Below are positions 1 through 64,000 of a stretch of DNA of 64,000 nt, one piece after another. Origin of the DNA: an uncultured archaeon (GTDB lineage: Archaea; Thermoproteota; Bathyarchaeia; Bathyarchaeales; Bathycorpusculaceae); assembly GCA_963782915.1 (NCBI GenBank), contig CAWALK010000001.1, positions 128,001 through 192,000 of the forward strand. The letters are read 5' to 3'. The position numbers were made by a program, and so were the translations under genes. Below the pieces are notes generated by a model. That model made no database searches. It was not told the DNA's origin and worked only from the letters and a program-made list of their open reading frames with translations. Every line of letters starts with the position of its first letter. The first letter of the stretch is position 1.

Positions 1-175
1 GCACTTGACATAAGTAATCATTTAATAGGTTGTTTTATTCTAATAGAATATCTGTCACCGAATTAAAGAGTTTTTTGAGTGTGACTTATATGGGAGAAGT
101 CCGATTAAAATGGGTTATAAGCCAAAATCGTATAACAAAATGTTTCCCAATTAGTAAAAGCAATGGTTTTGAAAT

Positions 176-889
176 ATGGCTGTAAGTCAAGAAAGTGTTT
201 CCAAAGTGCTTTCGGTCCTTTCACATCCCCTTAGACGGGATATATTATTGGACTTAAGCAATAATGGAGAGTCATCCTTCACTGATTTGCTAAATCTACT
301 CAAGGTAGATACTGGCAAACTCAGTTTCCACTTGCGTTCTCTCTCGCCCTTTATAGAGCAGACGCCAAGCGGCAAATACAAACTTAGTAGAGCAGGCGAA
401 AGCGCTGTACGCGTCATCCATGATGTTGAAGGCTGGGCAGAAGTCGCTGATGTACAGGGCAAAGCAAGCACATTACCGCTGTCTTCATTTAAAAAACGGA
501 GTTTTGCCTTCTTAATCGACTTTGCTTTAATCGTTGCTATAACCATGGCTATTACATTCATTCCGCAACTTCTATCCCTTAATTCACCCGGACAACTCGG
601 CAGCGAAATCAGCACAGTGCTCTTTATCACCATCGGCCTGCTTTGGCTCTACTCCACATTGCTGGAGGGCTTCAACGGTCAAAGCATAGGCAAACGCGTC
701 ATCGGCCTCAAAGTCGTCCGCACGGACGGAAAGAAAATGTCCTACGACCATGCAGCTGTGCGCAACTTCGGCAAAGTCTTGCCCCTGTTGCCCTTTGATT
801 TGCTGTTAGGTTGGCGCATAAAAAGCCAAGCTTTCATGCGTTACTTCGACAAGTTCGCGGGCACAACTGTTATTGACCTGCGCTCTTAA
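176..889 (+). CDS. ArsR-like winged-helix domain fused to RDD-family membrane domain
   Basis: N-terminal LSHPLRRDIL...SFTDL...GKLSFHLRSL wHTH; C-terminal RDD motifs (KRSFAFLID, GQSIGKRVIGLKVV, DKFAGTTV). Confidence 0.85.
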   Translation: MAVSQESVSKVLSVLSHPLRRDILLDLSNNGESSFTDLLNLLKVDTGKLSFHLRSLSPFIEQTPSGKYKLSRAGESAVRVIHDVEGWAEVADVQGKASTLPLSSFKKRSFAFLIDFALIVAITMAITFIPQLLSLNSPGQLGSEISTVLFITIGLLWLYSTLLEGFNGQSIGKRVIGLKVVRTDGKKMSYDHAAVRNFGKVLPLLPFDLLLGWRIKSQAFMRYFDKFAGTTVIDLRS

Positions 890-963
890 TTCCCCTTTTC
901 AACCAATTTTTTGATGTAAAATCTTATTTGCCCCCTCAGCATAGCCTTGTAGGTGGAGATTGT

Positions 964-1428
964 ATGAGCGATAAGGAACTCAGGGTCAACAAAATCAAAG
1001 ATGGCACAGTAATCGATCACATTCGCGGCGGCTACGCACTCGATGTCGTAAACATTTTAGGCATAACTGGCAAAGAGAAACGAGTCATGACCATAGCGAT
1101 TAACGTGCCAAGCAAACACCTTGGCGTTAAAGATATCGTAAAAATCGAAGGCAAAGCCCTAAACGCCGAAGAAGTAAACCGCATCGCCCTGGTCGCTCCG
1201 CGTGCGTCAATCAACATCATTAAAGATTACTTGGTAGTTGAGAAACTCGAAGTAAAACTGCCCCAAACCATCGAAGGCATAATAAAATGCGGCAACCCCT
1301 GCTGCGTAAGCAACAACGGCGAACCCATCTCTTCCAAATTCCATGTGAAAAACGAAGAGCCGCTTGTGCTAAAATGCCACTACTGCGGCGTCACCCTCGA
1401 ACAAACCGATGTCTTAGCTCAACTCTAA
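964..1428 (+). CDS. pyrI: Aspartate carbamoyltransferase regulatory chain
   Basis: LRVNKIKDGTVIDHI, KDIVKIEG, CGNPCCVSN and CHYCG zinc ligands; ATG at 964 after GGTGGAG. Confidence 0.95.
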   Translation: MSDKELRVNKIKDGTVIDHIRGGYALDVVNILGITGKEKRVMTIAINVPSKHLGVKDIVKIEGKALNAEEVNRIALVAPRASINIIKDYLVVEKLEVKLPQTIEGIIKCGNPCCVSNNGEPISSKFHVKNEEPLVLKCHYCGVTLEQTDVLAQL

Positions 1429-1851
1429 GGCAACCGCTGCTCCGCCAGCGCATAGAGAGCCTCAAAATCTTTTTTACTCAACTGTTTGCCCTGATTAATC
1501 ATTGGGCACTCCAGCGTGTAACTGAAAACATGCGTATCCTTGTCCTGGTCGAATTTTAATTCGAAAGGGTAGTATCTGCAAATCAGCGGCCGCAACTCAT
1601 AGTTGGTGCATTTGTTGTCTTTTAAAAAGAAGCAGTCGCCTTCGGGCTTCTTCATTTCATAGATGTACGGTTGGGTTCCGTTGGATTCGTTGGCGAAATC
1701 TTCAATGGGTAATCCTGTTTGGGCTGAAATCTCTTCAGCTTCGCTCTCCAGCAGCAAAATATGCCGTCGCCTTTTGTGGTCTGTGTCGCCGCAGCATAAG
1801 CCACAGCAGTTGCATTCGAAGCAGACGTTAGTCTGGGTAGGTGAAGTCCAC
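1425..1851 (-). CDS. YkgJ-family Cys-cluster (Zn/Fe-chelating) protein; probable indel near the start
   Basis: FECNCCGLCC, CFFL...CTNYELRPLICRYYPF; probable GTG start at 1851 (MDFTYP) is one base out of frame. Confidence 0.8.
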
Positions 1852-1897
1852 TTTTCCTCACACCACACTTGGCGAATAGGGATAAAAATGTAGTGCG

Positions 1898-2423
1898 CTA
1901 GCGGTCTTTTTTCGGGGGCGCCACACCATTATCATGCTTATATTTCCCCTCATAGCCCGTAACCAAAGGCGTTTTTAGCTCTGCAAATACCAAATGCAGA
2001 AAACCGTGTTTTTACGGGAATTTTGATTGGGAAGGGGCCGCCTGATATTTGGATGGTAAGGTTGCCTTCAAACCCCGCATCAACAACGGTCGGAGGAATA
2101 GAGGCGCCGGCCCTTGAGAATGTGCTTCGGAGCTGACAGAAAGCCATCAAATCATTGCCTAACTTCACTTTCTCCAAAGTGGCAACCAGTACCTTCTCGT
2201 ACTTACCCAAAACAAAAGAGTCCGCGGCTTTTTCCTTAAAATAGAGCCCCTCATTATTCGGCGACTGTATATCCAGCACTTTATCGGTGGGTTGTAAACG
2301 CACTATTTCCTCAGAGAAACGTAGGTCTACGCCGTTTTCCCTTATTGTATCCTCACTTAATGGGTTAATTGTCAGCGATCCCTGCTCGATAGCTTTCTTC
2401 AAATCCAACGCAGACAGTATCAA
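1898..2423 (-). CDS. dcd: dCTP deaminase (frameshifted near 2000)
   Basis: MILS, RENGVDLR, LRSTFSRAG, VVDAGFEGNLT; removing one T restores the C-terminus RFLHLVFAELKTP...YEGKYKHDNGV. Confidence 0.9.
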
Positions 2424-2520
2424 TTTGCCTCACGGAACCTATCGATAAGTAGTAACAATCACTTATCAAAATTACTAAAGGACAACTCTTTCTGAAATAA
2501 GTGAGGGCATCTCATTGCGG

Positions 2521-2807
2521 CTTTATATAAGGGAGGGGGTAGGTGCTCTGAGGTAGGTAGTAGGCAGCTCTGTTTGTTTTTGCGTCCTTTTTATAGGGGA
2601 TAGGGGAGAAGTCGGCAAAGCAACAAACTTATTCCACCTTAACCTGACCTGCTTGCTGAAAACGTCCCAACCAACCAGCAACCAACCCCAAAGGCAGACA
2701 CCAAAAAGCAGCCGTTAGCCAAGCCCAATGGTAGTTGTTGTGTGTAGAGGTTTTTGCGGTAATAGCAACTGTAGAAAGATAAGCACTCACCCAAATTTTG
2801 ATCTACC
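2521..2807 (+). repeat. Dispersed intergenic repeat, composite copy (modules A-C-B)
   Basis: 2521-2560 is 40/40 identical to the reverse complement of 58663-58702; CAACCAACCAGCAACC and GTTGTTGTGT..AG modules are shared with the copies at 41.7 kb and 58.5 kb. Confidence 0.85.
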
Positions 2808-3011
2808 ATTAAGGGCGGGGTCCTTGCAGAGAAACTGTTCGGGTGTTATCTTTTTAGAAGCTAAAGTTAACGCTACAACAATTTAGGTATTTTCCATTAG
2901 AATTCTGGATTCAGAACTCTTAAGAATAAACTACCCAATAATTGGCTCAAGAAAGTATTCGTTAGGTTCACTAGCTATCTGGCGAGTAAGGTGTATACAT
3001 AGAAAAGTAGG

Positions 3012-5335
3012 ATGCAAAAAGCGTTGAAGAAGGCAGTACCGTTAACACTGGTTATTCTCTTAACAGTTGCACTTTTCACGTTTGCCCAGTGTACCTTCTC
3101 TGAAACAACAGGTACCCCAACAAACCTTAACATCTACACCGGCACCCCAACTATTCTTGCAGACAACAACAGTTACCAATACATCTTTGTCCAACTGCAA
3201 AATTCCAGCGCAAAACCAACCCGCGCCCCCGAAGACATAACAGTTGACCTCTCATCTTCACTAACCTCTATCGGTTCAGTAGAGTCACCGATCACCATAA
3301 AAAAAGGCGAATCTTTAGCAGCCGCATATTTCACCTCTACATTTACGCCCGGAACAACAGCCATATCGGCTTCAGCAACAGGATACCCCACTGTTATGGC
3401 TAATGTAACAACCGTTGGGCCCCTGCCTTCAGCATTAGGCGTCTATGGAATACCTTCCACGTTACCCTCAGATGGCGAATCATATGAGGCAATAATGGTT
3501 CAACTACAAGATTCAAGCGGTATTCCAGCAAGAGCCCCCCAAGGAGGCGTTAATGTGGCGTTAACATCTTCTGACACAACAGTAGGCAACGTGAGCTCAA
3601 CAGTCTCAATTAAGTTAGGGGAAACCTATGCATTGGCCAACTTCACAACTACAACAAAAGCACAAACAGAAGCAAAAATCCAAAACACAACTATAACAGC
3701 AGTATCTCAAGGATACACACCCGGCCAAGTAACGATAACAACAACACCCATCGCTTCAAACCCAACAAAACTGAAAATATTCTCGGGTCCACTCCAAACT
3801 CCAGCCGACGCAGGCTCCTATGAACAAATTGCTCTACAACTGCAAAATGCTTCAGGTTACGCAGCAAAAAAGAATTCGAATACTCCCGTGAATTTAGCCT
3901 CAAACGATGATAGCGTTTGCAGAATCCAAGAAGTCACTATACTACCCCAGAAAACCTACGCAAAAACCAATCTCACTACAACCTATAAAGCGGGATCAGC
4001 AAACATAACCGCCGTAGCTAACGATTTCCCCCTAACCACTCAATTGATAAAAACCTCAGGGTTTGTTCCCTCCAAATTAGCGGTTTACTGCTTCCCAACT
4101 TTACCTTCAGACGGTGCAACATACAAAACAGTACATGTGCAACTGCAGAATGCACAGGGGCAACCCGCAAGAGCCATCCGAAACCAACGTTAAGGTTAAC
4201 CTATTTTCATCCCAATCGACCCTTGGATCAATAAGCGCTACAGTAACAATACCGTCTGGGCAAACACAAGCAACAGCAAACTTTACAACAACATACCAGC
4301 CAGGCACTACTACGATAACCGCGCAAGCATCAGGTTACACTACCGGACAAACAACACTGTCTTCCTGTATTATCGATCGCTACCAAATTCTTACCGACGT
4401 GTTGGGTAATGGCACGATTAGTCCAAGCGGAAGTGTTGGTTAATATTGGCAGCAACCAAACCTTCAATATGGCAGCGAAAAACGGCTACCACATCGCTGA
4501 CGTGCTCGTGGACGATGTTTCCCAAGGACCCGTTTCATCTTATACGCTAACAAATACCCTGAGTACCCACACGATAGTTGCCCAATTCTCGATCAATACC
4601 TACAGCATAACAGTATCCCAGACAGGTAATGGATCAATTACTCCGGGAACGTGCGCCGTCAGTCATGGCGAATCCCCCGAATTTACTATCACACCCAACA
4701 CTGGCTATTCAATCTCAAAAATCATGGCAAATGGCCAATCAGTTACCGTAAATTCATCTTCCAATCAAAAATACCGATTTAGCCCCATAACCTCTAATGC
4801 CTCACTAACTGCCCTTTTTGAGCCAAACAAATACACAGTCGAAGTAATCCAGGCCACCAATGGTGCTATTAGCCCAGGAACAACCGTTCTCAATTACAAT
4901 GAAAACCAAACATTCACTATAACACCAAAGACGGGCTACCATATAGTGGATGTTCTTGTTAACGGAACATCCGTAGGCGCCGTTAGCTCCTACACACTTG
5001 GAAATATTAATGCATCATCTACCATAAAGGCCATCTACCAAGCTAACCCAGCCGCAACTCCCTCGCCATCCTCAACTCCGACATCATCACCAACAGCAAC
5101 CCCAACAGCCGCACCATCTAAAACACCCACACCAACCCCAACAGAATCCTCATCTCCAGACATTTCCCCATCCCCTGACCCCGAGACGGCTGAAGTATCC
5201 TCGGATTTCTTTGCATCAATACCAATGAGTGTCCGTTATGCATTGGCAGCTGCTTTAGCCATAGTCAGTGCTGCAATGGCTTTTATCATTAAGAAGAAAA
5301 CTGCTGGCGATAAATTGTTCGAGATGCCCGCATAG
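3012..5335 (+). CDS. Large cell-surface protein (signal peptide, repeated Ig-like units, divergent InlB-B-like repeats, PTS-rich linker, C-terminal TM anchor); split by 2 frameshifts
   Basis: ORFs 3012-4193, 4114-4443 and 4409-5335 continue the same repeats (VQLQNxxGxPARAP; GTISPxG...FTITPxTGYHIxDVLV); C-terminal TM plus KKK. Confidence 0.8.
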
Positions 5336-5654
5336 CAAATCTTCGACCTTCTTACCCAATATAATCACTATTCTGTTTGAGTCCCCCTCGGATGTCCATA
5401 CAGAAACTTTTAATGCAGAGGGCTCCTTTGAGGAACATCAAACCCAAGGCGGCTAGCGCATACGCTTCCATATACGGCTTTATATAAGGGGCCTATAGAA
5501 AAAAATCGCATCTAACTCTCCCTAAACTGCAATGCCAAGCCCAACTGACGCCCGACAACACAAAAAACGGAAAAGAACCAAACACAAATCTACATACAAA
5601 CGCTACACCTCTGGCAAAGGTTTATTTCATTGCATCACGTTTTGATGTGAAATT

Positions 5655-5706
5655 GCAGACGGACAACCCTGTCCGATGGGATGTGGCCGAAAGGCTGAAC
5701 CACAAG
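5655..5706 (+). promoter_or_regulatory. Structured 5' leader of rpl15e (candidate ribosomal-protein leader)
   Basis: Hairpins CGGAC-AACCCT-GTCCG and GGCC-GAAA-GGCT flanked by GGGATGT/CTGA K-turn-like boxes; TTTATTT TATA-like box at 5621. Confidence 0.5.
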
Positions 5707-5735
5707 CAGAAAAACACAAAAAGAACGTGAAAAAC

Positions 5736-6350
5736 ATGGCATACAAATACATCGCCGAAGAATGGGCAAAGCCAGAAAAAAGCTTCGTCGAAGAACTCAT
5801 GCGTCAACGCCTAGTACAATGGCGTAAACAACCATCAACATTGCGCATTGAGAATCCAACAAGACTCGACAAAGCAAGAGGTCTAGGCTATAAAGCCAAA
5901 CAAGGCTTCGTAATGGCAAGAACCAAAGTCCGCAGAGGTGGACTTAGAAAAATTCGGCCAAAATCAGGCAGACGCCCCAAACGTATGGGTGTCGCTAAAT
6001 TCAAACCCGCAAAAAGCCTCCGCTTAATCGCGGAAGAAAGAACCGCAAAACACTTCCCGAACCTAGAAGTACTCAACAGCTACTGGGTAGGCGAAGACGG
6101 CAAACACAAATGGTTCGAAGTTATCCTCGTAGATCCATTCGCACCAACCATCCAAACAGACAAAGACATCGGTTGGATAACTGAGAAACAGCACACAAGC
6201 CGTGTCTTCCGCAGCATGACAAGCGCAGGCAAAAAGGTTAGAGGCTTACATCATAAGGGTATAGGCTCAGAAAAAGCACGTCCAAGTCACCGTAGAGGCG
6301 CAAAGAAACACAACGGCGTAAAACTGCAACGCAAAGGAGACGGAATATAG
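5736..6350 (+). CDS. rpl15e: 50S ribosomal protein L15e
   Basis: [49 protein letters not shown]. Confidence 0.97.
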
Positions 6351-6554
6351 ATGCACCACATAAAACCAGTCATCACTAAACAAAACGGCAAACACAAAAC
6401 AGGCAAAGGCTTCAGTCCAGACGAACTAAAAGCAGCAGGCATCAGCAAGCAACAAGCATGGCAAGCAGGCTTACCAGTTGATATGCGCCGCAAAAGTAGC
6501 CACGACGAAAACGTAGCTGCAATTAAAGCGCACACCAAACAAACAGAAGCCTAA
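6351..6554 (+). CDS. rpl13e: 50S ribosomal protein L13e (short archaeal form)
   Basis: GKGFSPDELKAAGI...GLPVDMRRKSSHDENV. Confidence 0.85.
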   Translation: MHHIKPVITKQNGKHKTGKGFSPDELKAAGISKQQAWQAGLPVDMRRKSSHDENVAAIKAHTKQTEA

Positions 6555-6748
6555 ACCTTCCTTATTTACACTCGATTTTTCGAGTGTTTCAAATTTTATT
6601 TTATCTTTTCTAAATCTTATTTCTTTCTTTTAACCTCAAAATCAGTTGATAAGAAACAAAGCTAATGCTAACACCTAAAGTTGACTACACAAAACAAAAC
6701 TTCTAAATTGCGGTACATAGAATAAACACACCAGAACGAGGGAAGTTT

Positions 6749-7207
6749 ATGCAGAAAAACCTTGACCTAACCAAAGCAATCGGATACATCGACATACGCG
6801 TTTTTGCGCACGCAACCGATAACACAGCTAAAGTCGAAGCGGCAACAAAAAACCTGTTTCCCGAAAGCCTCACAGAATCCCTAATCTTTGCACAAACAAC
6901 CCTCTCGGGGCATCATTCAAACCCCATCATCATGCTTACGGCTAAACTAACAGACCGCAAACTACTCCCATCTGCACTCGAAAAACTTGGCGCTGGCTTA
7001 AGCGCACTCGATAAGGAGCAGCTAAACGAAGAAATCAAGCTCCATCTTGAAAAAGGCAACTTGTATTTGCGCTTTGACAAACAAGCCGCCTACTTGGGGC
7101 AAGCCAAATTTACGCAAAATGACCCTATTCATGTTAAAGTTCATTTTAAGGACAAAACCGCAGATGAAGTTATCGAGTTGGCTAAGCAGTTTGGGTTGCT
7201 GCCATGA
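6749..7207 (+). CDS. Predicted RNA-binding protein of the exosome/RNase P superoperon (COG1325-like)
   Basis: VFAHATD, GHHSNPI, LYLRFDKQAAY; upstream of rnp3 and rnp2. Confidence 0.85.
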   Translation: MQKNLDLTKAIGYIDIRVFAHATDNTAKVEAATKNLFPESLTESLIFAQTTLSGHHSNPIIMLTAKLTDRKLLPSALEKLGAGLSALDKEQLNEEIKLHLEKGNLYLRFDKQAAYLGQAKFTQNDPIHVKVHFKDKTADEVIELAKQFGLLP

Positions 7208-7938
7208 AACGTGCCTTTGCCGATTTGCACCTAAGAGTTAACCCTAAAGATACCCAGGCAACTGGGCGCTCAATAGAGCGTGCAGCAAAATTTGGTTATA
7301 GCCGCATCAGCATCCCATTTAGCAATCAACTCGAAGACGCCCAAATCTCAGCGCTAAAAACCGCTTGCAGCCAAGCAGGCTTAGATTTTGTGGTCCGAGC
7401 GGATTTTAAACCACGCAACCAAGAGGACCTCATGCGTTTCCTACGCAAATTTCGCCGCAAAGTAGAGGTTATCTGCATTGTCTGTGACGAAAAAGAAATC
7501 GCCCGAAGCGCAGCCAAAGACCGCAGAGTTGATTTAATTAATTTTCCAAGCTTGGATTATCATAAGCGCTTCTTTGATAGGGCTGAAGCAGAATTAGCCA
7601 GCTGCAGCCAAACCGCCCTTGAAGTTGACGTGAAATCTCTTCTGATATTGGAGGGTCCACCGCGTGTTCGGCTGTTGTCTAGTTTGCGGCGTGAAGTTGC
7701 GCTTGCTAAGGAATTTCATGTTCCCATTGTGGTTTCGAGCGGTGTTGGCGAGGAGCATTTGATGCGTATGCCAAGGGATCTTGCAAGTCTGGGGTACCTA
7801 TTTGGTTTGGGCGAGATGGAAGCGCTAGATGCAGTTTCTATTAATGCAAATAGCATTGTTGATCGTAACCGAGAAAAGTTAAGTTCCAAATTTGTTGCGC
7901 CTGGCATTAGCTTACTCAAGGAGGGTAATGCCGATTGA
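7204..7938 (+). CDS. rnp3: RNase P protein subunit Rpp30
   Basis: FADLHL, ARSAAKDRRVDLI, VPIVVSSG...MRMPRDL; gene context. Confidence 0.88.
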   Translation: MKRAFADLHLRVNPKDTQATGRSIERAAKFGYSRISIPFSNQLEDAQISALKTACSQAGLDFVVRADFKPRNQEDLMRFLRKFRRKVEVICIVCDEKEIARSAAKDRRVDLINFPSLDYHKRFFDRAEAELASCSQTALEVDVKSLLILEGPPRVRLLSSLRREVALAKEFHVPIVVSSGVGEEHLMRMPRDLASLGYLFGLGEMEALDAVSINANSIVDRNREKLSSKFVAPGISLLKEGNAD

Positions 7939-8246
7939 AGCGTGTTAAACGCCGATATTTAGCGCTGCAACTTGAACGCGACGGCTTGCCAAGTGAACGC
8001 GAGTTTATGGATGCTATATGGGCTTCCACAACAAAGTTGTACGGTGAGGTTGGGGCAAGCTTGACTGGTTTGGCGTTGATTAATTTTGATGGTGAGCGCA
8101 AGATTTTTGTGGTTAGGTGTAACCTTGCTGTTTTGCCTTCGGTGAGGGCTTCTGTGGCTTCGGTTACAGTTGTTGCTGGGGTGCAGGCGTCTGTTCATGT
8201 TTTAGCTGTTTCCGGTACGCTTAAGGCGCTGTATTCCAACATTTAG
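7935..8246 (+). CDS. rnp2: RNase P protein subunit Pop5/Rpp14
   Basis: KRRYL, LYGEVG, VVRC, VSGTLKAL. Confidence 0.88.
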   Translation: MKRVKRRYLALQLERDGLPSEREFMDAIWASTTKLYGEVGASLTGLALINFDGERKIFVVRCNLAVLPSVRASVASVTVVAGVQASVHVLAVSGTLKALYSNI

Positions 8247-8426
8247 ATTATTGTTATGTAAAGTTTTTCTTTACATTGTGACAAGACAAGCAGAAGTTAA
8301 GTCACGTATTCCCTTGAACAATCTTACATAATGTCTGCAGAAACGTTTATCAATTGCAGATAAGCGTTAATTAGCGTTACAAAAAGCGTAGCATAAAACG
8401 TAAAACAAGACCGAGAAGAGCAAAAA

Positions 8427-9656
8427 ATGGACATAAAAGACTTCTTCTTCAAAATGCAACCACTAAAAACCGAAGCAATAATCGACGATACAACACTTCG
8501 GGACGGCATCCAAATGCCCGGCTTAGCCGCAAGCCCAAAAGACGCCGCAAAAATCGCCCAATTACTAACCCAAATAGGCGCAGAAAGAATCGAAGTGTTC
8601 CACTATCAGGAACCCGACAAAAAAGCCGCCAAAATGATCATGGATCAAAACCTCGATGTACGAGTTGCCGGTTGGTGCCGCGCAGTCAAAGAAGACATCG
8701 ACAGCGCAGTAAAATGCGGCTTCAAAGAAGTAGGCATCTCACATCCAGTATCAGACATTCACTTTAAAGCTAAATGGCCAGAAAAAACACGAGACCAAAT
8801 CCTCGCCAACATAGTTGACGTTACAGAGTACGCAGCAAAAACCTGCGGCCTTAGAACCTTTATGCACGGCGAAGACAGCACACGTGCAGACTGGGACTTC
8901 GAGCGAAAATTAATCAACGCAGTAGCCGATGCAGGCGCAGAATGTTACCGTATCTGCGACACTGTAGGCATTGGGCTCTCAGACCCAGAAGCACCCTTGC
9001 CAAATGGTATCCCCGCAAAAGTGCTAGCCATCAAAAAAGAAACCCGCATGAAAGCCATAGAAATCCATGCACACGACGACTTCGGAAACGCAGTCGAAAA
9101 CACCATGGCAGGCATCAAAGCAGCTTCAGGCGTATGGGACAAAGTCTATGCATCTACAAGCTATCTTGGCATCGGTGAACGTGCAGGCAACGCAGAAACA
9201 GAAAAAGTCCTACTCAACCTATACTTGCACTATGGCGTCATGAAATTCGAGGGCAAAACTGAGAAACTCAAGGAAGTTGCAGATTACATCGGCAAAGCCA
9301 CAGGCTACACAGTTCCACCCAACAAAGCAATCGTTGGCGACTACGGGTTTGCCCATGAATCAGGCATACACACCCACGGAGTCCTCAACGACCCCTGGAC
9401 CTATGAGCCATATCCACCGGAACTAGTCGGCAACCAAAGACGCTTAACCATCGGCAAACAATCCGGCAAAGGCATCATTAAACACAAAATCACTGAACTC
9501 TCAGGCAGCGAACCAGACGACGATACAGTAGCCGGCGTAGTTGAAGTGGTCAAGGGCATCTATGCCAACGGACGCAGAGCATCGCTCAAAGAGGATGAAT
9601 TCAAAAAGGTTCTTCGGAGCCTAAAAATCATCCCCGAAAGCAACGGCTGCCACTAA
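8427..9656 (+). CDS. DRE-TIM metallolyase (LeuA/homocitrate synthase family), probably Re-citrate synthase-like
   Basis: DTTLRDG, HAHDDFG, GIGERAGN, AHESGIH; no C-terminal regulatory domain. Confidence 0.85.
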   Translation: MDIKDFFFKMQPLKTEAIIDDTTLRDGIQMPGLAASPKDAAKIAQLLTQIGAERIEVFHYQEPDKKAAKMIMDQNLDVRVAGWCRAVKEDIDSAVKCGFKEVGISHPVSDIHFKAKWPEKTRDQILANIVDVTEYAAKTCGLRTFMHGEDSTRADWDFERKLINAVADAGAECYRICDTVGIGLSDPEAPLPNGIPAKVLAIKKETRMKAIEIHAHDDFGNAVENTMAGIKAASGVWDKVYASTSYLGIGERAGNAETEKVLLNLYLHYGVMKFEGKTEKLKEVADYIGKATGYTVPPNKAIVGDYGFAHESGIHTHGVLNDPWTYEPYPPELVGNQRRLTIGKQSGKGIIKHKITELSGSEPDDDTVAGVVEVVKGIYANGRRASLKEDEFKKVLRSLKIIPESNGCH

Positions 9657-9777
9657 ACAGCAAAAGAAAAACCCTAATCCATTTTCTTTTGGGTTGAGGG
9701 TAACTTGATTTTTTCTTTTATCTTAAATTTTTGTTTTAGGCAACTTTACCCAAATTTACGTAATCTAAACAAAGCTC

Positions 9778-9830
9778 GTTGTTGTTGCTCTCTGCAGCCT
9801 ACCCCCCTCTATTTATAGTGTAAACAAACG
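9778..9830 (-). repeat. Degenerate copy of the intergenic repeat (module A variant)
   Basis: Minus strand CTATAAATAGAGGGGGGTAGG...GAGCAACAAC resembles 38356-38395; a second degenerate copy lies at 9965-9994. Confidence 0.65.
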
Positions 9831-10169
9831 CTGAGTCAATCACCATGGGGCAGTCAGCATTCATTGGAAAAATGCGGCGCCTTCAAGGCAAATGTTAGCT
9901 GATATGAGGTATTTTCTATGCATTTATACCACCTTTGATTTAGGGGCTACGTTGAGGACGACGCACCTCTCAGAGGTACCTCCCCTCCCCTATGCTGAGC
10001 GGCGAATCAGGGCGTTTTGGTTGGTTGTGGGTTTGTATCCCCGTCCATGGCATTTCCGGTCCAAGCATTTGAAAAGTATTTACATTTAAAATAAAACAAA
10101 CGTGCAGTTATATTGCAGAAATGCTTTTCATTCAGCCACAATAAGTTAAATGTATTGGAAGGATGCAAA

Positions 10170-10298
10170 ATGGTTAAAAAAGAAGTTTGTGATTCATGCC
10201 AAGAAAATAAAGCCGAATACGCCTTAGACGAAAGAAACCTATGTTGCGACTGCTACAAACGCGAAGTCAAAGAAGAACCAATCATAGTCATAGCTTAG
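10170..10298 (+). CDS. Small zinc-finger protein (42 aa)
   Basis: MVKKEVCDSC...LCCDCY; GGAAGGA upstream. Confidence 0.6.
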   Translation: MVKKEVCDSCQENKAEYALDERNLCCDCYKREVKEEPIIVIA

Positions 10299-10320
10299 CC
10301 TTTGGCATACAAAGTGTTAA

Positions 10321-11280
<960 letters not shown>

Positions 11281-11283
11281 TTC

Positions 11284-13503
11284 TTAAGTTGATGTGAATC
11301 GGTCAAACGTCGTCAGTGCACTCATCGACCCACATGATGGGCATTTGTGCAGTGTGCCAACCCAGTTTTTCTTGCAGTTGCCGCAGAAGCATATTGTGCG
11401 GTTGTAAGTGAAGAATTCGCTGGCTTGATTCTCAATTATGCGTTTTGTTAAGTCGAGTAGGGCTTCGGGGTTGAATTCGTCGCCGTCTAACTCGTAGACA
11501 TCCAAGCTTCCGCCTGTAGTTGAGACCTTTGGTGGTTTGCGCCATCTCTATTGTGCCTGTGGGTGCGATGAGGTTCTGGGCGGCTTTTATTTGGATGCGT
11601 TTGATGGTTGAATAGTATGGTTTGTCTCGGGATCCTGAGAATTTGACTTTGGCGACGCCGTATCTTTCTACGTCGAGTTGTGCTAGGCGTTCTGCGGCTT
11701 CGCGGTCGATTAGCACTGCGGGGTAGAGGCGTTTGCCATATTTTCTGCCCAGCTTCTGCTTAAACGCCAGCAGAGCGGTGATGACTTCTTCCGTGAATTT
11801 TCGGCTTTCCTCGTCACCCATGCTTTTTTCGGTAAAAGTTTCAACCGCTTCCTTTAACCCTGCCAAATTTATTATTCTTGAGCAGTTTTCCAAGCGGAAG
11901 TATGTGTCGCCGTTGCCCTTCTGCATCAGAAACGGCAGACGAGTTTTTGCCATACTGTTTTAGTGCATTGCTCTTTAGGCTTAATGCGCGTGCGGCTAAT
12001 TCATAGCGTTCTTTGGTTAAGTCGATGAATTTGTTTTTGTCTTTTTCACATTCAATCGCTATTCTGGGGAGATTGATGGTTACGGAGCCGAGGCAGCCTG
12101 TGCGTAGGGTATCGGTTTCCCAGTCGCCTGTTGAGTCAGCAATGAATTTGACGCCTGTTGAGGAGAAGGCTGCGTTCTCTGTTTCCTTCTTAGTCAAATT
12201 GGAGAAGTATAGTAGCCCATTTTTTGCGGCTAATTCATGAGCTTTTCTGAGAAGCGCAAGGGCTTTTTCGTCGCCATAAACGTCGCTGCTGACTTTAATG
12301 ACAAGTTTAGGGCATAAGTAGCGGTTTAATGGCGCTTTCTTCCGCGAAAATGTCGATTATTAGTGATGCCAGCAGCTGGGCTTCTTGGAGGTAATCGCCA
12401 TATTTGCCGCAGGCTTTCCCCTCGGAGCCAATGGCTTCTTTCTCCGATGCCGACTTGGAGATGCAGAGTTCAAGCGCCAGTGTGGCATCGACATGTTGGT
12501 TAAGGTTGAGTATGAACAGGCGCAGGTTCTCTTTGAGGCTGACAACTTCGTTGCCCCGAATAAACGGTGCAAGTGACAGGTTAAAGTAGTTGAAGGTCTG
12601 GGTTCGGTTGGTTTCTCGGTAACTATGCAGTAATACGTTGAAGGCTATGGAGAGGGCAGATTTGAAATCTTTAGGCGGTTCCATGTAGACTTGGCGTGCA
12701 TCGTCGAGTCTGATGCCGTGTTGGTAGAAGTAGCGCAGTTCATGGATGACTTCGCTGGGTTTTAGCACCCAAGTGCCTAAGCCGTCGATGTGGATGGCAC
12801 CTGAGAGATGTGCGTCGGCGATGTCTCTGGGGAAAATGTTTAGGAGCGCATATTCTGCTAAGACAGTTTCTCCTGCCCGATTGATGGTGTCCTCCGCGTC
12901 TAAGGGTGCATCTTTGGATTCGATAAGCGCTGTTACTTCATGGACTGGCATGCCAACGCGGGCTAGTTTATTGCGGTAATCTTCATAGCCTTTTTCGACG
13001 AGGATGCCGTTGACGACCTCGCGGATAAGCTGTGCGGTGAGGTACTTTGTTTTGGATTTTACGAGGCGTTTTTCTGCTTCTTTAGCTGCTTTTTGGGCTA
13101 ATTCAGCTGGAACTTTGGCTTCTTTGATTAGTGAGTTGGCGATTTTGTTGGCGTCAAACTCTTCAACGGTCAAATGTGAGGTGCGGACAAGCATGCCGCG
13201 GGGTTTAACCGCCTTCTTCTCGACGCGGTCGGCAACATCAAGCACCATCTTGCCCAAATCAGTGAGATAATACTTTTTGGCTTCAACGTCTGCCTCAACC
13301 AAATCGGCTTTGAGCAGAAATTTTAGGTGATAAGCAAACCTGCCTGCGTCGCGGCTGGGGTTCATTTTAAGCTGATTCATAAGTTCCGTGTAGGAGAGGG
13401 CGCTTTTGTCGAAGAGCAAGTTTAGGATTTGTAGCCTGAGGGGTGACGAAACGGCTTTTAGCACTTTGACGCCGCGGCTTCTAAGCGGTTGCTGATTAAC
13501 CAT
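11284..13503 (-). CDS. ArsR-type wHTH + ATP-cone + degenerate class III ribonucleotide reductase (NrdD-like) fusion, ~738 aa after correcting 3 indels
   Basis: ORFs 12307-13503, 11841-12197, 11432-11953 and 11284-11505 join into wHTH, ATP cone (VRTSHLTVEEFDANKIANSL), AHLSGAIHI, TLRTGCLGSVTINLPRIA, PYYST and a CxxC..CxxC Zn ribbon. Confidence 0.85.
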
Positions 13504-13614
13504 ACCCCTCTGTTCCTCTTGCCCGATTTTGTGGTGCTCTACCTATTATTCCAGTGGAGACTATAAACTTGACTAAAAAGGGGTTAAAAAGGGAAGTGTT
13601 GGGCAGTTGGCTGC

Positions 13615-14661
13615 TTAGGCGGGGCAGGGCTGCTGTTGGCTGATGCAGTGCAATGTGCCGAAGCCGTAGACTAGGTCTTTGCAGCATATGCCGACGACTT
13701 TGCGGGTTGGAAACAGCCCTTGGAGAATCTCCAGTGCCTTTTTGTCGTGGGGATGGTCAAAGACGGGTACAAGCACTTTGGTGTTGCCTATGTAGAAGTT
13801 TGTGTAGCTGGCGGGCAATCGGTAGTCTTCGTCGCTGACTACTTTAGGCATCGGCAACTTGATTATTGTTAGGGGTTTGCCGTCCTGGTCCACTGATTTG
13901 GTGAGCAAGTCATAGTTTTCTTTGAGTGCATCATAGTCGGCGTCGTTTTCGTTATCCTCATAAGCGCAGACGATGGTGGTGGGGTTGACGAAGCGGGCTA
14001 AATCGTCGATATGGCCGTCAGTGTCATCGCCTAAGATGCCGCGTTTGAGCCAGATGAAGTGGCGTACGCCCAAGAAATCGGATAGGTACTGCTCGATTTT
14101 CTGTTTGTTAAGGGTTGGGTTGCGGTTGCTGTTTAACAGGCACTGCTCGGTGGTTAAGAGTGTGCCTTCGCCGTTGACGTCAATTGAGCCGCCCTCCAAC
14201 ACAATGCCCGGTTTAAAGCAGGTAAGTTTTAGGTCCTTGTTTATGACGTCGGGGATTTCTTTGTCTTTGAGCAGGGTTTCGTATTTGTCGCCCCAGCTGT
14301 TGAAGTCCCAGTGAATCATCGCCAACTCATGCTTGGGGTTCTTGACGAAGATGGGGCCGTAGTCGCGGAACCAAACGTCAGCGTAGTCGGAGACCCAAAT
14401 GTGAACCCGATCCAAGTTGATGCTTACAGCTTTGAACATTGACGTGGCTTTCTTTTTTGTGGGCTCATCGATTACAAAGAGGTTTACTTCTTCGCTCTCA
14501 TGAATCTCCTTGATTATTTGGACATAGGTTTGTTCAACCCGATCGACGCGGTCAGGGAAAGTTGTTGGGTCATAGGGCCACGCTAACCAAATCGCGGCAT
14601 GACGTTGCCACTCCGCTGGCATTGCAAAGCCTTGATCATTGCAGGTTTTGTTGCAGCTCAT
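13615..14661 (-). CDS. aguA: Agmatine deiminase
   Basis: MPAEW, DVWFRDYGP, LEGGSIDVNG, DDTDGHID, ASYTNFY, GTLHCISQQQP. Confidence 0.95.
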   Translation of the reverse strand: MSCNKTCNDQGFAMPAEWQRHAAIWLAWPYDPTTFPDRVDRVEQTYVQIIKEIHESEEVNLFVIDEPTKKKATSMFKAVSINLDRVHIWVSDYADVWFRDYGPIFVKNPKHELAMIHWDFNSWGDKYETLLKDKEIPDVINKDLKLTCFKPGIVLEGGSIDVNGEGTLLTTEQCLLNSNRNPTLNKQKIEQYLSDFLGVRHFIWLKRGILGDDTDGHIDDLARFVNPTTIVCAYEDNENDADYDALKENYDLLTKSVDQDGKPLTIIKLPMPKVVSDEDYRLPASYTNFYIGNTKVLVPVFDHPHDKKALEILQGLFPTRKVVGICCKDLVYGFGTLHCISQQQPCPA

Positions 14662-15598
14662 TGTGTTGCATCTCCAGCTTTGGTTTTGACGAGTGGAGTG
14701 TAGGTGTCTGGGCGTCGGTTGCGCAGGAATCCCCAGCCTTCCTTGATGCGTTCGTTATGTGATAAATCTAGCTTGGCTATGATGACTTCCTCTTTTGTGG
14801 TGCTGCCTTCCGCTATGACTTTACCGAAGGAATCGCACACAAAGCTGCCTCCCCAGAACTCCAGCCAACCCTCTTCACCCACACGATTCACCGCTGCAAC
14901 GTGGATGCCATTAGCTATTGCGTGGGCACGCTGGACGGTTCTGCCAGGCGTCATGCCAGTCGCCGTCTTGGGAGGTGTGGCCTTTTATGTAGCCGATGGC
15001 TGTGGGATAAAAGATGATTTCTGCCCCATCCAAAGCGTTGATTCTTGCCGGTTCAGGGAACCATTGGTCATAGCAAATCAGCACACCGATTCGGGCGTAA
15101 GCGGTGTTGTAGGCTTTGTAACCCTCTTCGCCTGGGGCAAAGTAGTCTTTTTCGTAGAAGTACGGGTCATATGGAATATGCGCCTTGCGGTAGACGCCTG
15201 CGATGGAGCCGTCTGCGTCGATTACTACGGCCGTATTGTAGGTTTTGCCGTTGGGGTTCTTCTCAAAAAGCGGCGCAATAATCACAACTATGATGCTTTT
15301 TTGCCAACTCTGAAAACATGCGTGTGGAGTCGCCGGGGATGGATTCTGCCAGCGCTGACACGTCAAGGTGTTCTTCTTGTGGAAAATATTGTGAACGGTA
15401 AAGTTCCTGGAGGCAAATAATCTGTGCGCCTGCTTGCGCGGCTTCTATGATTTTTTCTTCTGTTTTCTTCATATTTGCCGCTATGTCTTCGGAGACAGCC
15501 GTTTGAATCAGCCCAACAGTTACTATCTTGCTGGGGGCGTTTTGGGTTGGTTTGCCGGTGTTAATATTTTTTCCATCCTTGATTCGAATATTCCACAA
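14658..15598 (-). CDS. aguB: N-carbamoylputrescine amidase (nitrilase family), split by 2 frameshifts; exact start uncertain
   Basis: CLQELY, YRKAHIP...FYEKDYFAPG, LICYDQWFPE, YPTAIG, AHAIANG...VNRVG; adjacent to aguA. Confidence 0.88.
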
Positions 15599-15764
15599 GT
15601 GTTCGTATTAACTTTTTTGAATCGTCTGCATGGGTGAAACGTGGAATTAAGCCCAATTGACCTTGGCTGCTGGCAGTGAAAATGCTTATTTCGCAAGAAG
15701 CCCTATAGTAACATGTTGTTTTAGGCTATTAAAAAAACAGATAGCCAAAGTTTTGTAGGGATTA

Positions 15765-17090
15765 ATTATCGCAACTAAAGAAATTGTTAGCGCATTCAAG
15801 CAGTTCACAGACCGATTTAGGACTGCTTATACCGAAACTTCTGCCGATAATAACAAAGAATACCGACAATTTTATCGGTCATCAGATGTTTCTCAAGCCA
15901 GAGCAATCATTTTCCTTCTAGCCCTAACCGTTGCGCTCTTTGGTATTGGTGACTATCTCTTTTTGGGTTTAACCCCCCTCTTCTATGCGTTGGTAACGTT
16001 AAGAGCAGGGTTGATTGTGTTTTCGGGTTTCCAGATCAGATACATTAAGCGAGTTACAGACCACAGAGTATACGATACATCAATTTTTTTGTATATGATA
16101 GTTTTGGTTTTCGGTGTCCTAGCGGTAAACTTTAGTCGCCCCGAAAATTTTCTTCCCCACATCATCGTCATCGATATGGCTGTCTTGGTTTTTTACTTGG
16201 TTGTGCCGACACGGTTTCTCTATCAAGCGTTAGCATCGTGGGCGTTTAGCATAGGCGAAGTTATCATAATCTCATTTACTTTTCAAGGGTTTATGGAACC
16301 CGGATTAATCACGGCATTGCTTAGCCTTTTATTTGCCAACATTGTAGCGGCGCTGACTAGTCTGAAATGCATTCTTACAGATGGCGAATGTACCAAATAT
16401 CAAAGGAACGCAAAGAAACAGACCGCTTAGCAGCCATCGGCCAAACCGCCGGAATGATTGGGCATGACATCCGCAATCCCCTGCAAGCTATAGTGAGCGA
16501 ACTCTACATTGCACAGGGAAGCCATGGCTGAGAGCCACTACCCCAAAGAAGAAACCGCACCTGCCATAGAAAGTATCGACCTTATCGAAGAACAAACCGA
16601 TTACATCAGCAAAATAGTCTCTGACCTACAAGACTACGCAAGACCACTCAAACCCGAATACAAAGAGGTGGATTTGGCAAAGCTGATCGCTAGCATCTTC
16701 CAAACAGTCCGAGTGCCCAACACTATAACATTGAAAATTGATGTTAAGGGCTTCCCAAAAATAAGCACCGACCCCACACTCATCAGGCGAGCATTAGCAA
16801 ACTTAGTTAACAATGCTATCCAAGCCATGCCCGACGGCGGAACCTTAGAGTTAACCGCCCAAAAAACCGAGCACACCGCAGCAATAGCAGTTACAGATAC
16901 AGGCAAAGGCATACCCGAAGAAGTCAAATCCAAACTTTTCACGCCGCTAGTCACAACTAAAGCGAAGGGTCAAGGATTGGGTTTGGCAGTTGTTAAACGC
17001 TTAGTTGAAGCATTAGGCGGGTCTATAACTTTTGATAGCCAAGTAGATAAGGGCACAAAATTCACCATTACTTTGCCTCTGAAGGAATAA
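15765..17090 (+). CDS. Membrane-bound sensor histidine kinase (frameshifted near 16365-16400; start possibly ATT/ATC)
   Basis: About 6 TM segments; H-box GHDIRNPL in the shifted frame; N box NLVNNAIQAM; DTGKGI, F box and GQGLGL G2 box. Confidence 0.85.
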
Positions 17091-17360
17091 TTTCGGCTTA
17101 CAAAAAATTTTAAATTCAAAACATCCGTTAGCTTGGATATGGCGCCCCAAAAAGCAGTTAAGCAAAACATAACTTACTGTGTTCTTTATCTTGTAAGTAC
17201 GCTGTTTTTTCTAATGGTTATCACGTCTGGATTACAGGCACCAGCAATCCTCTCAGGCGCCGCTCTTGCTGTAGGTATTGACAGCATTATACAGTAAAAA
17301 ATAAAAAATATTTAAAAAAATAAAAAGAAAAAAGAAGACGTTAAGCCATCCGATTCAGGC

Positions 17361-18818
17361 TTAATTGGTCGCTGTCAATTGCTGAATTAGGGTTTCAGCT
17401 TCCTTTTTAGTCCTCTCAGCTTCCTTGGCCGCTTCCTTAGCGGCATTCTGAACGTCTCGAGCGATTTCTTTTAGCTGCTCAGAAGCAGCGGCTTGCTCCT
17501 CAATCGCTGAACTGGTCTCTTCAGAAGCCGATGAACTCTCCTCAGCAATGCTTGAAACCTCATCTATTGCCTGAACAACTTCGCTTAGCACCTGCAACCC
17601 GTTCTCCATATTTGAGGCGAGTTTCTGGATTTCACTGTTTGTCTGGGACATGATTTGGGCGATGCCTTCGGTTTCTTTTATTGCGCTCTGAATAACCGTA
17701 GAGCTTTCCTCTGCTCCCCTCTTAGACGCGACGGTAATGCGGCTTGTCTCTGCCCCAGAATCCTTAATTCCTTTCACTAAGGTGATGGCTCCGCCCGCGG
17801 CTTCTTTTGATTGTCCAGCTAAGCCCTTAACGGCATCTGCGACAACAGCAAATCCGCGGCCTGCTTCACCCGCACGGGCTGCCTCGATGGCGGCGTTAAG
17901 TGCTAGCATGTTGGTTTGGCCTGCGATGTCTGAAACAGAGTTTGCGAGTTCCCCTACTTTGTCTACTGCGCTGACCATGTTCCCCACGGCTAGGGATACT
18001 TTGGTGATGTCGGTTTGGATGCTGTTTATGGCAAGTATGCCCTTTTGGCCTTTGTCGTTTGCGTCAAGTGCCTTTTGTGTGGCTTCGTCAGCGATTTTTG
18101 AGGTATGTTTTACGCTGTCGCCTGCTTCATCCATAATTTTCTTGAGGTTCTCTGTTCGTTTAGCGGTTGACTGGGATAATTCAGCCAACTTCTGAGATCC
18201 AGTTGAAACCTGTTGAGAAGCGGTAATGACTTGCTGCATACCCACGTTTATTTGAGCTGCAACTTCAGCGGTTTTCTGACCAAGTTCAGCCATTTTAAGG
18301 CACTGTGCATTGACGTTATCAGCTATTGCTACAACGTTTTTTGATGCTGTACATGCTTTGGAAATGACGTCTTTTATATGCGTTATATCGGTGACTATTT
18401 CGACTGCGCCTACGACTTTTTTGTTTTCGTCATAGAGGGGTCGCCCAACGTACTGGATGGGAATTTCCAAGTTGCCAGGGTGAGCAACGGTTTGGGAGGT
18501 AGCGACTGCTTTTTCTTTCATCGCACGGGCGCATGCACATTTTTCTGTGTGGCAGTCGCCTGTTCTAAATAAGTCAAAGCATTTCTTACCCACTACTGAT
18601 CGAACATTTTCGCCGACTAGTTTTGCTCCAAATTTATTCATGAACGTAACTGCGAAGCTCTCGTCAACAGCCATTACGGGAGATGGGATGCTATCTAGAT
18701 ATTTCGCGTAAATTCCGCTTTTTTTATCTTGCAGCTTTAATCCTTCGTTTTCTTTAGTCAACTCTTCGATTTTTTGTTCAAGCTGCAACATAGTATTTTG
18801 TTCATTTGTCGAATTCAA
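17361..18818 (-). CDS. Soluble PAS-domain methyl-accepting chemotaxis protein
   Basis: PAS ([12 protein letters not shown]...[11 protein letters not shown]); signalling hairpin [30 protein letters not shown]; no TM segment. Confidence 0.93.
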
Positions 18819-19006
18819 GTGAATATGACTCTCCGTTTATTATGGCAATCATCAGTAAAATGAGTTTATAATAGCTTATGAATCGAAAATCCACGTAAAA
18901 ACTATAGACTTAACATACGGATGGGCATGTGCGTCTGCTAAAAATGTAAACAATTTATTTATTAACCCAGAGTGTTGAAGATACATAGTTTACTGGGGCA
19001 TTAGAC

Positions 19007-20524
19007 ATGAAAGCTTTCATAGTACAGTTCCCATTCGGCGTAGCGGCCTTCGACGAAAAAAACCAATTAGTAGAGAAGGCGCTCTATCCAAAGAAGGCAC
19101 AAGCAGCAGCAAAAAGCCTCCTTAAAGCCGAAACGGGCAAATTAACAGACCAAGTTACATCACTAATAACATTACTCAAAACCATCGGGTACGACGTGTT
19201 TGTTTTCTCAAACGGCAAAATGGCAGAGGAAGTGCAGAATAAACTCAAAGTCACCGTTGAAGTTGCCACACCAGCCCAATCCGCAGTTCATAGCTCACGT
19301 ATGAGCGAAGTCGCAGTGGAATCAGGCTTCGTAGCAGACCAGCAAGAACTCGACGTCTGGAACCGCAGCGTAAGCATGGAACTCTCCAAACTACGCATAA
19401 AAGGCGCAACAGGCAAACGTGACTTAATCGTCGCACAAGGCATCCAAACACTCGACAGCCTAGACCAAACAGTTAACTTATTCATGGGCAGACTCCGCGA
19501 ATGGTACGGCGTCTACTTCCCAGAACTCGACCGCCTAATCGAGAAACACGAAACCTACAGTAGATTGGTCGTTAACTTAGGCAATAGAGAAAGCTTCACT
19601 GCAGAGAACCTTGAAGCAGAAAACATACCCAAAGAACGCTCACAAATCGTCGCAAAAGCCGCAGAAGCCTCAATGGGCGCAGATATGGCAGAACGCGACT
19701 TAGCACAGGTACAACAATTAGCCAAAGACGTATTAGCCTTCTATTTGCTGCGCAAAAGCATGGAAGAATACGTTGACAACACCATGGAAGAAATGGCCCC
19801 TAACATCAAAGCGGTTGCAGGAGCCCTCCTCGGTGCACGCATGATATCTCTAGCTGGCGGCTTACAAAACCTCGCCATGAGACCAGCAAGCACAATCCAA
19901 GTTTTAGGCGCAGAAAAAGCATTATTCCGCTCACTAAAAACTGGAGCACGCCCACCAAAACACGGCTTAATCTTCCAGCACACACTACTCCACGACGCTA
20001 AAAGGTGGCAACGTGGAAAGATTGCCCGTGTCATCGCAGGCAAACTCGCCATAGCAGCCCGTGCAGACGCTTTCGGAGAAGGCCACTACATCGGCGACAG
20101 ACTAAAAGAAGACATTAACAGACGCCTAGAAGAAATCCACACTAAATACAAAGAACCACCAGCACCAAAAGAAGTCAAACCGAGAGAAAAACGCGAAAGC
20201 TTCGGCTACCGAGAGGGCAGCGAACGCAAAGAAGGCGGCCAAGAACAACGTTTCAGCATCCCCCGACGCGACGGCCAAGCAGGCGGCGGCGAACAACGCG
20301 AACAACGCTTCGACAGACCCCCAAGACGTGAAGGCGGAGGAGGCGGCGGCTTTAGAGAACGCGACCGTGGTCCAAGACGTCACGGTGGCGGCGGTGGAGG
20401 AGGCGGAAGACGCTTTGGCGGAGGCGGCCACGGTGGTGGCGGACGAGATAGAGGCGATCGCCGCGGTGGAAGCAGTGGCGGCGGTCAAAATCGGGGACCA
20501 GACAGCAGTGCACGTCAAGCTTAA
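19007..20524 (+). CDS. nop5: C/D box sRNP protein Nop5 (Nop56/58) with Gly/Arg-rich C-terminal extension
   Basis: RLREWYGVYFPEL, PASTIQVLGAEKALFRSL...PPKHGLIFQH, RGKIARVIAGKLAIAARAD. Confidence 0.95.
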   Translation: MKAFIVQFPFGVAAFDEKNQLVEKALYPKKAQAAAKSLLKAETGKLTDQVTSLITLLKTIGYDVFVFSNGKMAEEVQNKLKVTVEVATPAQSAVHSSRMSEVAVESGFVADQQELDVWNRSVSMELSKLRIKGATGKRDLIVAQGIQTLDSLDQTVNLFMGRLREWYGVYFPELDRLIEKHETYSRLVVNLGNRESFTAENLEAENIPKERSQIVAKAAEASMGADMAERDLAQVQQLAKDVLAFYLLRKSMEEYVDNTMEEMAPNIKAVAGALLGARMISLAGGLQNLAMRPASTIQVLGAEKALFRSLKTGARPPKHGLIFQHTLLHDAKRWQRGKIARVIAGKLAIAARADAFGEGHYIGDRLKEDINRRLEEIHTKYKEPPAPKEVKPREKRESFGYREGSERKEGGQEQRFSIPRRDGQAGGGEQREQRFDRPPRREGGGGGGFRERDRGPRRHGGGGGGGGRRFGGGGHGGGGRDRGDRRGGSSGGGQNRGPDSSARQA

Positions 20525-21209
20525 AGAACACCCTAAATTCAAAGAAATCTATCAAGTCATGCTTGAAGACGGCGCCCAGCGGTTAGCAACAAAAAACTTA
20601 ACCCCTGGCTTAAACGTCTACGGCGAACGACTAGTCAAATTCGCACACATCGAATACCGCATATGGGACGCCTTCAGAAGCAAACTCGCAGGCGCCATTA
20701 TCAAGGGCTTGCAAAACGTGCCAATAGGACCAGGAAGTAAAGTGCTTTATTTAGGCGCAGCTTCAGGCACTACACCCAGCCATGTCTCAGATATTGTCGG
20801 CGAAACAGGTTATGTTTACTGTGTCGAATTCGCACAGCGCTCACTACGCGACTTAGTCAACAACGTTGCAGCTTTCCGCTCAAACATTTCACCAATGCTC
20901 GAAGACGCACGCATGCCCGAACGCTATGCCATGTTTATCTCAGGGAAAGTTGACGTAATCTACTGTGACGTAGCACAACCCGAACAAGCAAAGCTCCTCG
21001 CAGACAACGCAGACGTTTTCCTCAAGCCAGAGGGATGGGTTATGTTAGCATGCAAATCGCAGAGCATCGACGTGACAATGGCACCGCAAGCAGTCTATGA
21101 ACAGGAAGCACGCATCTTGCGCAAACGGGGCTATGATGTTAAAGAAATCGTGGAGTTAGACCCCTACGATATTGCGCATGCCATGATTGTAGCGCAGAAA
21201 ACTGCTTAA
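20508..21209 (+). CDS. flpA: Fibrillarin-like rRNA/tRNA 2'-O-methyltransferase
   Basis: LATKNLTPG..VYGE, EYRIWDAFRSKL, VLYLGAASGTTPSHVSDIV, DVAQPEQA; GTG start at 20508 overlaps the nop5 stop. Confidence 0.96.
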   Translation: MHVKLKEHPKFKEIYQVMLEDGAQRLATKNLTPGLNVYGERLVKFAHIEYRIWDAFRSKLAGAIIKGLQNVPIGPGSKVLYLGAASGTTPSHVSDIVGETGYVYCVEFAQRSLRDLVNNVAAFRSNISPMLEDARMPERYAMFISGKVDVIYCDVAQPEQAKLLADNADVFLKPEGWVMLACKSQSIDVTMAPQAVYEQEARILRKRGYDVKEIVELDPYDIAHAMIVAQKTA

Positions 21210-21325
21210 TCTTTATTTTTTTTATCTCTAAAGATTTAGGTATTTTGGCTGTAAAGCTTGTTTAATGCAGCCTGAAGCTGACCGGGCGCAAAATACGCCA
21301 AAGCACTCGGACAGCATAATCCATT

Positions 21326-21395
21326 GGTTGTTGTAGTGTATAGGTGCTTTATGACAACTACTATCAGAAAACAGAACGCCCCATTTTTCATCTAC
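21326..21395 (+). repeat. Degenerate module B copy of the intergenic repeat
   Basis: GGTTGTTGTAGTGTATAGG...ACAACTAC...AGAAAAC...CATTTTTCATCTAC resembles 2733-2807. Confidence 0.55.
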
Positions 21396-21475
21396 TTTAT
21401 ACCAAATGGCTAAAGTAGATACAACTGAGAAATTCAAACAGTAATCGACCCAAGGGCATTCAACAACCCCCTATG

Positions 21476-21757
21476 TTAGGCGCGACCCTCATTGGGCAAA
21501 TCAGGTTCACCACACGGCTTAAAAATAATCACCAACCACATATCCGGATCACTCTTAACCACATAACCATACTGACCCGCCACCACCTCAAGGCAATGCA
21601 GTTTAGCCAAATCCGCCTTCATTATCAAATGAACCTGATACCCTTTTGAAAGCACATCCGACTCCTCAGGCGTCTTTAGCATGATGGAGGTGCCGCGTAT
21701 GCTTTCGCATTCTTCATTGATTTCTTTGATTAAACTAACTGCTTCTTGTCTATTCAA
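21476..21757 (-). CDS. Hypothetical protein
   Basis: ORF with probable TTG start after GGGG (MNRQEAVSLIKEI...SKGYQVH). Confidence 0.6.
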   Translation of the reverse strand: MNRQEAVSLIKEINEECESIRGTSIMLKTPEESDVLSKGYQVHLIMKADLAKLHCLEVVAGQYGYVVKSDPDMWLVIIFKPCGEPDLPNEGRA

Positions 21758-21905
21758 AAAAAACTGTTCCCCATAAAAGAGATGGTTGAATATGCTCTTA
21801 TTGTTTACGAAAACATCCAATGTAGCCCCGCCGTTTTTGGGGGTTAGTATAGAAAATTAAATAAGCGCAATGAAACGTCATCGATTGGAGAGAGGGAAAA
21901 CCAAT

Positions 21906-22034
21906 ATGGACATTTGGGTAATCATACAGGCGTTTGCTTTCATAGCATTCCTATCATTTAGCTCCTATTTGACCAACAGACAAATAACTAAACATCTCAA
22001 GAAACAGAAACAGAACCAAGCGATTCTCCTGTAA
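21906..22034 (+). CDS. Small single-pass membrane protein (42 aa)
   Basis: MDIWVIIQAFAFIAFLSFSSYLTNRQITKHLKKQKQ; GGAGAGAGGG upstream; below the ORF-track length cutoff. Confidence 0.5.
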   Translation: MDIWVIIQAFAFIAFLSFSSYLTNRQITKHLKKQKQNQAILL

Positions 22035-22099
22035 AGGGCTGAACCAAAAAACCTTAAAATAACAAGCACCCCATCAAACTGGCAATTGAGGGGGATACT

Positions 22100-22831
22100 T
22101 TGAGCTTAGCAGTACAAGCAAACACATTAACAAAGCAGTTTGGGCAAATCAAAGCCGTAGACGGCGTCAGCTTCAACATTAAACCAGGAGAAATCTTCGG
22201 TTTAATCGGACCCAACGGAGCAGGCAAAACCACAAGCATCCGAATGGTCTGTACATTAATCAAGCCAACATCTGGTAACATCAATATTTTCGGGTACGAT
22301 GCCGTAAATCAGGCAGAGAAAGCGCGCCAAATCATCACTTATCTCCCGGAAGAATCAGGCGTCTACCCCAACCTCACAGGCTGGGAATACCTGAATTTCA
22401 TGGCTAAACTCCAAGCCGCACCCGGCACAAACATAAAAGACGTCATTAACGAGGCAGCCGAAATCTGCGGTTTAGGTGACCGATTAAAAGACAAAGCCAA
22501 AACGTATAGCAAAGGCATGAAACGGCGCTTGCTCGTTGCTCGCGCCTTGATGACTAAACCCAAGTTGGCGGTGCTCGATGAACCCGCAAGCGGCTTAGAC
22601 GTAATGTATGCTTATCATATCCGAGAAATCGTTAAAACCTACGTCAAAGAACACGGCGTAACCGTGCTGCTTAGCAGCCACAATATGCTGGAAGTAGAGC
22701 ACCTATGCAACCGCGTAGCCCTCGTTAACAAGGGTCATTTGGTGCTTGAAGGGGAACCTAAAGAGCTTAAAGGACGCTACAAATGCGAGAACCTTGAGGA
22801 AGTTTTCATGAAGGTGGTTGGTTATGCTTAA
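22100..22831 (+). CDS. ABC-2 exporter ATP-binding protein (NatA-like)
   Basis: GPNGAGKTT, YSKGMKRR, LDEPASGLD, SSH. Confidence 0.93.
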   Translation: MSLAVQANTLTKQFGQIKAVDGVSFNIKPGEIFGLIGPNGAGKTTSIRMVCTLIKPTSGNINIFGYDAVNQAEKARQIITYLPEESGVYPNLTGWEYLNFMAKLQAAPGTNIKDVINEAAEICGLGDRLKDKAKTYSKGMKRRLLVARALMTKPKLAVLDEPASGLDVMYAYHIREIVKTYVKEHGVTVLLSSHNMLEVEHLCNRVALVNKGHLVLEGEPKELKGRYKCENLEEVFMKVVGYA

Positions 22832-24116
22832 GGGTTTTACAACTATTTTGCTAAAAGAACTCAAAGAACTCATGCGTGACCCCAAAATCCTCATCGGCAT
22901 GATAGTATTGCCGCTGATTATGTTCCCAGTGATGGGTTTAGTCATGGGTTACGCGGTGGAAACAGCGCAGAACGAAGCGCTCAAATCCAATTTGCTAGTT
23001 GTTGATAATGATGGCGGCATCTGGAGTAACGCCTTTGTTAATTATACGAGTTACGCCATGAACGTCGTAGTCATAAACAACACTACGCCCCAGCAAGTAG
23101 TTGATCAGGGTTTACTTGAGAAGAATAATTGCAGCATGTTTGTGCTGTTACCGCAGGGTTTTAGTGCGAATCTCACTAGGCATACAGCGGGCGAAGGCAA
23201 CGTCACCGGCACAGTGGGCATGTACGGCGTCTTCAACGGTGGAGGCGGACTCTTCAGCGGTATCGGCACCTCAAGCGTCACCGCTTTGGTTGAGGGCTTT
23301 AACCGCGCCGTTGCACCCGACTTAGTCGTGGCTTCACAGTCCAGCATCATAAAAGGGCAGATCCAGGAAGGCATAGACTCCAGTGTTTTGGGTACCATGA
23401 TGCTTACCCAATCAATTGCTTTGCCCATTACGATTATGGTTATGTTGACTTATGCTATGCAAATTGCCGCCACCAGCGTTGCTATGGAAAAAGAAGAGAA
23501 AACCCTTGAGACGCTTTTGACTGTTCCAGTTGACCGCTTTGCCATCTTAATGGGTAAAGTTTCAAGCACCATTATCGTCGCAGGCGTTGCTGCAGTAACC
23601 GTGCTAATCGGCTACAATTACATGCTTGGCTCCTTAACCACGGGCATCTCTGGCAGCGTTGGCAGCGGAGTCGATTTAGTCGCGCTCGGTTTAGTGCCAT
23701 CGTTTGGTGGCTACGTATTACTCGGCATTAGCTTATTCTGTACATTGCTCTCTGCACTCGCACTAGCTGTAGTCATGTCGGCGTTCAGCGAAAATGTCCG
23801 TGGCGCACAAGCACTCGTCGGCTACATCTACCCACTCATCTTCCTGCCCGCAATGGCACTAATGTACCTTGACATCAACTCGCTTCCGATGGCACTGCAA
23901 GCAGTGTTCTATGCGATTCCATACAGCCACCCCATCATCGCTTCCAAAGCAGTCGTTACAGGCGACTACTTAACCGTCGTCTTTGGCATCGTTTACGTCG
24001 CAGTCTTCACGTTAGTCATAATGTACGTTGCTTCTCGGTTGTTTGCTACAGAGAAAATTTTGACTGCAAAGTTGGCGTTGGGTAAGAAGGGCAACAAAAA
24101 ACAGTCAAGCGAGTAA
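22824..24116 (+). CDS. ABC-2 exporter permease (NatB-like)
   Basis: KELKELMRDP, EKEEKTLETLLTVPV...ILMGK; multiple TM segments. Confidence 0.9.
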   Translation: MLKGFTTILLKELKELMRDPKILIGMIVLPLIMFPVMGLVMGYAVETAQNEALKSNLLVVDNDGGIWSNAFVNYTSYAMNVVVINNTTPQQVVDQGLLEKNNCSMFVLLPQGFSANLTRHTAGEGNVTGTVGMYGVFNGGGGLFSGIGTSSVTALVEGFNRAVAPDLVVASQSSIIKGQIQEGIDSSVLGTMMLTQSIALPITIMVMLTYAMQIAATSVAMEKEEKTLETLLTVPVDRFAILMGKVSSTIIVAGVAAVTVLIGYNYMLGSLTTGISGSVGSGVDLVALGLVPSFGGYVLLGISLFCTLLSALALAVVMSAFSENVRGAQALVGYIYPLIFLPAMALMYLDINSLPMALQAVFYAIPYSHPIIASKAVVTGDYLTVVFGIVYVAVFTLVIMYVASRLFATEKILTAKLALGKKGNKKQSSE

Positions 24117-24212
24117 ACCTCGCCCTTTTTTGGGCTTATCTGGGAATCACGCGACGTTTCGCATGTAATTCCCCTCAGATATTTTTCAGGACATTAAATT
24201 TGTTGGCAATTT

Positions 24213-24268
24213 ATTTTTTTTATTATTGGTTGCTGCTTTGGACCTCTATTATTTCAACAACAACCAAC
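24213..24268. repeat. Module D hairpin repeat
   Basis: About 90% match to 41366-41416; 10-bp inverted repeat TTGGTTGCTG...CAACAACCAA. Confidence 0.75.
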
Positions 24269-24577
24269 GCTTTGTGCTATGGGCTGATTTTTTGGTTTAG
24301 GCATGAATGGGCATTGCAGGTTGGTTGTGCAGTAAACCGCAAGCTCCACAGCCAAAAAAATTATTCTGCTAATAGGAAAAGGGAGGTGCCAAACAAAACA
24401 TTACCGAATAAGGCCAGTCTAGCTAGCAACCTATCGAAAGCCAAAACTTTCCCAACCTAAACCAAGCCAGTGCTTATATGTTTTTGTTGTTGTACAACGT
24501 TAGCCACATTTTTTAATTAACTTGTCAGGAGAGATACTAAATTAATTCAGGCTTGCAAAAAAGTTTGAGGTGTTTTT

Positions 24578-24778
24578 ATGGAAACGATTTTAAAACAAAT
24601 CCAACAACGAGAGACCCCCCAAAGAGAAACTTTTAACAACTCACACAGGTACATGCCCCGAGTCCACGAAGTACGCGCGCCTTGCCAATGGCTTGAACAT
24701 TGTGAGGATGGAAAATGCCCCGCATTTGTGAGGTTAAACGGAAACTTTTACTGCGCCAAGATCCGTGCGCAAACCTAA
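24578..24778 (+). CDS. Small Cys-containing hypothetical protein
   Basis: GAGGTG RBS; PCQWLEHCEDGKCPAF...FYCAK. Confidence 0.65.
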   Translation: METILKQIQQRETPQRETFNNSHRYMPRVHEVRAPCQWLEHCEDGKCPAFVRLNGNFYCAKIRAQT

Positions 24779-24862
24779 TTTTCCCTTTTTAAAAAATAGT
24801 TAAACTCGCAAACGTAAAATAGAAAATCAAAGCCTCGAAGAAAAAGTAAGAAAAATAGGCAT

Positions 24863-25291
24863 CTATCTTACTAATATAACTGTGCAGATCAGCGAACGCA
24901 TCACTTTCTCGCTAATACTACCCAAAAACATACCCTTCACTTTACCAAGACCCCGATGCCCAACCACTACCACATCAAAATTTCCCTCATTAGCGGCAGC
25001 AACAATCTCCGATGCGGGGTCACCCTCGCGTAAACTCGTTGAAACATTAACTGCAGGATGGGAACTCTTTGCGTGAGCTAGAGCTTTCTCTAAAATATCT
25101 TCGTGGATTTTGCGTAAATCACGGGCTACCGAAACCATGCCATCACCGGTGTAAGCGGCAACCGCTGAGGATTCACTAACATTAACGACTGTTAGAGACG
25201 CCGAATATTTCTCCGCAAAGTCTAGTGCGAAATCTAGTGCTCTCTGCGAATTTTCAGAGCCATCCACTGCAACCAAAACATTACCAATCAA
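24863..25291 (-). CDS. Universal stress protein (UspA family)
   Basis: VLVAVDGSENSQRAL, GDPASEIV, VVVGHRG..FLGSISEKV. Confidence 0.93.
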   Translation of the reverse strand: MIGNVLVAVDGSENSQRALDFALDFAEKYSASLTVVNVSESSAVAAYTGDGMVSVARDLRKIHEDILEKALAHAKSSHPAVNVSTSLREGDPASEIVAAANEGNFDVVVVGHRGLGKVKGMFLGSISEKVMRSLICTVILVR

Positions 25292-25444
25292 ACATAATAC
25301 CCATACAATAATTCCCAATTTGAAGCATTAAGCTTTTCTACCAACCGCTAACCCATCAAGCAAAGCATGGAGATTCGTTTAAGAAATATAAGGCTAAAGT
25401 GCTATGTTATCTAGCTAATAGAGAAACTTTGCGGGTGTACAGCG

Positions 25445-27095
25445 ATAAATAAGTATAGCCAAATCCTAACTATTTTGCTTATTACATTAGCGTTTTTACC
25501 AGCACTCGTCATGCCTTTCAACGTCCTACCCGTGCAAGCTGCGGAAACTGACCCCGCATCTTCATGGTCTACTATGGCAACGATGCCAACCGCGCGAGGA
25601 GGATTCGGCATAGCCGTAGTCAACGGAAGAATATACGCCATAGGTGGAGTAAACGGCGATAACAAAGCTTTGAGCACGGTTGAAGAGTACAATCCTTTAA
25701 CGAATGAGTGGTCTAGCAAAATGTCTATGCCCACACCCCGAACAGGCTTTGCTATATCGGTGTATGGCGACAAAATCTATGCGATAGGCGGAACCGTCGG
25801 AAACGGCTATGTTGGCAACAACGAGGTATACGATCCAGTAACGAATACTTGGACAACAAAAGCGTCCATGCCTACCCCTAGAGCTGACTTATCAGCTAAT
25901 GTAGTTAATGATAAAATGTATCTTATTGGCGGAAAAAGATACAGCGGACAAGACCCCTTCTATAAAGAAACTGACATAAACGAATGCTATGACCCCGCAA
26001 CTGATAGCTGGAGCACAAAAGCTTCTCTTCCAACCGCCACTCAAGGGTACGGTTCTGCGGTTGTCGATAACAAAATCTATGTTATCGGCGGCTCAAAAAC
26101 TCCAATATCCTCCGGCATAAGTAGCATTATCAACAATAACCAAGTGTATGATTCACAAACTGACCAATGGGCTATAGCAGCACCTATTAGCAGTTTATCG
26201 AGCTATGGCGCAGCAGCTGCCACAGAAGGCTATCTTGCACCCAAAGCTATCTACTATGTTGGCGGCTTCACCGGCGGCGAATTTAGCGATCAAACAAAAA
26301 TCTACACTTTATCCAATAATTCGTGGAGCTTCACCGAAGCAATGCCGACTGCCCGAGCATACTTGGGTTTAGCAGTTGTCAATGATGTTTTTTATGCAAT
26401 CGGCGGTTTCGATGGAACCAACTGGTTAAACACTAATGAACAGTACAAACCCGTAGGATACGGATCAGTTGCGCCAAGAGTGCAAATTACTTCGCCCGAA
26501 AACAAAACCTACCAATCAGTATCTCTGGTTTTTACAGTTAACAGGGGCACTCAATGGATGGGTTACAGCCTAGATGGAAAAGCCAACCTGACTATAACAT
26601 CGGAAACTAAACTTACCGGTCTCTCACAAGGCGCACACCAAATAGCACTCTATGCTAACGACAGCGCCGGCAACATGGGGGCCTCAGGCATAGTTCATTT
26701 TTCGATTGATTCCAAAGCGCCAACAATAGTACTAATGCAACCAGGAAATCAATCATATGATTCAGCCGATGTGCAGTTGATGTTTGCTGTCGACGAAACG
26801 AATGCAACTTTAGCTTACAGTCTAGATGGGCAAACAAGTGTACAGATAATTGGAAACATGAGTTTGGTTGCGCTCTCAAATGGAGCTCATCGGGTTACAG
26901 TTTTTGCAACCGACGACGTTGGGTAATAACGCCGAAAAAACAGTGTACTTTAACATAGCGCCTTTTCCGTGGTTACTGGTTGTTGCTGTGTTGACTATCA
27001 TTATTATCGTGGCTGCAGTAGGTTACATTGCGATTAAAAGGAAAAAAACGGGTGCTGTTACGCCAGCATCCTTGCCTGTTGCTAAGCAAAATTAG
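25445..27095 (+). CDS. Secreted kelch-repeat protein with Ig-like domains and C-terminal TM anchor (frameshift near 26921; possible ATA start)
   Basis: Six kelch repeats (MPTPR..., IYAIGG, YDP.T..W); YSLDG-containing Ig-like repeats; ORF 26868-27095 supplies the TM anchor. Confidence 0.85.
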
Positions 27096-27397
27096 GTTAA
27101 CTTCGAAAGAAGCCCTAAGAGCGCACCAATTACGACCAGTATACCACCGATTCCACCTGCTATTATGCCCAAAATCAGAAGTACGATTGCCCAGCCCAAA
27201 TTACCCACATATTTAGAACCAATCACGCATATTATGCCTATAATTAGCTGTATTACCCCGCTTGCGAGTGCACCAACAGCGCTTAATGCCGAAAAAGCAA
27301 GGAAAGGCGATCCAATGATGGTAAGTAAAGCAAGAATAATAATTATGATGCCGCCGACTAACGCCAAAATATAGCCTGCATAAGATAAAGTAGCCAA
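27092..27397 (-). CDS. Small Gly-rich membrane protein
   Basis: 3-4 hydrophobic helices; GGAGGTG RBS. Confidence 0.75.
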   Translation of the reverse strand: MATLSYAGYILALVGGIIIIILALLTIIGSPFLAFSALSAVGALASGVIQLIIGIICVIGSKYVGNLGWAIVLLILGIIAGGIGGILVVIGALLGLLSKLT

Positions 27398-27576
27398 TTT
27401 AACAATTCACCTCCATAAAAGACAACCAACAAAAAAGTTGCAGAAACCGTTCTCCTAATCAGCCAAGAGATTATGAGGTTTTAAGTCTTTGTGGTTGTAT
27501 GCCAACTCTAACAGTGGAACATGGATAATTTTAATTAAACAGGACACCACGCAATTCAGGGAGGAGCCACTTAGTA

Positions 27577-27828
27577 ATGGGTTACCAAATTGATTACGCT
27601 GCAGGCGAACGGGCAGGTTGTTCATCGCAGATAACAATCGCCGACAGAATCTTCTACTCTAAACATTTCGCTGCTTCGCCGTCACGGTTTTTCTCAGCGG
27701 ACCAGCAGGCTGTGGTTGAGAAAGAAATTTCTAAAGCTGAATTCGAGTTGTGGATAGGCATCTTAGCAGATAGCGAAGCGGAAGCAGCTGAAGCTATTAA
27801 GAAAATGTCGCATGGCAAAAAATATTAG
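27577..27828 (+). CDS. Hypothetical protein
   Basis: GGAGGAG RBS; 83-aa ORF. Confidence 0.65.
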   Translation: MGYQIDYAAGERAGCSSQITIADRIFYSKHFAASPSRFFSADQQAVVEKEISKAEFELWIGILADSEAEAAEAIKKMSHGKKY

Positions 27829-27831
27829 CTC

Positions 27832-28581
27832 TTAGATGTCTCTCCAACGGGTCTTCTTTATTGCCACATAAAGTATGACGGCGCAGACGCCTAAGAGAAC
27901 TGCCCAATCCAGCGCAACTCTTGCAGTTGATAATTCAAGATAACCCATTGTTGAATGCATAATTTCTGCAGCATATGTTGTCGGGGAGAGATATGCTAAA
28001 TAATTCAATGGATAAGGCACCAGAGTTATTGGGTAATAAACAGGCGGCAACGTAGCAAACAACAGTGAAAGTAGCCTAGAGAACGCGTAACTCTGCACTA
28101 CATCACTGGAAAAAGTCGAGAGCATAAAGCCGATTGCGACTGATATAGCAAACATCAGCGCCAAAACAGTAGCCAAGATGGCTATTTGGATTAGGGACGG
28201 CTGCAAATAAATGGCGGCGAGCGCGATAAGGATGGCTATGCCGGGGATTGAGTAAACTATCTCCGCCAATGCCATACCGCCCATGTACATATTAGCGCTA
28301 GTCGGCGAACTTACAATCATATCTTGGAGTTTGAAATCATTTTTTAGATGTGAGAGGTCTGATTGTAGTGCGATGCCGCTTGAGAAGAAAATCATGATTA
28401 ACCCGCCTAAAATGGCTGTACCTAACAAGGCACCGCCGCTGACAAAAGTGATAACCGCCAACAGTGACAGCGGTGAAATCACTGTGCTAATGGTAACTAC
28501 GGGGTAATTTTTCATTTCATAGATAGCATTAACCAGCACTCCCGCGAGGATTTGGCTTAATCTGTTACGCTTCATTTTCAT
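27832..28581 (-). CDS. ABC-2 transporter permease
   Basis: 6 TM segments; PVYYPI..VP.PL..LAYLSPTTY. Confidence 0.88.
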   Translation of the reverse strand: MKMKRNRLSQILAGVLVNAIYEMKNYPVVTISTVISPLSLLAVITFVSGGALLGTAILGGLIMIFFSSGIALQSDLSHLKNDFKLQDMIVSSPTSANMYMGGMALAEIVYSIPGIAILIALAAIYLQPSLIQIAILATVLALMFAISVAIGFMLSTFSSDVVQSYAFSRLLSLLFATLPPVYYPITLVPYPLNYLAYLSPTTYAAEIMHSTMGYLELSTARVALDWAVLLGVCAVILYVAIKKTRWRDI

Positions 28582-29476
28582 CCTCCGCTTTTTGCTCCAC
28601 TAGACGGAAGAAAATATCATCCAAGGTAACAGGTGAAATGGAAAATTTTTGGCCTTGTTCTGAAAGCAATTTTGCTAAGTTGAAGGCTTCTTTTTCATTG
28701 GTCATTACTTGAGTGTAACCAGTAGGACTGATTGTTACTTCTGCATCCTCTAAGGGTGGAATCTGCACTTTAGAGGATAATTTTACGCTGTATTGATATT
28801 TTGAGCTTTTTCTTAACTCTGAGAGGGTGCCCATTGAGACTAGTTTTCCTTCTTTTAGGATACCGATTTTGTCTGCTAGTTGCTCTGCTTCTTCAAGGTA
28901 ATGCGTTGTTAGGAAGATGAAGCGAGTTTTACCTAAATCACGGAGGATATCCCAGAGTTCACGCCTAGAAATGGGGTCAAGCCCAGTTGTGGGTTCATCG
29001 AGGAATATGATGTCTGCTTCTGATGCGGTTACGGTGGCGATGAGTACTTTGCGTTTGGTTCCACCGGACAGTTTACTGTTAAGTATATTGGCATATTGCT
29101 CTAACCCCAGCTTCGTTAGTGACTCACACGCAAGCCGATTCGCTTCTTTGTAGGGGTAGCCCCGCCAGAGTAGATATGAGAAGACAGTTTGTTTTGGGGT
29201 CATCCATCGGATTGTTCGGGCTTCTTGTGGTACAATCGCGATTCTCTCGCGCAATTTACTGGTTTTAGTTAGTATGTCTAAGTCGTTTATGCTCGCTGAA
29301 CCTGAAGTTGGTTCAAGTTCAGTGGAGAGTATGCGTATAAGAGTTGTTTTTCCTGCGCCGTTTCTGCCTATTAACCCAAAAATGCCCTTAGTATCAACTG
29401 ATAAGCTGACGTTGTCAAGTGCTGTGCGGTGGTCCGTGTAAACCTTCGTTAACCCATTGCATTCGAGCTTACCCAT
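28565..29476 (-). CDS. ABC transporter ATP-binding protein
   Basis: GRNGAGKTT, LSGGTKRK, LDEPTTGLD, TTHYLEEAE. Confidence 0.93.
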   Translation of the reverse strand: MGKLECNGLTKVYTDHRTALDNVSLSVDTKGIFGLIGRNGAGKTTLIRILSTELEPTSGSASINDLDILTKTSKLRERIAIVPQEARTIRWMTPKQTVFSYLLWRGYPYKEANRLACESLTKLGLEQYANILNSKLSGGTKRKVLIATVTASEADIIFLDEPTTGLDPISRRELWDILRDLGKTRFIFLTTHYLEEAEQLADKIGILKEGKLVSMGTLSELRKSSKYQYSVKLSSKVQIPPLEDAEVTISPTGYTQVMTNEKEAFNLAKLLSEQGQKFSISPVTLDDIFFRLVEQKAEDENEA

Positions 29477-29610
29477 AGCTCAACATCCATAAAACACCAT
29501 GTTTATGTTTTTAAGGAGTTTACGTAGCCCCAACTAAAAACATTCCTAATTACCGACAAACATATTTTATACCTTACTCAAACTGCTAAATATCACAAAG
29601 AGGAAAACAT

Positions 29611-30633
29611 ATGACTGTTCACTTATTACCATGGGATACCAGCCGCAATTTACTCGCGGAAGCAAACGATCTCTATGACAAGGCAGGCACATTCAAGGGC
29701 ATAGAGAAGGGCGATTTAGTGGCCATCAAACTTCATGTTGGCGAACTTGGCAACCCCTATTATGTACAGCCATTCTTCGTGCATGAAATCGTACGCAGAG
29801 TCAAAGAACTCGGCGCCAAACCTTTCCTAACGGATTCCAACACATACTATATGGCGCAGCGCCACAACGCCTACGACCACATGAACAACGCATTAATGAA
29901 CGGATTTAACATGGCTCCCTTCATCGTCGCAGACGGTTTAAAAAGCGAAAATTTTGCTCTTATAAAAACGAAGGGTATTTTTAGCGAAATTGAGGTTTCA
30001 GGTGTCATCGCCCAAGCTGACGCCATGATAGTCGTTTCCCATTGCAAAGGACATGAAATAAGCGGTTTCGGCGGCGCCATTAAAAACCTGGGCATGGGCT
30101 GCACACCCCACGCTGGAAAACTACGCCAGCACAGAACCGTCGGCTTAGAAATAGACACCAGCAAATGCAATGGGTGTGGCAAATGCAAAGAAGCCTGCGC
30201 ATTACATATCCCCGACATAATCGAGGGCAAAGCACATAACCGCTCAGAAAAATGCATGCGATGCCCCGTATGTATTGAGAATTGCCCAATGGATGCCATC
30301 CGCTTCACTGATAAACAAAACATGTGCAAAGCTCTTGCCTCAGCCGCTTACGGTGTACTTTCGACCTTTAAACCCGAAAAAGTTTCGTATGTTAATTTTG
30401 CAAAAGATATTTCGGCTTACTGTGACTGTTTGCCTTCACCAGGCGATATAATTCTAAAAGACGTGGGCATTTTTGCTTCACCTTCAGCTGTGTCAATTGA
30501 CGCTGCTTTTCTCCACTCAGTTGATTATCGGGTGCTTAATGAGGCATCTGAGGTTGATTGTATGGTGCAGGTGCAGGAAGCAAAAGCATTAGGCATAGCT
30601 GGCGAACTTAAGCCCAAAATTGAGTTACTTTAA
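29611..30633 (+). CDS. DUF362-domain Fe-S protein with ferredoxin insert
   Basis: VAIKLHVGE, KGHEISGFGGAIKNLGMG, two CxxCxxCxxxC motifs, CDC. Confidence 0.88.
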   Translation: MTVHLLPWDTSRNLLAEANDLYDKAGTFKGIEKGDLVAIKLHVGELGNPYYVQPFFVHEIVRRVKELGAKPFLTDSNTYYMAQRHNAYDHMNNALMNGFNMAPFIVADGLKSENFALIKTKGIFSEIEVSGVIAQADAMIVVSHCKGHEISGFGGAIKNLGMGCTPHAGKLRQHRTVGLEIDTSKCNGCGKCKEACALHIPDIIEGKAHNRSEKCMRCPVCIENCPMDAIRFTDKQNMCKALASAAYGVLSTFKPEKVSYVNFAKDISAYCDCLPSPGDIILKDVGIFASPSAVSIDAAFLHSVDYRVLNEASEVDCMVQVQEAKALGIAGELKPKIELL

Positions 30634-31388
30634 GCAACATATTCCATGTTTGCTTGCTGAACTCTCTTTCTAATTCTTCTTCGTCTAACCAAGTACAATA
30701 CGAATAACACCACTACCACCACTGCAACGGCTATGACGATGTAATGAGAGAAACCTGCAACCTCATCCCATTTTGAGCCCAAATAGTATCCGACGAAGAT
30801 AAGAAGGCTATTCCAAAGAAGGCATCCCGCTACGGTATAACCAAGGAACTTTGCTATCGGCATTCGAACTGCACCAGCGGGAAAAGAAATAAGTGTCCTA
30901 ACCGCAGGAATTAATCGCCCTACAAACACCATAGCGGAGCCATATTTAGCGAAATAGTTTGCAGCGACTTTTAGTTGGCTCTCAGAAAATATCGACCTAC
31001 CTAACAGTCGATATTTTGTGAGGACTTCAACACCTTTTAACCCTATAAAATAATCAACCAATGATCCTGCCACAGCGGCGATTGTTGCAACAGCGAGCGT
31101 GATCCAAAAGTCAAGATGTCCTAAGGAGACGAGATAGCCTGCGAAGGGTAGAATGATTTCGCTGGGTATAGGCAGTGAACTTGCTTCAAGGATCATTAAA
31201 CCAAAGACGCCGCCGTATCCCCATGAACTCACGGTGCGGGTAAAGGAAAAGTTGCTAGGTACACCTTTTACAAATATATCAGCCAAAATCTCAACCAAAA
31301 CGTAAACAATTAAGGCGAGGGCTATGGCTATGATGATTAGTTGTGGCGCTTTCTTTTTTAAAGTAGCGAAATTCATTTGCCAGCCCAA
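30630..31388 (-). CDS. DedA family membrane protein
   Basis: LEASSLPIPSEIILPFAG, FVGRLIPAVRTLISFPAG. Confidence 0.92.
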   Translation of the reverse strand: MGWQMNFATLKKKAPQLIIIAIALALIVYVLVEILADIFVKGVPSNFSFTRTVSSWGYGGVFGLMILEASSLPIPSEIILPFAGYLVSLGHLDFWITLAVATIAAVAGSLVDYFIGLKGVEVLTKYRLLGRSIFSESQLKVAANYFAKYGSAMVFVGRLIPAVRTLISFPAGAVRMPIAKFLGYTVAGCLLWNSLLIFVGYYLGSKWDEVAGFSHYIVIAVAVVVVVLFVLYLVRRRRIRKRVQQANMEYVA

Positions 31389-31508
31389 GGTACCGCTCTA
31401 ATTAGTGATGCACCCAGATTTAACTTCGACTATACTCTACGGGGAATCCCAAATATGCTTTTTATAGAAGCCGCATCTAAACATAACCTTGCGTAAGGAG
31501 CGGTTTTA

Positions 31509-32192
31509 ATGGAGATAGTTGAGGGTATCTATCGGGTGGATGAAGCCAGCAGCAACCTTGCCCACAGCAACGTTTACCTCGTAGTAAACGGGAACGAATT
31601 GCTTGTAGTGGATACTGGCACAGCGGGCAACGCCAAAAAAATTGTTGCCTTCATCGAAAAAACTGGGCACCAACCACATGACGTTTCAACCATTATCCTC
31701 ACACATTACCATATGGACCATGCCGGCAGCGCAAAAGACCTAAAAGCGCTCACAGGCGCCAAAGTCGCCGCCAGCACAGAAGACGCCCAAGTAATCGCCG
31801 GTAAAAAGCCCTATCCTAAACCAAACAACCTGCTTATGCGTGCCACCTCCATCATCAAACCCTCGCCAGTAGACGTTGAGATATTGCTCAAAGAGGGCGA
31901 CACAATCGGCAACCTCACAGTGATTTCTACTCCGGGTCATACGGCTGGAAGCATCATGCTGCTCGACAAGCAAAAGGGGGTTCTCTTTGCAGGTGATACT
32001 TTACGGAATGAGGGTGGCAAGGTTTCGGGTGGGCCTGGGCATTTCACTTGGGATGACGCAAAAGAAAAGGAGTCAATCCAAAAAGTGGCAGCCCTAGACT
32101 TCACTGTTATGTTGCCGGGGCATACGCAACCGCTTATTGGCAACGCTTCAGGGGCAGTGAAAGCTTTTGTTGAGGCTTCAAATAAAGCCTGA
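31509..32192 (+). CDS. MBL-fold metallo-hydrolase
   Basis: THYHMDHAG, TPGHTAGS, FAGD, PGH. Confidence 0.92.
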   Translation: MEIVEGIYRVDEASSNLAHSNVYLVVNGNELLVVDTGTAGNAKKIVAFIEKTGHQPHDVSTIILTHYHMDHAGSAKDLKALTGAKVAASTEDAQVIAGKKPYPKPNNLLMRATSIIKPSPVDVEILLKEGDTIGNLTVISTPGHTAGSIMLLDKQKGVLFAGDTLRNEGGKVSGGPGHFTWDDAKEKESIQKVAALDFTVMLPGHTQPLIGNASGAVKAFVEASNKA

Positions 32193-32268
32193 TTTTTAGT
32201 GTTGGGATTTGGCTAAAGTATTTTAACAAAGCCCATGTATTTTGAGGCAGCAACCAAAATAGAGTAGG

Positions 32269-32820
32269 ATGTTTGCGGTGCCTTTCCAAAGTGCAGTCGA
32301 ATATGTTATGGGCAGGTTTATTCGGTTATTAACAAAGCTGCCCTTGCAGAGGCTGGTTTCTTTGGTGGCTCAGGAACAATCTTTTTTGGATTATTTTAGG
32401 GGTTTTGAGAATAATGCGGCTGTGCGGGGAATATTTGGAGCGCAAACCGAGGAAGTTCTCAAAAACCTCAAAGTGGATTTCATCTGGTTTGGCTACATGG
32501 GCGTAAGCGACAGTAACGGGCACCTGCTTGTGAACAAGCGTTACTTAGCTAACGGAAGCAGAGAAGACATTTACCTTGACATCATCCATGAACTCTGCCA
32601 TGTAAAACAGCATCTGGAAGGCAGAGATCTCTTCGATCCACGCTATGACTATGTTGATAGGCCAACGGAAATCGAAGCTTATCGTTACGCCGTGCAGGAA
32701 GCCAAACGCATCGGGGTAAGCGACTCATATATTCGTCTTTACCTTAAGGCGGGGCCGATTGGCACTGTTGCTTTGGAGAAGCTGATTAGGAACATGGGTG
32801 TAACTCTTGAGGTATCTTGA
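32269..32820 (+). CDS. Hypothetical protein with zincin-like HExxH motif
   Basis: IIHELCHVKQ...YVDRPTEIEAY; true start may be downstream. Confidence 0.7.
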   Translation: MFAVPFQSAVEYVMGRFIRLLTKLPLQRLVSLVAQEQSFLDYFRGFENNAAVRGIFGAQTEEVLKNLKVDFIWFGYMGVSDSNGHLLVNKRYLANGSREDIYLDIIHELCHVKQHLEGRDLFDPRYDYVDRPTEIEAYRYAVQEAKRIGVSDSYIRLYLKAGPIGTVALEKLIRNMGVTLEVS

Positions 32821-32828
32821 TTTGTTTT

Positions 32829-33767
32829 CTAGCTTGTTTGGGTTGCATTTACCTCAATGTCAAAGCTATAAGTGAAGCTATAGGTCGGGGTTCCACTGGG
32901 AACATTACTCGATTGGCTTAAAACCACTTGCAAGCCCAAGTACATGTATTGCCCGGGTGTAACTGGGTTTTGATTAGCCACGTTGCCATTTCCATACCAG
33001 TTATTACTGTAAGGGGCATAGGTTGCTGGCGGCATCGGAAAGAATACGAGCCCTATTGAGAGGTTTGACGGTGCGTTGACGTTTTTGAGTGTAGCATTGA
33101 CTGTTATAGCGGTGTCTCCGTCGTTTCTCAGAACCACAACGTTTGTTGTGGGTGCAAACAGGCTCCCGTAATTGGATACTGAATGCCGTATTCCTCCTAT
33201 GTTTAGGTACATTCCACCGTTGACATAGCCCGCGCAGTTTGAGCTGCTATCCGGAAAAGCGGTGCCGTTGGTGAACCACAACGAAAACTTGGGTGCTGCT
33301 GAGGTCTGTGTTGGCGTAACATCTGGTTGGGCAACCGACACTTCAACTAGGCAAGCGATCAGCAATCCCCCAATAACCATCATGTTTACTGCGGATTTTA
33401 ACTTGCCCCCGCTGGCCTTCTTGAGGGCTACTGTAATGGCTGGTAGCAGGATAAACAATGCTAAAACTATGGTTAGCCCTGAAAGTTCAGGTATCTCGGG
33501 GCTGGGTGTTGCGGTTGGGGTTGTTGTTGATGGGGTCATTGTCGGCGTTGGATTTATTGTTGTGAGATCTGGGGTTGGTGTTGACTGAGGCGTTATGGTG
33601 GGAGTTGGAGTTGCCGTTGGCGAAGAAATCGGTGTTAACGTAGCTGGAGTGTAGGTGGCTTCTATGTGAATCCGTTGTGTGCTGGTTGCGGCGGCAAATA
33701 CGCTGGGAATAGCTAAACCCGTGATTAAGATGGTTATTATGAGCAAAAGCTTCTTTTGCACACCCAT
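32829..33767 (-). CDS. Exported membrane protein with TP-rich linker and internal IPE-TM-KK segment
   Basis: Signal peptide, TP repeats, PEIPELS + TM + KK, second hydrophobic segment, Asn/Thr-rich domain. Confidence 0.7.
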   Translation of the reverse strand: MGVQKKLLLIITILITGLAIPSVFAAATSTQRIHIEATYTPATLTPISSPTATPTPTITPQSTPTPDLTTINPTPTMTPSTTTPTATPSPEIPELSGLTIVLALFILLPAITVALKKASGGKLKSAVNMMVIGGLLIACLVEVSVAQPDVTPTQTSAAPKFSLWFTNGTAFPDSSSNCAGYVNGGMYLNIGGIRHSVSNYGSLFAPTTNVVVLRNDGDTAITVNATLKNVNAPSNLSIGLVFFPMPPATYAPYSNNWYGNGNVANQNPVTPGQYMYLGLQVVLSQSSNVPSGTPTYSFTYSFDIEVNATQTS

Positions 33768-33903
33768 TCACCAGCTAAAAAGTCGATAAAGCCTTAGAAG
33801 TGCTTGGGCGATTTAAACTAAATGACAACCTATGGCAGCCTCAAGATAGCCCAAAAATGGCTCAAGGGAACTGTTTTTGCTGCTTCCTGAACTGCCGCGG
33901 TGG

Positions 33904-34158
33904 TTACTTGTATTTAGTTTTAAAGAGTAACATTGTGGCTGCCTGCACGAAAACCAGCGAATTCGCCGCTATAATCGATACATCATTCATGAATACTCCA
34001 TAGACTGCCCATAAAGTAACTGAACCGCATTGGAGCGTGAACATGCCAACTGAGATGTCTTTGGCTGATTTTGTCTTCCAAACCCGCCTCAGCTGAGGTA
34101 GTAGGGCAATTGTGGTTAAGAAGGCAGCAAGTAATCCGATTATTGTGATATATTCCAT
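33904..34158 (-). CDS. SemiSWEET / PQ-loop transporter
   Basis: LTTIALLPQL..VWKTKSAKDIS, WAVYG, IIAAN. Confidence 0.9.
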   Translation of the reverse strand: MEYITIIGLLAAFLTTIALLPQLRRVWKTKSAKDISVGMFTLQCGSVTLWAVYGVFMNDVSIIAANSLVFVQAATMLLFKTKYK

Positions 34159-34405
34159 TTTGAATCAGTCCAATGGACTTTGCACGATTATTTTTGAATC
34201 TTTCGTTGTGGTTCGAAAATAATTGTGGAAAATTAGTATTCTAAACATTTAGGGCTAACTTTAATGGCAAAGTATCGCTCTGTATCGTTAAAAAAGTTAT
34301 TGAAAACAAGGCCTTTCCAGCCGGAGCGTTACAGCGAAAAAATGTGTTACCGCCTCCTTTCGAGAATGCAAAACATTATATGCAAACAGACCCAAAGTGC
34401 TGGGG

Positions 34406-34780
34406 ATGAACCCCGAAGACAATCAAGCACCAAACAGCCATAACGGATTATCAATCGAGGAAATAGAAAAAAGAATAGTCAAAGAGTTCCTTGATATAAT
34501 TATTCTATGTGAATTAAAAGCGCACAGTGAATTGACGGGTTATGATCTTGCACTCATGGAGCATGAGAAATTTGGGATTTCATTGAGTCCAGGCACCGTA
34601 TATGCGACTATGTATAGTATGGAGCGCAAGGGCTTGATTTGTGGGCACTCAAACGCAAAGAAAACAACCTACGTTCTCACCGAAAAGGGTGAAGCCTCTC
34701 TGGGTAACATTGGAAAGTCCAGCGAGCGTCTCGTCGATTTTATGAAATGCATCTTTTCAGTTTTTAACAAGTCATCCTGA
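34406..34780 (+). CDS. PadR-family transcriptional regulator
   Basis: LDIIIL, TGYDL, LSPGTVYATMYSMERKGLI, YVLTEKG. Confidence 0.88.
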   Translation: MNPEDNQAPNSHNGLSIEEIEKRIVKEFLDIIILCELKAHSELTGYDLALMEHEKFGISLSPGTVYATMYSMERKGLICGHSNAKKTTYVLTEKGEASLGNIGKSSERLVDFMKCIFSVFNKSS

Positions 34781-34856
34781 TAATTTTAACCCGTTATGGG
34801 AAACCTTAACGTCAAACTTGGACATAACAGCTGACTTAGTGATGAATTGTACGATT

Positions 34857-34878
34857 AAAAAGGAACCACCCGAAGGTG
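34857..34878 (-). terminator. Hairpin plus T-tract downstream of tRNA-Trp
   Basis: CACC-TTCG-GGTG then GTTCCTTTTT immediately after the CCA end. Confidence 0.5.
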
Positions 34879-35048
34879 TGGTGGGGCCGGCCGGATTTGA
34901 ACCGACGACCTTTACCCAACAGTGGCGCAAGGCCAATGTTTACGGGTTTCTTCATGACCGCTCCAGAGATTCGTCATCCCTTTCGGTCAGCAAACCCATT
35001 AGTTCGCTTTCTGGAGCCCGTCGTCATACCTGTCTAGACTACGACCCC
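34879..35048 (-). tRNA. tRNA-Trp(CCA) with two introns (63 nt at 37/38: 34948-35010; 30 nt at 43/44: 34912-34941)
   Basis: Acceptor stem GGGGTCG/CGGCCCC+ACCA, anticodon arm ACGGG-CTCCAG|A-CCCGT, T arm GTCGG-TTCAAAT-CCGGC; splicing gives a 77-nt cloverleaf. Confidence 0.92.
34948..35010 (-). ncRNA. Intron-encoded C/D box guide RNA of pre-tRNA-Trp
   Basis: ATGGGTTTG-CTGA-CCGAAAGG-GATGAC; guides complementary to AAACCCGT (5th nt upstream of CTGA pairs with C39) and GCTCCAGA. Confidence 0.75.
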
Positions 35049-35140
35049 ACCGTGTCTAGGCGTAATGCATATTGTGAGCGGGCATCAATAAAAATATTTA
35101 TGCCCGAAAAGGTCACTACATACGAGCTTGCCCAATCATG

Positions 35141-36397
35141 CTATAGTTTAGACAAGCGAATCGATAGTAGCGGCACAATCATTTCTTCCGCAGTCATCCC
35201 ACCATGCGCTCCCAACTGCGGGCTCTGCCTATCATCCTCAAAAAAAGGATAATCCAGTAAACTATCACTATTGCTCAAAACGGCAAGGTCACCCAGTTTC
35301 TCCCTAAGCCCCTCATTACTTATTGGCTCCCCAAATATGCCTTCACGGATTAATTGTTCCGTAGAAAAAAGCTTAAAACCAGAGGGTCCCTGCTCGAAAG
35401 CACTTTGAAATTCACTTGTTCGGTTGGGTTTGCAGTACAGGTAAGTTGCTCTGCCATCGCCTACTGGCGGTAATATTAGATGCTGCATTAACTCAGGCAT
35501 ATCTTTTAGGTACAATGGCTGCTTGGCTTCCGAAATGCCATGATCGGAAACTATGACAAGTAGCGTTTCTTCCTTTGTTTGCTCTGGGATATTGTTTATG
35601 AATTCTTTGAGGCTATGTTCGATGGTAGCTATTTCGAAGGTTGTTTCTTTGGAGTACGCTCCATATTTGTGTGCAAGGTTATCTACGCCGCTATAGTAGA
35701 CGACTGATAGGCTTGGGCCTGGTTCCATTAAGGCGGTTATGGTGTGAGTCCACATGTCAGAACTCAAATAGTATGGTATCAGTTTTGTGTCTCGGTGGGT
35801 AATTTGGGATAAGCCGCTGCCTATGATTCTGGCTTGTGTAATGATTTGGGTTTTTACTCCGTTTTGCCCTATGATTGGCAGTAAACGCTGTAGGTTTTGC
35901 GTGTAATCTTTTGCTAACTCAACTTTGGCGCTATAGCCGTATATTGGTTTCATGTCTAGCGTGTTGTAGATTAAGCCATACTTCTTCGAGTACATGTGGT
36001 AGCCGATAATCTGGTGTTGAGCTGGCGATAAACCCGTAAATACGCTAGTTAGGGCGGTTGCGGTGGTTGATGGAAAAACCGTTGTCATAGGTTTTAGGAC
36101 ACCTTTCTCAGTCAACTCAGCAAAAGTCCCACTGCGGTTACCGATATGATGTAGCAGTCGATTATAGCCTAAACCATCAAAAATGACTAAAACAACTTTC
36201 CGTATTCCCTCTAATTCTGCTAAGCAATCTTCTGGGGAAGTGGCGCACTTAAGGTCACCTATACCAAATACAGCGCCGATTTGGGGAAGTATATTCTTCA
36301 GGTTTAGCCCTTCATAGTCGGGGCGAACGAAGTCGCCTGAGAATGTTTGCTGCTTTATGAGATTGAGCGATTGCTCCCTAAAATCGTTGATATTCAA
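35141..36397 (-). CDS. Alkaline phosphatase superfamily (nucleotide pyrophosphatase/phosphodiesterase-like) protein
   Basis: VIFDGLG, TVFPSTTATALTSVFTG, VDNLAHKYG, SDHG, GAHGG; TTG start assumed. Confidence 0.88.
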   Translation of the reverse strand: MNINDFREQSLNLIKQQTFSGDFVRPDYEGLNLKNILPQIGAVFGIGDLKCATSPEDCLAELEGIRKVVLVIFDGLGYNRLLHHIGNRSGTFAELTEKGVLKPMTTVFPSTTATALTSVFTGLSPAQHQIIGYHMYSKKYGLIYNTLDMKPIYGYSAKVELAKDYTQNLQRLLPIIGQNGVKTQIITQARIIGSGLSQITHRDTKLIPYYLSSDMWTHTITALMEPGPSLSVVYYSGVDNLAHKYGAYSKETTFEIATIEHSLKEFINNIPEQTKEETLLVIVSDHGISEAKQPLYLKDMPELMQHLILPPVGDGRATYLYCKPNRTSEFQSAFEQGPSGFKLFSTEQLIREGIFGEPISNEGLREKLGDLAVLSNSDSLLDYPFFEDDRQSPQLGAHGGMTAEEMIVPLLSIRLSKL

Positions 36398-36620
36398 GAA
36401 AATCCCTTCTAATAGAGCTGATACCACCTGGAAATTAGCGTAGTTTTATGGTATCTAAAAAATCAACAGTTGACAGTCCTATTTTAAGCTGAGCTGAGTT
36501 CAGATGTTTCTAAGGTTTTAACAGTTTGCTCGTTAGAGAGTAATTTGTCTAAGTCTGTAGAATCGTTTGAAAAGTCTGCGATTAGATTTTTAAAAAAATT
36601 AAAAGGGTTAAAACTGGTTT

Positions 36621-37751
36621 TTACCAGTTGAAGAACCATGTTCGCATGTTGAAGAAGTTCCAGTTGAACATTCCCCACCAGTTGTATCGGTGTATGTATG
36701 TCGGTGCTGGGCTTGTTGGCTCTGTTGGTGCTTGGGTTGGTGTTGTTGTTTGTGTAGGTGCTGGAGTTTGAGTTGGGTCGGTTGTTGGGTTAGACGGTGT
36801 AGCTGGTGCAGATGGAATTGTTGGTGCTGTTGGTATCTGGGTTGGTGTAGTTGTTGGTTCTGGGGTTGGGTCTGCTGTTGGGGTTGGTGTTGGTACTACG
36901 GTTGGAGTTGGTGTTTGTGTTGGTGTTACGGTTGGGGTTGGTGTTATGATTGGTGTTGGAGTAGGGGTTGCTGTTGGGGTAGGTGTTGGAACGACTGTTG
37001 GTGTTGGAGTTGCGACTGGTGTTGGAGTTGGTGTTACTGTTGGGGCTGGTGTTCCGACGCCATTGCTTGAAACTACTACGTTGGAGATTTTCCAGTTGAT
37101 GTCTGCTTGGTGGTTGCAGGTAACGTCAAAGACGATTTGTCCTACGTGTCCAAGGGTAACTCCCCAGTTTCGCATGTCTACTTCATAGTGTTGGGTGCTT
37201 CCGTCGCTTGGGCCAACCATTATGTTCCATGCGCCGTCAGGAGACTTTATTGTTCCAACGCCGTATGTCACTTTAGCTGGCTGGTTGTATGTTTGTGCGA
37301 AGTATGTGTCTGCTACTTCTTCGCCGTAGCCTGGGTTCCATCCGCTGGTTGTATCAACTAAGCCAACGTGGATTTGCATAACTTTGTCTGCCCAAATGTC
37401 AAAGCTCAGTATTGGAGTGCTTTGTAGGTTCCATCCGCCGCCTTGTGCGTCCCATTCGCAGTATCCTCTAAAGATTTCTGCAGGAAGTCTGCAGTTGTCT
37501 ACGTTCGTTACGCCGCTAGCGCTAACGCCTGATTCAGTGTGGGATATGGCATAGGGGCCCATGTCTCCAGTGTTGTAGTGGGCTTGGCATATCCATGCAC
37601 CACCTGCTAAACTCCCAGTTGCAGCTGCTGCTGGTTGTGCTATCATTGCTATCATGCTGATGATGAATAATGCGCTGATTGCTATTCCAAGGGGTTTAGA
37701 GATTTTTTTTAGCTGTAGTGAGTGAAGTTTTCCAAAGATTCTTGTATTCAC
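36621..37751 (-). CDS. Secreted protein with long Pro/Thr-rich linker and Trp/Phe-rich C-terminus
   Basis: Signal peptide AQPAAA, globular domain, ~120-aa PT repeats, tail YNWWGMFNWNFFNMRTWFFNW. Confidence 0.8.
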   Translation of the reverse strand: MNTRIFGKLHSLQLKKISKPLGIAISALFIISMIAMIAQPAAAATGSLAGGAWICQAHYNTGDMGPYAISHTESGVSASGVTNVDNCRLPAEIFRGYCEWDAQGGGWNLQSTPILSFDIWADKVMQIHVGLVDTTSGWNPGYGEEVADTYFAQTYNQPAKVTYGVGTIKSPDGAWNIMVGPSDGSTQHYEVDMRNWGVTLGHVGQIVFDVTCNHQADINWKISNVVVSSNGVGTPAPTVTPTPTPVATPTPTVVPTPTPTATPTPTPIITPTPTVTPTQTPTPTVVPTPTPTADPTPEPTTTPTQIPTAPTIPSAPATPSNPTTDPTQTPAPTQTTTPTQAPTEPTSPAPTYIHRYNWWGMFNWNFFNMRTWFFNW

Positions 37752-38355
37752 TTTTTTCTCTCTTCCTGAATTTTCTTTAGTTTCCTATCGGTAGAATCAA
37801 TTTTATTCGTTTTTGAAAAATGCAGTGCGCTATCTTGTCAAGTCGAGTGCTTGGTCTATTATTTTATGCGAAGTAGACTTAACAAACTTGGCGAACATCA
37901 ACTATACCCCGACAAGGGCAGAACAAACGAATAATCACTCATTAATAGCAAAAAAGTGCGCGTAATGTTTGTTATAGCACCAAAATCGAGCTAAACCGTG
38001 ATATAAACCGAGGTTCTACACGCAAATATTTTCCTGCAAACGGATCATTTCTCGAAACTTGACAAAATAGCCGTTACATAATCTTTCTTCCCAGCAATTC
38101 AATAATGCACCCAAATTGCCCGTTGTGATGATAGACCTCATGCGGCTTCCACATAAGGTTAATCCGGCCCAAAACAAGGGGAGAGCGGTATCAACTAAGA
38201 GGCGTGTTGTTACCAATTAGCTTACTCAAAGTCATTGACTAAACCTCTGCAAACGTACACTTATATCAAGCAGTACTCAACAAACGTTGCTAACACACAA
38301 CGCCGATTCAATGGTTGCACGCTGCTTTGGCCTCTTCAAACTGCAACTGCCCAGT

Positions 38356-38398
38356 CTATAAATAAGGGAGGGGGTAGGTGGGCAGAGCAACAAAGCTC
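38356..38398 (+). repeat. Module A variant of the intergenic repeat
   Basis: CTATAAATAAGGGAGGGGGTAGGTG is identical to the first 25 nt of the 41470-41509 copy. Confidence 0.8.
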
Positions 38399-38625
38399 AC
38401 ACACCATCGCTTTAGCCAAGGTGAGGTCTTCTGTGAGGGGTCACGCGGTCTTCAACACGGTCCATATACGGTTACTGGTGTCCCGCCGCATATGCAACCG
38501 AAATAACGCTCAAAACCATCCTTCACATTTGCATCCAATGTCCAAAAGCACCATACAAACGGTTGTTTCCAAGAATTGGTTCAGCTAAAAACATAACGCT
38601 TATATGGAATAGATTAACAGTAGAG

Positions 38626-38753
38626 GTAGGTTTGCCGGTCAAAGGGCACGGGTTCCACCTGATCCCATACCGAACTCAGAAGTTAAACCGTGTTCCGTTC
38701 CCAGCTGTAGTGTGGTCTTAGGCCACGTGAACCTGGGAAAGCTGGCAGCCTAC
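38626..38753 (+). rRNA. rrf: 5S rRNA (stand-alone)
   Basis: Terminal helix TTGCCGG/CTGGCAG, CCTGATCCCATACCGAACTCAGAAGTTAA motif; TTATAT box ~25 nt upstream. Confidence 0.95.
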
Positions 38754-38821
38754 TTCTTTAAGTCAATTCTTACTCAGATTTGGCATATCCTTATAAATGA
38801 CTTTCAATAGTTTTTGGAGAA

Positions 38822-39943
38822 GTGGTGTTTACATTGAGCTTGATTCCAGGAACAGACTCTATAAGCCAAATAATCAGCTTACTAACCTATGCATTCTTCA
38901 TAGTGTTCATCTTCTACGGCCAACGCATACAGATGTATATCATGGTCCGAGAAGTAGAAAACTCTCTACATAAACTACGGATCATAAAAGACGAGGGCAG
39001 AAAAACTGCTATAGAAGCCATAAAAGAAATCGGCAAACCAACCGCAGACCCCTCCGTACGCGTCGACCGCTATCTAGATTACTTTACAATCGGGCCCCAA
39101 GGCATGGATCCACAGGGCATAGTCTACAAACTAGACCACATTCTAGATACAAGAGATGAACGTCTAAAAGAAGAAATAAAATTAATGGCGCCATCAGTGG
39201 CAGGCAACGATGTCCAAGTTAATAACTTGGAAAATACACTCGAAGCCGCAATGGCGCTCAACTACATCTACAAAGTGGTACGTCACTACTACATCCAAGG
39301 CAAGAAAACTTTGAGCCTCTACGTAATCATGCAGTTGCAAATGATTTTGCCCATGGTTATGAAGGAAGCAGAAGCCTATGGCAGCGCACTCAAAGCTTTC
39401 TCCTATGGTCAACCCATCGGAGACAGTGTTGGGCCACTCATAGCCTCAAAGATGATGCATGGATACGAAGTCCGCAAGGTACCAAAAGACTGCGTCGTAG
39501 CTTCAGTTCCATTCGAAGGACGCACCGCACTTATCCTCAAAGCTGAGGGTCCAGGCGGAAACGTCGGCAAACCAGGAGACGCCATCGAAGCAGTCATCGA
39601 AGAACAACAAGGCAAAATCGCCTGCTTAATCATGATTGACGCAGGACTCAAATTAGAAGGCGAATTAGTCGGTGAAGTCTCAGAAGGCATCGGCTCAGCA
39701 ATCGGCGGACCAGGCGTAGACGCATACAAAATAGAAGAGAAAATCACCAAATACAAAATACGCAACTATGCAGTCATCGTCAAAGAAGACATCGGCGACG
39801 CAGTTTCACCAATGCGCAAAGAAATCAACGATGCAGTCGACAAAGTCATCGAACGCGTCAGAGACGTCGTGAAGGAACGCACCAAAGAAGGCGACACAGT
39901 GCTAATCGTCGGAGTCGGCAACAGCATCGGAGTGGGACAATAA
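38822..39943 (+). CDS. DUF1512 family protein
   Basis: N-terminal TM, GQPIGDSVGPL, KAEGPGGNVG, IDAGLKLEGE, GVGNSIGVGQ. Confidence 0.88.
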   Translation: MVFTLSLIPGTDSISQIISLLTYAFFIVFIFYGQRIQMYIMVREVENSLHKLRIIKDEGRKTAIEAIKEIGKPTADPSVRVDRYLDYFTIGPQGMDPQGIVYKLDHILDTRDERLKEEIKLMAPSVAGNDVQVNNLENTLEAAMALNYIYKVVRHYYIQGKKTLSLYVIMQLQMILPMVMKEAEAYGSALKAFSYGQPIGDSVGPLIASKMMHGYEVRKVPKDCVVASVPFEGRTALILKAEGPGGNVGKPGDAIEAVIEEQQGKIACLIMIDAGLKLEGELVGEVSEGIGSAIGGPGVDAYKIEEKITKYKIRNYAVIVKEDIGDAVSPMRKEINDAVDKVIERVRDVVKERTKEGDTVLIVGVGNSIGVGQ

Positions 39944-39958
39944 ATGAGGTTACACAAA

Positions 39959-40384
39959 ATGGCTCAACAACAAACCAAAACATCCGCAAGCAACAAAATC
40001 AGCACATACCTAAATCTCATAGTGCTCGTGGTATTGGCGCTCTCAGTGGTATCACTGGTCGTAGCAGTCGACACTTACCTGGCAAACGACCTTATAGCCG
40101 CGGGTTTATTCGCGGGTATAGGCGCCATCGCCATGGCAATGAGTATATTCCTGCTCTACCAATCAAGGAGGCAAGCAACAGAAGTGAAACTTGACATACC
40201 CAAAGTAATGACCACCATCGAATGCCAAAACAAAGGATGCGCAAACAAAACAATACGGGAATTCCAACGCGGCGACTATGTATTCAAAGATGTCGATGTT
40301 GCATGCGGTAAATGCGGCGGCAAACAGATGGTAACAGCCATCTACAAAGAAGTTAAAGAAAAAGAAAAAACCTATGCCGTTTAG
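39959..40384 (+). CDS. Membrane protein with C-terminal Zn ribbon
   Basis: 2 TM segments, TTIEC..C...REFQRGDYVFK...CGKC; follows DUF1512. Confidence 0.8.
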   Translation: MAQQQTKTSASNKISTYLNLIVLVVLALSVVSLVVAVDTYLANDLIAAGLFAGIGAIAMAMSIFLLYQSRRQATEVKLDIPKVMTTIECQNKGCANKTIREFQRGDYVFKDVDVACGKCGGKQMVTAIYKEVKEKEKTYAV

Positions 40385-40385
40385 G

Positions 40386-41288
40386 CTAGGTTAAAACTTC
40401 ACAACCATTTTCTTTTATTAGTAACGTATGCTCGACTTGAGCTACGGGTTTTTTGCTTACTTCAACAAAAACTGGGTAAGCCATTATCGATTTTGTTTTT
40501 AGCAGTTCCTTAAAAGCTGCACTATGTTGTTCTATTGGTAAGACGCCGATTGTCCATCGTTCCGCGAATGGTAATGTGCGGAAGTTGGTTTCGATGTATT
40601 TGGCAAGTTTTTTGGCTGAATCGGTCTTTAATGACTTAGCTTTTAGGAGGCGGTAGATGGTGCATTGTGTGGTGTCATCAACCATGCCAATTGCGTTTGG
40701 CAATGTAACGAAGGGTTCGACTGCGTAGACTCCGCCGGTTTCCACTTTGTGTGGGTTGAATCCTGAAACGCTGGGGATCGAGGTTCCGGCGTGGATGAGG
40801 TATCTGCCGACGCTGTGTCCGGTGAGGTTGCTAATCGGTTTGAATCCGCGGTTTTTTATGGTTTTTTCTACCAATGCGCCGATGTCGCCTACTTGCATGT
40901 CGCCATGGATATTGTCGATGACTGTTTTAAGCGCTAATTCAGCTGTGGCCGTCATGGCTTTTCCTTCTGGATTAAACGGTGCAGTGAATGCTGTGTCGGT
41001 GACGTATCCGTCAACTTGTACGCCGATGTCAACTTTAACGGTTGAACCAGCTGGAATAGTGGATTTGTCGCCCGGAACCGCGGTGTAGTGTGCGGTGACT
41101 TCATCGATGCTCACGTTAACGGGAAACGCGGGTTTGCCGCCTTTTGCTCGGATGAGTCCCTCAGCTTTCTCGCAAACATCGATTATCTGCATGTTTTCTT
41201 TAACGTAGCTGCGCATTTCCTCGCGTGTTTCACGCAGGATTTTGCCTGATAAATGGAATTTTTCGAGTTCTTCTTTATCGTATGGCAT
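40386..41288 (-). CDS. map: Methionine aminopeptidase type II
   Basis: AFPVNVS..AHYT, KVDIGVQVDGYVTDTA, NLTGH, IHAG, AVEPF, QVEHT. Confidence 0.96.
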   Translation of the reverse strand: MPYDKEELEKFHLSGKILRETREEMRSYVKENMQIIDVCEKAEGLIRAKGGKPAFPVNVSIDEVTAHYTAVPGDKSTIPAGSTVKVDIGVQVDGYVTDTAFTAPFNPEGKAMTATAELALKTVIDNIHGDMQVGDIGALVEKTIKNRGFKPISNLTGHSVGRYLIHAGTSIPSVSGFNPHKVETGGVYAVEPFVTLPNAIGMVDDTTQCTIYRLLKAKSLKTDSAKKLAKYIETNFRTLPFAERWTIGVLPIEQHSAAFKELLKTKSIMAYPVFVEVSKKPVAQVEHTLLIKENGCEVLT

Positions 41289-41365
41289 TGTGTGTTCACT
41301 GTTGATAGTTTGGTTAATGCTCTGGATGCTTAAATGCATAACCACAAACTTGTTTGGGTCGGTTG

Positions 41366-41812
41366 CTTTTTTTATTATTGGTTGTTGCTGTGGACCCCTC
41401 TTATTTCACCATCAACAAGTGGGTTTGACTGGCGGCTGTATTTTGATATCTGCGTCTGTGTGGGTGGACCTACCTACCTCAGAGCACCTACCCCCTCCCT
41501 TATTTATAGGCTCAACAACTGTATGAATGAGCCAGCTTAAGGGCGGCATTTGTCATTTGGCGGCTGCGGGGTTTATGCGGTTGCAGGCTAATTTGAGGGG
41601 TTCATAGACAACTGCACCGAGACCCCTGCGATTCCGTGTACCAGCAGATGCTTATTGCTCTGCCAACATACCCCCCACATGTAGTCGATAGAATTGGTTT
41701 GTTGCTTGTTTTTCTATAGTTGTTCTTGCCGAAAACCGCCTATACACAACAACCAACAGGCTTGTGAAGAACGTGGCGTTTTGCGTTTGGTTTGGGTTGC
41801 TGGCTGGTTGTG
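41366..41812 (-). repeat. Composite intergenic repeat cluster (modules C-B-A-D on the minus strand)
   Basis: A at 41470-41509 (38/40 to 2521-2560), B at ~41685-41757, C at ~41778-41810, D at 41366-41416. Confidence 0.85.
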
Positions 41813-41930
41813 CAAACAGCCACAAGCTCTGCCACCAGAAATTTTGATCGAATAGTTATTTTCAGCAGATTAGTCGCATTTTGGGTATGTTTAAAAATTG
41901 CTCTTAGCTTTTTATTTAGGTTGATTTTTA

Positions 41931-42602
41931 ATGGAAAAAATGAAGCGGGCTGTAAAGATCACCGCAGTTTTCCTTGCCATAATGCTTGTTGTGCTAATTT
42001 TCGTAGTTCTCCTATTTGTAAATCCACCGCCCAAAACGCTCTACCCAGGGGAAGTTCGCAATTACCAAGGAGGTAACCTTTCCTCTATCGCTGATGTCCA
42101 AGAAAACGCCATCAAAGGCACCCAGTACCTAAACAACTCTAACTATCGCCTGCAAATAACGGGGCTCGTAAACAAAACCGTAGAGTATACTTATGATGAA
42201 ATTGTGAATGGCTTCCAGAAATACCAAAAAGTCGTAACCCTCTATTGCGTTGAGGGCTGGAGCGCAAAAATCCTCTGGGAAGGCTTCCTCGTAACTGATT
42301 TAATCAAAGAAGCGGGGGTAAACTCCAGCGCTGTTGGCGTGATTTTTTATGCATCTGATGGCTACTCAACCGCGTTGCCCCTTAGTTACATCTCAAACAG
42401 TAGCATTATAATCGCTTACAAAATGAATGGGTTAGTCATGCCAGTTGACCGGGGTTACCCCTTCGAGTTAGTGGCAGAGAGCCAATACGGCTACAAATGG
42501 ATCAAGTGGATAACAAAAATCGAGTTAACCGACAACCCCAACTATCTGGGTTACTGGGAAAGCCGAGGTTTACCCAACAATGCAACCCTTCGAAATCCAT
42601 AA
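41931..42602 (+). CDS. Molybdopterin-dependent oxidoreductase (sulfite oxidase/MsrP-like)
   Basis: N-terminal TM; LYCVEGWS, DGYSTAL, GYPFELV..YGYKWIKWI, GYWESRG. Confidence 0.88.
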   Translation: MEKMKRAVKITAVFLAIMLVVLIFVVLLFVNPPPKTLYPGEVRNYQGGNLSSIADVQENAIKGTQYLNNSNYRLQITGLVNKTVEYTYDEIVNGFQKYQKVVTLYCVEGWSAKILWEGFLVTDLIKEAGVNSSAVGVIFYASDGYSTALPLSYISNSSIIIAYKMNGLVMPVDRGYPFELVAESQYGYKWIKWITKIELTDNPNYLGYWESRGLPNNATLRNP

Positions 42603-42609
42603 GCTGCCT

Positions 42610-42994
42610 TTATTGTGTTGGGATTGTTTGCCAAAGCCCCAGAACGTTGCCTTCAGAATCTTTGAAGTACGCGGTTATTCCCATGTTTGGGACTTCCATT
42701 TTCCCCTGCACTATTTTGCCGCCTAAACTTTCAATCTTCTTCAAAGCTTCATCAATGTCTTCTACACTAATCGTTAATACGGGGCATTTAATTTCTTCAC
42801 TGCGTTGCATCATGCCGCCGTTTATGGCGCCGTGTTCTTTGGGCATGCCATCTTCGTCAAGCTCAACAGTGCTCAACAGAGTATATTCAAGCTGTGGGAC
42901 AGGGGTAATGATCCAGCCGAATCCTTGTTGATAAAATTTTTGGGCTCTCTTGTAGATTGTCTACTGGTATTTCGAAATGAATTACTTTATCCAA
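42610..42994 (-). CDS. VOC/glyoxalase family protein (frameshift near 42950)
   Basis: MDKVIHFEIPVD...RAQKFY...FGW, AINGG, YFKDSEGNVLGLWQ. Confidence 0.85.
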
Positions 42995-43070
42995 AAAAGC
43001 ATCTCCTAAGATGCTCAAGTAGGCTTGTGGTATAAACGATTGTGACTGTAGACAGTTAGTAACAGGTGCC

Positions 43071-43481
43071 TTAGCCTAAGAATTTCTTTCTGACATGGGG
43101 TTGAAGCAAGTAAACGATGACGATTATGCTGTAGGCTATTTCGGTGGCTGCTGGGAACTTTGGTATTCCTGGAACGCTTGGCAAATCCAGAACCGTTAAG
43201 GAATCGGCAGCAATAACAAATATGGAAACCAAGATTGTGCCTATCCACCCCGCTTTTTTGCCCCGCCAAATGAAGATGGCAAAGACTAGCGTTAACGCAC
43301 CGAACGCTATAGTGTAGAAGTCATAGGCTGCGGTGGCTGGAAGGGCAGAAAAGTTTTCGAACACCAAAAGCAACAAACCAGAAAAGAGGTGGATGGCGCC
43401 GATGAGTACCTGTAAACCAGTTAGGATGGCGATGCCTAAACTTCTGCCCCCAAAAGTTGGAAGTTTAGGTTTATTACTCAA
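43071..43481 (-). CDS. Hypothetical membrane protein (4 TM)
   Basis: Hydrophobic ORF overlapping the corA stop; ends YLLQPHVRKKF. Confidence 0.7.
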   Translation of the reverse strand: MSNKPKLPTFGGRSLGIAILTGLQVLIGAIHLFSGLLLLVFENFSALPATAAYDFYTIAFGALTLVFAIFIWRGKKAGWIGTILVSIFVIAADSLTVLDLPSVPGIPKFPAATEIAYSIIVIVYLLQPHVRKKFLG

Positions 43482-44446
43482 GCATTTTGCCTCAGGGCAG
43501 TTTTAGTGTTGAGCCATTTCTTGCGCCATAACCAAACAAACGGCAGAATAATCGAAGCCGCAAGTGCAGCAGCGACTACATAGATGTTGGTGCCGCCGAA
43601 TTGGGAAATGCCAAAGAAGGTTGCGATGGTGTTGGGGAAAGAAGTGACTGTGGTTACGATGGTTAGGTAGAATATGACGATGGTTAAGCTGTTGATTGAG
43701 AAATTGATTTTATTCGATGTTGCAGATAAGTGCACGTTTATGGCGTCTGAGAGAATTTCGCGGTAAGTATCTACGATATCTATTTGGCGTGTTAAATCTT
43801 CATGGGTTGTGTCGAATAACGCGCGGGCTTTTGCTGCCATGCAATTGTCTTCGCATTTGTGCAGGTTAAAAACTATGCCGCGCTCATACCATAGGAACTT
43901 GTTAAAGCTAATCATGTTTGATTTTAAGGTAAAGATTTTCCTTAGCGTCTCAGGGCTGCTTTTTTCAACCACTTCCTCTTCAATTTCAGAGGTGAGGTCC
44001 TCAAGTTTTTCTAAGTGAACATAGTGGCTAGCTATTATTTCATCGATAATATAGTAGGTTACTTGTGAGGGTGGATCAATCTTGGTTTTGCTCATTCGTT
44101 CCTTAGCGATATTGATTATGTGCTGGACTTCTTTTGGGGCTACTGTTACTAAGAAGTCTTTTGAGAACGCCATGACTACGGGGAACGCTTTTTTGGTCGA
44201 AATTACATCCTGCATTATAACGAAATAGATTATTCCGAAGCCCATTTCTAAGCGTAAATCAACGATGTTTTCGCGGGGTAAACGCAGAAAGCTAATTGGT
44301 AACTGTGTGGCGTTTGAGACGGCTTGTAATTCGTCTTCTGTTGGGTCAACGAGTTCCAGCCAAACATTTTGCAGGGGCCATGTTTGTAGCTCTTGGGGCT
44401 GGATGAAGTTTTCGCTGTTGTTGCCCAATTGGACGAGTCGAATCAT
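43478..44446 (-). CDS. CorA-family divalent cation transporter (degenerate GMN motif)
   Basis: WLELVDPTEDEL, long helical stalk, SNKINFSINSLT, 2 C-terminal TM segments with FFGIS in place of YGMN. Confidence 0.85.
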   Translation of the reverse strand: MIRLVQLGNNSENFIQPQELQTWPLQNVWLELVDPTEDELQAVSNATQLPISFLRLPRENIVDLRLEMGFGIIYFVIMQDVISTKKAFPVVMAFSKDFLVTVAPKEVQHIINIAKERMSKTKIDPPSQVTYYIIDEIIASHYVHLEKLEDLTSEIEEEVVEKSSPETLRKIFTLKSNMISFNKFLWYERGIVFNLHKCEDNCMAAKARALFDTTHEDLTRQIDIVDTYREILSDAINVHLSATSNKINFSINSLTIVIFYLTIVTTVTSFPNTIATFFGISQFGGTNIYVVAAALAASIILPFVWLWRKKWLNTKTALRQNA

Positions 44447-44533
44447 GAGTATTCAAGGATTTGGCTGCACCATATTAGAGTTGCGGATTATACGCTTGGT
44501 TAACCTATAAATAGGCTAACTTGCCTTGAAATA

Positions 44534-44746
44534 TTGAAGAGAGGAACTTTTTTGGATTACAAATCAATAACCGTAGCATCTTGCTGGTTAGCAGTCGCAG
44601 TTATCTCCGCTGTTTACATGATAGTATTTGGCAGCCAAATCGGCGACGTACTCTTTGGAGTGTTTTTGCCCGTTGGATTGCTCGTTTTTATTGCCGTCGC
44701 AGTCACGGTTTATGTAACCTCCAAACCGAATCAAACACAAACCTAA
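44534..44746 (+). CDS. Small membrane protein
   Basis: 2 TM helices; true start may be TTG at ~44552. Confidence 0.6.
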   Translation: MKRGTFLDYKSITVASCWLAVAVISAVYMIVFGSQIGDVLFGVFLPVGLLVFIAVAVTVYVTSKPNQTQT

Positions 44747-44783
44747 GATACACCCTAAACGCATCTGCATAATGGTGTTTGAT

Positions 44784-45622
44784 TTGAGTGTTGAGTTGCC
44801 CGAAGCATACATACTCTCAAAACAGATGAATACAGAACTCGCTGGAAAACAGGTTGCTACATGTAACCTTCAGAACCTCGGCAACTACCAAAAGTTAGGC
44901 TTCATCAACATGTACCTCAGTGACTTTGAAAGATTATGCAAGCACATCATTGAAGCTGTGGTTTCCCGAGGCAACACCATACGCATCAAACTTGACGGCG
45001 AAGTGAATCTGTTGCTTGCGCCTGAATACGGCGGAGTAATCCGTTACCACCCCCAAGGCAGCGCTGTATCCCCAAAGTATCACCTAAAACTTGGTTTCAC
45101 CGATGAATCCGCCTTGACCGTTACATTGACGGGTATGGGGATTATACAGGCATTAACAGATGAAGAACTACCGCACAGCTATATATACCGCCGAGACTTC
45201 TCCGCAACCGCTTCTCCAGTTGAGGAGGTTTCACTTTTGAGCGGTTCTCAAAGGAAATCGCTGGCAGAAACGTCAACCTGAAAACCGTTCTGGTTGGCAA
45301 AGACGCCGTTGTAGTGGGGCTTGGCAACGCTGCTTTCCAAGACATAATCTACAGAGCGCACCTGCATCCCAAACGCAAAGCCTCAGAGTTGAACGCCGCT
45401 GAGCAGCAGGCACTCTTTGAAGCCATACAATACATTGTTAAGCAAAGAATTAATTCTGGGGGCAAGAACCAGTTTGTCGACTTATACGGCAAACAGGGCA
45501 GCTACACTCCAGCTATGGGGCCGAACATGAAGGGCCAAATCTGCACCACATGCGGCTCAGAAGTGGCGAAACTAAGTTTTGGCGGCGGACAAATCTACCT
45601 ATGCCCCGAATGCCAGAAGTAA
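44784..45622 (+). CDS. Fpg/Nei-family DNA glycosylase-like protein (frameshift near 45228)
   Basis: ELPEA N-terminus, H2TH GLGNAAFQDIIYRAHLHP, C-terminal CxxC...CPECQ zinc finger. Confidence 0.85.
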
Positions 45623-45703
45623 CCTTTTCCCAAGAGCTATCTGGTAAGTGATTGTACCTCAAGCCCTTTATCTATAGCAGACGTCAGGACTTGCGGGATA
45701 TGG

Positions 45704-47203
45704 ATGAAGAAAAGTAACCTTTACGCTTTGGCAGCGATTCTAATCGTTTTTGTTGCGGTTTCAGCTTTTGCTGCCATAGTAGGCTATGGTTTGTCGTCTC
45801 GTTCGGATGGTGTTGCCGCTAAGAAACCCTTCTACCTTGGAGTCACTTACTGTGGAGAATCCGTTGACGGCGCATGTCAATTAATCGATAGAGTAAAAAT
45901 TTATACTAATCTGTTTTTGGTACAGTCAAACTATTTACAATCAAACCTCGATGAATTAGAGACAATTTGCGATTATGCAGTTAACTCGGGGTTAGATATC
46001 ATCGTCTACTCTAGTTCTTATCAAATTCAAAAAGCAAATCTTTCGGTCTTGCTTACGGACTTGCAGTCGCGTTGGGGCAGCCACTTCTTAGGAGTGTATT
46101 ACAATGACGAACCAGGCGGTAAAATGCTTGAGGCGCAAGTAGAAATGGGTAATATTACTAAGTATGAAGGTGGCGGAGTAAAAAGAATTGACTCAAATAC
46201 CGATACTTATGGATCAGAAACCAGTTTTAGCAAGTCAGGAACTATAACCGTTAGCACTTATAATCGCTTGCAAACAGAAACAAATTATACGGATAACTCT
46301 ACAACTACTATCTATTTTATCAACGGAACAATCGCATATCAAACAAACAACTCAACTTACATTTATACCGAAAATGGAACGGAAACCAGTTTCCAAATGA
46401 ATTCGCTAATATTTCAGCAGGATGGAACCGTACAAGACAAAAACGGCCAAGCCGTAACCGACCAAGGAAACATCACTAGGTTCGCACCCTACCAGCAACT
46501 CTGGGATTCCCGACCCCTACAAACCTATGACGACGCTGCAGTAGCATATGTCAATAATCTACAGGACACCGTTAGTTGGGTACATAACCAATCCTCTGTT
46601 ATGGTTTTCACTTCTGACTATGGCCTCTACTGGTTTGACTATAAGGGCGGCTACGATACAGTGTTCGCAGAGTTAGGCCCAACAGGCAACCCCGAACAGG
46701 AAATAGCGATAGTCCGCGGAGCAGCAAATATGCAAAACAAGACCTGGGGTACGATGCTAACTTGGCCAAACAGCACAACCCCATCGCTCCTTAGCGGCGA
46801 CGAAATGTACGAGAACCTTAAACTTAGTTATGAAAGCGGCGCGGACTATGCGGTAGTATTCAATTATGCACCCAACAGCAACGGCACAGGACTCTTGCAA
46901 GATGAACATTACACGGCTATCGAGCGGTTCTGGACTGAAGTAGTTAAAAACCCCACCACAACCAACAACATAACAATACAAGATGCGCTGGTTCTCCCCA
47001 CCAATTACGGTTGGGGCATGCGACACATAAACGATACCATATGGGGCATATGGCAACCTGACAACAATTCATCTCAGATCTGGAGCGCCATTCAAAATAC
47101 CTTAGAAAGTAAAGCGGGCAAACTTGACATAGTTTACGACGATCCATTGTACCTCGTAGAAGGCAAGTACCCACATATTCATTACTGGAATATCACTGGA
47201 TAG
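45704..47203 (+). CDS. Membrane-anchored extracellular protein, possible glycoside-hydrolase-like TIM barrel
   Basis: N-terminal TM; FLGVYYNDEPGG, FTSDYGLYWFDY, RGAA...WG; many N-glycosylation sequons. Confidence 0.7.
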   Translation: MKKSNLYALAAILIVFVAVSAFAAIVGYGLSSRSDGVAAKKPFYLGVTYCGESVDGACQLIDRVKIYTNLFLVQSNYLQSNLDELETICDYAVNSGLDIIVYSSSYQIQKANLSVLLTDLQSRWGSHFLGVYYNDEPGGKMLEAQVEMGNITKYEGGGVKRIDSNTDTYGSETSFSKSGTITVSTYNRLQTETNYTDNSTTTIYFINGTIAYQTNNSTYIYTENGTETSFQMNSLIFQQDGTVQDKNGQAVTDQGNITRFAPYQQLWDSRPLQTYDDAAVAYVNNLQDTVSWVHNQSSVMVFTSDYGLYWFDYKGGYDTVFAELGPTGNPEQEIAIVRGAANMQNKTWGTMLTWPNSTTPSLLSGDEMYENLKLSYESGADYAVVFNYAPNSNGTGLLQDEHYTAIERFWTEVVKNPTTTNNITIQDALVLPTNYGWGMRHINDTIWGIWQPDNNSSQIWSAIQNTLESKAGKLDIVYDDPLYLVEGKYPHIHYWNITG

Positions 47204-47283
47204 CGAGATTTGAAACATTAAGTTTTAAAAGGAAGACCCGTAAACTATTCAGTCAGGTTCAATTAACCCCGTGTTGTGGTCGA

Positions 47284-47718
47284 ATGGGAATAAAACTATC
47301 AAAATCCGATAAAGCATTCATATCCGAATTACCAGTTGGCAGATTAGCAACAGCAACCGAAGACTGCGAACCAGTCGTACGGCCTGTTTGGCCAGTCTTC
47401 GACGGTGTATACTTCTACATTGCATCCGACCCAGACACCCCCAAACTGGAACACATCGAAGCAAACCCGCAGGTTTCACTGGTTATCGATGACTATGACA
47501 GAGCCAACTGGTCCAACATTAAAGGCATCCGCGTCCAAGGCGAAGCAGAACTCATGTGGAACGGCGAAGAATACCGCTATGCCCATGAACTCCTCAAAGA
47601 AAAGTTCCCCGAATACCAAACTGAGGACGGCGGCTGGAAAGAAGGCGACCTTCCAATAATCAAGGTTACCCCCACAAGCTTCTACAAATGGTCTTCCGGT
47701 AGCAACTGGAAAAAATAA
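47284..47718 (+). CDS. Pyridoxamine 5'-phosphate oxidase-like (PPOX-class, flavin/F420-binding) protein
   Basis: VGRLATA, PVVRPVW, KLEHIEANPQVSLVID, VQGEAE. Confidence 0.88.
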   Translation: MGIKLSKSDKAFISELPVGRLATATEDCEPVVRPVWPVFDGVYFYIASDPDTPKLEHIEANPQVSLVIDDYDRANWSNIKGIRVQGEAELMWNGEEYRYAHELLKEKFPEYQTEDGGWKEGDLPIIKVTPTSFYKWSSGSNWKK

Positions 47719-48084
47719 ATCCAAAGAAGCATGTTTGGACCCTAATGGATGCTCATTGCAGCATCTATTGAGGGGTGGTGCCCTTGGCGTTTTTAAGCCA
47801 AACCAAACCATTTTTTTGCCTTTAAAACTTGGAGATATAGTTTATCTTATATGTACTTTCTATCCGAATAGAGTATGGGTTGAGTATTTTGACTGCTGAT
47901 GCAACCAGAGTAAAGAAGCCTAAACTGCCAAAGAAGCGTTTACTGAAAAAAGTTCAGCAAAAATAAACCCTCTTTGAGCACCCGTGATTACACGCTAACT
48001 AATCTATAGCAAACCTGCTGAGCGCTTAAATAGAAGATAAAACAAAAAAAGAAAATTAAAATTTTGGGAAAACAAAAAACAAGA

Positions 48085-48606
48085 TTACTGTGGCTTCGAC
48101 GAAGCCAGATACTTGAGGTGGAACGGTTTGATGACTATTCCGCCTTTAAGGTCAGCATTGAAGGTTTGGCTTTCAACAACCCAGTCAGATAGCTCTGAAT
48201 CGTGTGCTCTGATAAAGTCTGCAAAGCTTGTAAAGTTCTCGTGCAGTGAAATGCAAACTGCATCCCAACCCATACCTCTGCCGTCCATGACGAGGATAAC
48301 GTTGGTTTGCTTCATGTACCATTCTTTCATCTTCTGTAATGCCTGAGTCTTCTCGTCGCCTGTTTCACACTTTAGTTTACTTTTAACAAAGGTTATGGCT
48401 GCAATCTCAAACCCGATTTGGCCGAATTTGGGAATAACAGTGTATCCTTCGATAAAGTTTTCTTCAAGCATGGCACGTCTTCGAGTTACGGTAGGCTGAG
48501 AGACACCTAAGGCTTTGGCTAGTTGTCGATCGCTTCTGTGAGAGTCCTTCATGAGCTCGAACAGAATCTTGTAGTCAATTGGTTTTAGCTCTTTCATAGC
48601 ATTCAA
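48085..48606 (-). CDS. Lrp/AsnC-family transcriptional regulator
   Basis: DYKILFELMKDSHRSDRQLAKALGVSQPTVTRRR, IEGYT. Confidence 0.9.
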   Translation of the reverse strand: MNAMKELKPIDYKILFELMKDSHRSDRQLAKALGVSQPTVTRRRAMLEENFIEGYTVIPKFGQIGFEIAAITFVKSKLKCETGDEKTQALQKMKEWYMKQTNVILVMDGRGMGWDAVCISLHENFTSFADFIRAHDSELSDWVVESQTFNADLKGGIVIKPFHLKYLASSKPQ

Positions 48607-48775
48607 CTCATGAATATTTTTTTATTCAATAGCATTTTTTGCCATACTATATAAACTTACATGTTTAATAATCAAAATTTCCACCCTATTATATCGGGTA
48701 GAAGTAACAGATACTCTTAAGTTAAAAAAAACCTTTAAGGATTGCGGAGGGCAAAAAATAACGACTATTCAAATT

Positions 48776-50120
48776 TTGAATAATATTGAATCAGAAATCA
48801 CTACTTTCCTTTCAAATCTAATTCGGATTAACACCACTAATCCACCTGGAAATGAAACCGATGCAGCAAGCTTCATAGCGCAGTATCTAGCCAGAGACGG
48901 CTTCACATGTGAGGTCTTGGAGTCCGCACCGGGCAGAGGCAGCGTTATAACACGGCTAAAGGGTTCAGGAGAAAAACCAAACCTGCTCTTGCTCTCCCAC
49001 TTAGACGTTGTTGCTGCAAATCCGGCGGAGTGGTCAGTTGACCCATTTGCGGGCACAGTTAAAGACGGCTACGTCTACGGACGAGGCGCATACGACATGA
49101 AAGGTATGCTCGCCGTAGAATTATTCACCCTAAAACTCCTGAAACAAAACAACATCCCCCTAAAAGGCGACATAGTCTTGGCTGCAACCGCTGATGAAGA
49201 GAAAGGTGGCGAAGAAGGCGCAGGATACATACTGCGAAAGCACAAAGACAAAGTTTGGTGCCCATATGTACTAAACGAAGGCGGCGGATTAGCCATTCCA
49301 CAAAAAAACGGCAACGTTTACCCAGTGCAAACCGCAGAAAAAGGTATCCTCTGGTTCAAAATAAAAGCCAAAGGCACCCCTGGACACGGCTCAACACCGA
49401 ACACCGCTGACAACGCAATTCTGCGAATAAACAAAGTCATAGCCAAACTTGACAGTTATAAACCAGCAACGGTGTATGTGCCGACCCTAAAGGAATTCTT
49501 ATCAGAAATCGCCAGAATAAACCCAGACCTCAAAGCAGACTTCACAAACTTGCTGAACAACTCCAAATAAAGCGAACGAAATACTCGACGAATTAGCAAA
49601 GAAAGACAAAGCCCTCGCAGAAGAAATCAGACCCAGAACAAAAACCACCATAACACCAACCATTATCCGCGGCGGAATCAAAGAAAACATAATACCCTCC
49701 GAATGCGAAGCAACCTTCGATTGCCGAGTACTGCCCGGCCAAAGCGTAAACGACACACTTGAAACCATCAAAGGTTTGCTTAAAGATGTGGGCTATGACA
49801 AGTTAAGCTTCGAAATAATACAGATACACGACGGCAACGAATCCACAACCAAAACACCCCTCTACAGTGCCATCACGGACGTTCTACGCGAAGTAGAGCC
49901 TAACTGCGGCGTAACTCCAGCGATGACAACAGGCGGCACCGATTCACGCTTCTTCAGAGAAACAGGCAGCATATGCTACGGTTTCCACCCAATGCGCCCA
50001 GATGAACCCAACGATTTACTGGAAAAACGCATGCACGGCATCGATGAACGCATAACAATCGAGAATCTCGTTTGGGGCACAAGCGTCTTCTATGAAGCCG
50101 TTAAAAGATTCATGACTTAG
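48776..50120 (+). CDS. M20/M25/M40 metallopeptidase (frameshift near 49566)
   Basis: SHLDVV, GRGAYDMKG, ADEEKGG, NEGGG, GGTDSRF, HGIDE. Confidence 0.9.
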
Positions 50121-50219
50121 AACCAAAGCTTTGTCCAGCTTTGGACCATTCATTTTTTATTATCAACCATACATCTCTATTACTCTATCAGGCAAACGCC
50201 TGCTGGAGCGATACATAGA

Positions 50220-50762
50220 ATGTTTAGCGGAACCGCATTAGTAGGCAAAGAAGCACCCAACCTAAACCCATCCAAAACAGTCGGTTTAATCTCCGATACG
50301 CATGTCCCCAAAAGAGCCCATTGTCTACCACACAGAGTGCTAGAAATTTTCCAAAACGTAGATTACATCATCCATGCAGGCGACTTAGTGGAGTTGGCAG
50401 TTGTTGACGAACTAGAAACGATCGCTCCAGTACTGGCAGTGCACGGCAACATGGATGGCATGGATATCGTAGGAGCGCTTCCAAGGCTAAACTCCTTGAA
50501 GGTGTTTGATTGGAAAATCGGTGTCATGCATGACCCAGACATCAATTTTGGCTTCAACAAGATGCGTGAACTTGTTAAGGAACAGGGATTCAACGTCTTC
50601 GTTTATGGCCATACGCATGTAGCGAACATTAAGTGGGAAGGTAAAACCCTCTACATCAACCCTGGCAGCGCCACTGTACCCTCTTCACCCCTGAGCAAGC
50701 CATCTGTGGGTATGCTTAAAATCACAAAAGAAACTATTGTACCGGAAATAATTGATTTCTAA
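50220..50762 (+). CDS. YfcE/MJ0936-family metallophosphoesterase
   Basis: ISDTH, HAGD, GNMD, GHTH, NPGS. Confidence 0.92.
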   Translation: MFSGTALVGKEAPNLNPSKTVGLISDTHVPKRAHCLPHRVLEIFQNVDYIIHAGDLVELAVVDELETIAPVLAVHGNMDGMDIVGALPRLNSLKVFDWKIGVMHDPDINFGFNKMRELVKEQGFNVFVYGHTHVANIKWEGKTLYINPGSATVPSSPLSKPSVGMLKITKETIVPEIIDF

Positions 50763-51209
50763 CTAAAGCAGCGCTGGTCCATAGAAGATTGCGAAGAGAA
50801 CGATTCCTAAGATCAAAGAGAAAACCCAAATGCCAAGTGTAGGCAGCATCCAATTTTTTCGGCCAATGCAGCCTGCAAAGTTTTTTCTAAACCGCCAAAG
50901 CCCAGCAAGCAGGGCTGCTAACGCCACCGCTATGCTTCCAGTGATTGCATGGATTAAAATTACCGCTGAAAGCAAAGTGAATGGCGCGAGAATATTTGGA
51001 AGCAGTGCAATAACCAAGGATGGAACCATAATAGCGAAGATTAACGCGAAATGCAGTATTGTTGCTACAACCATGACGATGCCGTGTCGCATGAATTTTA
51101 GTTTACTTTTTAAATAATAACCGTAAAAAAGCAGAACCAGCACTGCCAGCTGCACTATTAAACTTGTCAGGCCTATAAGCGTAAAAAAATCCAAAGATGC
51201 CATAATCAA
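50763..51209 (-). CDS. Four-TM membrane protein (DUF420-like)
   Basis: TM helices with conserved-looking His (RHGIVM, IHAITG). Confidence 0.65.
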   Translation of the reverse strand: MIMASLDFFTLIGLTSLIVQLAVLVLLFYGYYLKSKLKFMRHGIVMVVATILHFALIFAIMVPSLVIALLPNILAPFTLLSAVILIHAITGSIAVALAALLAGLWRFRKNFAGCIGRKNWMLPTLGIWVFSLILGIVLFAIFYGPALL

Positions 51210-51329
51210 ACAAGTGAAAGTTTACCATTTTAAGCTTTACTTTCACTCACCCCTCCCCTCCGTCTCGGAGTCGCTTCTGCATGCCGCTTAAAAGCAAAAA
51301 ACGCTACACCGCTACTTTGATGATCAAAC

Positions 51330-51467
51330 ATGGAACATTGTAAGAACCCATGGAAAGATGCCTGCGCTAGTGAGGACATCAAACTCTATATCCAAATAAA
51401 AGGTGAAAACTTGCCCATTTGCCAGCAGTGCTGGAGCAAAATCGCTGATCAAGAGGCGGAATGGTGA
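51330..51467 (+). CDS. Small zinc-finger protein (45 aa)
   Basis: MEHCKNPWKDAC...LPICQQCWSKIAD; not in ORF track; stop adjoins the next ATG. Confidence 0.7.
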   Translation: MEHCKNPWKDACASEDIKLYIQIKGENLPICQQCWSKIADQEAEW

Positions 51468-51468
51468 A

Positions 51469-51690
51469 ATGGAGAGCTTCAGCGCCAACAGCGCAAAATC
51501 CTACATCGGAAGAAACGTCAACCTTCACCTAAAAGACGGTGCAGTAATAGTAAACGTGCAACTGACAAAACTACGCAAATGTGCCGGAAAAAACAACAAC
51601 CAAATCGAGTACAGCCTAGGACGCAGAGCCACCCGCATACCGCTTAGAAGCATCGCATACGCTGAAATGTTAAACGCCAATATCCTGTAA
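51469..51690 (+). CDS. Small Sm/LSm-like fold protein
   Basis: YIGRNVNLHLKDG...RIPLRSIAY resembles Sm1/Sm2 motifs. Confidence 0.55.
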   Translation: MESFSANSAKSYIGRNVNLHLKDGAVIVNVQLTKLRKCAGKNNNQIEYSLGRRATRIPLRSIAYAEMLNANIL

Positions 51691-51754
51691 AAATCCAGTT
51701 TAATAATAAAAGACCGAGTAAATGCAGAAATAGAGCCAATATAATTCTCCGTTT

Positions 51755-52150
51755 ATGGATTGCTCAAACTGTGGCGTATGCTGTACCGAAACAGAGATGC
51801 TGCTCTCAAAAAAAGACATCAAACGCTTAGAAGATAGAGGGTATAGCCAAAACCAGTTTGTACGCTATGATACACATGGATATGCCACGCTTAAGAATCG
51901 TGAGGGTTACTGCGTGTTCTATGACCTTACCAAGCGCCAATGCAGCGAATATGAAAATCGGCCGTCGGGTTGCAGAGTTTACCCCGTTATCGTTGATGAA
52001 GAGAAAGGGATCGTTTTAGATACTATCTGCGAGTCAAGAAATACCATTACTGAGCAGGAAAAACATCTTAAGGGCAAACGTGTAGTGCATCTTTTAGAAG
52101 TGATTGATGCTGAGGCGCTTGCGCGTCGCTCTGGAAAGTTGAAGGGTTAG
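51755..52150 (+). CDS. YkgJ-family Cys-cluster protein
   Basis: CSNCGVCC, CVFY...CSEYENRPSGCRVYP. Confidence 0.85.
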   Translation: MDCSNCGVCCTETEMLLSKKDIKRLEDRGYSQNQFVRYDTHGYATLKNREGYCVFYDLTKRQCSEYENRPSGCRVYPVIVDEEKGIVLDTICESRNTITEQEKHLKGKRVVHLLEVIDAEALARRSGKLKG

Positions 52151-52327
52151 TTTTAGGTTATTTTTTGGTTGTTTTGCTTGTTTGCATTGGCAGCAAATAA
52201 CTTTGTCCCTGTTTGCTTCGGCTTCTTGCTTGGGGATTAGGCTTGTTTGAATTAGTTTGCCGCAGCTGTCACAGATAACTTGGACTTCGGCTACGCGGCT
52301 GTTGCTCTGGATTATCCTAACAGGCAA
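52094..52327 (-). CDS. Small Zn-ribbon protein (3' end uncertain)
   Basis: ICDSCGK...ICCQCK; starts 2 nt after the RHH gene stop. Confidence 0.6.
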   Translation of the reverse strand: MPVRIIQSNSRVAEVQVICDSCGKLIQTSLIPKQEAEANRDKVICCQCKQAKQPKNNLKLTLQLSRATRKRLSINHF

Positions 52328-52329
52328 AG

Positions 52330-52476
52330 TTAGGGTCCTTCCTTTGTGCGTTTATCAGTTGCCACTAAGTATTCTATGTATTCTTTGATTGTGCATCCTT
52401 TTTCTTTGGCTCTTAATTTCATTTCCTGATGCACGCTCTCAGTTACGGTTAAGCATTTGTATCCTTTTCTGGGCAA
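52330..52476 (-). CDS. Ribbon-helix-helix DNA-binding protein (48 aa)
   Basis: TTG start after GAGGAG; MPRKGYKCLTVTESVHQEMKLRAKEKGCTIKEYIEYL. Confidence 0.7.
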   Translation of the reverse strand: MPRKGYKCLTVTESVHQEMKLRAKEKGCTIKEYIEYLVATDKRTKEGP

Positions 52477-52505
52477 GCACGCTTCTCCTCGGGGGCTATC
52501 TCGCT

Positions 52506-52522
52506 CCGTACAGTACGGTACT
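52506..52522. promoter_or_regulatory. Candidate operator: overlapping palindromes / triple GTAC
   Basis: CCGTAC-A-GTACGG and AGTAC-G-GTACT just downstream of the minus-strand TATA (TTTATATC) for the RHH gene. Confidence 0.5.
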
Positions 52523-52630
52523 ATTGTGGATATAAAATTAACGGTAAAAAACGGCGACCGCAAATAGTGTGAAAAGTTTTTAAACCTTAAATAAACGAGC
52601 ACGCGGTTACTATCTTTAGAGGGGAACCGA

Positions 52631-52843
52631 ACGCCGAAAAAAGGCTACAAAACAATCACTGTAAAGACTGAAGTTTATGATTACTTCTTCCACGAATGGC
52701 TCAAAGTGAAAGAAGAATATACCATAACACATGGCATCCGAAGCTTCTCAGCCTACATCACCTACCGCTTAGCACAGCTGATAAGCCAAGACACCAATCA
52801 AAAGAGTAAAAATTCTGTATCTACAACTTTAAATAAGCCCTAA
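52631..52843 (+). CDS. RHH-like protein with apparent ACG start (70 aa)
   Basis: GAGGGG then ACG CCG AAA AAA GGC TAC: (M)PKKGYKTITVKTEVYDYF...GIRSFSAYITY; N-terminus parallels the divergent RHH gene. Confidence 0.65.
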   Translation, partial: TPKKGYKTITVKTEVYDYFFHEWLKVKEEYTITHGIRSFSAYITYRLAQLISQDTNQKSKNSVSTTLNKP

Positions 52844-52867
52844 GCTGACTTGTAGAGGGTAATAGTC

Positions 52868-53872
52868 ATGCCATGTTCAGTAATCGTCGGCGCCTTCTGG
52901 GGAGACGAAGGCAAAGGAAAAATAATCTCATATTTAGCACTCAAAGATAACCTTGATTTTTGTGTCAGAACAGGCTCAGTGAATGCAGCCCACACCGTTT
53001 GGTATGAAGGCAAAAAATATGCCCTCCACATGGTGCCAGCAGCATTCCTCAACCCAAAGACACGACTACTCATCTCAGCCGGCGCCAACGTCCACATTGG
53101 ACAATTCCAAAAAGAAATGGAACTAACACAAGTTGACGCCAAACGCATGGGTATCGATCAGAACGCCTCAATTATCGAGCAGAAACACAGCGACCAAGAC
53201 AAAGCCTCTGCATTCAACAAAGGCATAGGCACCACCGGATGGGGCGTCGGTCCAGCCATTGAGGACCGCGTAAGACGCACCGCCAAACTCGCAAAAGACA
53301 TGCCCGAACTCAAACAGTTCCTCTGCGATGGAATCCAAGAGGTCAACGACGGCTTAGACGAAGGCAAAAGCGTAATCTTGGAGGGCACACAGGGCTTCAT
53401 GTTATCACTATTCCTGAGTGGTGGCTACCCATATGTCACCGGCAGAGACACCGGCGCATCCGCCATAGCCTCCGAAGCAGGCGTAGGACCCACCAGAGTC
53501 GACGACGTCATAGTTGTCTACAAATCATTCATCACCCGCGTCGGCGCAGGACCATTACCCGGCGAAATCACCAAAGAAGAAGCCCAGAAACGCGGTTGGT
53601 TCGAAGTTGCCGCAGGCACAGGACGCGACCGCCGCTCAGCACCATTCGATTTCGACTTAGCTAAAAAAACCGCTAAAATCAACGGTGCCACACAAGGTGC
53701 AATGACAAAACTCGACGTAATCTTCCCAGCATGCAAGGGCTCACGCAAATTCGCTGACATGCCAAAAGAAGCTAAAGAATTCATAAAAGAAGTAGAAAAA
53801 CGCACAGGCATACCCATCACTTTAATCGGAACTGGTCCTGAAGCGTTAGATATCATCGACCGCCGAGCATAG
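52868..53872 (+). CDS. purA: Adenylosuccinate synthetase (short archaeal type)
   Basis: WGDEGKGKI, NAAHTV, EGTQGFMLS, YPYVT, TRVGAGP, TGRDRR, TKLD. Confidence 0.96.
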   Translation: MPCSVIVGAFWGDEGKGKIISYLALKDNLDFCVRTGSVNAAHTVWYEGKKYALHMVPAAFLNPKTRLLISAGANVHIGQFQKEMELTQVDAKRMGIDQNASIIEQKHSDQDKASAFNKGIGTTGWGVGPAIEDRVRRTAKLAKDMPELKQFLCDGIQEVNDGLDEGKSVILEGTQGFMLSLFLSGGYPYVTGRDTGASAIASEAGVGPTRVDDVIVVYKSFITRVGAGPLPGEITKEEAQKRGWFEVAAGTGRDRRSAPFDFDLAKKTAKINGATQGAMTKLDVIFPACKGSRKFADMPKEAKEFIKEVEKRTGIPITLIGTGPEALDIIDRRA

Positions 53873-53919
53873 GAACTTTTATTTCCTATCTCCTTTATCC
53901 TGTTTTAAGGCATGACTCT

Positions 53920-55056
53920 ATGTTAACGTCTGAACGTGCTACCAAAGCTCAAGCTAGCATTCTTATCCTATTGTTTGTGGCGGGATTGCTGGTTGGCGGA
54001 TTGCTCATATTCTACATGAATTATCGACAGGTATACAGTCTTAACACGCAAGTTCAACAGCTACAGAATCAAGTGGATAGCCTCCAGGGCTTCCAGAATG
54101 CTACCTACCAGAACATCACTATTTTGCAGAATGGCACTTCAATTGCAGAGTTATATGATAACGTGAGAGATTCAGTCGTGCTCATCCAGGGCGTAACAAG
54201 CAACGGTGGGGTACAGGGTTCAGGTTTCATCTATAACTTCGCAAACCGATATGTTGTATTAACGAATTATCACGTAGTCGAAGGCACAACCTCGCTAAGT
54301 GTCACTTTCTCCGATGGCAAAGGCTATGCAGCCACCATCTTGGGCACTGACCCCTACTCAGATTTAGCCGTTCTCTCAGTAAGCGGTAACCACGAATTAA
54401 AACCGGTAACAATCGTTAGCTCATCATCATTAACCGTGGGTGAACCCGTAATCGCAATCGGAAACCCCTATGGACTCGTCGGCTCCATGACAACCGGCGT
54501 CGTCAGCGCAGTAGGAAGAAGCATAACCGAAGACACTGCAGGCGGATACTCCATCGCCAATGTAATCCAAACAAGCACACCCATCAACCCCGGCAACTCA
54601 GGAGGATTACTCCTAAACTCCATGGGCAACGTAGTGGGCATAACAACCGCAATTGTTAGCGAATCACAGGGCTTAGGATTCGCCATTCCATCCAACGCCA
54701 TCTTACGTGAAATCTCTTCACTGATCAGTTCAGGCACCTACAAGGGGCACTCATACTTGGGCGTAACAGGAACAGACATGAGTTACAGTTTAGCCCAAGA
54801 AAGCGGCACCCCCGACTATACCTATGGCTGGAAAATCGCCACCATAACTCGCGGTGGACCAAGCGACGGCAAACTAACCGTAGACGATATAATAATTTCA
54901 ATGGACAATCAAACTATCCGCAACAACGATGACTTAGCAAGCTACCTCGAAGAACACACCCAACCAGGCGACACCTTAAGCTTAATGGTGGTTAGAAACA
55001 ATTCGCCAATACATGTAGAGTTGACTTTGGGCACTCGACCCGCCCCATCTACCTAA
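53920..55056 (+). CDS. HtrA/DegP-like trypsin serine protease with PDZ domain
   Basis: N-terminal TM and coiled coil; TNYHVV, DLAVL, INPGNSGG; C-terminal PDZ. Confidence 0.93.
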   Translation: MLTSERATKAQASILILLFVAGLLVGGLLIFYMNYRQVYSLNTQVQQLQNQVDSLQGFQNATYQNITILQNGTSIAELYDNVRDSVVLIQGVTSNGGVQGSGFIYNFANRYVVLTNYHVVEGTTSLSVTFSDGKGYAATILGTDPYSDLAVLSVSGNHELKPVTIVSSSSLTVGEPVIAIGNPYGLVGSMTTGVVSAVGRSITEDTAGGYSIANVIQTSTPINPGNSGGLLLNSMGNVVGITTAIVSESQGLGFAIPSNAILREISSLISSGTYKGHSYLGVTGTDMSYSLAQESGTPDYTYGWKIATITRGGPSDGKLTVDDIIISMDNQTIRNNDDLASYLEEHTQPGDTLSLMVVRNNSPIHVELTLGTRPAPST

Positions 55057-55220
55057 GTTAGCGCTTTTTTGCTATCTTTTTTCTTTATTTTTATCGAGCG
55101 CAATCCACTCAGGGTTCATGGAAAGGTAGATATTAAGCGCCTGCCACTGCAACAGTTGACTTACGCTTAGTCAAAAGCTATGCGTTGCGCTTAAAGAGCA
55201 GTCAAGGAGGGGAACATTGG

Positions 55221-56894
55221 ATGGATGAACTACAGGGCGTACTTAAAGGACACAAGATTGCCTATTTCTCGATGGAAGTAGGTTTAACCAATTCAATTCC
55301 AACCTACGCCGGCGGTTTAGGTACCTTAGCAGGCGACGCCATCCGATCCAGCGCAGACTTAACAATTCCCCTAGTCGCAGTCACATTAATCAGCAAACGT
55401 AATTATTTTAGGCAAAAACTCGATGCAAACGGTAGACAGACCGAATTACCGAATGAGTGGGCACCAGAAAAACAGATGACCCTTTTGCCCAACGAAGTAA
55501 ACGTGCAGATTGAAGGACGAACAGTAAAAGTCAAAGCTTGGCTCTACAAGTACCAAAGCATCGCCGGCGGAGTCGTCCCAGTAATATTCTTAGACACAGA
55601 CTTCGATACTAATGCCCCTCAGGACCGTGAAATCTCGTTTTACCTCTACGGCGGCGATGAACGCTACCGCCTAAAACAGGAAGCCATATTGGGTTTTGGC
55701 GGCGTACGCATGCTCGACGCCCTCGGGTTTAGCGTTAGAAAGTATCACATGAATGAGGGTCACTCGAGCTTTTTAGCAGTTGAACTCATGCGCAAATACG
55801 CCATGGATGAAGAAAAAGTCAAAGAACTCTGCGTCTTCACCACTCATACCCCAGTTGAGGCTGGGCATGACAAATTCAGCTATGACTTAATCCGTGAAGT
55901 GCTGGAAACCGTCGATTTAAGTGTACTCAAGGATTATGGCGGCGAAGAACAACTAAACATGACCTGCCTAGCACTTAACCTAAGCAACTACGTCAACGGC
56001 GTAGCTAAACGGCACCAAGAAATCTCCAAAAAAATGTTCGCTGGATACGAAATTCACGCAGTAACCAATGGTGTCCACTCTTACACTTGGACTGGTGAGA
56101 GGTTCCGTAAACTTTTCGATAAGTACCTGCCGGGCTGGGCAATAGAACCAGAACTTCTTGCAAAGGTTGATTTGGTTCCTGACGGCGAAATCTGGCAAGC
56201 TCATCAACAACAAAAACAAACCCTAATCGACTATGCCAACAAAGCCAGAAACGCCAACCTCGACCCCGAAGTATTCACCTTAGGCTTCGCACGACGCTCA
56301 ACCGAATACAAACGGGCAACTTTACTATTCTCCAATCTTGACAGATTGCGTTCGATTAGCCGCAAAACAAAAATGCAGGCAATATATGCGGGCAAAGCGC
56401 ATCCACGAGATGAAGGCGGCAAAAAACTCATCGAACAAATCTACAGCTATGCCCAGCAACTAAAAGGCGACATCGAAATCGTTTATCTAGAAAACTATGA
56501 CATGGATATCGCTGCTAAGATGGTTGGTGGAGTTGATGTCTGGCTCAATACACCTCTGCGTCCCATGGAGGCTTCAGGCACTAGCGGAATGAAGGCAGCG
56601 CATAATGGCGTCATGAACTTCAGTGTATTGGATGGCTGGTGGATTGAAGGTTGGATAGAAAACTTAACTGGTTGGGCAATCGGACCTCACCCAGACGAAA
56701 TTCTCGACGATGCTGCCTGTTTTAGAAAAGAACTCGAAGACCTATACAATAAACTTGAATACGTTATAACGCCAGCTTTCTATGACCGCCGTGACGAATG
56801 GATTTGGCTAATGAAGAACTCCATAGGTAAAGTCGCTTACTACTTTAACAGCCACAGAATGATGCGGCGGTATGTAACCGAAGCTTACCTCTAA
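55221..56894 (+). CDS. glgP: Alpha-glucan (glycogen/maltodextrin) phosphorylase
   Basis: YFSME, YAGGLGTLAGD, HMNEGH, FTTHTP, GKAHP, EASGTSGMKAA. Confidence 0.93.
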   Translation: MDELQGVLKGHKIAYFSMEVGLTNSIPTYAGGLGTLAGDAIRSSADLTIPLVAVTLISKRNYFRQKLDANGRQTELPNEWAPEKQMTLLPNEVNVQIEGRTVKVKAWLYKYQSIAGGVVPVIFLDTDFDTNAPQDREISFYLYGGDERYRLKQEAILGFGGVRMLDALGFSVRKYHMNEGHSSFLAVELMRKYAMDEEKVKELCVFTTHTPVEAGHDKFSYDLIREVLETVDLSVLKDYGGEEQLNMTCLALNLSNYVNGVAKRHQEISKKMFAGYEIHAVTNGVHSYTWTGERFRKLFDKYLPGWAIEPELLAKVDLVPDGEIWQAHQQQKQTLIDYANKARNANLDPEVFTLGFARRSTEYKRATLLFSNLDRLRSISRKTKMQAIYAGKAHPRDEGGKKLIEQIYSYAQQLKGDIEIVYLENYDMDIAAKMVGGVDVWLNTPLRPMEASGTSGMKAAHNGVMNFSVLDGWWIEGWIENLTGWAIGPHPDEILDDAACFRKELEDLYNKLEYVITPAFYDRRDEWIWLMKNSIGKVAYYFNSHRMMRRYVTEAYL

Positions 56895-56980
56895 GTAAGC
56901 GGTTGAAATTAACAGTTAATAACTCCAAATAGCTTCTCTATTTAGCGGATTTTTCCCTCTTCTATCCCTGAGTTGATTTT

Positions 56981-58426
56981 TTGGAGTACAAATGGTTAGC
57001 TTTAACCGTTACTACCATCGGCGTTTTAATGGTTGGCATAGACACACGAATAGTCATAATCGGGTTGCCACAGGTTTCCGCGCAGCTGGGCGCCGATATT
57101 GAACAGGCCATTTGGATAACACAGGCTTACACATTAACCAACACTTTGATGTTATCGCTGATTGGTAGGTTGGGGGATATTTTTGGCAGAGTTAAAATAT
57201 ACATGTACGGCTTTGCCATATTCACCATCGGCTCCGCTTTAACTAGCATTGGCACCAACCCGACGGAGGTTATCTTTTTTAGGGGTGTACAGGGTATTGG
57301 GGCAGCGTTAGTATTCACTAACAGCATCGCAATTTTAACTGATTCAGCGCCAAGGCGGCAACTCGGCTTGTTTTTGGGTATAAACCAAATTGCATTCCGC
57401 GCTGGCGCACTCCTGGGTTTAACCCTTAGCGGTTTGATCCTGTCTTTTCTGGATTGGCGGGCATTGTTCTACATCAATATACCCATCGGCATCTTCGGCA
57501 CGCTTTGGGCAAGGCACACACTAAAAGAGACTGCATTGCTGGATAAGAATCGGCAAATCGACTGGATAGGATTCGTGCTGTTCACTGCTTTCCTGTTTTG
57601 CCTCATGGTTGGCTTAACCTTCGCTGCTTATGGCTCAAGCGGATTAACCTATGCATATGTTCTTTTAGCGGCTTCAGTTGTATTCATAGTTGTTTTTTTG
57701 GCGTATGAACGAAAAGCCAAGTATCCACTGATTTACCTGAGGGTTTTTCGAATCCGCCAAGTTTCAGGCGGCTTATTCGCCCTGCTCTTTAACATCATCA
57801 CATGGACAGCTGTTTTGCTGTTGCTGAGCTTGCAGTTTCAGTTGGTCAACGGCGAAAGCCCCTTGGAGGCGGGTCTGCGAATTTTGCCCTTCGAAATCGC
57901 TTTTTTAGCCATCGGACCATTAAGCGGCAGATTAGCAGACAAATATGGGCAATCACAATTCGTAATCACAGGCTTAATCCTAAGCACCATAGCGCTTTTC
58001 CTGTTTTCAACCACCGACCAAACAACGCCTTATTCGATTTTAAGCATCTATATGGTTATGCTGGGTTTGGGCACAGGTTTGTTTGTTGCGCCTAACCTGC
58101 GGGCAGTAATGAGTTCGGTTCCAACAGAGCGGCATGGTGTCGGCTCAGCGCTGTTTACGCTCTTCTTGAACATTGGTTTAACCGTGAGCCTCAACTTAAC
58201 GGTACTTATAATGTCGCTGACTGCACCCTATGACCTCATAACGCAGATTATCGGCGCTGTTAATCCCCAGAGTATCTCTGCTGCGGGGAGAACGCTCTTT
58301 GTTGATAGCCTCAAAAACACCTATTTTGCGTTTGCCATCATTAACGCCTTTGCGCTTGTTCCAGCGATTATCGGAGGCAGAATTAAAAGGCAAGATGACA
58401 GCGGCGAACCGACGGCAGCAGGGTAA
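56981..58426 (+). CDS. MFS transporter (DHA2/EmrB-QacA-like)
   Basis: About 14 TM segments; GRLGDIFGR, WRALFYINIPIG, GRLADKYG. Confidence 0.92.
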   Translation: MEYKWLALTVTTIGVLMVGIDTRIVIIGLPQVSAQLGADIEQAIWITQAYTLTNTLMLSLIGRLGDIFGRVKIYMYGFAIFTIGSALTSIGTNPTEVIFFRGVQGIGAALVFTNSIAILTDSAPRRQLGLFLGINQIAFRAGALLGLTLSGLILSFLDWRALFYINIPIGIFGTLWARHTLKETALLDKNRQIDWIGFVLFTAFLFCLMVGLTFAAYGSSGLTYAYVLLAASVVFIVVFLAYERKAKYPLIYLRVFRIRQVSGGLFALLFNIITWTAVLLLLSLQFQLVNGESPLEAGLRILPFEIAFLAIGPLSGRLADKYGQSQFVITGLILSTIALFLFSTTDQTTPYSILSIYMVMLGLGTGLFVAPNLRAVMSSVPTERHGVGSALFTLFLNIGLTVSLNLTVLIMSLTAPYDLITQIIGAVNPQSISAAGRTLFVDSLKNTYFAFAIINAFALVPAIIGGRIKRQDDSGEPTAAG

Positions 58427-58485
58427 ATCAACTGAGACATATTTCCTTTATATGAAAAGAAGGTCGAATTGGCTGCTATACAGTC

Positions 58486-58702
58486 GATCAAAATCTGGTT
58501 GAGTTCTTGTTTTTCTTTAGTTGTTGTTGCTAAAAACCGCCTATACACAACAACAACCAGCGGCGTTTGGGGGCGGTTGTGTTTTGGGTTCTGCGTTTGG
58601 ATTGGGTTGCTGGTTGGTTGCGGAGTTTTTTGCAAGCAGAACTGAAGCTATGTTGGAACCTGCTACCTACCTCAGAGCACCTACCCCCTCCCTTATATAA
58701 AG
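58486..58702 (-). repeat. Composite intergenic repeat copy (modules A-C-B)
   Basis: Same module order as 2521-2807; perfect GTTGTTGTTG...CAACAACAAC hairpin in module B. Confidence 0.88.
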
Positions 58703-58777
58703 AGCCAAAAGCCAACATTACAGGAGAGTCTGCTGCTCATTTTCTTGGTTTTGATTTGTGTGGCTACGGCTTGAAAT

Positions 58778-60079
58778 TTATTTTCTCGAAAAATCAAAAT
58801 AAGTAGCATTAAGAAAAGCTGTCGGTTTTTCTTGTTTTTTTGAAAAGACGTAAATAGCTACTATCAAAACTGTAATAACTCCCACGACGAGCCACAGCAG
58901 CATTAAGGGCACCCCAACAGGTGGTGTCGGAGTGGGTCCTATTGTTGATGCAAATCCCGAAGTAGTGGCATACATCAACGGAACAACGCGATCACCCACG
59001 TTTACGGGTTGACCCCGATAAATAATATGTGGATTACCGTCGGAGTCTACGACCATTGGGCCGGCGCTAGTTGTATGTGAATCTATTGTTTGGCTGCTCC
59101 ATACGGTGCCATTCCACTCAGAGTACACTAAATCGCCTATCGAAGAATCGGAACCCCGAAGGTGATAGTTGATATGAGGGTTATCATGCGAATCTAAAGC
59201 CAAGTAACCAGCACTAAAATCTCCGTTTGTATCCGAGGGGATTACTTGACTGCCCCAGGCAGTGCCGTTCCAACTGGCATAGTAAAGAACATAGTCATTG
59301 GTCCTATTTGTTGCTCCTTTCATCAAATAGGTAAAGTGGGGAAAACCATTCGAGTCTAACACCAAATTTTCGTTTCCGTGCACGTTTGTAACTACAGTTT
59401 GAACGTTCCACGATGAATTGTTCAAAGTAGCATATTTTATTGTCGGTTGACGTATTCCCCGATTCATAACCATAAAGTATCTGAGGTGAGCCCTGTGTGT
59501 CTAATGCCAAATAAACATCAAAAATTAGTTCTGAGGTGTTATCGACTGTTTGGATATTCCACGCTGACCCCGTCCCACACAGCGTATTTTAGTATTAGCG
59601 GGTACTGATGGACCATTCGTAGTGTATGCAACATGAGGGTTGCCAGCTGAATCGAGTGCAAGTGAGCCATCTATTCCCTCATCATCTATTAATTGGGTAT
59701 AAGTCAGTATTGATCCAGGTGTCCAAGTTGCATATCTAAGACCCATAGCGTTTGAACGATATATTATGTGTGGGTTGTTGTTGGTGTCTAGCTTGAAATC
59801 TTGCAGGAAGACACCTTTTGTAACGGTTTGGTGGTCCCAAGAAGATCCTGTCCATGTTGAATAGATTAAATCTACTGGGCTTCGGTAATTGCCGTTTTCG
59901 TATTCGCCATAGAGTACATGAAGATTACCTGCTGAATCAATGGCGATTTCCCCGACGCCAGCGCCGTTTTTGGTTAGAGTCTGGTTGTCCCAAGCATACC
60001 CAGCATTAACCGATTGAGCGCCCAATAATATGGCAAATAGGATTAACAAAATTAATGAAGTAACTTTGTAACAACCCAA
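58778..60079 (-). CDS. Secreted beta-propeller-like repeat protein with C-terminal TM anchor, split by frameshifts
   Basis: Repeated ALDSxGNPHIxY / YATW(N)GxxW units across ORFs 59525-60079, 59304-59510 and 58778-59473. Confidence 0.75.
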
Positions 60080-60223
60080 TTAATGACACCCATTTAATTG
60101 CAATAGCGCATCCTATGGGTAATATAATTTTCTAAAACCAGCAAAATTTCAAAGCTCTTGAGAAAAGAGAGCGTTTCTAAAAGCATGCCTGCTGCGGATT
60201 GGGTGGTTTTGTCGGTTTGATAA

Positions 60224-60976
60224 TTAAGCCTGTGGTTTTGAAGAATTGTTTTTGTTCATCCAGTCATGCGCAAAAACTTCCGCTTCGCCGCTCTCAACAG
60301 CCCCCACAATCAATTTAGCAACGAATTCAGCGGAATCCGCTTTTGCATAAGCTTGCTGCCCCTCAAAAGTTTCCTCCTGAGTTTCAACGCCTGCGTCTTT
60401 GATGGTGTTCTTCTCAAAATCCGTCAAGGTAATGTAGGGGTAAACTACGGTGACGGCTATGTTGTCATCTTTTAGCTCTTCTCTTGCGGTTAAGCTAAGT
60501 TGCGCCAACGCCGCCTTCAACGCAGAATACGCTCCCATATCGGGCAGCTGCATAAGCGCCGTTCCCGAACTGACATTAACGATTGCGCCGCCGCCCTGCA
60601 TACGCATCACAGGAACCACCTCTTTTAAGGCTACCACTGGACCCACAACATCCAAATCAAACAGGTACTGAAACGCACACAAGTTTGTTTTCTCCACTGG
60701 CGCATCATATCCTTGCCCCGCATTGTTAACTAAAATATCGATTCGCCCAAAGTGCCCAAGTACCGCTTTAACCATCCCAACAATTTCGTCTGGCTTGGAG
60801 ATATCCGTCGGAAATGCTACCGCTTCGGGTAGTTCTTTTGCGAGTTTCTCAAGTTTATCTTTTGAGCGGGCAACCAACGCAAGCTTCACGCCCTTGCTGG
60901 ATAAGAGTTTGGCAGTGGCATACCCGATGCCTGACGATGCGCCCGTAACTACAGCGACTTTTGCTTTAACATCCAT
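60224..60976 (-). CDS. Short-chain dehydrogenase/reductase
   Basis: TGASSGIG, NNAG, YSALK. Confidence 0.93.
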   Translation of the reverse strand: MDVKAKVAVVTGASSGIGYATAKLLSSKGVKLALVARSKDKLEKLAKELPEAVAFPTDISKPDEIVGMVKAVLGHFGRIDILVNNAGQGYDAPVEKTNLCAFQYLFDLDVVGPVVALKEVVPVMRMQGGGAIVNVSSGTALMQLPDMGAYSALKAALAQLSLTAREELKDDNIAVTVVYPYITLTDFEKNTIKDAGVETQEETFEGQQAYAKADSAEFVAKLIVGAVESGEAEVFAHDWMNKNNSSKPQA

Positions 60977-60984
60977 AAAAATCG

Positions 60985-61558
60985 CTAGTCAATCCGCTTA
61001 AGCACTACTGCAGGGCGTTTTGGCGGTGCCTCAGGGAAGCTCTTGGTGTAACCAAAGACTATGGCTGCATGGATTTCATGATCGTTGGGAACGCCGAGTT
61101 CAACTTTTATTTTTGGGTCATTCGCAATTCCAACCGCCGTACCAATCCAGCAGCTGCCAATGCCCAGCGAATAGGCTGCAAGCATCATATTCTGCGCTGC
61201 CATGGAACAATCATACACTGCATAAGGCGATTTGACGCCGCTTACAAAAACTAACAGGGGTGCATTGTAGAAGATGTTGTAGTTGGGGTCGGATAACCGC
61301 TTTTTTAATCCCATTAAGCCTTCGTCGCCGACATCTGGCAGCATGTGGAGCAACGCGGGTTTTGCTGTGTCTGAGAGTTGCTTCATGGCTTCTTTGTTGG
61401 TTATTAAGTGAATTTCCAAGGTTGAATGTTGATGGCGGATGGTGCATAAGTTGCTGCTTCCAGCAACGTTTGGATTGCTGATTCAGGAATGAGGTTTTTC
61501 TTCAAAACTTCGGATAGCTCGTCTAGATTTTATAGCCTGAATAACTGGATTTGAGCAT
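60985..61558 (-). CDS. Nitroreductase family protein (several indels in the 5' part)
   Basis: Reconstructed N-terminus IKSRRAIRSF...APSAINIQPWKF; C-terminal DCSMAAQNMMLAAYSLGIGSCWIG. Confidence 0.85.
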
Positions 61559-61621
61559 AAAAAAATTCCTCAACATTAGAGGAAGATTGGTGATTTATAA
61601 AAACGATTCTGCTCACCGCGT

Positions 61622-62032
61622 TCAAGCAACTTTTTGCTGGGCAGTAACCAGATAAGCTGGCAGACTCTCGATGCATTGAACCTCATGACCCACCAAAGCC
61701 CTTAACTCACGTCGAAACCTAACGTTTACTTTGATTTTTGCTCTCTCCAAATCACGGTGCAACCGTTCCGTGCCTTCCCTGCCTCTACGGTCAAAATCCA
61801 ACAGCAAAATAACTTCGCGGGCACCAAGATTTTCTATTTCTGTAGTGGCTTCCAAAAAAGATTTACCGCCTGTCTTCACAGTCACCACGGTGCCAGTTAT
61901 GCCGAGTTCTTCAAGGGCTTGGGCGTCTTTTTTGCCCTCAACAACTATGGGTTTGCCCTTCGCTGACTCCTCAGCCAATTTGGCTATAATTAGCTCAATC
62001 TTTTCTAGGCGGTCTTTTAGGTGCGTGGACAA
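61622..62032 (-). CDS. Small Toprim-domain protein
   Basis: IVVEGKKD, ILLLDFDRRG. Confidence 0.88.
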   Translation of the reverse strand: MSTHLKDRLEKIELIIAKLAEESAKGKPIVVEGKKDAQALEELGITGTVVTVKTGGKSFLEATTEIENLGAREVILLLDFDRRGREGTERLHRDLERAKIKVNVRFRRELRALVGHEVQCIESLPAYLVTAQQKVA

Positions 62033-62037
62033 GGAGT

Positions 62038-63127
62038 TTACCTTGTAATTTTAGCTTGACGCACCGTCTCCAAGCAATCAGCTGCTTCCTTGTTGTTAGC
62101 GAAGTATCGGCGGACTGGCTCCAAAATCTCCCCAAGCGAGGTGGCGACGCCGCTTTTAAGATCCATCGGATGCAGTTTACCCTCAACATAGCATGCTTCG
62201 AGTTCTTGGAAGCTATGGAATTCTACGTTGCCGCCGAATTTAGCTGGACGCTCGATTTTGAGGCAGTCTTTTTCGCGGAAGACAATGTATTTGCAGATGT
62301 CCATTATAGGATTGTACTTGACGGTTTTTTCGGGGCAGAACGATTTTGATAGTTTCTGCTTGATTTCTTCAGGTGTGTCGTAGATGAAGATGCATGTGTC
62401 AGGTTTGCTCTTTGACATTTTAGCTGATGCTATGGCTTCGCGTTCTTGACCTTCAGGAATAGGCCAAACAGCGGGTTTCGCTAAGTCCTTGAAGCAGGTG
62501 ATGGTGGATGCAGACGGGTTTCCAGTAACCGATTTTTTCGCCGATTTCTCTGGCAACCATGTTTGCTTTGCGCTGGTCCATGCCGAGTTGGCACATTTTA
62601 ACGTTCATTTCGAATATGTCCGCGACCTGCATGGGTGTGTAGAGGTAGTCGCTGACGTAGTGGGCTTCGCCTTCTTTTCTTCCAGCAATCTCAAGTGTGC
62701 GGGTGGTTCGGGCGATGGTGAGTTCTTTGGCTATGGCCATTGTTTTTGCCCAGTAAGCCAAATCATTGTATAACTCGTCTGAGTAGATGAATTCTACTTT
62801 GTCCGCTGGGACGCCTAGTGCGATCCAGCTGTGGCGGAAAAGGTCGGCTGCTTTGCGGATAAGTGCGAGGTCTCCGCCGAGTTTATTGTTCAAGTAAGCG
62901 TGCCATGTGGCTAGGAACACTTTGAAGCGTATGCCTGCTTCTGTGAAGTCTTTCATTTTGTAAGCGCAGATAACGCCAGTGCCTAAATGTACGAGTCCTG
63001 AGGGTTCAAAACCGTTGTAGGCGATTGGGTGCTCCTCAGTTTCTAGTAGTGCTCGTAGGTCTTCTTGGGTTACGACTTCTTCGGTTGGCAGTCTGCAGAT
63101 GAGCTCGATTTTTCTTTCGATGTCCAC
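62038..63127 (-). CDS. tyrS: Tyrosine--tRNA ligase (frameshift near 62487)
   Basis: YNGFEPSGLVHLG, YTPMQVADIF, GMDQRK, KMSKSKP, LHPMDLK. Confidence 0.95.
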
Positions 63128-63207
63128 TATTATTCCAGCTTTCTCTTGATTATTAGCCTTTAATGCTATTGTTGAACTTAAGAATTTAGAGTTAATTTTC
63201 GCGGGCG

Positions 63208-63533
63208 GATTGTCTCCCGACGTAACCTAACACTTTACCTCATAGCTGAGCGTCGCTTTAAGCTTGGTAAAGCTCTCTCGGCGCAGGAATTTATGCCCGT
63301 GCCCACCGTGTCCCTTGTTTGGGTGAACCCTTCGTCACTGCTAAGCAAGCGTAAGAGCTTGCAACTCTGTTGGGTCCGTCGTCAAGGGTGGAATTAGCCA
63401 GTGGGGAAATGTATATGCTAAACCAGTAAAGTTAAGCATTCCTATTCAAAGACTGCTTTTTTCTAAAATGCCCCGGCAAACCTTCACCCTTTGCAAGAGC
63501 TTCTCTAGATTCATACGGTTGTAGGCAACAATC
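63208..63533 (-). ncRNA. Candidate large structured non-coding RNA of unknown family
   Basis: 5' and 3' ends complementary; several internal helices with G-U pairs on the minus strand; C/D-like K-turn; no long ORF. Confidence 0.55.
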
Positions 63534-63584
63534 ATTTTCCTGTTTTTTATCCATAACGATTATACGTTAAAGGCAAAACAAAGA

Positions 63585-64000
63585 TTGGATGGCAACACTA
63601 AGCAAAGCCTCCTTCTGCTTCACAGTTGGCTTGGTTATCTTAATCGCTATACAAGTTATTGCACAAACCCCTATAATCGAATCTTCCCAGCCTACTCAAA
63701 ATTACATACAACCAATCGCCAACAACCAAATAGTTCTAGACGCAGCCAAACACGATGCGTTCAACTGCTACAACACCAACGGAACCGCGCCTGCCATAAA
63801 CGGCAATTCAGCACTCTTCTATGGCGCCAACACAACCAACACTTACTCCGATATAGTATCACAGACCACCGTAAAAGCCGATAAATCGCTCGTACTAGAA
63901 GCCCAAATAACCGCAAATGTAACCTGCTTTTCGGATAGTGGTGAGGACCAGTTTGCAGTTTTCGCCACAGACGACATAACCAACTACAAATCAGACGAAT
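63585..64000 (+). CDS. Secreted hypothetical protein, partial (frameshift near 63620)
   Basis: Signal-like N-terminus; the shifted frame is open to the window end (…VGLVILIAIQVIAQTP…). Confidence 0.6.

What the first reader, a model, noticed from the sequence alone, without database searches (positions are those of the whole stretch)
11284..13503. Catalytically dead class III RNR fused to a DNA-binding wHTH and ATP cone: candidate nucleotide-sensing transcription factor
Seen: after removing three single-base insertions (~12310, ~11940, ~11520) the gene reads ArsR-type wHTH, then ATP cone, a full NrdD-like barrel and a Zn ribbon. By alignment from memory to archaeal NrdD, the finger-loop thiyl Cys motif (MGCR/SMCCR) reads STGVK. 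The first active-site Cys after HxxGxIHIHD is missing (KPSEVIH), TPAES reads LIDRE, and YYTNS reads YYSTI. The glycyl-radical motif RxxGY reads DRFTST-stop. The convergent pyrB stop lies 3 nt away, so no frameshift can restore a radical domain. No NrdG activase lies in the window. Known: NrdD needs these residues; ATP cones bind ATP/dATP; bacterial NrdR uses an ATP cone to regulate RNR genes. Inference: a pseudo-enzyme that kept its allosteric nucleotide sites and gained a DNA-binding domain, i.e. an NrdR analogue built from an RNR. Nearby pyrB, pyrI and dcd fit a nucleotide regulon.
Basis: partly seen in the sequence, partly recalled or inferred. Interest (0 to 1): 0.88.

Follow-up and report, generated by a model that had tools for sequence, protein, structure and literature searches.

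The report
Dead RNR turned archaeal gene regulator
This gene encodes a conserved archaeal protein in which a DNA-binding domain and an ATP/dATP-sensing domain are fused to a catalytically dead anaerobic ribonucleotide reductase; in many archaea it sits directly in front of the real reductase gene, so it is probably a nucleotide-sensing regulator of DNA-precursor synthesis.

Summary
Window 11284-13503 (-) encodes an ArsR-type wHTH, an ATP-cone, an NrdD-like barrel and a Zn ribbon, split into 4 ORFs by three 1-base insertions. These are most likely assembly errors. 30 of 146 ORFs of this genome show frame changes against a relative. A 92%-identical public contig lacks a base at each of the three sites.

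Intact orthologues of 700-800 aa are found in 298 of 401 sampled Bathyarchaeia genomes. They are also in 43 of 43 genomes of a family in which all 5 genomes tested carry amoA. Source names place further members in Asgard MAGs.

Every wHTH-bearing member lacks the catalytic set. Of 38 orthologues, 0 keep the beta1 Cys or NxN flap, 1 keeps the thiyl Cys and 1 the radical Gly. All 9 canonical paralogues keep everything. dN/dS is about 0.09, lowest in the wHTH and ATP-cone.

The gene lies directly upstream, on the same strand, of the organism's RNR: class III nrdD in several Bathyarchaeia families, a PF02867-type RNR in 12 of 12 ammonia-oxidiser loci.

Best reading: a nucleotide-sensing, RNR-linked transcription factor, functionally analogous to NrdR. 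In this genus it is unlinked from any RNR gene and coexists with a true NrdR. DNA and nucleotide binding are untested. No description was found in print.

The parts
11284..13503 (-). Whole gene (about 738 codons once the three surplus bases are discounted): wHTH, ATP-cone, dead NrdD barrel, Zn ribbon
   Evidence: Orthologues form intact frames of 693-802 aa. The AF2 model of the orthologue from locus L011 has pLDDT 83.4. Foldseek top hits are NrdD structures at E 1e-24 to 3e-17.
13213..13464 (-). ArsR-type winged helix-turn-helix (residues about 14-97)
   Evidence: Pfam HTH_5 at 20-70 and DUF7347 at 14-89. Ten positions are at least 93% conserved across 99 family members: R23 L30 G54 F56 Y58 H59 L60 L68 Y78 G84. 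dN/dS 0.037.
12976..13191 (-). ATP-cone (residues about 105-176)
   Evidence: PF03477 at 32.3 bits against a cut-off of 25.8. 26 of the 51 family-wide conserved positions lie in residues 106-186, mostly shared with canonical archaeal NrdD cones. dN/dS 0.045.
11432..12885 (-). NrdD-like alpha/beta barrel, read across three frames
   Evidence: PF13597 matches in all pieces. NrdD fold. TIGR02487 scores 214.9 bits, below the cut-off of 326.35, for the intact orthologue.
12751..12753 (-). Codon at the position of the beta1 active-site Cys; reads Glu
   Evidence: Alignment. Cys is present in 0 of 38 orthologues and 9 of 9 canonical paralogues; 0 of 99.
12147..12164 (-). Finger-loop remnant (SSTGVK) where the thiyl-radical Cys should be
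   Evidence: The second Cys of canonical MCCRL aligns with PcNrdD Cys416, named as radical initiator in PMC11226230 (passages read). 1 of 38 orthologues (L029) keeps a Cys there.
11332..11391 (-). Zn ribbon (CxxC...CxxC), followed directly by the stop codon; no glycyl-radical domain
   Evidence: The three Zn-ribbon Cys columns scored are Cys in 37 of 38 (the 38th is truncated) and in 99 of 99 family rows; all four are 100% conserved. The genus ends ...FDRFxST-stop. Other families keep a tail that reads RxxA/S/T-K where canonical proteins read RxxGY.
12310..12319 (-). Frame break 1 (one surplus base)
   Evidence: The X1 contig lacks a base at 12319.
11939..11943 (-). Frame break 2 (one surplus base)
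   Evidence: Contigs of X1, X2, X3 and X4 each lack a base at 11939-11943.
11520..11521 (-). Frame break 3 (one surplus base)
   Evidence: X1 and X4 lack a base at 11520.
13533..13576 (-). Conserved promoter-like block (TATA-like TTTA(T/A)A, then a conserved 20 nt), 30-73 nt upstream of the ATG
   Evidence: Alignment of 20 upstream regions of the genus. The block stays conserved where the upstream gene differs. The promoter and operator roles are inferred.
10360..11280 (+). Convergent aspartate/ornithine carbamoyltransferase gene (pyrB-like), a conserved neighbour
   Evidence: Pfam OTCace_N and OTCace. A convergent pyrB/pyrI lies downstream of the gene, or of the gene-nrdD pair, in 94 of 121 loci.

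Best explanation
The gene encodes a member of an old archaeal family. Loci place it in Bathyarchaeia and in amoA-carrying Nitrososphaeria-type genomes; database names place it in Asgard MAGs. A class III ribonucleotide reductase (NrdD) lost its radical chemistry and was recruited, with its ATP-cone, as the sensor module of a winged-helix transcription factor.

Proposed mechanism (inferred). The ATP-cone reads the ATP/dATP ratio. The inert barrel and Zn ribbon act as a scaffold, probably a dimer, that passes this state on to two N-terminal wHTH domains. DNA binding near the promoters of RNR genes, and perhaps of its own gene, then adjusts RNR expression. This would do functionally what bacterial NrdR does with a Zn ribbon plus ATP-cone.

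In the window's own genus the ancestral neighbouring nrdD is gone. A bacterial-type nrdR-nrdD-nrdG cassette supplies RNR, and the target of this protein there is unknown.

The three frameshifts in the window are assembly artefacts; the real gene is very probably intact.

Shown: domain architecture, fold, loss of catalytic residues, conservation, purifying selection, and gene order next to RNR genes of two classes. Inferred: nucleotide binding, DNA binding, dimerisation, and the direction of regulation.
For: 1) Architecture and fold.

2) Catalytic death throughout the family.
- Of 38 orthologues, 0 have the beta1 Cys, 0 the first NxN Asn, 1 the thiyl Cys and 1 the radical Gly. All 9 canonical paralogues from the same genomes have all of them.
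- Of 150 cluster representatives, 76 carry the wHTH. Of these, 64 have none of the three residues (beta1 Cys, thiyl Cys, radical Gly), 12 have one, and none has two or more. 31 representatives scored below that wHTH threshold keep the full set.

3) Selection: NG86 dN/dS within the genus is 0.090 overall, wHTH 0.037, ATP-cone 0.045, barrel 0.109. 36 of the 51 positions at least 93% conserved across 99 members lie in the wHTH, ATP-cone and linker.

4) Spread: 40 of 41 relatives' genomes, 298 of 401 genomes of the class, and 43 of 43 genomes of family f40. Five of 5 tested f40 genomes carry archaeal amoA.

5) Gene order.
- In 12 of 12 f40 loci a PF02867-type RNR lies directly downstream on the same strand, with a gap of 206-578 nt.
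- In the 5 f40 genomes tested, this gene is the only PF13597 hit, no NrdG hit reaches the cut-off and no NrdR is found.
- In 8 of 16 non-f1 Bathyarchaeia genomes a canonical nrdD lies directly downstream, and also in L192.
- In L191 a PF02867-type RNR follows after 34 nt.
- None of the 8 tandem genomes has NrdR.

6) One origin: all 30 wHTH rows fall on one side of a branch with SH-aLRT 99.

7) Frameshifts are artefacts.

8) Background from papers (passages read). [quoted passage not shown] PMC9110341 calls NrdR 'rare in archaea'.
Against: - No experiment or direct computation shows DNA or nucleotide binding.
- In the window's own family f1 the gene is not next to an RNR gene. None of the f1 loci with enough flank shows one; across all loci, 85 were 'alone' and 25 had flanks too short to judge.
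- 23 of 24 genomes of the genus also have a true NrdR beside nrdD, so a simple NrdR-replacement role does not fit here.
- Adjacency to nrdD in Bathyarchaeia could partly reflect descent rather than function, and the loci are not independent. The 12 f40 loci come from one family.
- In a further sample of 10 lineages only 2 were next to an RNR gene.
- No shared operator was found. A PWM of the conserved promoter block finds no second strong site in the genome (33.8 bits against a next best of 20.1). K-mer enrichment in RNR-upstream regions is marginal: an 8-mer occurs in 7 of 13 regions, and the null maximum reaches 6 in 10 of 300 mononucleotide shuffles and never 7.
- The barrel is itself under purifying selection (0.109), so a residual non-radical activity or ligand site cannot be excluded.
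- dS is near saturation; only 24 of 171 pairs were usable for the whole gene.
- The orthologue in G023 is also broken by stops, and G004 has an extra degenerate copy.
Confidence: 0.6

Rival explanations
1. The window's copy is a genuine, decaying pseudogene: the three insertions are real mutations and the gene no longer works in this organism.
For: There are three frame breaks in 2.2 kb, against about 0.5 expected at the genome-wide rate of roughly 1 per 4.5 kb. Two of the three are not in long homopolymers. The orthologue in G023 is also interrupted, and G004 carries a degenerate extra copy. The genus has NrdR, which might make the gene dispensable.
Against: 30 of 146 conserved ORFs across the genome show frame changes against a relative's intact ORFs. 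The neighbouring amidase-like gene has 2, and the second nrdD copy has several. That pattern is typical of an indel-rich assembly. All contigs of four public runs that cover the sites lack the surplus base. 22 of 24 other genomes of the genus keep one intact frame. Apart from the three single bases, the pieces align end to end with orthologues and carry no other lesions.
Confidence: 0.1
2. The protein acts at the protein level, not on DNA. As an inactive NrdD paralogue it would bind the active RNR or its activase, or buffer (d)NTP effectors. The wHTH would then serve protein or RNA contacts.
For: The NrdD fold is kept and the barrel is under purifying selection. NrdD enzymes work as dimers with cross-talk between monomers (PMC11226230, passages read). 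The gene is a tandem neighbour of nrdD in several families.
Against: In the ammonia oxidisers the neighbouring enzyme is a PF02867-type RNR. There is no canonical NrdD and no NrdG hit above the cut-off, so a heterodimer with NrdD is impossible there. The wHTH is the most strongly constrained domain, and its helix motif (G-[RK]-F-A-Y-H-L-[KR]) is conserved from Bathyarchaeia to ammonia oxidisers. That fits a conserved nucleic-acid target.
Confidence: 0.12
3. The barrel has a new, non-radical catalytic or ligand-processing activity (an enzyme with an attached regulator domain, i.e. a bifunctional 'trigger enzyme').
For: Barrel dN/dS is 0.109. A few barrel residues shared with NrdD remain nearly invariant: N477 P479 R480 G548 E551 R605 D610 Y630. 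13 of 99 members still have Gly at the radical position, and a few have a Cys in the finger loop.
Against: No member combines even two of the three radical residues. The substrate-covering NxN flap is deleted in all members. Only D230 and G235 are conserved between residues 187 and 476, which leaves little for a new active site. The conserved barrel residues are the ones that canonical NrdDs also share, so they look structural.
Confidence: 0.08

Closest known systems
NrdR (bacterial RNR-specific repressor; TIGR00244)
   Same: It combines a DNA-binding domain with an ATP-cone. Its gene is typically encoded beside RNR operons. It senses ATP/dATP to set RNR transcription (PMC9110341, passages read). 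The present family likewise has an ATP-cone and lies directly upstream of RNR genes in many lineages.
   Different: In NrdR the DNA-binding domain is an N-terminal Zn ribbon, not a wHTH, and the protein is about 150 aa. It has no RNR barrel. The present protein gives no TIGR00244 hit. This genome has a true NrdR as well (155.8 bits against a cut-off of 124.65). Whether the present family oligomerises under nucleotide control is unknown.
NrdD, class III (anaerobic) ribonucleotide reductase (PF13597 / TIGR02487; PDB 1H7A, 4COI, 8P23, 9D3X)
   Same: It shares the N-terminal ATP-cone, the ten-stranded barrel fold and the C-terminal Zn ribbon. Foldseek gives E 1e-24 to 3e-17 and TM 0.50-0.73. The LNLPR and related structural motifs are kept.
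   Different: It lacks the thiyl Cys, the beta1 Cys, the NxN flap, the TPAE Glu and the glycyl-radical Gly-Tyr. In this genus the whole glycyl-radical tail is missing. It carries an extra N-terminal wHTH. It scores below the equivalog cut-off (214.9 against 326.35). It occurs in amoA-carrying genomes without an NrdG hit above the cut-off.
ArsR/SmtB-type winged-helix regulators (PF01022; DUF7347)
   Same: The N-terminal roughly 90 residues match HTH_5 and DUF7347 above the Pfam cut-offs.
   Different: The match is below the NCBIfam metalloregulator subfamily cut-off (32.9 against 55). No metal-sensing site was examined. The effector module is an ATP-cone plus a dead enzyme, not a metal site.
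Enzyme-derived or enzyme-fused transcription regulators ('trigger enzymes', e.g. BirA, PutA, NadR; recalled, not from any call)
   Same: A metabolic enzyme fold is coupled to a DNA-binding domain, so that metabolite state controls transcription of the same pathway.
   Different: In those examples, as recalled, the enzyme part is active. Here the enzyme part has lost every residue needed for its chemistry.

Membership tests
NrdD (class III RNR) | NrdD sequence family and fold | tested here: met
   PF13597 is matched in all four pieces. Foldseek top hits are NrdD structures.
NrdD (class III RNR) | Score above the curated equivalog cut-off (TIGR02487, 326.35 bits) | tested here: not met
   The intact orthologue L011 scores 214.9 bits. 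Canonical paralogues score 559.6, 521.3 and 517.1.
NrdD (class III RNR) | Thiyl-radical Cys at the tip of the finger loop | tested here: not met
   The window reads SSTGVK. 1 of 38 orthologues has Cys; 9 of 9 canonical paralogues do.
NrdD (class III RNR) | Second active-site Cys on the first beta strand | tested here: not met
   Glu in the window. 0 of 38 and 0 of 99 have Cys.
NrdD (class III RNR) | C-terminal glycyl-radical motif RxxGY | tested here: not met
   The protein ends ...DRFTST-stop. 1 of 38 and 13 of 99 have Gly at the column, never together with the Cys residues.
NrdD (class III RNR) | NxN flap over the substrate | tested here: not met
   The segment is deleted. The first Asn column is a gap in 38 of 38 and in 99 of 99.
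NrdD (class III RNR) | Structural Zn ribbon (four Cys) | tested here: met
   The three Zn-ribbon Cys columns scored are Cys in 37 of 38 (the 38th is truncated) and in 99 of 99; all four are 100% conserved.
NrdD (class III RNR) | Ribonucleotide reduction with the NrdG activase | not testable with these tools
   NrdG genes lie beside the canonical nrdD copies, not beside this gene. The 5 of 5 amoA-carrying genomes have the family but no NrdG hit above the cut-off.
NrdR | N-terminal Zn-ribbon DNA-binding domain plus ATP-cone, about 150 aa; TIGR00244 | tested here: not met
   No TIGR00244 hit for the orthologue at E<=0.001. The architecture differs. A true NrdR lies elsewhere in the genome (C6:6263-6709).
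NrdR | Nucleotide-dependent binding to boxes at RNR promoters | not testable with these tools
   Only gene order was tested. The motif searches were inconclusive.
ATP-cone domain (PF03477) | Profile match above the gathering score | tested here: met
   32.3 bits against 25.8 in the window. The ammonia-oxidiser form L171 (35.2) and P0198 (30.1) also pass; P0243 scores 24.6, below the 25.8 cut-off. Bathyarchaeia forms also pass (27.1 and 26.7 bits).
ATP-cone domain (PF03477) | Binding of ATP/dATP | not testable with these tools
   Conservation of cone residues shared with canonical archaeal NrdD cones (V106 R107 F116 I121 E128 I160 R161 E162 and others) is indirect evidence only.
ArsR/SmtB wHTH regulators | HTH_5 profile match above the Pfam cut-off | tested here: met
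   30.5 bits against 22.
ArsR/SmtB wHTH regulators | NCBIfam metalloregulator subfamily cut-off (NF033788, 55 bits) | tested here: not met
   32.9 bits.

The most novel reading that the evidence does not exclude
Many archaea that lack NrdR, including globally abundant ammonia oxidisers, control their only ribonucleotide reductase through a transcription factor built from a fossil anaerobic RNR. The dead enzyme's ATP-cone, and possibly remnants of its effector sites, measure the (d)NTP pool, and the wHTH sets RNR transcription. On this reading an O2-sensitive enzyme fold survives in amoA-carrying archaea purely as a sensor. The family marks an archaeal solution to dNTP homeostasis that is independent of, and perhaps as old as, bacterial NrdR.
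Probability: 0.45. Interest if true: 0.85.

Novelty: new variant of a known kind. Interest (0 to 1): 0.8.

Why it matters
Transcriptional control of RNR, and so of dNTP supply, is well described in bacteria through NrdR. NrdR is described as rare in archaea (PMC9110341, passages read). This family offers a concrete, testable candidate for the missing archaeal regulator. It is present in most sampled Bathyarchaeia and in every sampled genome of an amoA-carrying family.

It is also a clean case of a pseudo-enzyme reused as a sensor, and it extends the stated range of the ATP-cone beyond 'RNRs and NrdR' (PMC11226230).

Practically, databases label these proteins 'anaerobic ribonucleoside-triphosphate reductase'. 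That would wrongly suggest anaerobic dNTP synthesis in metabolic reconstructions, for example in aerobic ammonia oxidisers.

Tried and rejected
Sequencing runs: no run holds the source sample; the best share of words was 0.13 and no RNA holder was listed. The indels could therefore only be checked against contigs of relatives about 92% identical, not against the organism's own reads.

Operator search. (a) A PWM of the conserved block downstream of the TATA-like element upstream of the gene, scanned over the whole genome, found only itself (33.8 bits; next best 20.1). It found nothing upstream of nrdR/nrdD. (b) I counted k-mers in 13 RNR-upstream and 22 regulator-upstream regions against mononucleotide shuffles. 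The top k-mers were TATA-like words, plus an 8-mer belonging to a TGTCAAT-type word in 7 of 13 RNR-upstream regions. This is marginal, the sequences are related, and the word was not enriched upstream of the regulator. (c) By eye I saw GATC-rich intergenic regions and short palindromes in ammonia-oxidiser and Bathyarchaeia loci. I did not test these statistically and do not use them as evidence.

Homodimer prediction for the barrel (residues 196-690, 2 copies): no verdict, score 0.40 against a mark of 0.42. It is not used either way.

Literature searches found no description of this architecture. The terms combined ATP-cone, NrdD, pseudoenzyme, winged helix, ArsR, archaea, Bathyarchaeota, Thaumarchaeota and Nitrosopumilus. 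Subscription-only papers and supplementary files were not searchable, so a mention there cannot be excluded. I searched the bioRxiv version of the RNR phylogeny paper (10.1101/2022.04.23.489257) for HTH, DNA-binding and inactive and found no relevant passage.

I considered and rejected a real pseudogene (see rivals). I also rejected an alternative genetic code: the breaks are frame changes, not in-frame stops.

Mapping of the specificity-site residues named in PMC11226230 (Glu290, Asn298, loop 2) was not done, because the alignment to the PDB chain in that region was too weak.

Full report
WHAT IS IN THE WINDOW

On the minus strand, 11284-13503 holds four overlapping ORFs: 12307-13503, 11841-12197, 11432-11953 and 11284-11505. 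Pfam places an ArsR-type wHTH (HTH_5, DUF7347), an ATP-cone and the start of the NRDD profile in the first piece. The other three pieces match consecutive later parts of the NRDD profile. Alignment with intact orthologues shows that the pieces join end to end, and that each junction is a 1-base surplus at about 12310-12319, 11939-11943 and 11520-21. The gene's stop codon (11284-11286) lies 3 nt from the end of a convergent carbamoyltransferase (pyrB-like) gene.

ARE THE FRAMESHIFTS REAL?

I translated 253 ORFs of at least 200 aa from 400 kb of a complete genome of the same genus (G014) and laid them on the window's genome. Of 146 with an orthologue covered at 70% or more, 116 were in one frame and 30 changed frame. 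That is 37 changes in 165,864 bp; two of the 30 rows are a paralogue-pair artefact.

In the window itself, the neighbouring amidase-like gene (14658-15598) has two shifts and another gene has one. The second nrdD copy of the genome has several. The assembly is therefore rich in indels.

No public run holds the source sample. One 11,450-nt contig of run X1 spans 11200-13600 at about 92% identity and lacks one base at 11520, 11943 and 12319. Contigs of X2, X3 and X4 that cover these sites also lack a base there.

I conclude that the breaks are assembly errors (about 85-90%). Three breaks in 2.2 kb is more than the genome-wide rate predicts. G023's orthologue is also broken, and G004 has an extra degenerate copy. 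A real pseudogene is therefore kept as a rival.

A CONSERVED FAMILY, NOT A ONE-OFF

The first piece finds full-length orthologues with open frames of 693-802 aa in 40 of 41 genomes searched. That is 23 of 24 genomes of the same genus and all 16 genomes of eleven other families of the order.

A query of the first 230 residues (wHTH plus ATP-cone) hits 298 of 401 genomes of the class at E<=1e-15. One family gave 0 of 71 and another 0 of 6. Source names identify the class as Bathyarchaeia. The proteins are labelled 'anaerobic ribonucleoside-triphosphate reductase', 'ArsR family transcriptional regulator' or 'helix-turn-helix domain-containing protein'.

A profile of 34 orthologues finds 4216 proteins at E<=0.001 among 1.84 billion cluster representatives. 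Cluster names place more distant wHTH-bearing members in Thaumarchaeota/Nitrososphaeraceae. They also place members in Asgard MAGs: Jordarchaeia/Freyarchaeota, Baldrarchaeota and Helarchaeota.

With a Nitrososphaeraceae member as query, 43 of 43 genomes of one family (f40) have an orthologue at E 9e-92 to 4e-246. These genomes are 99% complete and mostly 1.1-2.2 Mb (one is 4.3 Mb). Five of 5 tested carry archaeal amoA.

CATALYTIC DEATH IS A FAMILY TRAIT

I aligned 38 orthologues with 9 canonical NrdD paralogues from the same genomes. The thiyl Cys was anchored through the HMMER alignment of the genome's canonical NrdD to PDB chains. PMC11226230 (passages read) names Cys416, Cys171, Gly711/Tyr712 and the NxN flap of Prevotella copri NrdD.

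- Canonical paralogues: 9 of 9 have NxN, the beta1 Cys, the finger-loop CC, the TPAE Glu, YTNS, the Zn Cys and RxxGY.
- Orthologues: 0 of 38 have the first NxN Asn (the flap is deleted) and 0 of 38 the beta1 Cys. One of 38 has the thiyl Cys (L029) and one of 38 a Gly at the radical position (L041). 37 of 38 have the Zn Cys; the 38th is truncated.
- The window's genus ends right after the Zn ribbon. Other families keep a tail that reads RxxA/S/T-K where canonical proteins read RxxGY.
- Among the 150 best representatives, 76 carry the wHTH. Of these, 64 have none of the three radical residues, 12 have one, and none has two. 31 representatives scored below that wHTH threshold have the complete set.
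- In a second alignment of 99 members, none has the beta1 Cys and 13 have the Gly. Eleven have a Cys within 6 columns of the thiyl position, and none combines them. The finger-loop alignment is uncertain by a column or two.

The intact orthologue scores 214.9 bits on the NrdD equivalog model, whose cut-off is 326.35. The canonical paralogues score 517-560 bits.

An AlphaFold2 model of the orthologue (pLDDT 83.4, pTM 0.72) matches solved NrdD structures best (E 1e-24 to 3e-17).

WHAT IS CONSERVED

Pairwise Nei-Gojobori dN/dS within the genus is 0.090 for the whole gene. By domain it is 0.037 (wHTH), 0.045 (ATP-cone), 0.109 (barrel) and 0.079 (Zn ribbon). dS is near saturation, so these are rough values.

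Across 99 members from Bathyarchaeia, ammonia oxidisers and other representatives, 51 positions are at least 93% conserved:
- 10 in the wHTH, including the G-x-F-x-Y-H-L helix motif
- 26 in the ATP-cone and linker (residues 106-186), mostly shared with canonical archaeal NrdD cones
- only D230 and G235 between residues 187 and 476
- a few barrel residues that canonical NrdDs also share
- the four Zn Cys.

The DNA-binding and ATP-cone modules are therefore the constrained parts, and the barrel looks like a scaffold. Retention of the specificity site is not shown.

A maximum-likelihood tree of 59 rows puts all 30 wHTH rows on one side of a branch with SH-aLRT 99. The ammonia-oxidiser clade is nested on a long branch, and two representatives from clusters named as Asgard (P0132, P0152) lie nearest the canonical enzymes. 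It was a quick search and two rows have long branches.

GENE ORDER

This is the main new evidence.

- In family f40, the PF02867-type RNR (ATP-cone, all-alpha domain and barrel; about 900 aa) lies directly downstream on the same strand in 5 of 5 genomes. The same holds in 12 of 12 fetched loci, with intergenic gaps of 206-578 nt.
- In those 5 genomes, this gene is the only NRDD-family hit. No NrdG hit reaches the cut-off; the best is 52.5 bits against 131. No NrdR is found.
- In Bathyarchaeia outside family f1, a canonical nrdD lies directly downstream in 8 of 16 genomes. In at least L029 a glutaredoxin-like ORF (Pfam) lies between them. Seven are alone and one has too short a flank.
- In ten further lineages, one is followed by a canonical nrdD (L192), one by a PF02867-type RNR after 34 nt (L191), and eight are not next to an RNR gene.
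- None of the 8 tandem genomes has NrdR.

So the gene accompanies RNR genes of two different classes. A recent tandem duplication cannot explain that.

A convergent pyrB/pyrI lies downstream of the gene, or of the gene-nrdD pair, in 94 of 121 loci. This is a conserved nucleotide-metabolism neighbourhood, but convergent genes share no promoter.

THE WINDOW'S OWN GENUS IS THE AWKWARD CASE

In family f1 the gene is never next to an RNR gene in the loci with enough flank.

The genome has a bacterial-type cassette at C6:6263-9408: nrdR (TIGR00244, 155.8 bits against a cut-off of 124.65), nrdD (two ATP-cone hits were an artefact of nrdR lying next to it) and nrdG. A near-identical, frameshifted copy lies at C1:23922-27130. 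No class I/II RNR was found.

NrdR is present in 23 of 24 genomes of the genus but in only 2 of 16 genomes of other families. A likely history is that the ancestral neighbouring nrdD was lost after the cassette was acquired. Arrival of NrdR together with transferred RNR operons is described for other archaea in PMC3019208 (passages read). The wHTH protein was nevertheless kept under strong purifying selection, so it must still do something. What it controls here is unknown.

Upstream of the gene, a 44-nt promoter-like block (window 13533-13576) is conserved across the genus even where the upstream gene differs. A PWM of it finds no second site in the genome.

VERDICT

Three side claims need changing. 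The indels are artefacts. pyrI and dcd are not close. In this genome a true NrdR coexists with the gene.

I found no description of the family in nine literature searches. Recent RNR papers state that the ATP-cone is essentially restricted to RNRs and NrdR, and that NrdR is rare in archaea.

I rate it a new variant of a known kind (nucleotide-sensing RNR regulators; pseudo-enzyme sensors). Interest is high. Confidence in the mechanism is about 0.6.

Noticed in passing
window 14658-15598 (-), and about 26919-26977 (+): An N-carbamoylputrescine-amidase-like gene is split into three ORFs by two frame changes. Another gene, whose orthologue is 546 aa, has one frame change near its end. Genome-wide, 30 of 146 conserved ORFs change frame against G014, so the assembly is rich in indels.
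   Followed up: yes
G000:C6:6263-9408 and G000:C1:23922-27130 (outside the window): A bacterial-type nrdR-nrdD-nrdG cassette is present: NrdR 155.8 bits on TIGR00244, NrdD 648 bits on PF13597, NrdG 186.9 bits on TIGR02495. A near-identical second copy is riddled with frame breaks. No class I/II RNR was found in the genome.
   Followed up: partly
proteins P0187, P0188, P0196, P0212, P0221, P0223, P0226, P0233, P0240, P0264: A second kind of apparently dead NrdD has ATP-cone matches (two stretches in nine of the ten), an NrdD core that ends before the Zn ribbon, and catalytic residues replaced. In the tree these forms arise at least three times inside canonical NrdD.
   Followed up: partly
G000:C25:75826-76047 and G000:C19:131887-132072: Two further small ORFs (122 and 143 aa frames) match the ATP-cone, at 31.5 and 23.3 bits. 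Their nature was not examined.
   Followed up: no
window 10360-11280 (+); loci L029-L047, L088-L167, L185-L194: A convergent pyrB and/or pyrI directly downstream of the wHTH gene, or of the wHTH-nrdD pair, is conserved in 94 of 121 loci. This includes three families outside Bathyarchaeia (f47, f52, f58).
   Followed up: partly
L168-L179 (ammonia-oxidiser loci), upstream of the regulator gene and between it and the RNR gene: Several GATC-containing repeats and short palindromes occur here. A small upstream ORF ends in a CxxC motif. A conserved TGTCAAT-type word lies upstream of the RNR TATA-like box. These were seen by eye and not tested statistically.
   Followed up: partly
L032:2870-3069, upstream of the regulator gene: An 18-bp near-palindrome lies just after a TATA-like box. 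This is the classical position for an autorepressor operator. It is not conserved in the sister locus L029.
   Followed up: no
G023:C15:47579-48759; G004:C4:3071-4264: The orthologue in G023 is interrupted by several stops. G004 has a second, degenerate copy with 4 TAA beside its intact one.
   Followed up: no
window 16509-18818: A histidine-kinase-type ATPase ORF and a PAS plus methyl-accepting-chemotaxis-signalling ORF lie a few kb from the gene. No link to the finding is apparent.
   Followed up: no
L029:4236-4598 (-); L032, L037, L039 intergenic: In L029 a small glutaredoxin-like ORF (Pfam Glutaredoxin, 31.3 bits) lies between the regulator gene and the canonical nrdD. In L032, L037 and L039 a similar small CxxC-containing ORF was seen in that intergenic sequence by eye and not scanned.
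   Followed up: no

Follow-up and report, generated by a model that had tools for sequence, protein, structure and literature searches.

Positions 63196-63406 of the window (the whole stretch of 64,000 nucleotides of archaeal DNA analysed here) hold, on the minus strand, what is, judged by comparison with related genomes, a conserved small RNA gene of approximately 205-211 nt. The RNA is built of two H/ACA-type motifs, each with a lower stem, a pocket, an upper stem, a K-turn and an ACA box. In all probability it is a separately transcribed two-motif box H/ACA guide sRNA of approximately 210 nt, the Bathyarchaeia version of the guides sR-h45 and Pab40/Pf7 (HgcG). An earlier note on this DNA had described a closed RNA of approximately 326 nt at 63208-63533, directly upstream of tyrS, and had taken it for either an unknown L7Ae-binding noncoding RNA or, speculatively, a tRNA-sensing leader. 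A structured RNA is indeed present, with a gene of its own and a kept K-turn, but it is shorter than was thought and, read as an H/ACA guide, does not represent an unknown class: it has the H/ACA anatomy, and relatives give weak HgcG/Pab40 matches.

Extent, promoter and conservation of the gene

The limits of sequence conservation among relatives coincide with 63196-63406, and covariance model R1 gives a full-length match at 63196-63409 (236.3 bits). The RNA would start at approximately 63406 and end at approximately 63196-63204. Some 27 nt upstream of this start lies a TATA/BRE-like box, AAUGCUUAAC (63431-63440, minus strand), which relatives of the genus and family retain as aAyrCTTAAy in surroundings that are not conserved; order-level relatives have the same type of box approximately 25 nt before their longer RNA 5′ end. 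We infer that this box is the promoter of the sRNA. The core occurs as a single copy in the organism's own genome. Metatranscriptome data, which the earlier note had proposed as a check, contain contigs of 165-215 nt (four runs from four studies) that cover only the core, 63202-63390, and in one RNA run the sequencing adaptor is joined at 63204 and at 63210. No contig covers 63000-63191 or 63408-63700, which is no sign of silence there, as contigs alone were examined.

The case for a real RNA comes from comparison with relatives and not from the fold of a single sequence. Folded by itself, the 326-nt minus strand of the earlier proposal has a z-score of -1.34, with 9 of 100 shuffles folding as well, and the plus strand has a z-score of -0.89. 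The covariance model of the core, on the other hand, finds full-length single matches in 92 of 151 Bathyarchaeia genomes, including all 33 of the same order. The covariation that the earlier note had suggested looking for among homologs is present: compensatory changes occur in 26 of the 54 base pairs of the core, and 91.6% of alignment cells are paired, compared with at most 44% when the partners are slid (0/500 shuffles). We also built a class-level model, R2, from the 3′ half of the RNA. At this level, compensatory changes occur at 15 of the 16 pairs that RNAalifold gives, and the model matches 58 of 151 Thermoproteota genomes, with family counts of 14/15 (f44), 8/8 (f45) and 3/3 (f56). The distribution of the RNA resembles that of a housekeeping gene. 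Other families carry a stand-alone 5′ K-turn hairpin.

Comparison with relatives also sorts the helices that had been drawn from the single sequence. The segment 63407-63533 fails to align even in a relative that shares 90% identity in the core. Three of the earlier helices have their 5′ strand in this unconserved segment and had to be given up: the terminal stem (63515-63533 with 63208-63228), the helix GAAGCUCUU/GAGAGCUUU and the long helix at 63386-63489. We read the segment as lying upstream of the conserved TATA-like box, and the 3′ partners of the rejected strands pair otherwise, with covariation, as UCCUG/CGGGA, CCCACUG/CGGUGGG and CCCUUG/CAAGGG. The remaining proposals agree with the alignment. 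Relatives retain the GGACCC/GGGUUC helix, the C/D-like K-turn, the GCAAGC-UCUUAC-GCUUGC hairpin and the CUUUACC/GGUAAAG helix, and the changes seen in these four elements are compensatory or one-sided.

Two H/ACA-type motifs

Covariation backs the stems of both motifs, which are arranged as P2/pocket/P3-P4 and P6/pocket/P7-P8/9, and each motif has an extra closing helix around it (P1 for the 5′ motif, P5 for the 3′ motif). All elements lie on the minus strand, and the counts of motif conservation below are taken over 115 distinct sequences. The anatomy of an H/ACA RNA explains the bases that are invariant among them.

In the 5′ motif, the outer clamp P1 pairs CCCACUG (63399-63405) with CGGUGGG (63302-63308), and all 7 of its 7 pairs change on both sides. 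The lower stem P2 (CCCUUG, 63383-63388, with CAAGGG, 63312-63317) is paired in 99.7% of alignment cells, with 3 of 5 pairs compensatory. It is followed by the 5′ guide, ACGACGG (63376-63382), whose last two G residues also form the bottom of P3; the string GACGGA is found in 103/115 sequences. The upper part (63325-63377) consists of P3 (GGACCC, 63372-63377, with GGGUUC, 63325-63330), the C/D-like K-turn (CAGA at 63366-63369 and AGU-GA-CG at 63333-63339) and the P4 hairpin GCAAGC-UCUUAC-GCUUGC (63345-63362). The C.GA strand of the K-turn is kept in 103 of the 115 sequences. By direct count the GA stem has 10 stacked layers, from the A-U pair that is third in P3 up to the second G.A pair, a count that needs the two bottom P3 pairs to be assigned to the pocket and otherwise becomes 12. 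The 3′ guide, UC-ACCCA-AA (63318-63326), contains an ACCCA that is kept in 112/115 sequences. The ACA box (63309-63311) stands immediately 3′ of P2, at a directly counted distance of 15 nt from the A-U closing pair. In 112/115 sequences an ACA comes within 4-12 nt after ACCCA.

The 3′ motif is built on the same plan. Its outer clamp P5 (CGGGC, 63295-63299, with GCCCG, 63202-63206) is paired in 93% of alignment cells, with compensatory changes in 3 of 5 pairs here and in 4 of 4 at class level. The lower stem P6 (UCCUGCG, 63282-63288, with CGUCGGGA, 63215-63222) is paired in 99.6% of cells and shows compensatory changes at class level. The 5′ guide is CCGAGAGA (63274-63281), with GAGAGAG in 99/115 sequences, and the 3′ guide is GUUAGGUUA (63223-63231), continued by C 63222, with GUUAC in 94/115. 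Between them, the upper part (63232-63273) comprises P7, a K-turn and the P8/P9 hairpin (63244-63263). P7, the CUUUACC/GGUAAAG helix mentioned above (GCUUUACC/GGUAAAGU, 63266-63273 with 63232-63239), is paired in 98.1% of cells, with 3 of 8 pairs compensatory and 5 of 6 at class level. The K-turn (AA at 63264-63265, AU-GA at 63240-63243) has G.A and A.A pairs, the A.A pair standing at the 2b.2n position, where A.G is standard; in another family (genome G307) the same K-turn is canonical, with C-stem/GAU/GA against GA/C-stem. The GA stem again has 10 layers by direct count, from the G.U to the G.A pair. The ACA box (63211-63213, in the context GGGAG-ACA-AUCC) corresponds, in the alignment of a relative, to the ACA of HgcG motif 3, and GG[GA] followed by ACA within 0-2 nt occurs in 112/115 sequences. 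From the closing pair of the GA stem the box is 18 nt away, and approximately 14 nt if the count starts at the GGUUAC-GUAAC duplex; in family f44 the ACA spacing is 14-15 nt.

These dimensions can be set beside those of known guides. According to PMC4652768, productive archaeal guides and all solved RNPs have a GA stem of 10 layers, and the archaeal ANA box, mostly ACA, is described 14-15 nt 3′ of the pair that closes the pocket (PMC2377435, PMC4652768). In Haloferax, spacings of up to 17-19 bases and an atypical UNUN pairing are described as functional (PMC7075261). Possible pseudoknots between conserved single strands, picked out by eye (GACG/CGUC and ACCCAA/UUAGGU), receive no support from sequence variation.

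Predicted rRNA targets and guide machinery

The guide strands of both motifs are complementary to the organism's own 23S rRNA. In the 5′ motif, ACGACGG is complementary to CCGUCGU and ACCCA to UGGGU (LSU 2701-2705), and together ACCCA and ACGAC(GG) bracket a single place in the organism's rRNAs, CUGGGU-UUAGA-CCGUCGU. With shuffled guides, any site at all turned up in 154/5000 trials. The predicted target of this motif is LSU U2706/U2707 in the peptidyl-transferase centre, corresponding to E. coli 2585/2586. In the 3′ motif, the 5′ guide has its complement in CUCUC, helix 69's 3′ strand, and GUUAC in GUAAC, on the 5′ side of the loop of that helix (LSU 2028-2032). GUUAC and GAGAG likewise flank a single site, the helix 69 loop, with the sequence GUAAC-UCUGA-CUCUC; with shuffled guides, 240/5000 trials gave any site. 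The target predicted from this pairing is LSU U2033 and/or U2035 (1915 and 1917 in E. coli numbering).

The favoured duplexes leave five target bases unpaired in both motifs, while the strict guide rule allows 2-3. A scan under the strict rule (U-N/U-N-N) of the rRNAs, 49 tRNA candidates, the RNase P RNA and the SRP RNA gave no convincing target for the 5′ motif and three tied 10-bp sites for the 3′ motif, for which LSU U2039 is the predicted alternative under the canonical rule. With single guide strands, RNAduplex ranks helix 69 as the top site for the 5′ guide of the 3′ motif; for the 3′ guide of that motif its best rRNA energy is equalled by 76 of 100 shuffles and is not significant. Five relatives differ hardly at all in the helix 69 region, and the rRNA targets are the same in every genome compared, leaving no variation in which guide and target could covary.

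The genome encodes proteins of the guide machinery, with Cbf5 (443.9 bits), Nop10 (85.3 bits) and Gar1 (38.4 bits) all above their curated cut-offs in a search for these three. A separate candidate target was Psi35 of tRNA-Tyr, an idea prompted by what Muller et al. reportedly described in 2009; it was rejected, the anticodon region of the likely tRNA-Tyr gene being complementary to neither pocket.

Beyond the observed structure, motif anatomy, conservation, rRNA complementarity, protein genes and presence in RNA libraries, we propose the following course of events. L7Ae would bind the K-turn in each upper stem, and Cbf5-Nop10-Gar1 would bind each lower stem together with its ACA box. Both strands of each pocket would then pair with 23S rRNA on both sides of the unpaired uridines, and Cbf5 would isomerise those uridines to pseudouridine, the modified positions themselves being the predicted ones.

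Relation to known guide RNAs

In an Rfam scan of the region at E-values up to 10 there were only four weak chance matches, none of them spanning the element, and HgcG (RF00064), a three-motif H/ACA sRNA, does not match the window RNA at that level; the Rfam check that the earlier note had asked for thus returned no known family. Among the relatives the picture differs. Sub-threshold HgcG matches are found in 23 of 151 genomes (25 matches). Of these, 11 (in 11 genomes) overlap R2 loci and one is adjacent, the best having 34.7 bits (E-value 2.6e-8); the gathering threshold of 77 bits is reached in 0 of 151 genomes, and the best match overall has 35.9 bits. In the alignment of one relative, cGAUGA, the upper stem, GUGUUA, the lower stem and the ACA line up with HgcG motif 3. 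These weak matches at the same loci suggest that the window RNA may be homologous to HgcG.

Pab40, Pf7 and Afu4 make up Rfam RF00064, described from Thermococcales and Archaeoglobus, and motif 3 of Pab40 has stem-loop 69 as its target (PMC2377435). Pab40 and the relatives of the window RNA have in common the succession cGAUGA, stem, GUGUUA, stem, ACA of motif 3, while Pab40 has three motifs and the window RNA two. The region addressed by the 5′ motif of the window RNA is presumably served in Pyrococcus by Pab91 and not by Pab40, according to our own estimate of the numbering.

The closest likeness is to the Haloferax guide sR-h45, whose 5′ stem-loop is described as directing Psi2605 and whose 3′ stem-loop directs Psi1940/1942 with an unpaired UNUN (PMC7075261). 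Going by that published description, both RNAs are approximately 200 nt long with two H/ACA stem-loops. In both, the 5′ unit addresses a uridine of the peptidyl-transferase centre and the 3′ unit two uridines of the helix 69 loop, in the window RNA by prediction; in both, more than two target bases stay unpaired in the 3′ unit, the K-turns have sheared G.A pairs, and an ANA/ACA follows each unit. They differ in that the window RNA has the outer helices P1 and P5 where sR-h45, as described, has a long linker, and in that it leaves five target bases unpaired in both predicted duplexes. The P1/P5 clamp, directly after each ACA, sets the window RNA apart from the archaeal guides that have been described, which are without such a helix. 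Another guide type that we compared, likewise from a Thermoproteota lineage, resembles the window RNA in its 10-layer GA stem and in a tolerance of displaced boxes and of lower stems that are short or irregular. The window RNA differs from it in keeping full lower stems and ACA boxes and in having the outer clamps. A literature search of limited scope, on noncoding RNAs of Bathyarchaeota and on archaeal ACA sRNA and Cbf5 (Thaumarchaeota, Bathyarchaeota, Nitrosopumilus), found no description.

Alternative explanations

The neighbouring gene tyrS (tyrosyl-tRNA synthetase; 62038-63127, minus strand, two overlapping ORFs) lies outside the RNA, and homologous downstream ORFs of relatives match the Pfam domain tRNA-synt_1b. 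Between the two are AT-rich boxes, AAAUUCUUAAGUU and CAUUAAAGG (63157-63186, minus strand), and a motif of the type AACTTTTAAGTT is found downstream of the RNA in many relatives; they are likely to be the tyrS promoter and might also act as a terminator of the RNA. It is tempting to read the RNA as a cis-acting leader, such as a T-box-like sensor of tRNA-Tyr or of tyrosine that controls read-through into tyrS. Bacterial T-box leaders are likewise approximately 200 nt long, contain a K-turn and stand upstream of aminoacyl-tRNA synthetase genes. Here tyrS follows within 200 nt on the same strand in 47 of 113 distinct copies, including genomes whose TyrRS is only approximately 44% identical; 9 of the 12 tested ORFs upstream encode PheRS beta domains, and, from the loci compared, the ancestral order is pheT, RNA, tyrS. 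Several observations nevertheless make a leader very improbable. The linkage to tyrS, which the earlier note had proposed to follow, does not hold: tyrS is absent from the fetched locus in 45/113 distinct copies and 200-1500 nt away in another 21, the genes downstream are then mutually unrelated or convergent, and RNAs without an adjacent tyrS still score above 200 bits with their helices kept. Where tyrS is adjacent, the spacer contains a TATA-like box in 34 of 47 cases, and library contigs end at the RNA's 3′ end, a weak hint in the same direction. The UAC (a Tyr codon) that the earlier note had pointed out in the hairpin loop is not conserved: where the window has UCUUAC in this loop, close relatives have ACACAAAG, CCCAAUAC or UCUGUAA. 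Unlike a T-box, the RNA lacks a specifier loop, a T-box sequence (as already noted earlier, and in line with the lack of an Rfam T-box match) and any visible terminator/antiterminator alternative, while it has a promoter-like box of its own and is conserved away from tyrS; its invariant bases are, moreover, accounted for by the H/ACA anatomy. In our reading, the RNA owes its place between pheT and tyrS to an inherited order of genes whose transcription signals overlap, and not to regulation.

An H/ACA-like RNA bound by L7Ae could also be structural, a scaffold without guide activity or a degenerate guide, for instance an assembly chaperone that pairs with 23S rRNA. The non-canonical geometry (five unpaired target bases, the 18-nt ACA spacing, the clamps P1 and P5), the missing strict-rule target of the 5′ motif and the stand-alone 5′ K-turn hairpin of other families fit such a role. 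We nevertheless hold it to be unlikely, as the pockets are complementary to precisely the two rRNA sites that the Haloferax double guide is described as modifying, atypical UNUN pairing and a spacing of up to 17-19 bases are functional there (PMC7075261), and both ACA boxes are near-invariant. The P1/P5 clamps, the five unpaired bases, the deep conservation of the order pheT-sRNA-tyrS and the tyrS TATA box abutting the 3′ end of the sRNA also led us to consider, as a rather doubtful reading, a clamped variant of the H/ACA guide in which transcription or termination is tied to the expression of tyrS, or an RNP with a non-canonical way of working, for example one that keeps helix 69 and the loop of the peptidyl-transferase centre open while the 50S subunit is assembled. 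That the RNA is a divergent form of the RNase P RNA, of the SRP RNA or of some other universal RNA is hardly credible in spite of its size of approximately 200-300 nt, its K-turn and its single copy: the earlier note had rightly seen no RNase P or SRP signatures, canonical RNase P (184.5 bits) and SRP (154.2 bits) RNAs are encoded elsewhere in the genome, and RF00373 and RF01857 do not match the region even at E-values up to 10. ARAGORN finds no tRNA in the window, nor does a tRNA model match the region. Scarcely any weight falls on a conserved protein-coding or DNA element in place of an RNA. A 40-aa ORF does overlap 63432-63554, in the part without conservation; within 63196-63406 there is no ORF of at least 40 aa on either strand, and the substitutions in the helices are compensatory.

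Implications

The two-motif H/ACA guide that we favour would give a name to an RNA gene missed by annotation, as Rfam is blind to it in Bathyarchaeia, and it removes the tempting lead of an archaeal T-box-like tyrS sensor. It provides testable pseudouridine positions for uncultured archaea, and the covariance models could seed a family model. Finally, helix 69 and the peptidyl-transferase loop are the two functional centres of 23S rRNA with the highest conservation, and the result suggests for their double H/ACA guide a range that extends from Euryarchaeota to Bathyarchaeia and other Thermoproteota.

A conserved RNA gene shorter than the reported element

The region upstream of the tyrosyl-tRNA synthetase gene (tyrS) contains a real small RNA (sRNA) gene, which is shorter than first reported. 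The earlier note had described a closed, multi-helix RNA of 326 nt on the minus strand (63208–63533). Taken alone, this element is not above chance, since it has no Rfam match, an unremarkable fold and no tRNA. Its fold (z = -1.34, equaled by 9 of 100 shuffles; plus strand, z = -0.89) is no better than that of shuffled sequence, and a tRNA search of the region found none. Across the window, Rfam recovers only an eL15 ribosomal-protein leader (5660–5706; 45 bits) and a lone 5S rRNA gene (38631–38750; 72 bits), both away from the sRNA; the Rfam search that the note had proposed gave, on 63100–63650, just four chance-level matches (E-values 2–9).

A BLASTN search of 60 relatives gives strong matches (E < 1E-10) for 28 of 36 congeneric genomes and for members of several further families. 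The matches span only about 63191–63445 and are strongest over 63196–63337. The third of the reported RNA at its 5' end, 63407–63533, fails to align even to a relative with 90% identity in the core. A conserved box of the archaeal TATA type (aAyrCTTAAy, minus strand, 63431–63440) lies about 27 nt upstream of the point where conservation starts, and we infer that the sRNA begins near 63406. The structured RNA of the earlier note survives in part, as the core. Three of the proposed helices (the terminal one, GAAGCUCUU/GAGAGCUUU and that at 63386–63489) depend on the unconserved 63407–63533 and are not features of this RNA.

The core helices GGACCC/GGGUUC and CUUUACC/GGUAAAG and the GCAAGC hairpin are confirmed by comparison with relatives. 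From 20 aligned sequences RNAalifold predicts 41 pairs, of which 10 are compensatory. A covariance model of the full-length sRNA (R1), built from a hand-written 11-helix structure, finds 93 matches from 90 sources. When its helices are scored on the 73 distinct sequences, pairing holds in 91.6% of cells, and both partners vary at 26 of 54 pairs; none of 500 shuffles does as well, and sliding the partners yields 44% at most. At the class level, 15 of 16 predicted pairs in the 3' half show compensatory changes.

The core has no open reading frame of 40 amino acids or more. The note had seen no RNase P or SRP signature, and the RNA is neither RNase P RNA nor SRP RNA: the canonical genes (184.5 and 154.2 bits) are on other contigs. 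Besides the canonical gene on contig C15, the archaeal RNase P RNA model has one further, weak hit in this genome, at G000:C25:81043–81180 (33.7 bits; cut-off 84).

Part of the stretch is present in six metatranscriptome runs. In four runs, from four studies, contigs of 165–215 nt lie wholly inside 63202–63390; one contig is identical to the window across 63212–63376, and one run shows sequencing adaptor attached at 63204 and 63210. Being assembled contigs only, these are a hint rather than proof of a discrete, abundant RNA.

Two probable box H/ACA motifs

Read directly, the minus-strand sequence can be divided into two H/ACA motifs, each enclosed by one further helix (P1 and P5). In the 5' motif, the lower stem P2 (CCCUUG/CAAGGG) leads to a pocket with strands ACGAC(GG) and (UC)ACCCAAA, an upper stem P3, a C/D-like K-turn (CAGA versus AGU-GA-CG) and the hairpin P4, with ACA immediately 3' of P2. 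In the 3' motif, the lower stem P6 (UCCUGCG/CGUCGGGA) is followed by pocket strands CCGAGAGA and GUUAGGUUA, an upper stem P7, a K-turn (AA versus AU-GA) and the hairpin P8/9, the ACA lying within GGGAG-ACA. The latter K-turn is canonical in other families (in genome G307, GA before the C-stem opposite C-stem, GAU, GA). Among 115 distinct sequences, GACGGA is found in 103, ACCCA in 112, ACCCA followed by ACA in 112, GAGAGAG in 99, GUUAC in 94 and GG[GA] followed by ACA in 112.

By published rules, 14–15 nt separate the ANA box from the uridine that is modified (Muller et al. 2008, PMC2377435), and productive guides, like every solved RNP, have a GA stem of exactly 10 layers (Toffano-Nioche et al. 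2015, PMC4652768). Here ACA lies at 15 nt in the 5' motif; in the 3' motif the distance is 18 nt from the closing pair, or some 14 nt when counted from the lower guide duplex, and 14–15 nt in the Thermoproteota family f44. The GA stem has 10 layers in the 3' motif and, if the two bottom pairs of P3 belong to the pocket, 10 in the 5' motif (otherwise 12). A K-turn is present in each motif, in agreement with the putative L7Ae-binding RNA of the earlier note, but the RNA is most likely of a known kind, a box H/ACA guide. The genome encodes Cbf5 (443.9 bits), Nop10 (85.3 bits) and Gar1 (38.4 bits), each above its cut-off.

Predicted targets in 23S rRNA

We located the organism's own 16S and 23S rRNAs and scanned them for guide complementarity. 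Under the strict U-N rule, no target for the 5' motif turns up among the rRNAs, tRNA candidates, RNase P RNA and SRP RNA; for the 3' motif, three 10-bp sites tie, one of them in helix 69 (U2039). The duplex energy of single guide strands to rRNA is not significant. When 2–8 target bases may stay unpaired and the cores are Watson-Crick, there is a single site for each motif. For the 5' motif it is LSU 2701 (own 23S numbering), where ACCCA and ACGAC(GG) flank CUGGGU-UUAGA-CCGUCGU; we take this to be E. coli 2580–2596, with U2585/U2586 unpaired. For the 3' motif it is LSU 2028, in the helix 69 loop, where GUUAC and GAGAG flank GUAAC-UCUGA-CUCUC and the equivalents of U1915 and U1917 are unpaired. 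Shuffled guide pairs reach any site in 154 of 5000 (5' motif) and 240 of 5000 trials (3' motif). Helix 69 is nearly identical across the five relatives compared. At G203:C66, a contig of a relative (loci L185, 1501–1573, and L186, 1501–1556), the 23S rRNA is interrupted just 3' of helix 69 by about 555 nt, probably an rRNA intron.

The two regions predicted are the same ones served by the Haloferax double guide sR-h45, where Psi2605 is formed by the 5' stem-loop, and Psi1940 and Psi1942, in an unpaired UNUN, by the 3' stem-loop, a spacing of up to 17–19 bases being tolerated (PMC7075261). Motif 3 of Pab40 acts on stem-loop 69 (PMC2377435).

Distribution and kinship

The organism's own 3.28-Mb Bathyarchaeia assembly has a single copy. 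With R1, 92 of 151 sampled Bathyarchaeia genomes show one full-length copy each, including 15 of 15 from the organism's family and 18 of 18 from other families of its order. A class-level model of the 3' half (R2) yields a single match in each of 58 Thermoproteota genomes out of 151; families outside Bathyarchaeia among them include f44 (14/15), f45 (8/8), f56 (3/3) and f60 (2/2). Outside the organism's family the 5' end of the sRNA lies some 25 nt further upstream and is formed by a small K-turn hairpin (GGC-GAU-GA-nnn-GA-GCC) about 15–45 nt upstream of the R1 match (loci L112–L141 and L180). This stand-alone hairpin occurs in other Bathyarchaeia families and f44, and was lost in the window's family, where it is absent.

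HgcG is Pab40, a box H/ACA sRNA. At L180, one of the R2 loci, the HgcG model (RF00064) matches weakly over the whole RNA (22.6 bits versus a gathering score of 77), and cGAUGA, the upper stem, GUGUUA, the lower stem and ACA fall on HgcG motif 3. Over the same 151 Thermoproteota genomes, HgcG has 25 sub-threshold matches in 23 genomes, of which 11 overlap R2 matches and one adjoins (best of these, 34.7 bits, E = 2.6E-8); the window RNA itself has no HgcG match. On the agreement of these two independent models at the same loci, we regard the sRNA as a probable distant relative of the HgcG/Pab40 family.

Some relatives have a second copy about 1 kb away (L054, 446–667 and 1377–1586, the second copy having lost its 5' half; L064, 1370–1586 and 2337–2554, with a duplicated tyrS start; L062, 3004–3062). 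Contigs with this archaeal sRNA and tyrS filed under a Limnocylindrales bacterium MAG (L061) and a Methanocella MAG (L069) are probably mis-binned.

Linkage to tyrS

Is the sRNA a tRNA-sensing leader of tyrS, as the earlier note had speculated? Among 113 distinct copies, a same-strand tyrS lies within 200 nt downstream in 47, as a leader would have it, and at 200–1500 nt in 21; in 45 tyrS is absent from the fetched locus. Where tyrS is not adjacent, the RNA is still fully conserved, and the downstream genes are mutually unrelated (MFS transporters, PIN, PAS and fascin-domain proteins) or convergent. A TATA-like word stands in the spacer in 34 of the 47 adjacent cases, often AACTTTTAAGTT directly after the RNA, and the UAC-bearing loop is variable among relatives. 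We consider a leader very improbable; on these grounds the linkage reads as an ancient gene order in which the signals are closely packed. Distant families arrange the locus as pheT (PheRS beta), RNA, tyrS: of the ORFs tested, 9 of 12 upstream carry PheRS beta-chain domains, and 5 of 7 downstream on the same strand carry tRNA-synt_1b.

The window's tyrS consists of two overlapping minus-strand ORFs (62453–63127, 224 amino acids; 62038–62556, 172 amino acids; span 62038–63127), with a frameshift near 62453–62556. In a close relative (L032) it is also split, at a different place; the split may stem from misassembly of long-read MAGs, or the gene may truly be broken. ARAGORN reports only 24 tRNAs in the genome, none for Tyr, and the Rfam tRNA model 50 matches. 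Two near-identical 152-nt candidates (G000:C2:5536–5687 and G000:C17:27047–27198; C1-G72, CUGUAGA loop) are probably tRNA-Tyr with several introns.

We think it likely that the sRNA is a double box H/ACA guide, predicted to direct pseudouridylation of 23S rRNA. Some traits of this candidate are unusual: its clamps, its wide target loops and its conserved place between two synthetase genes.
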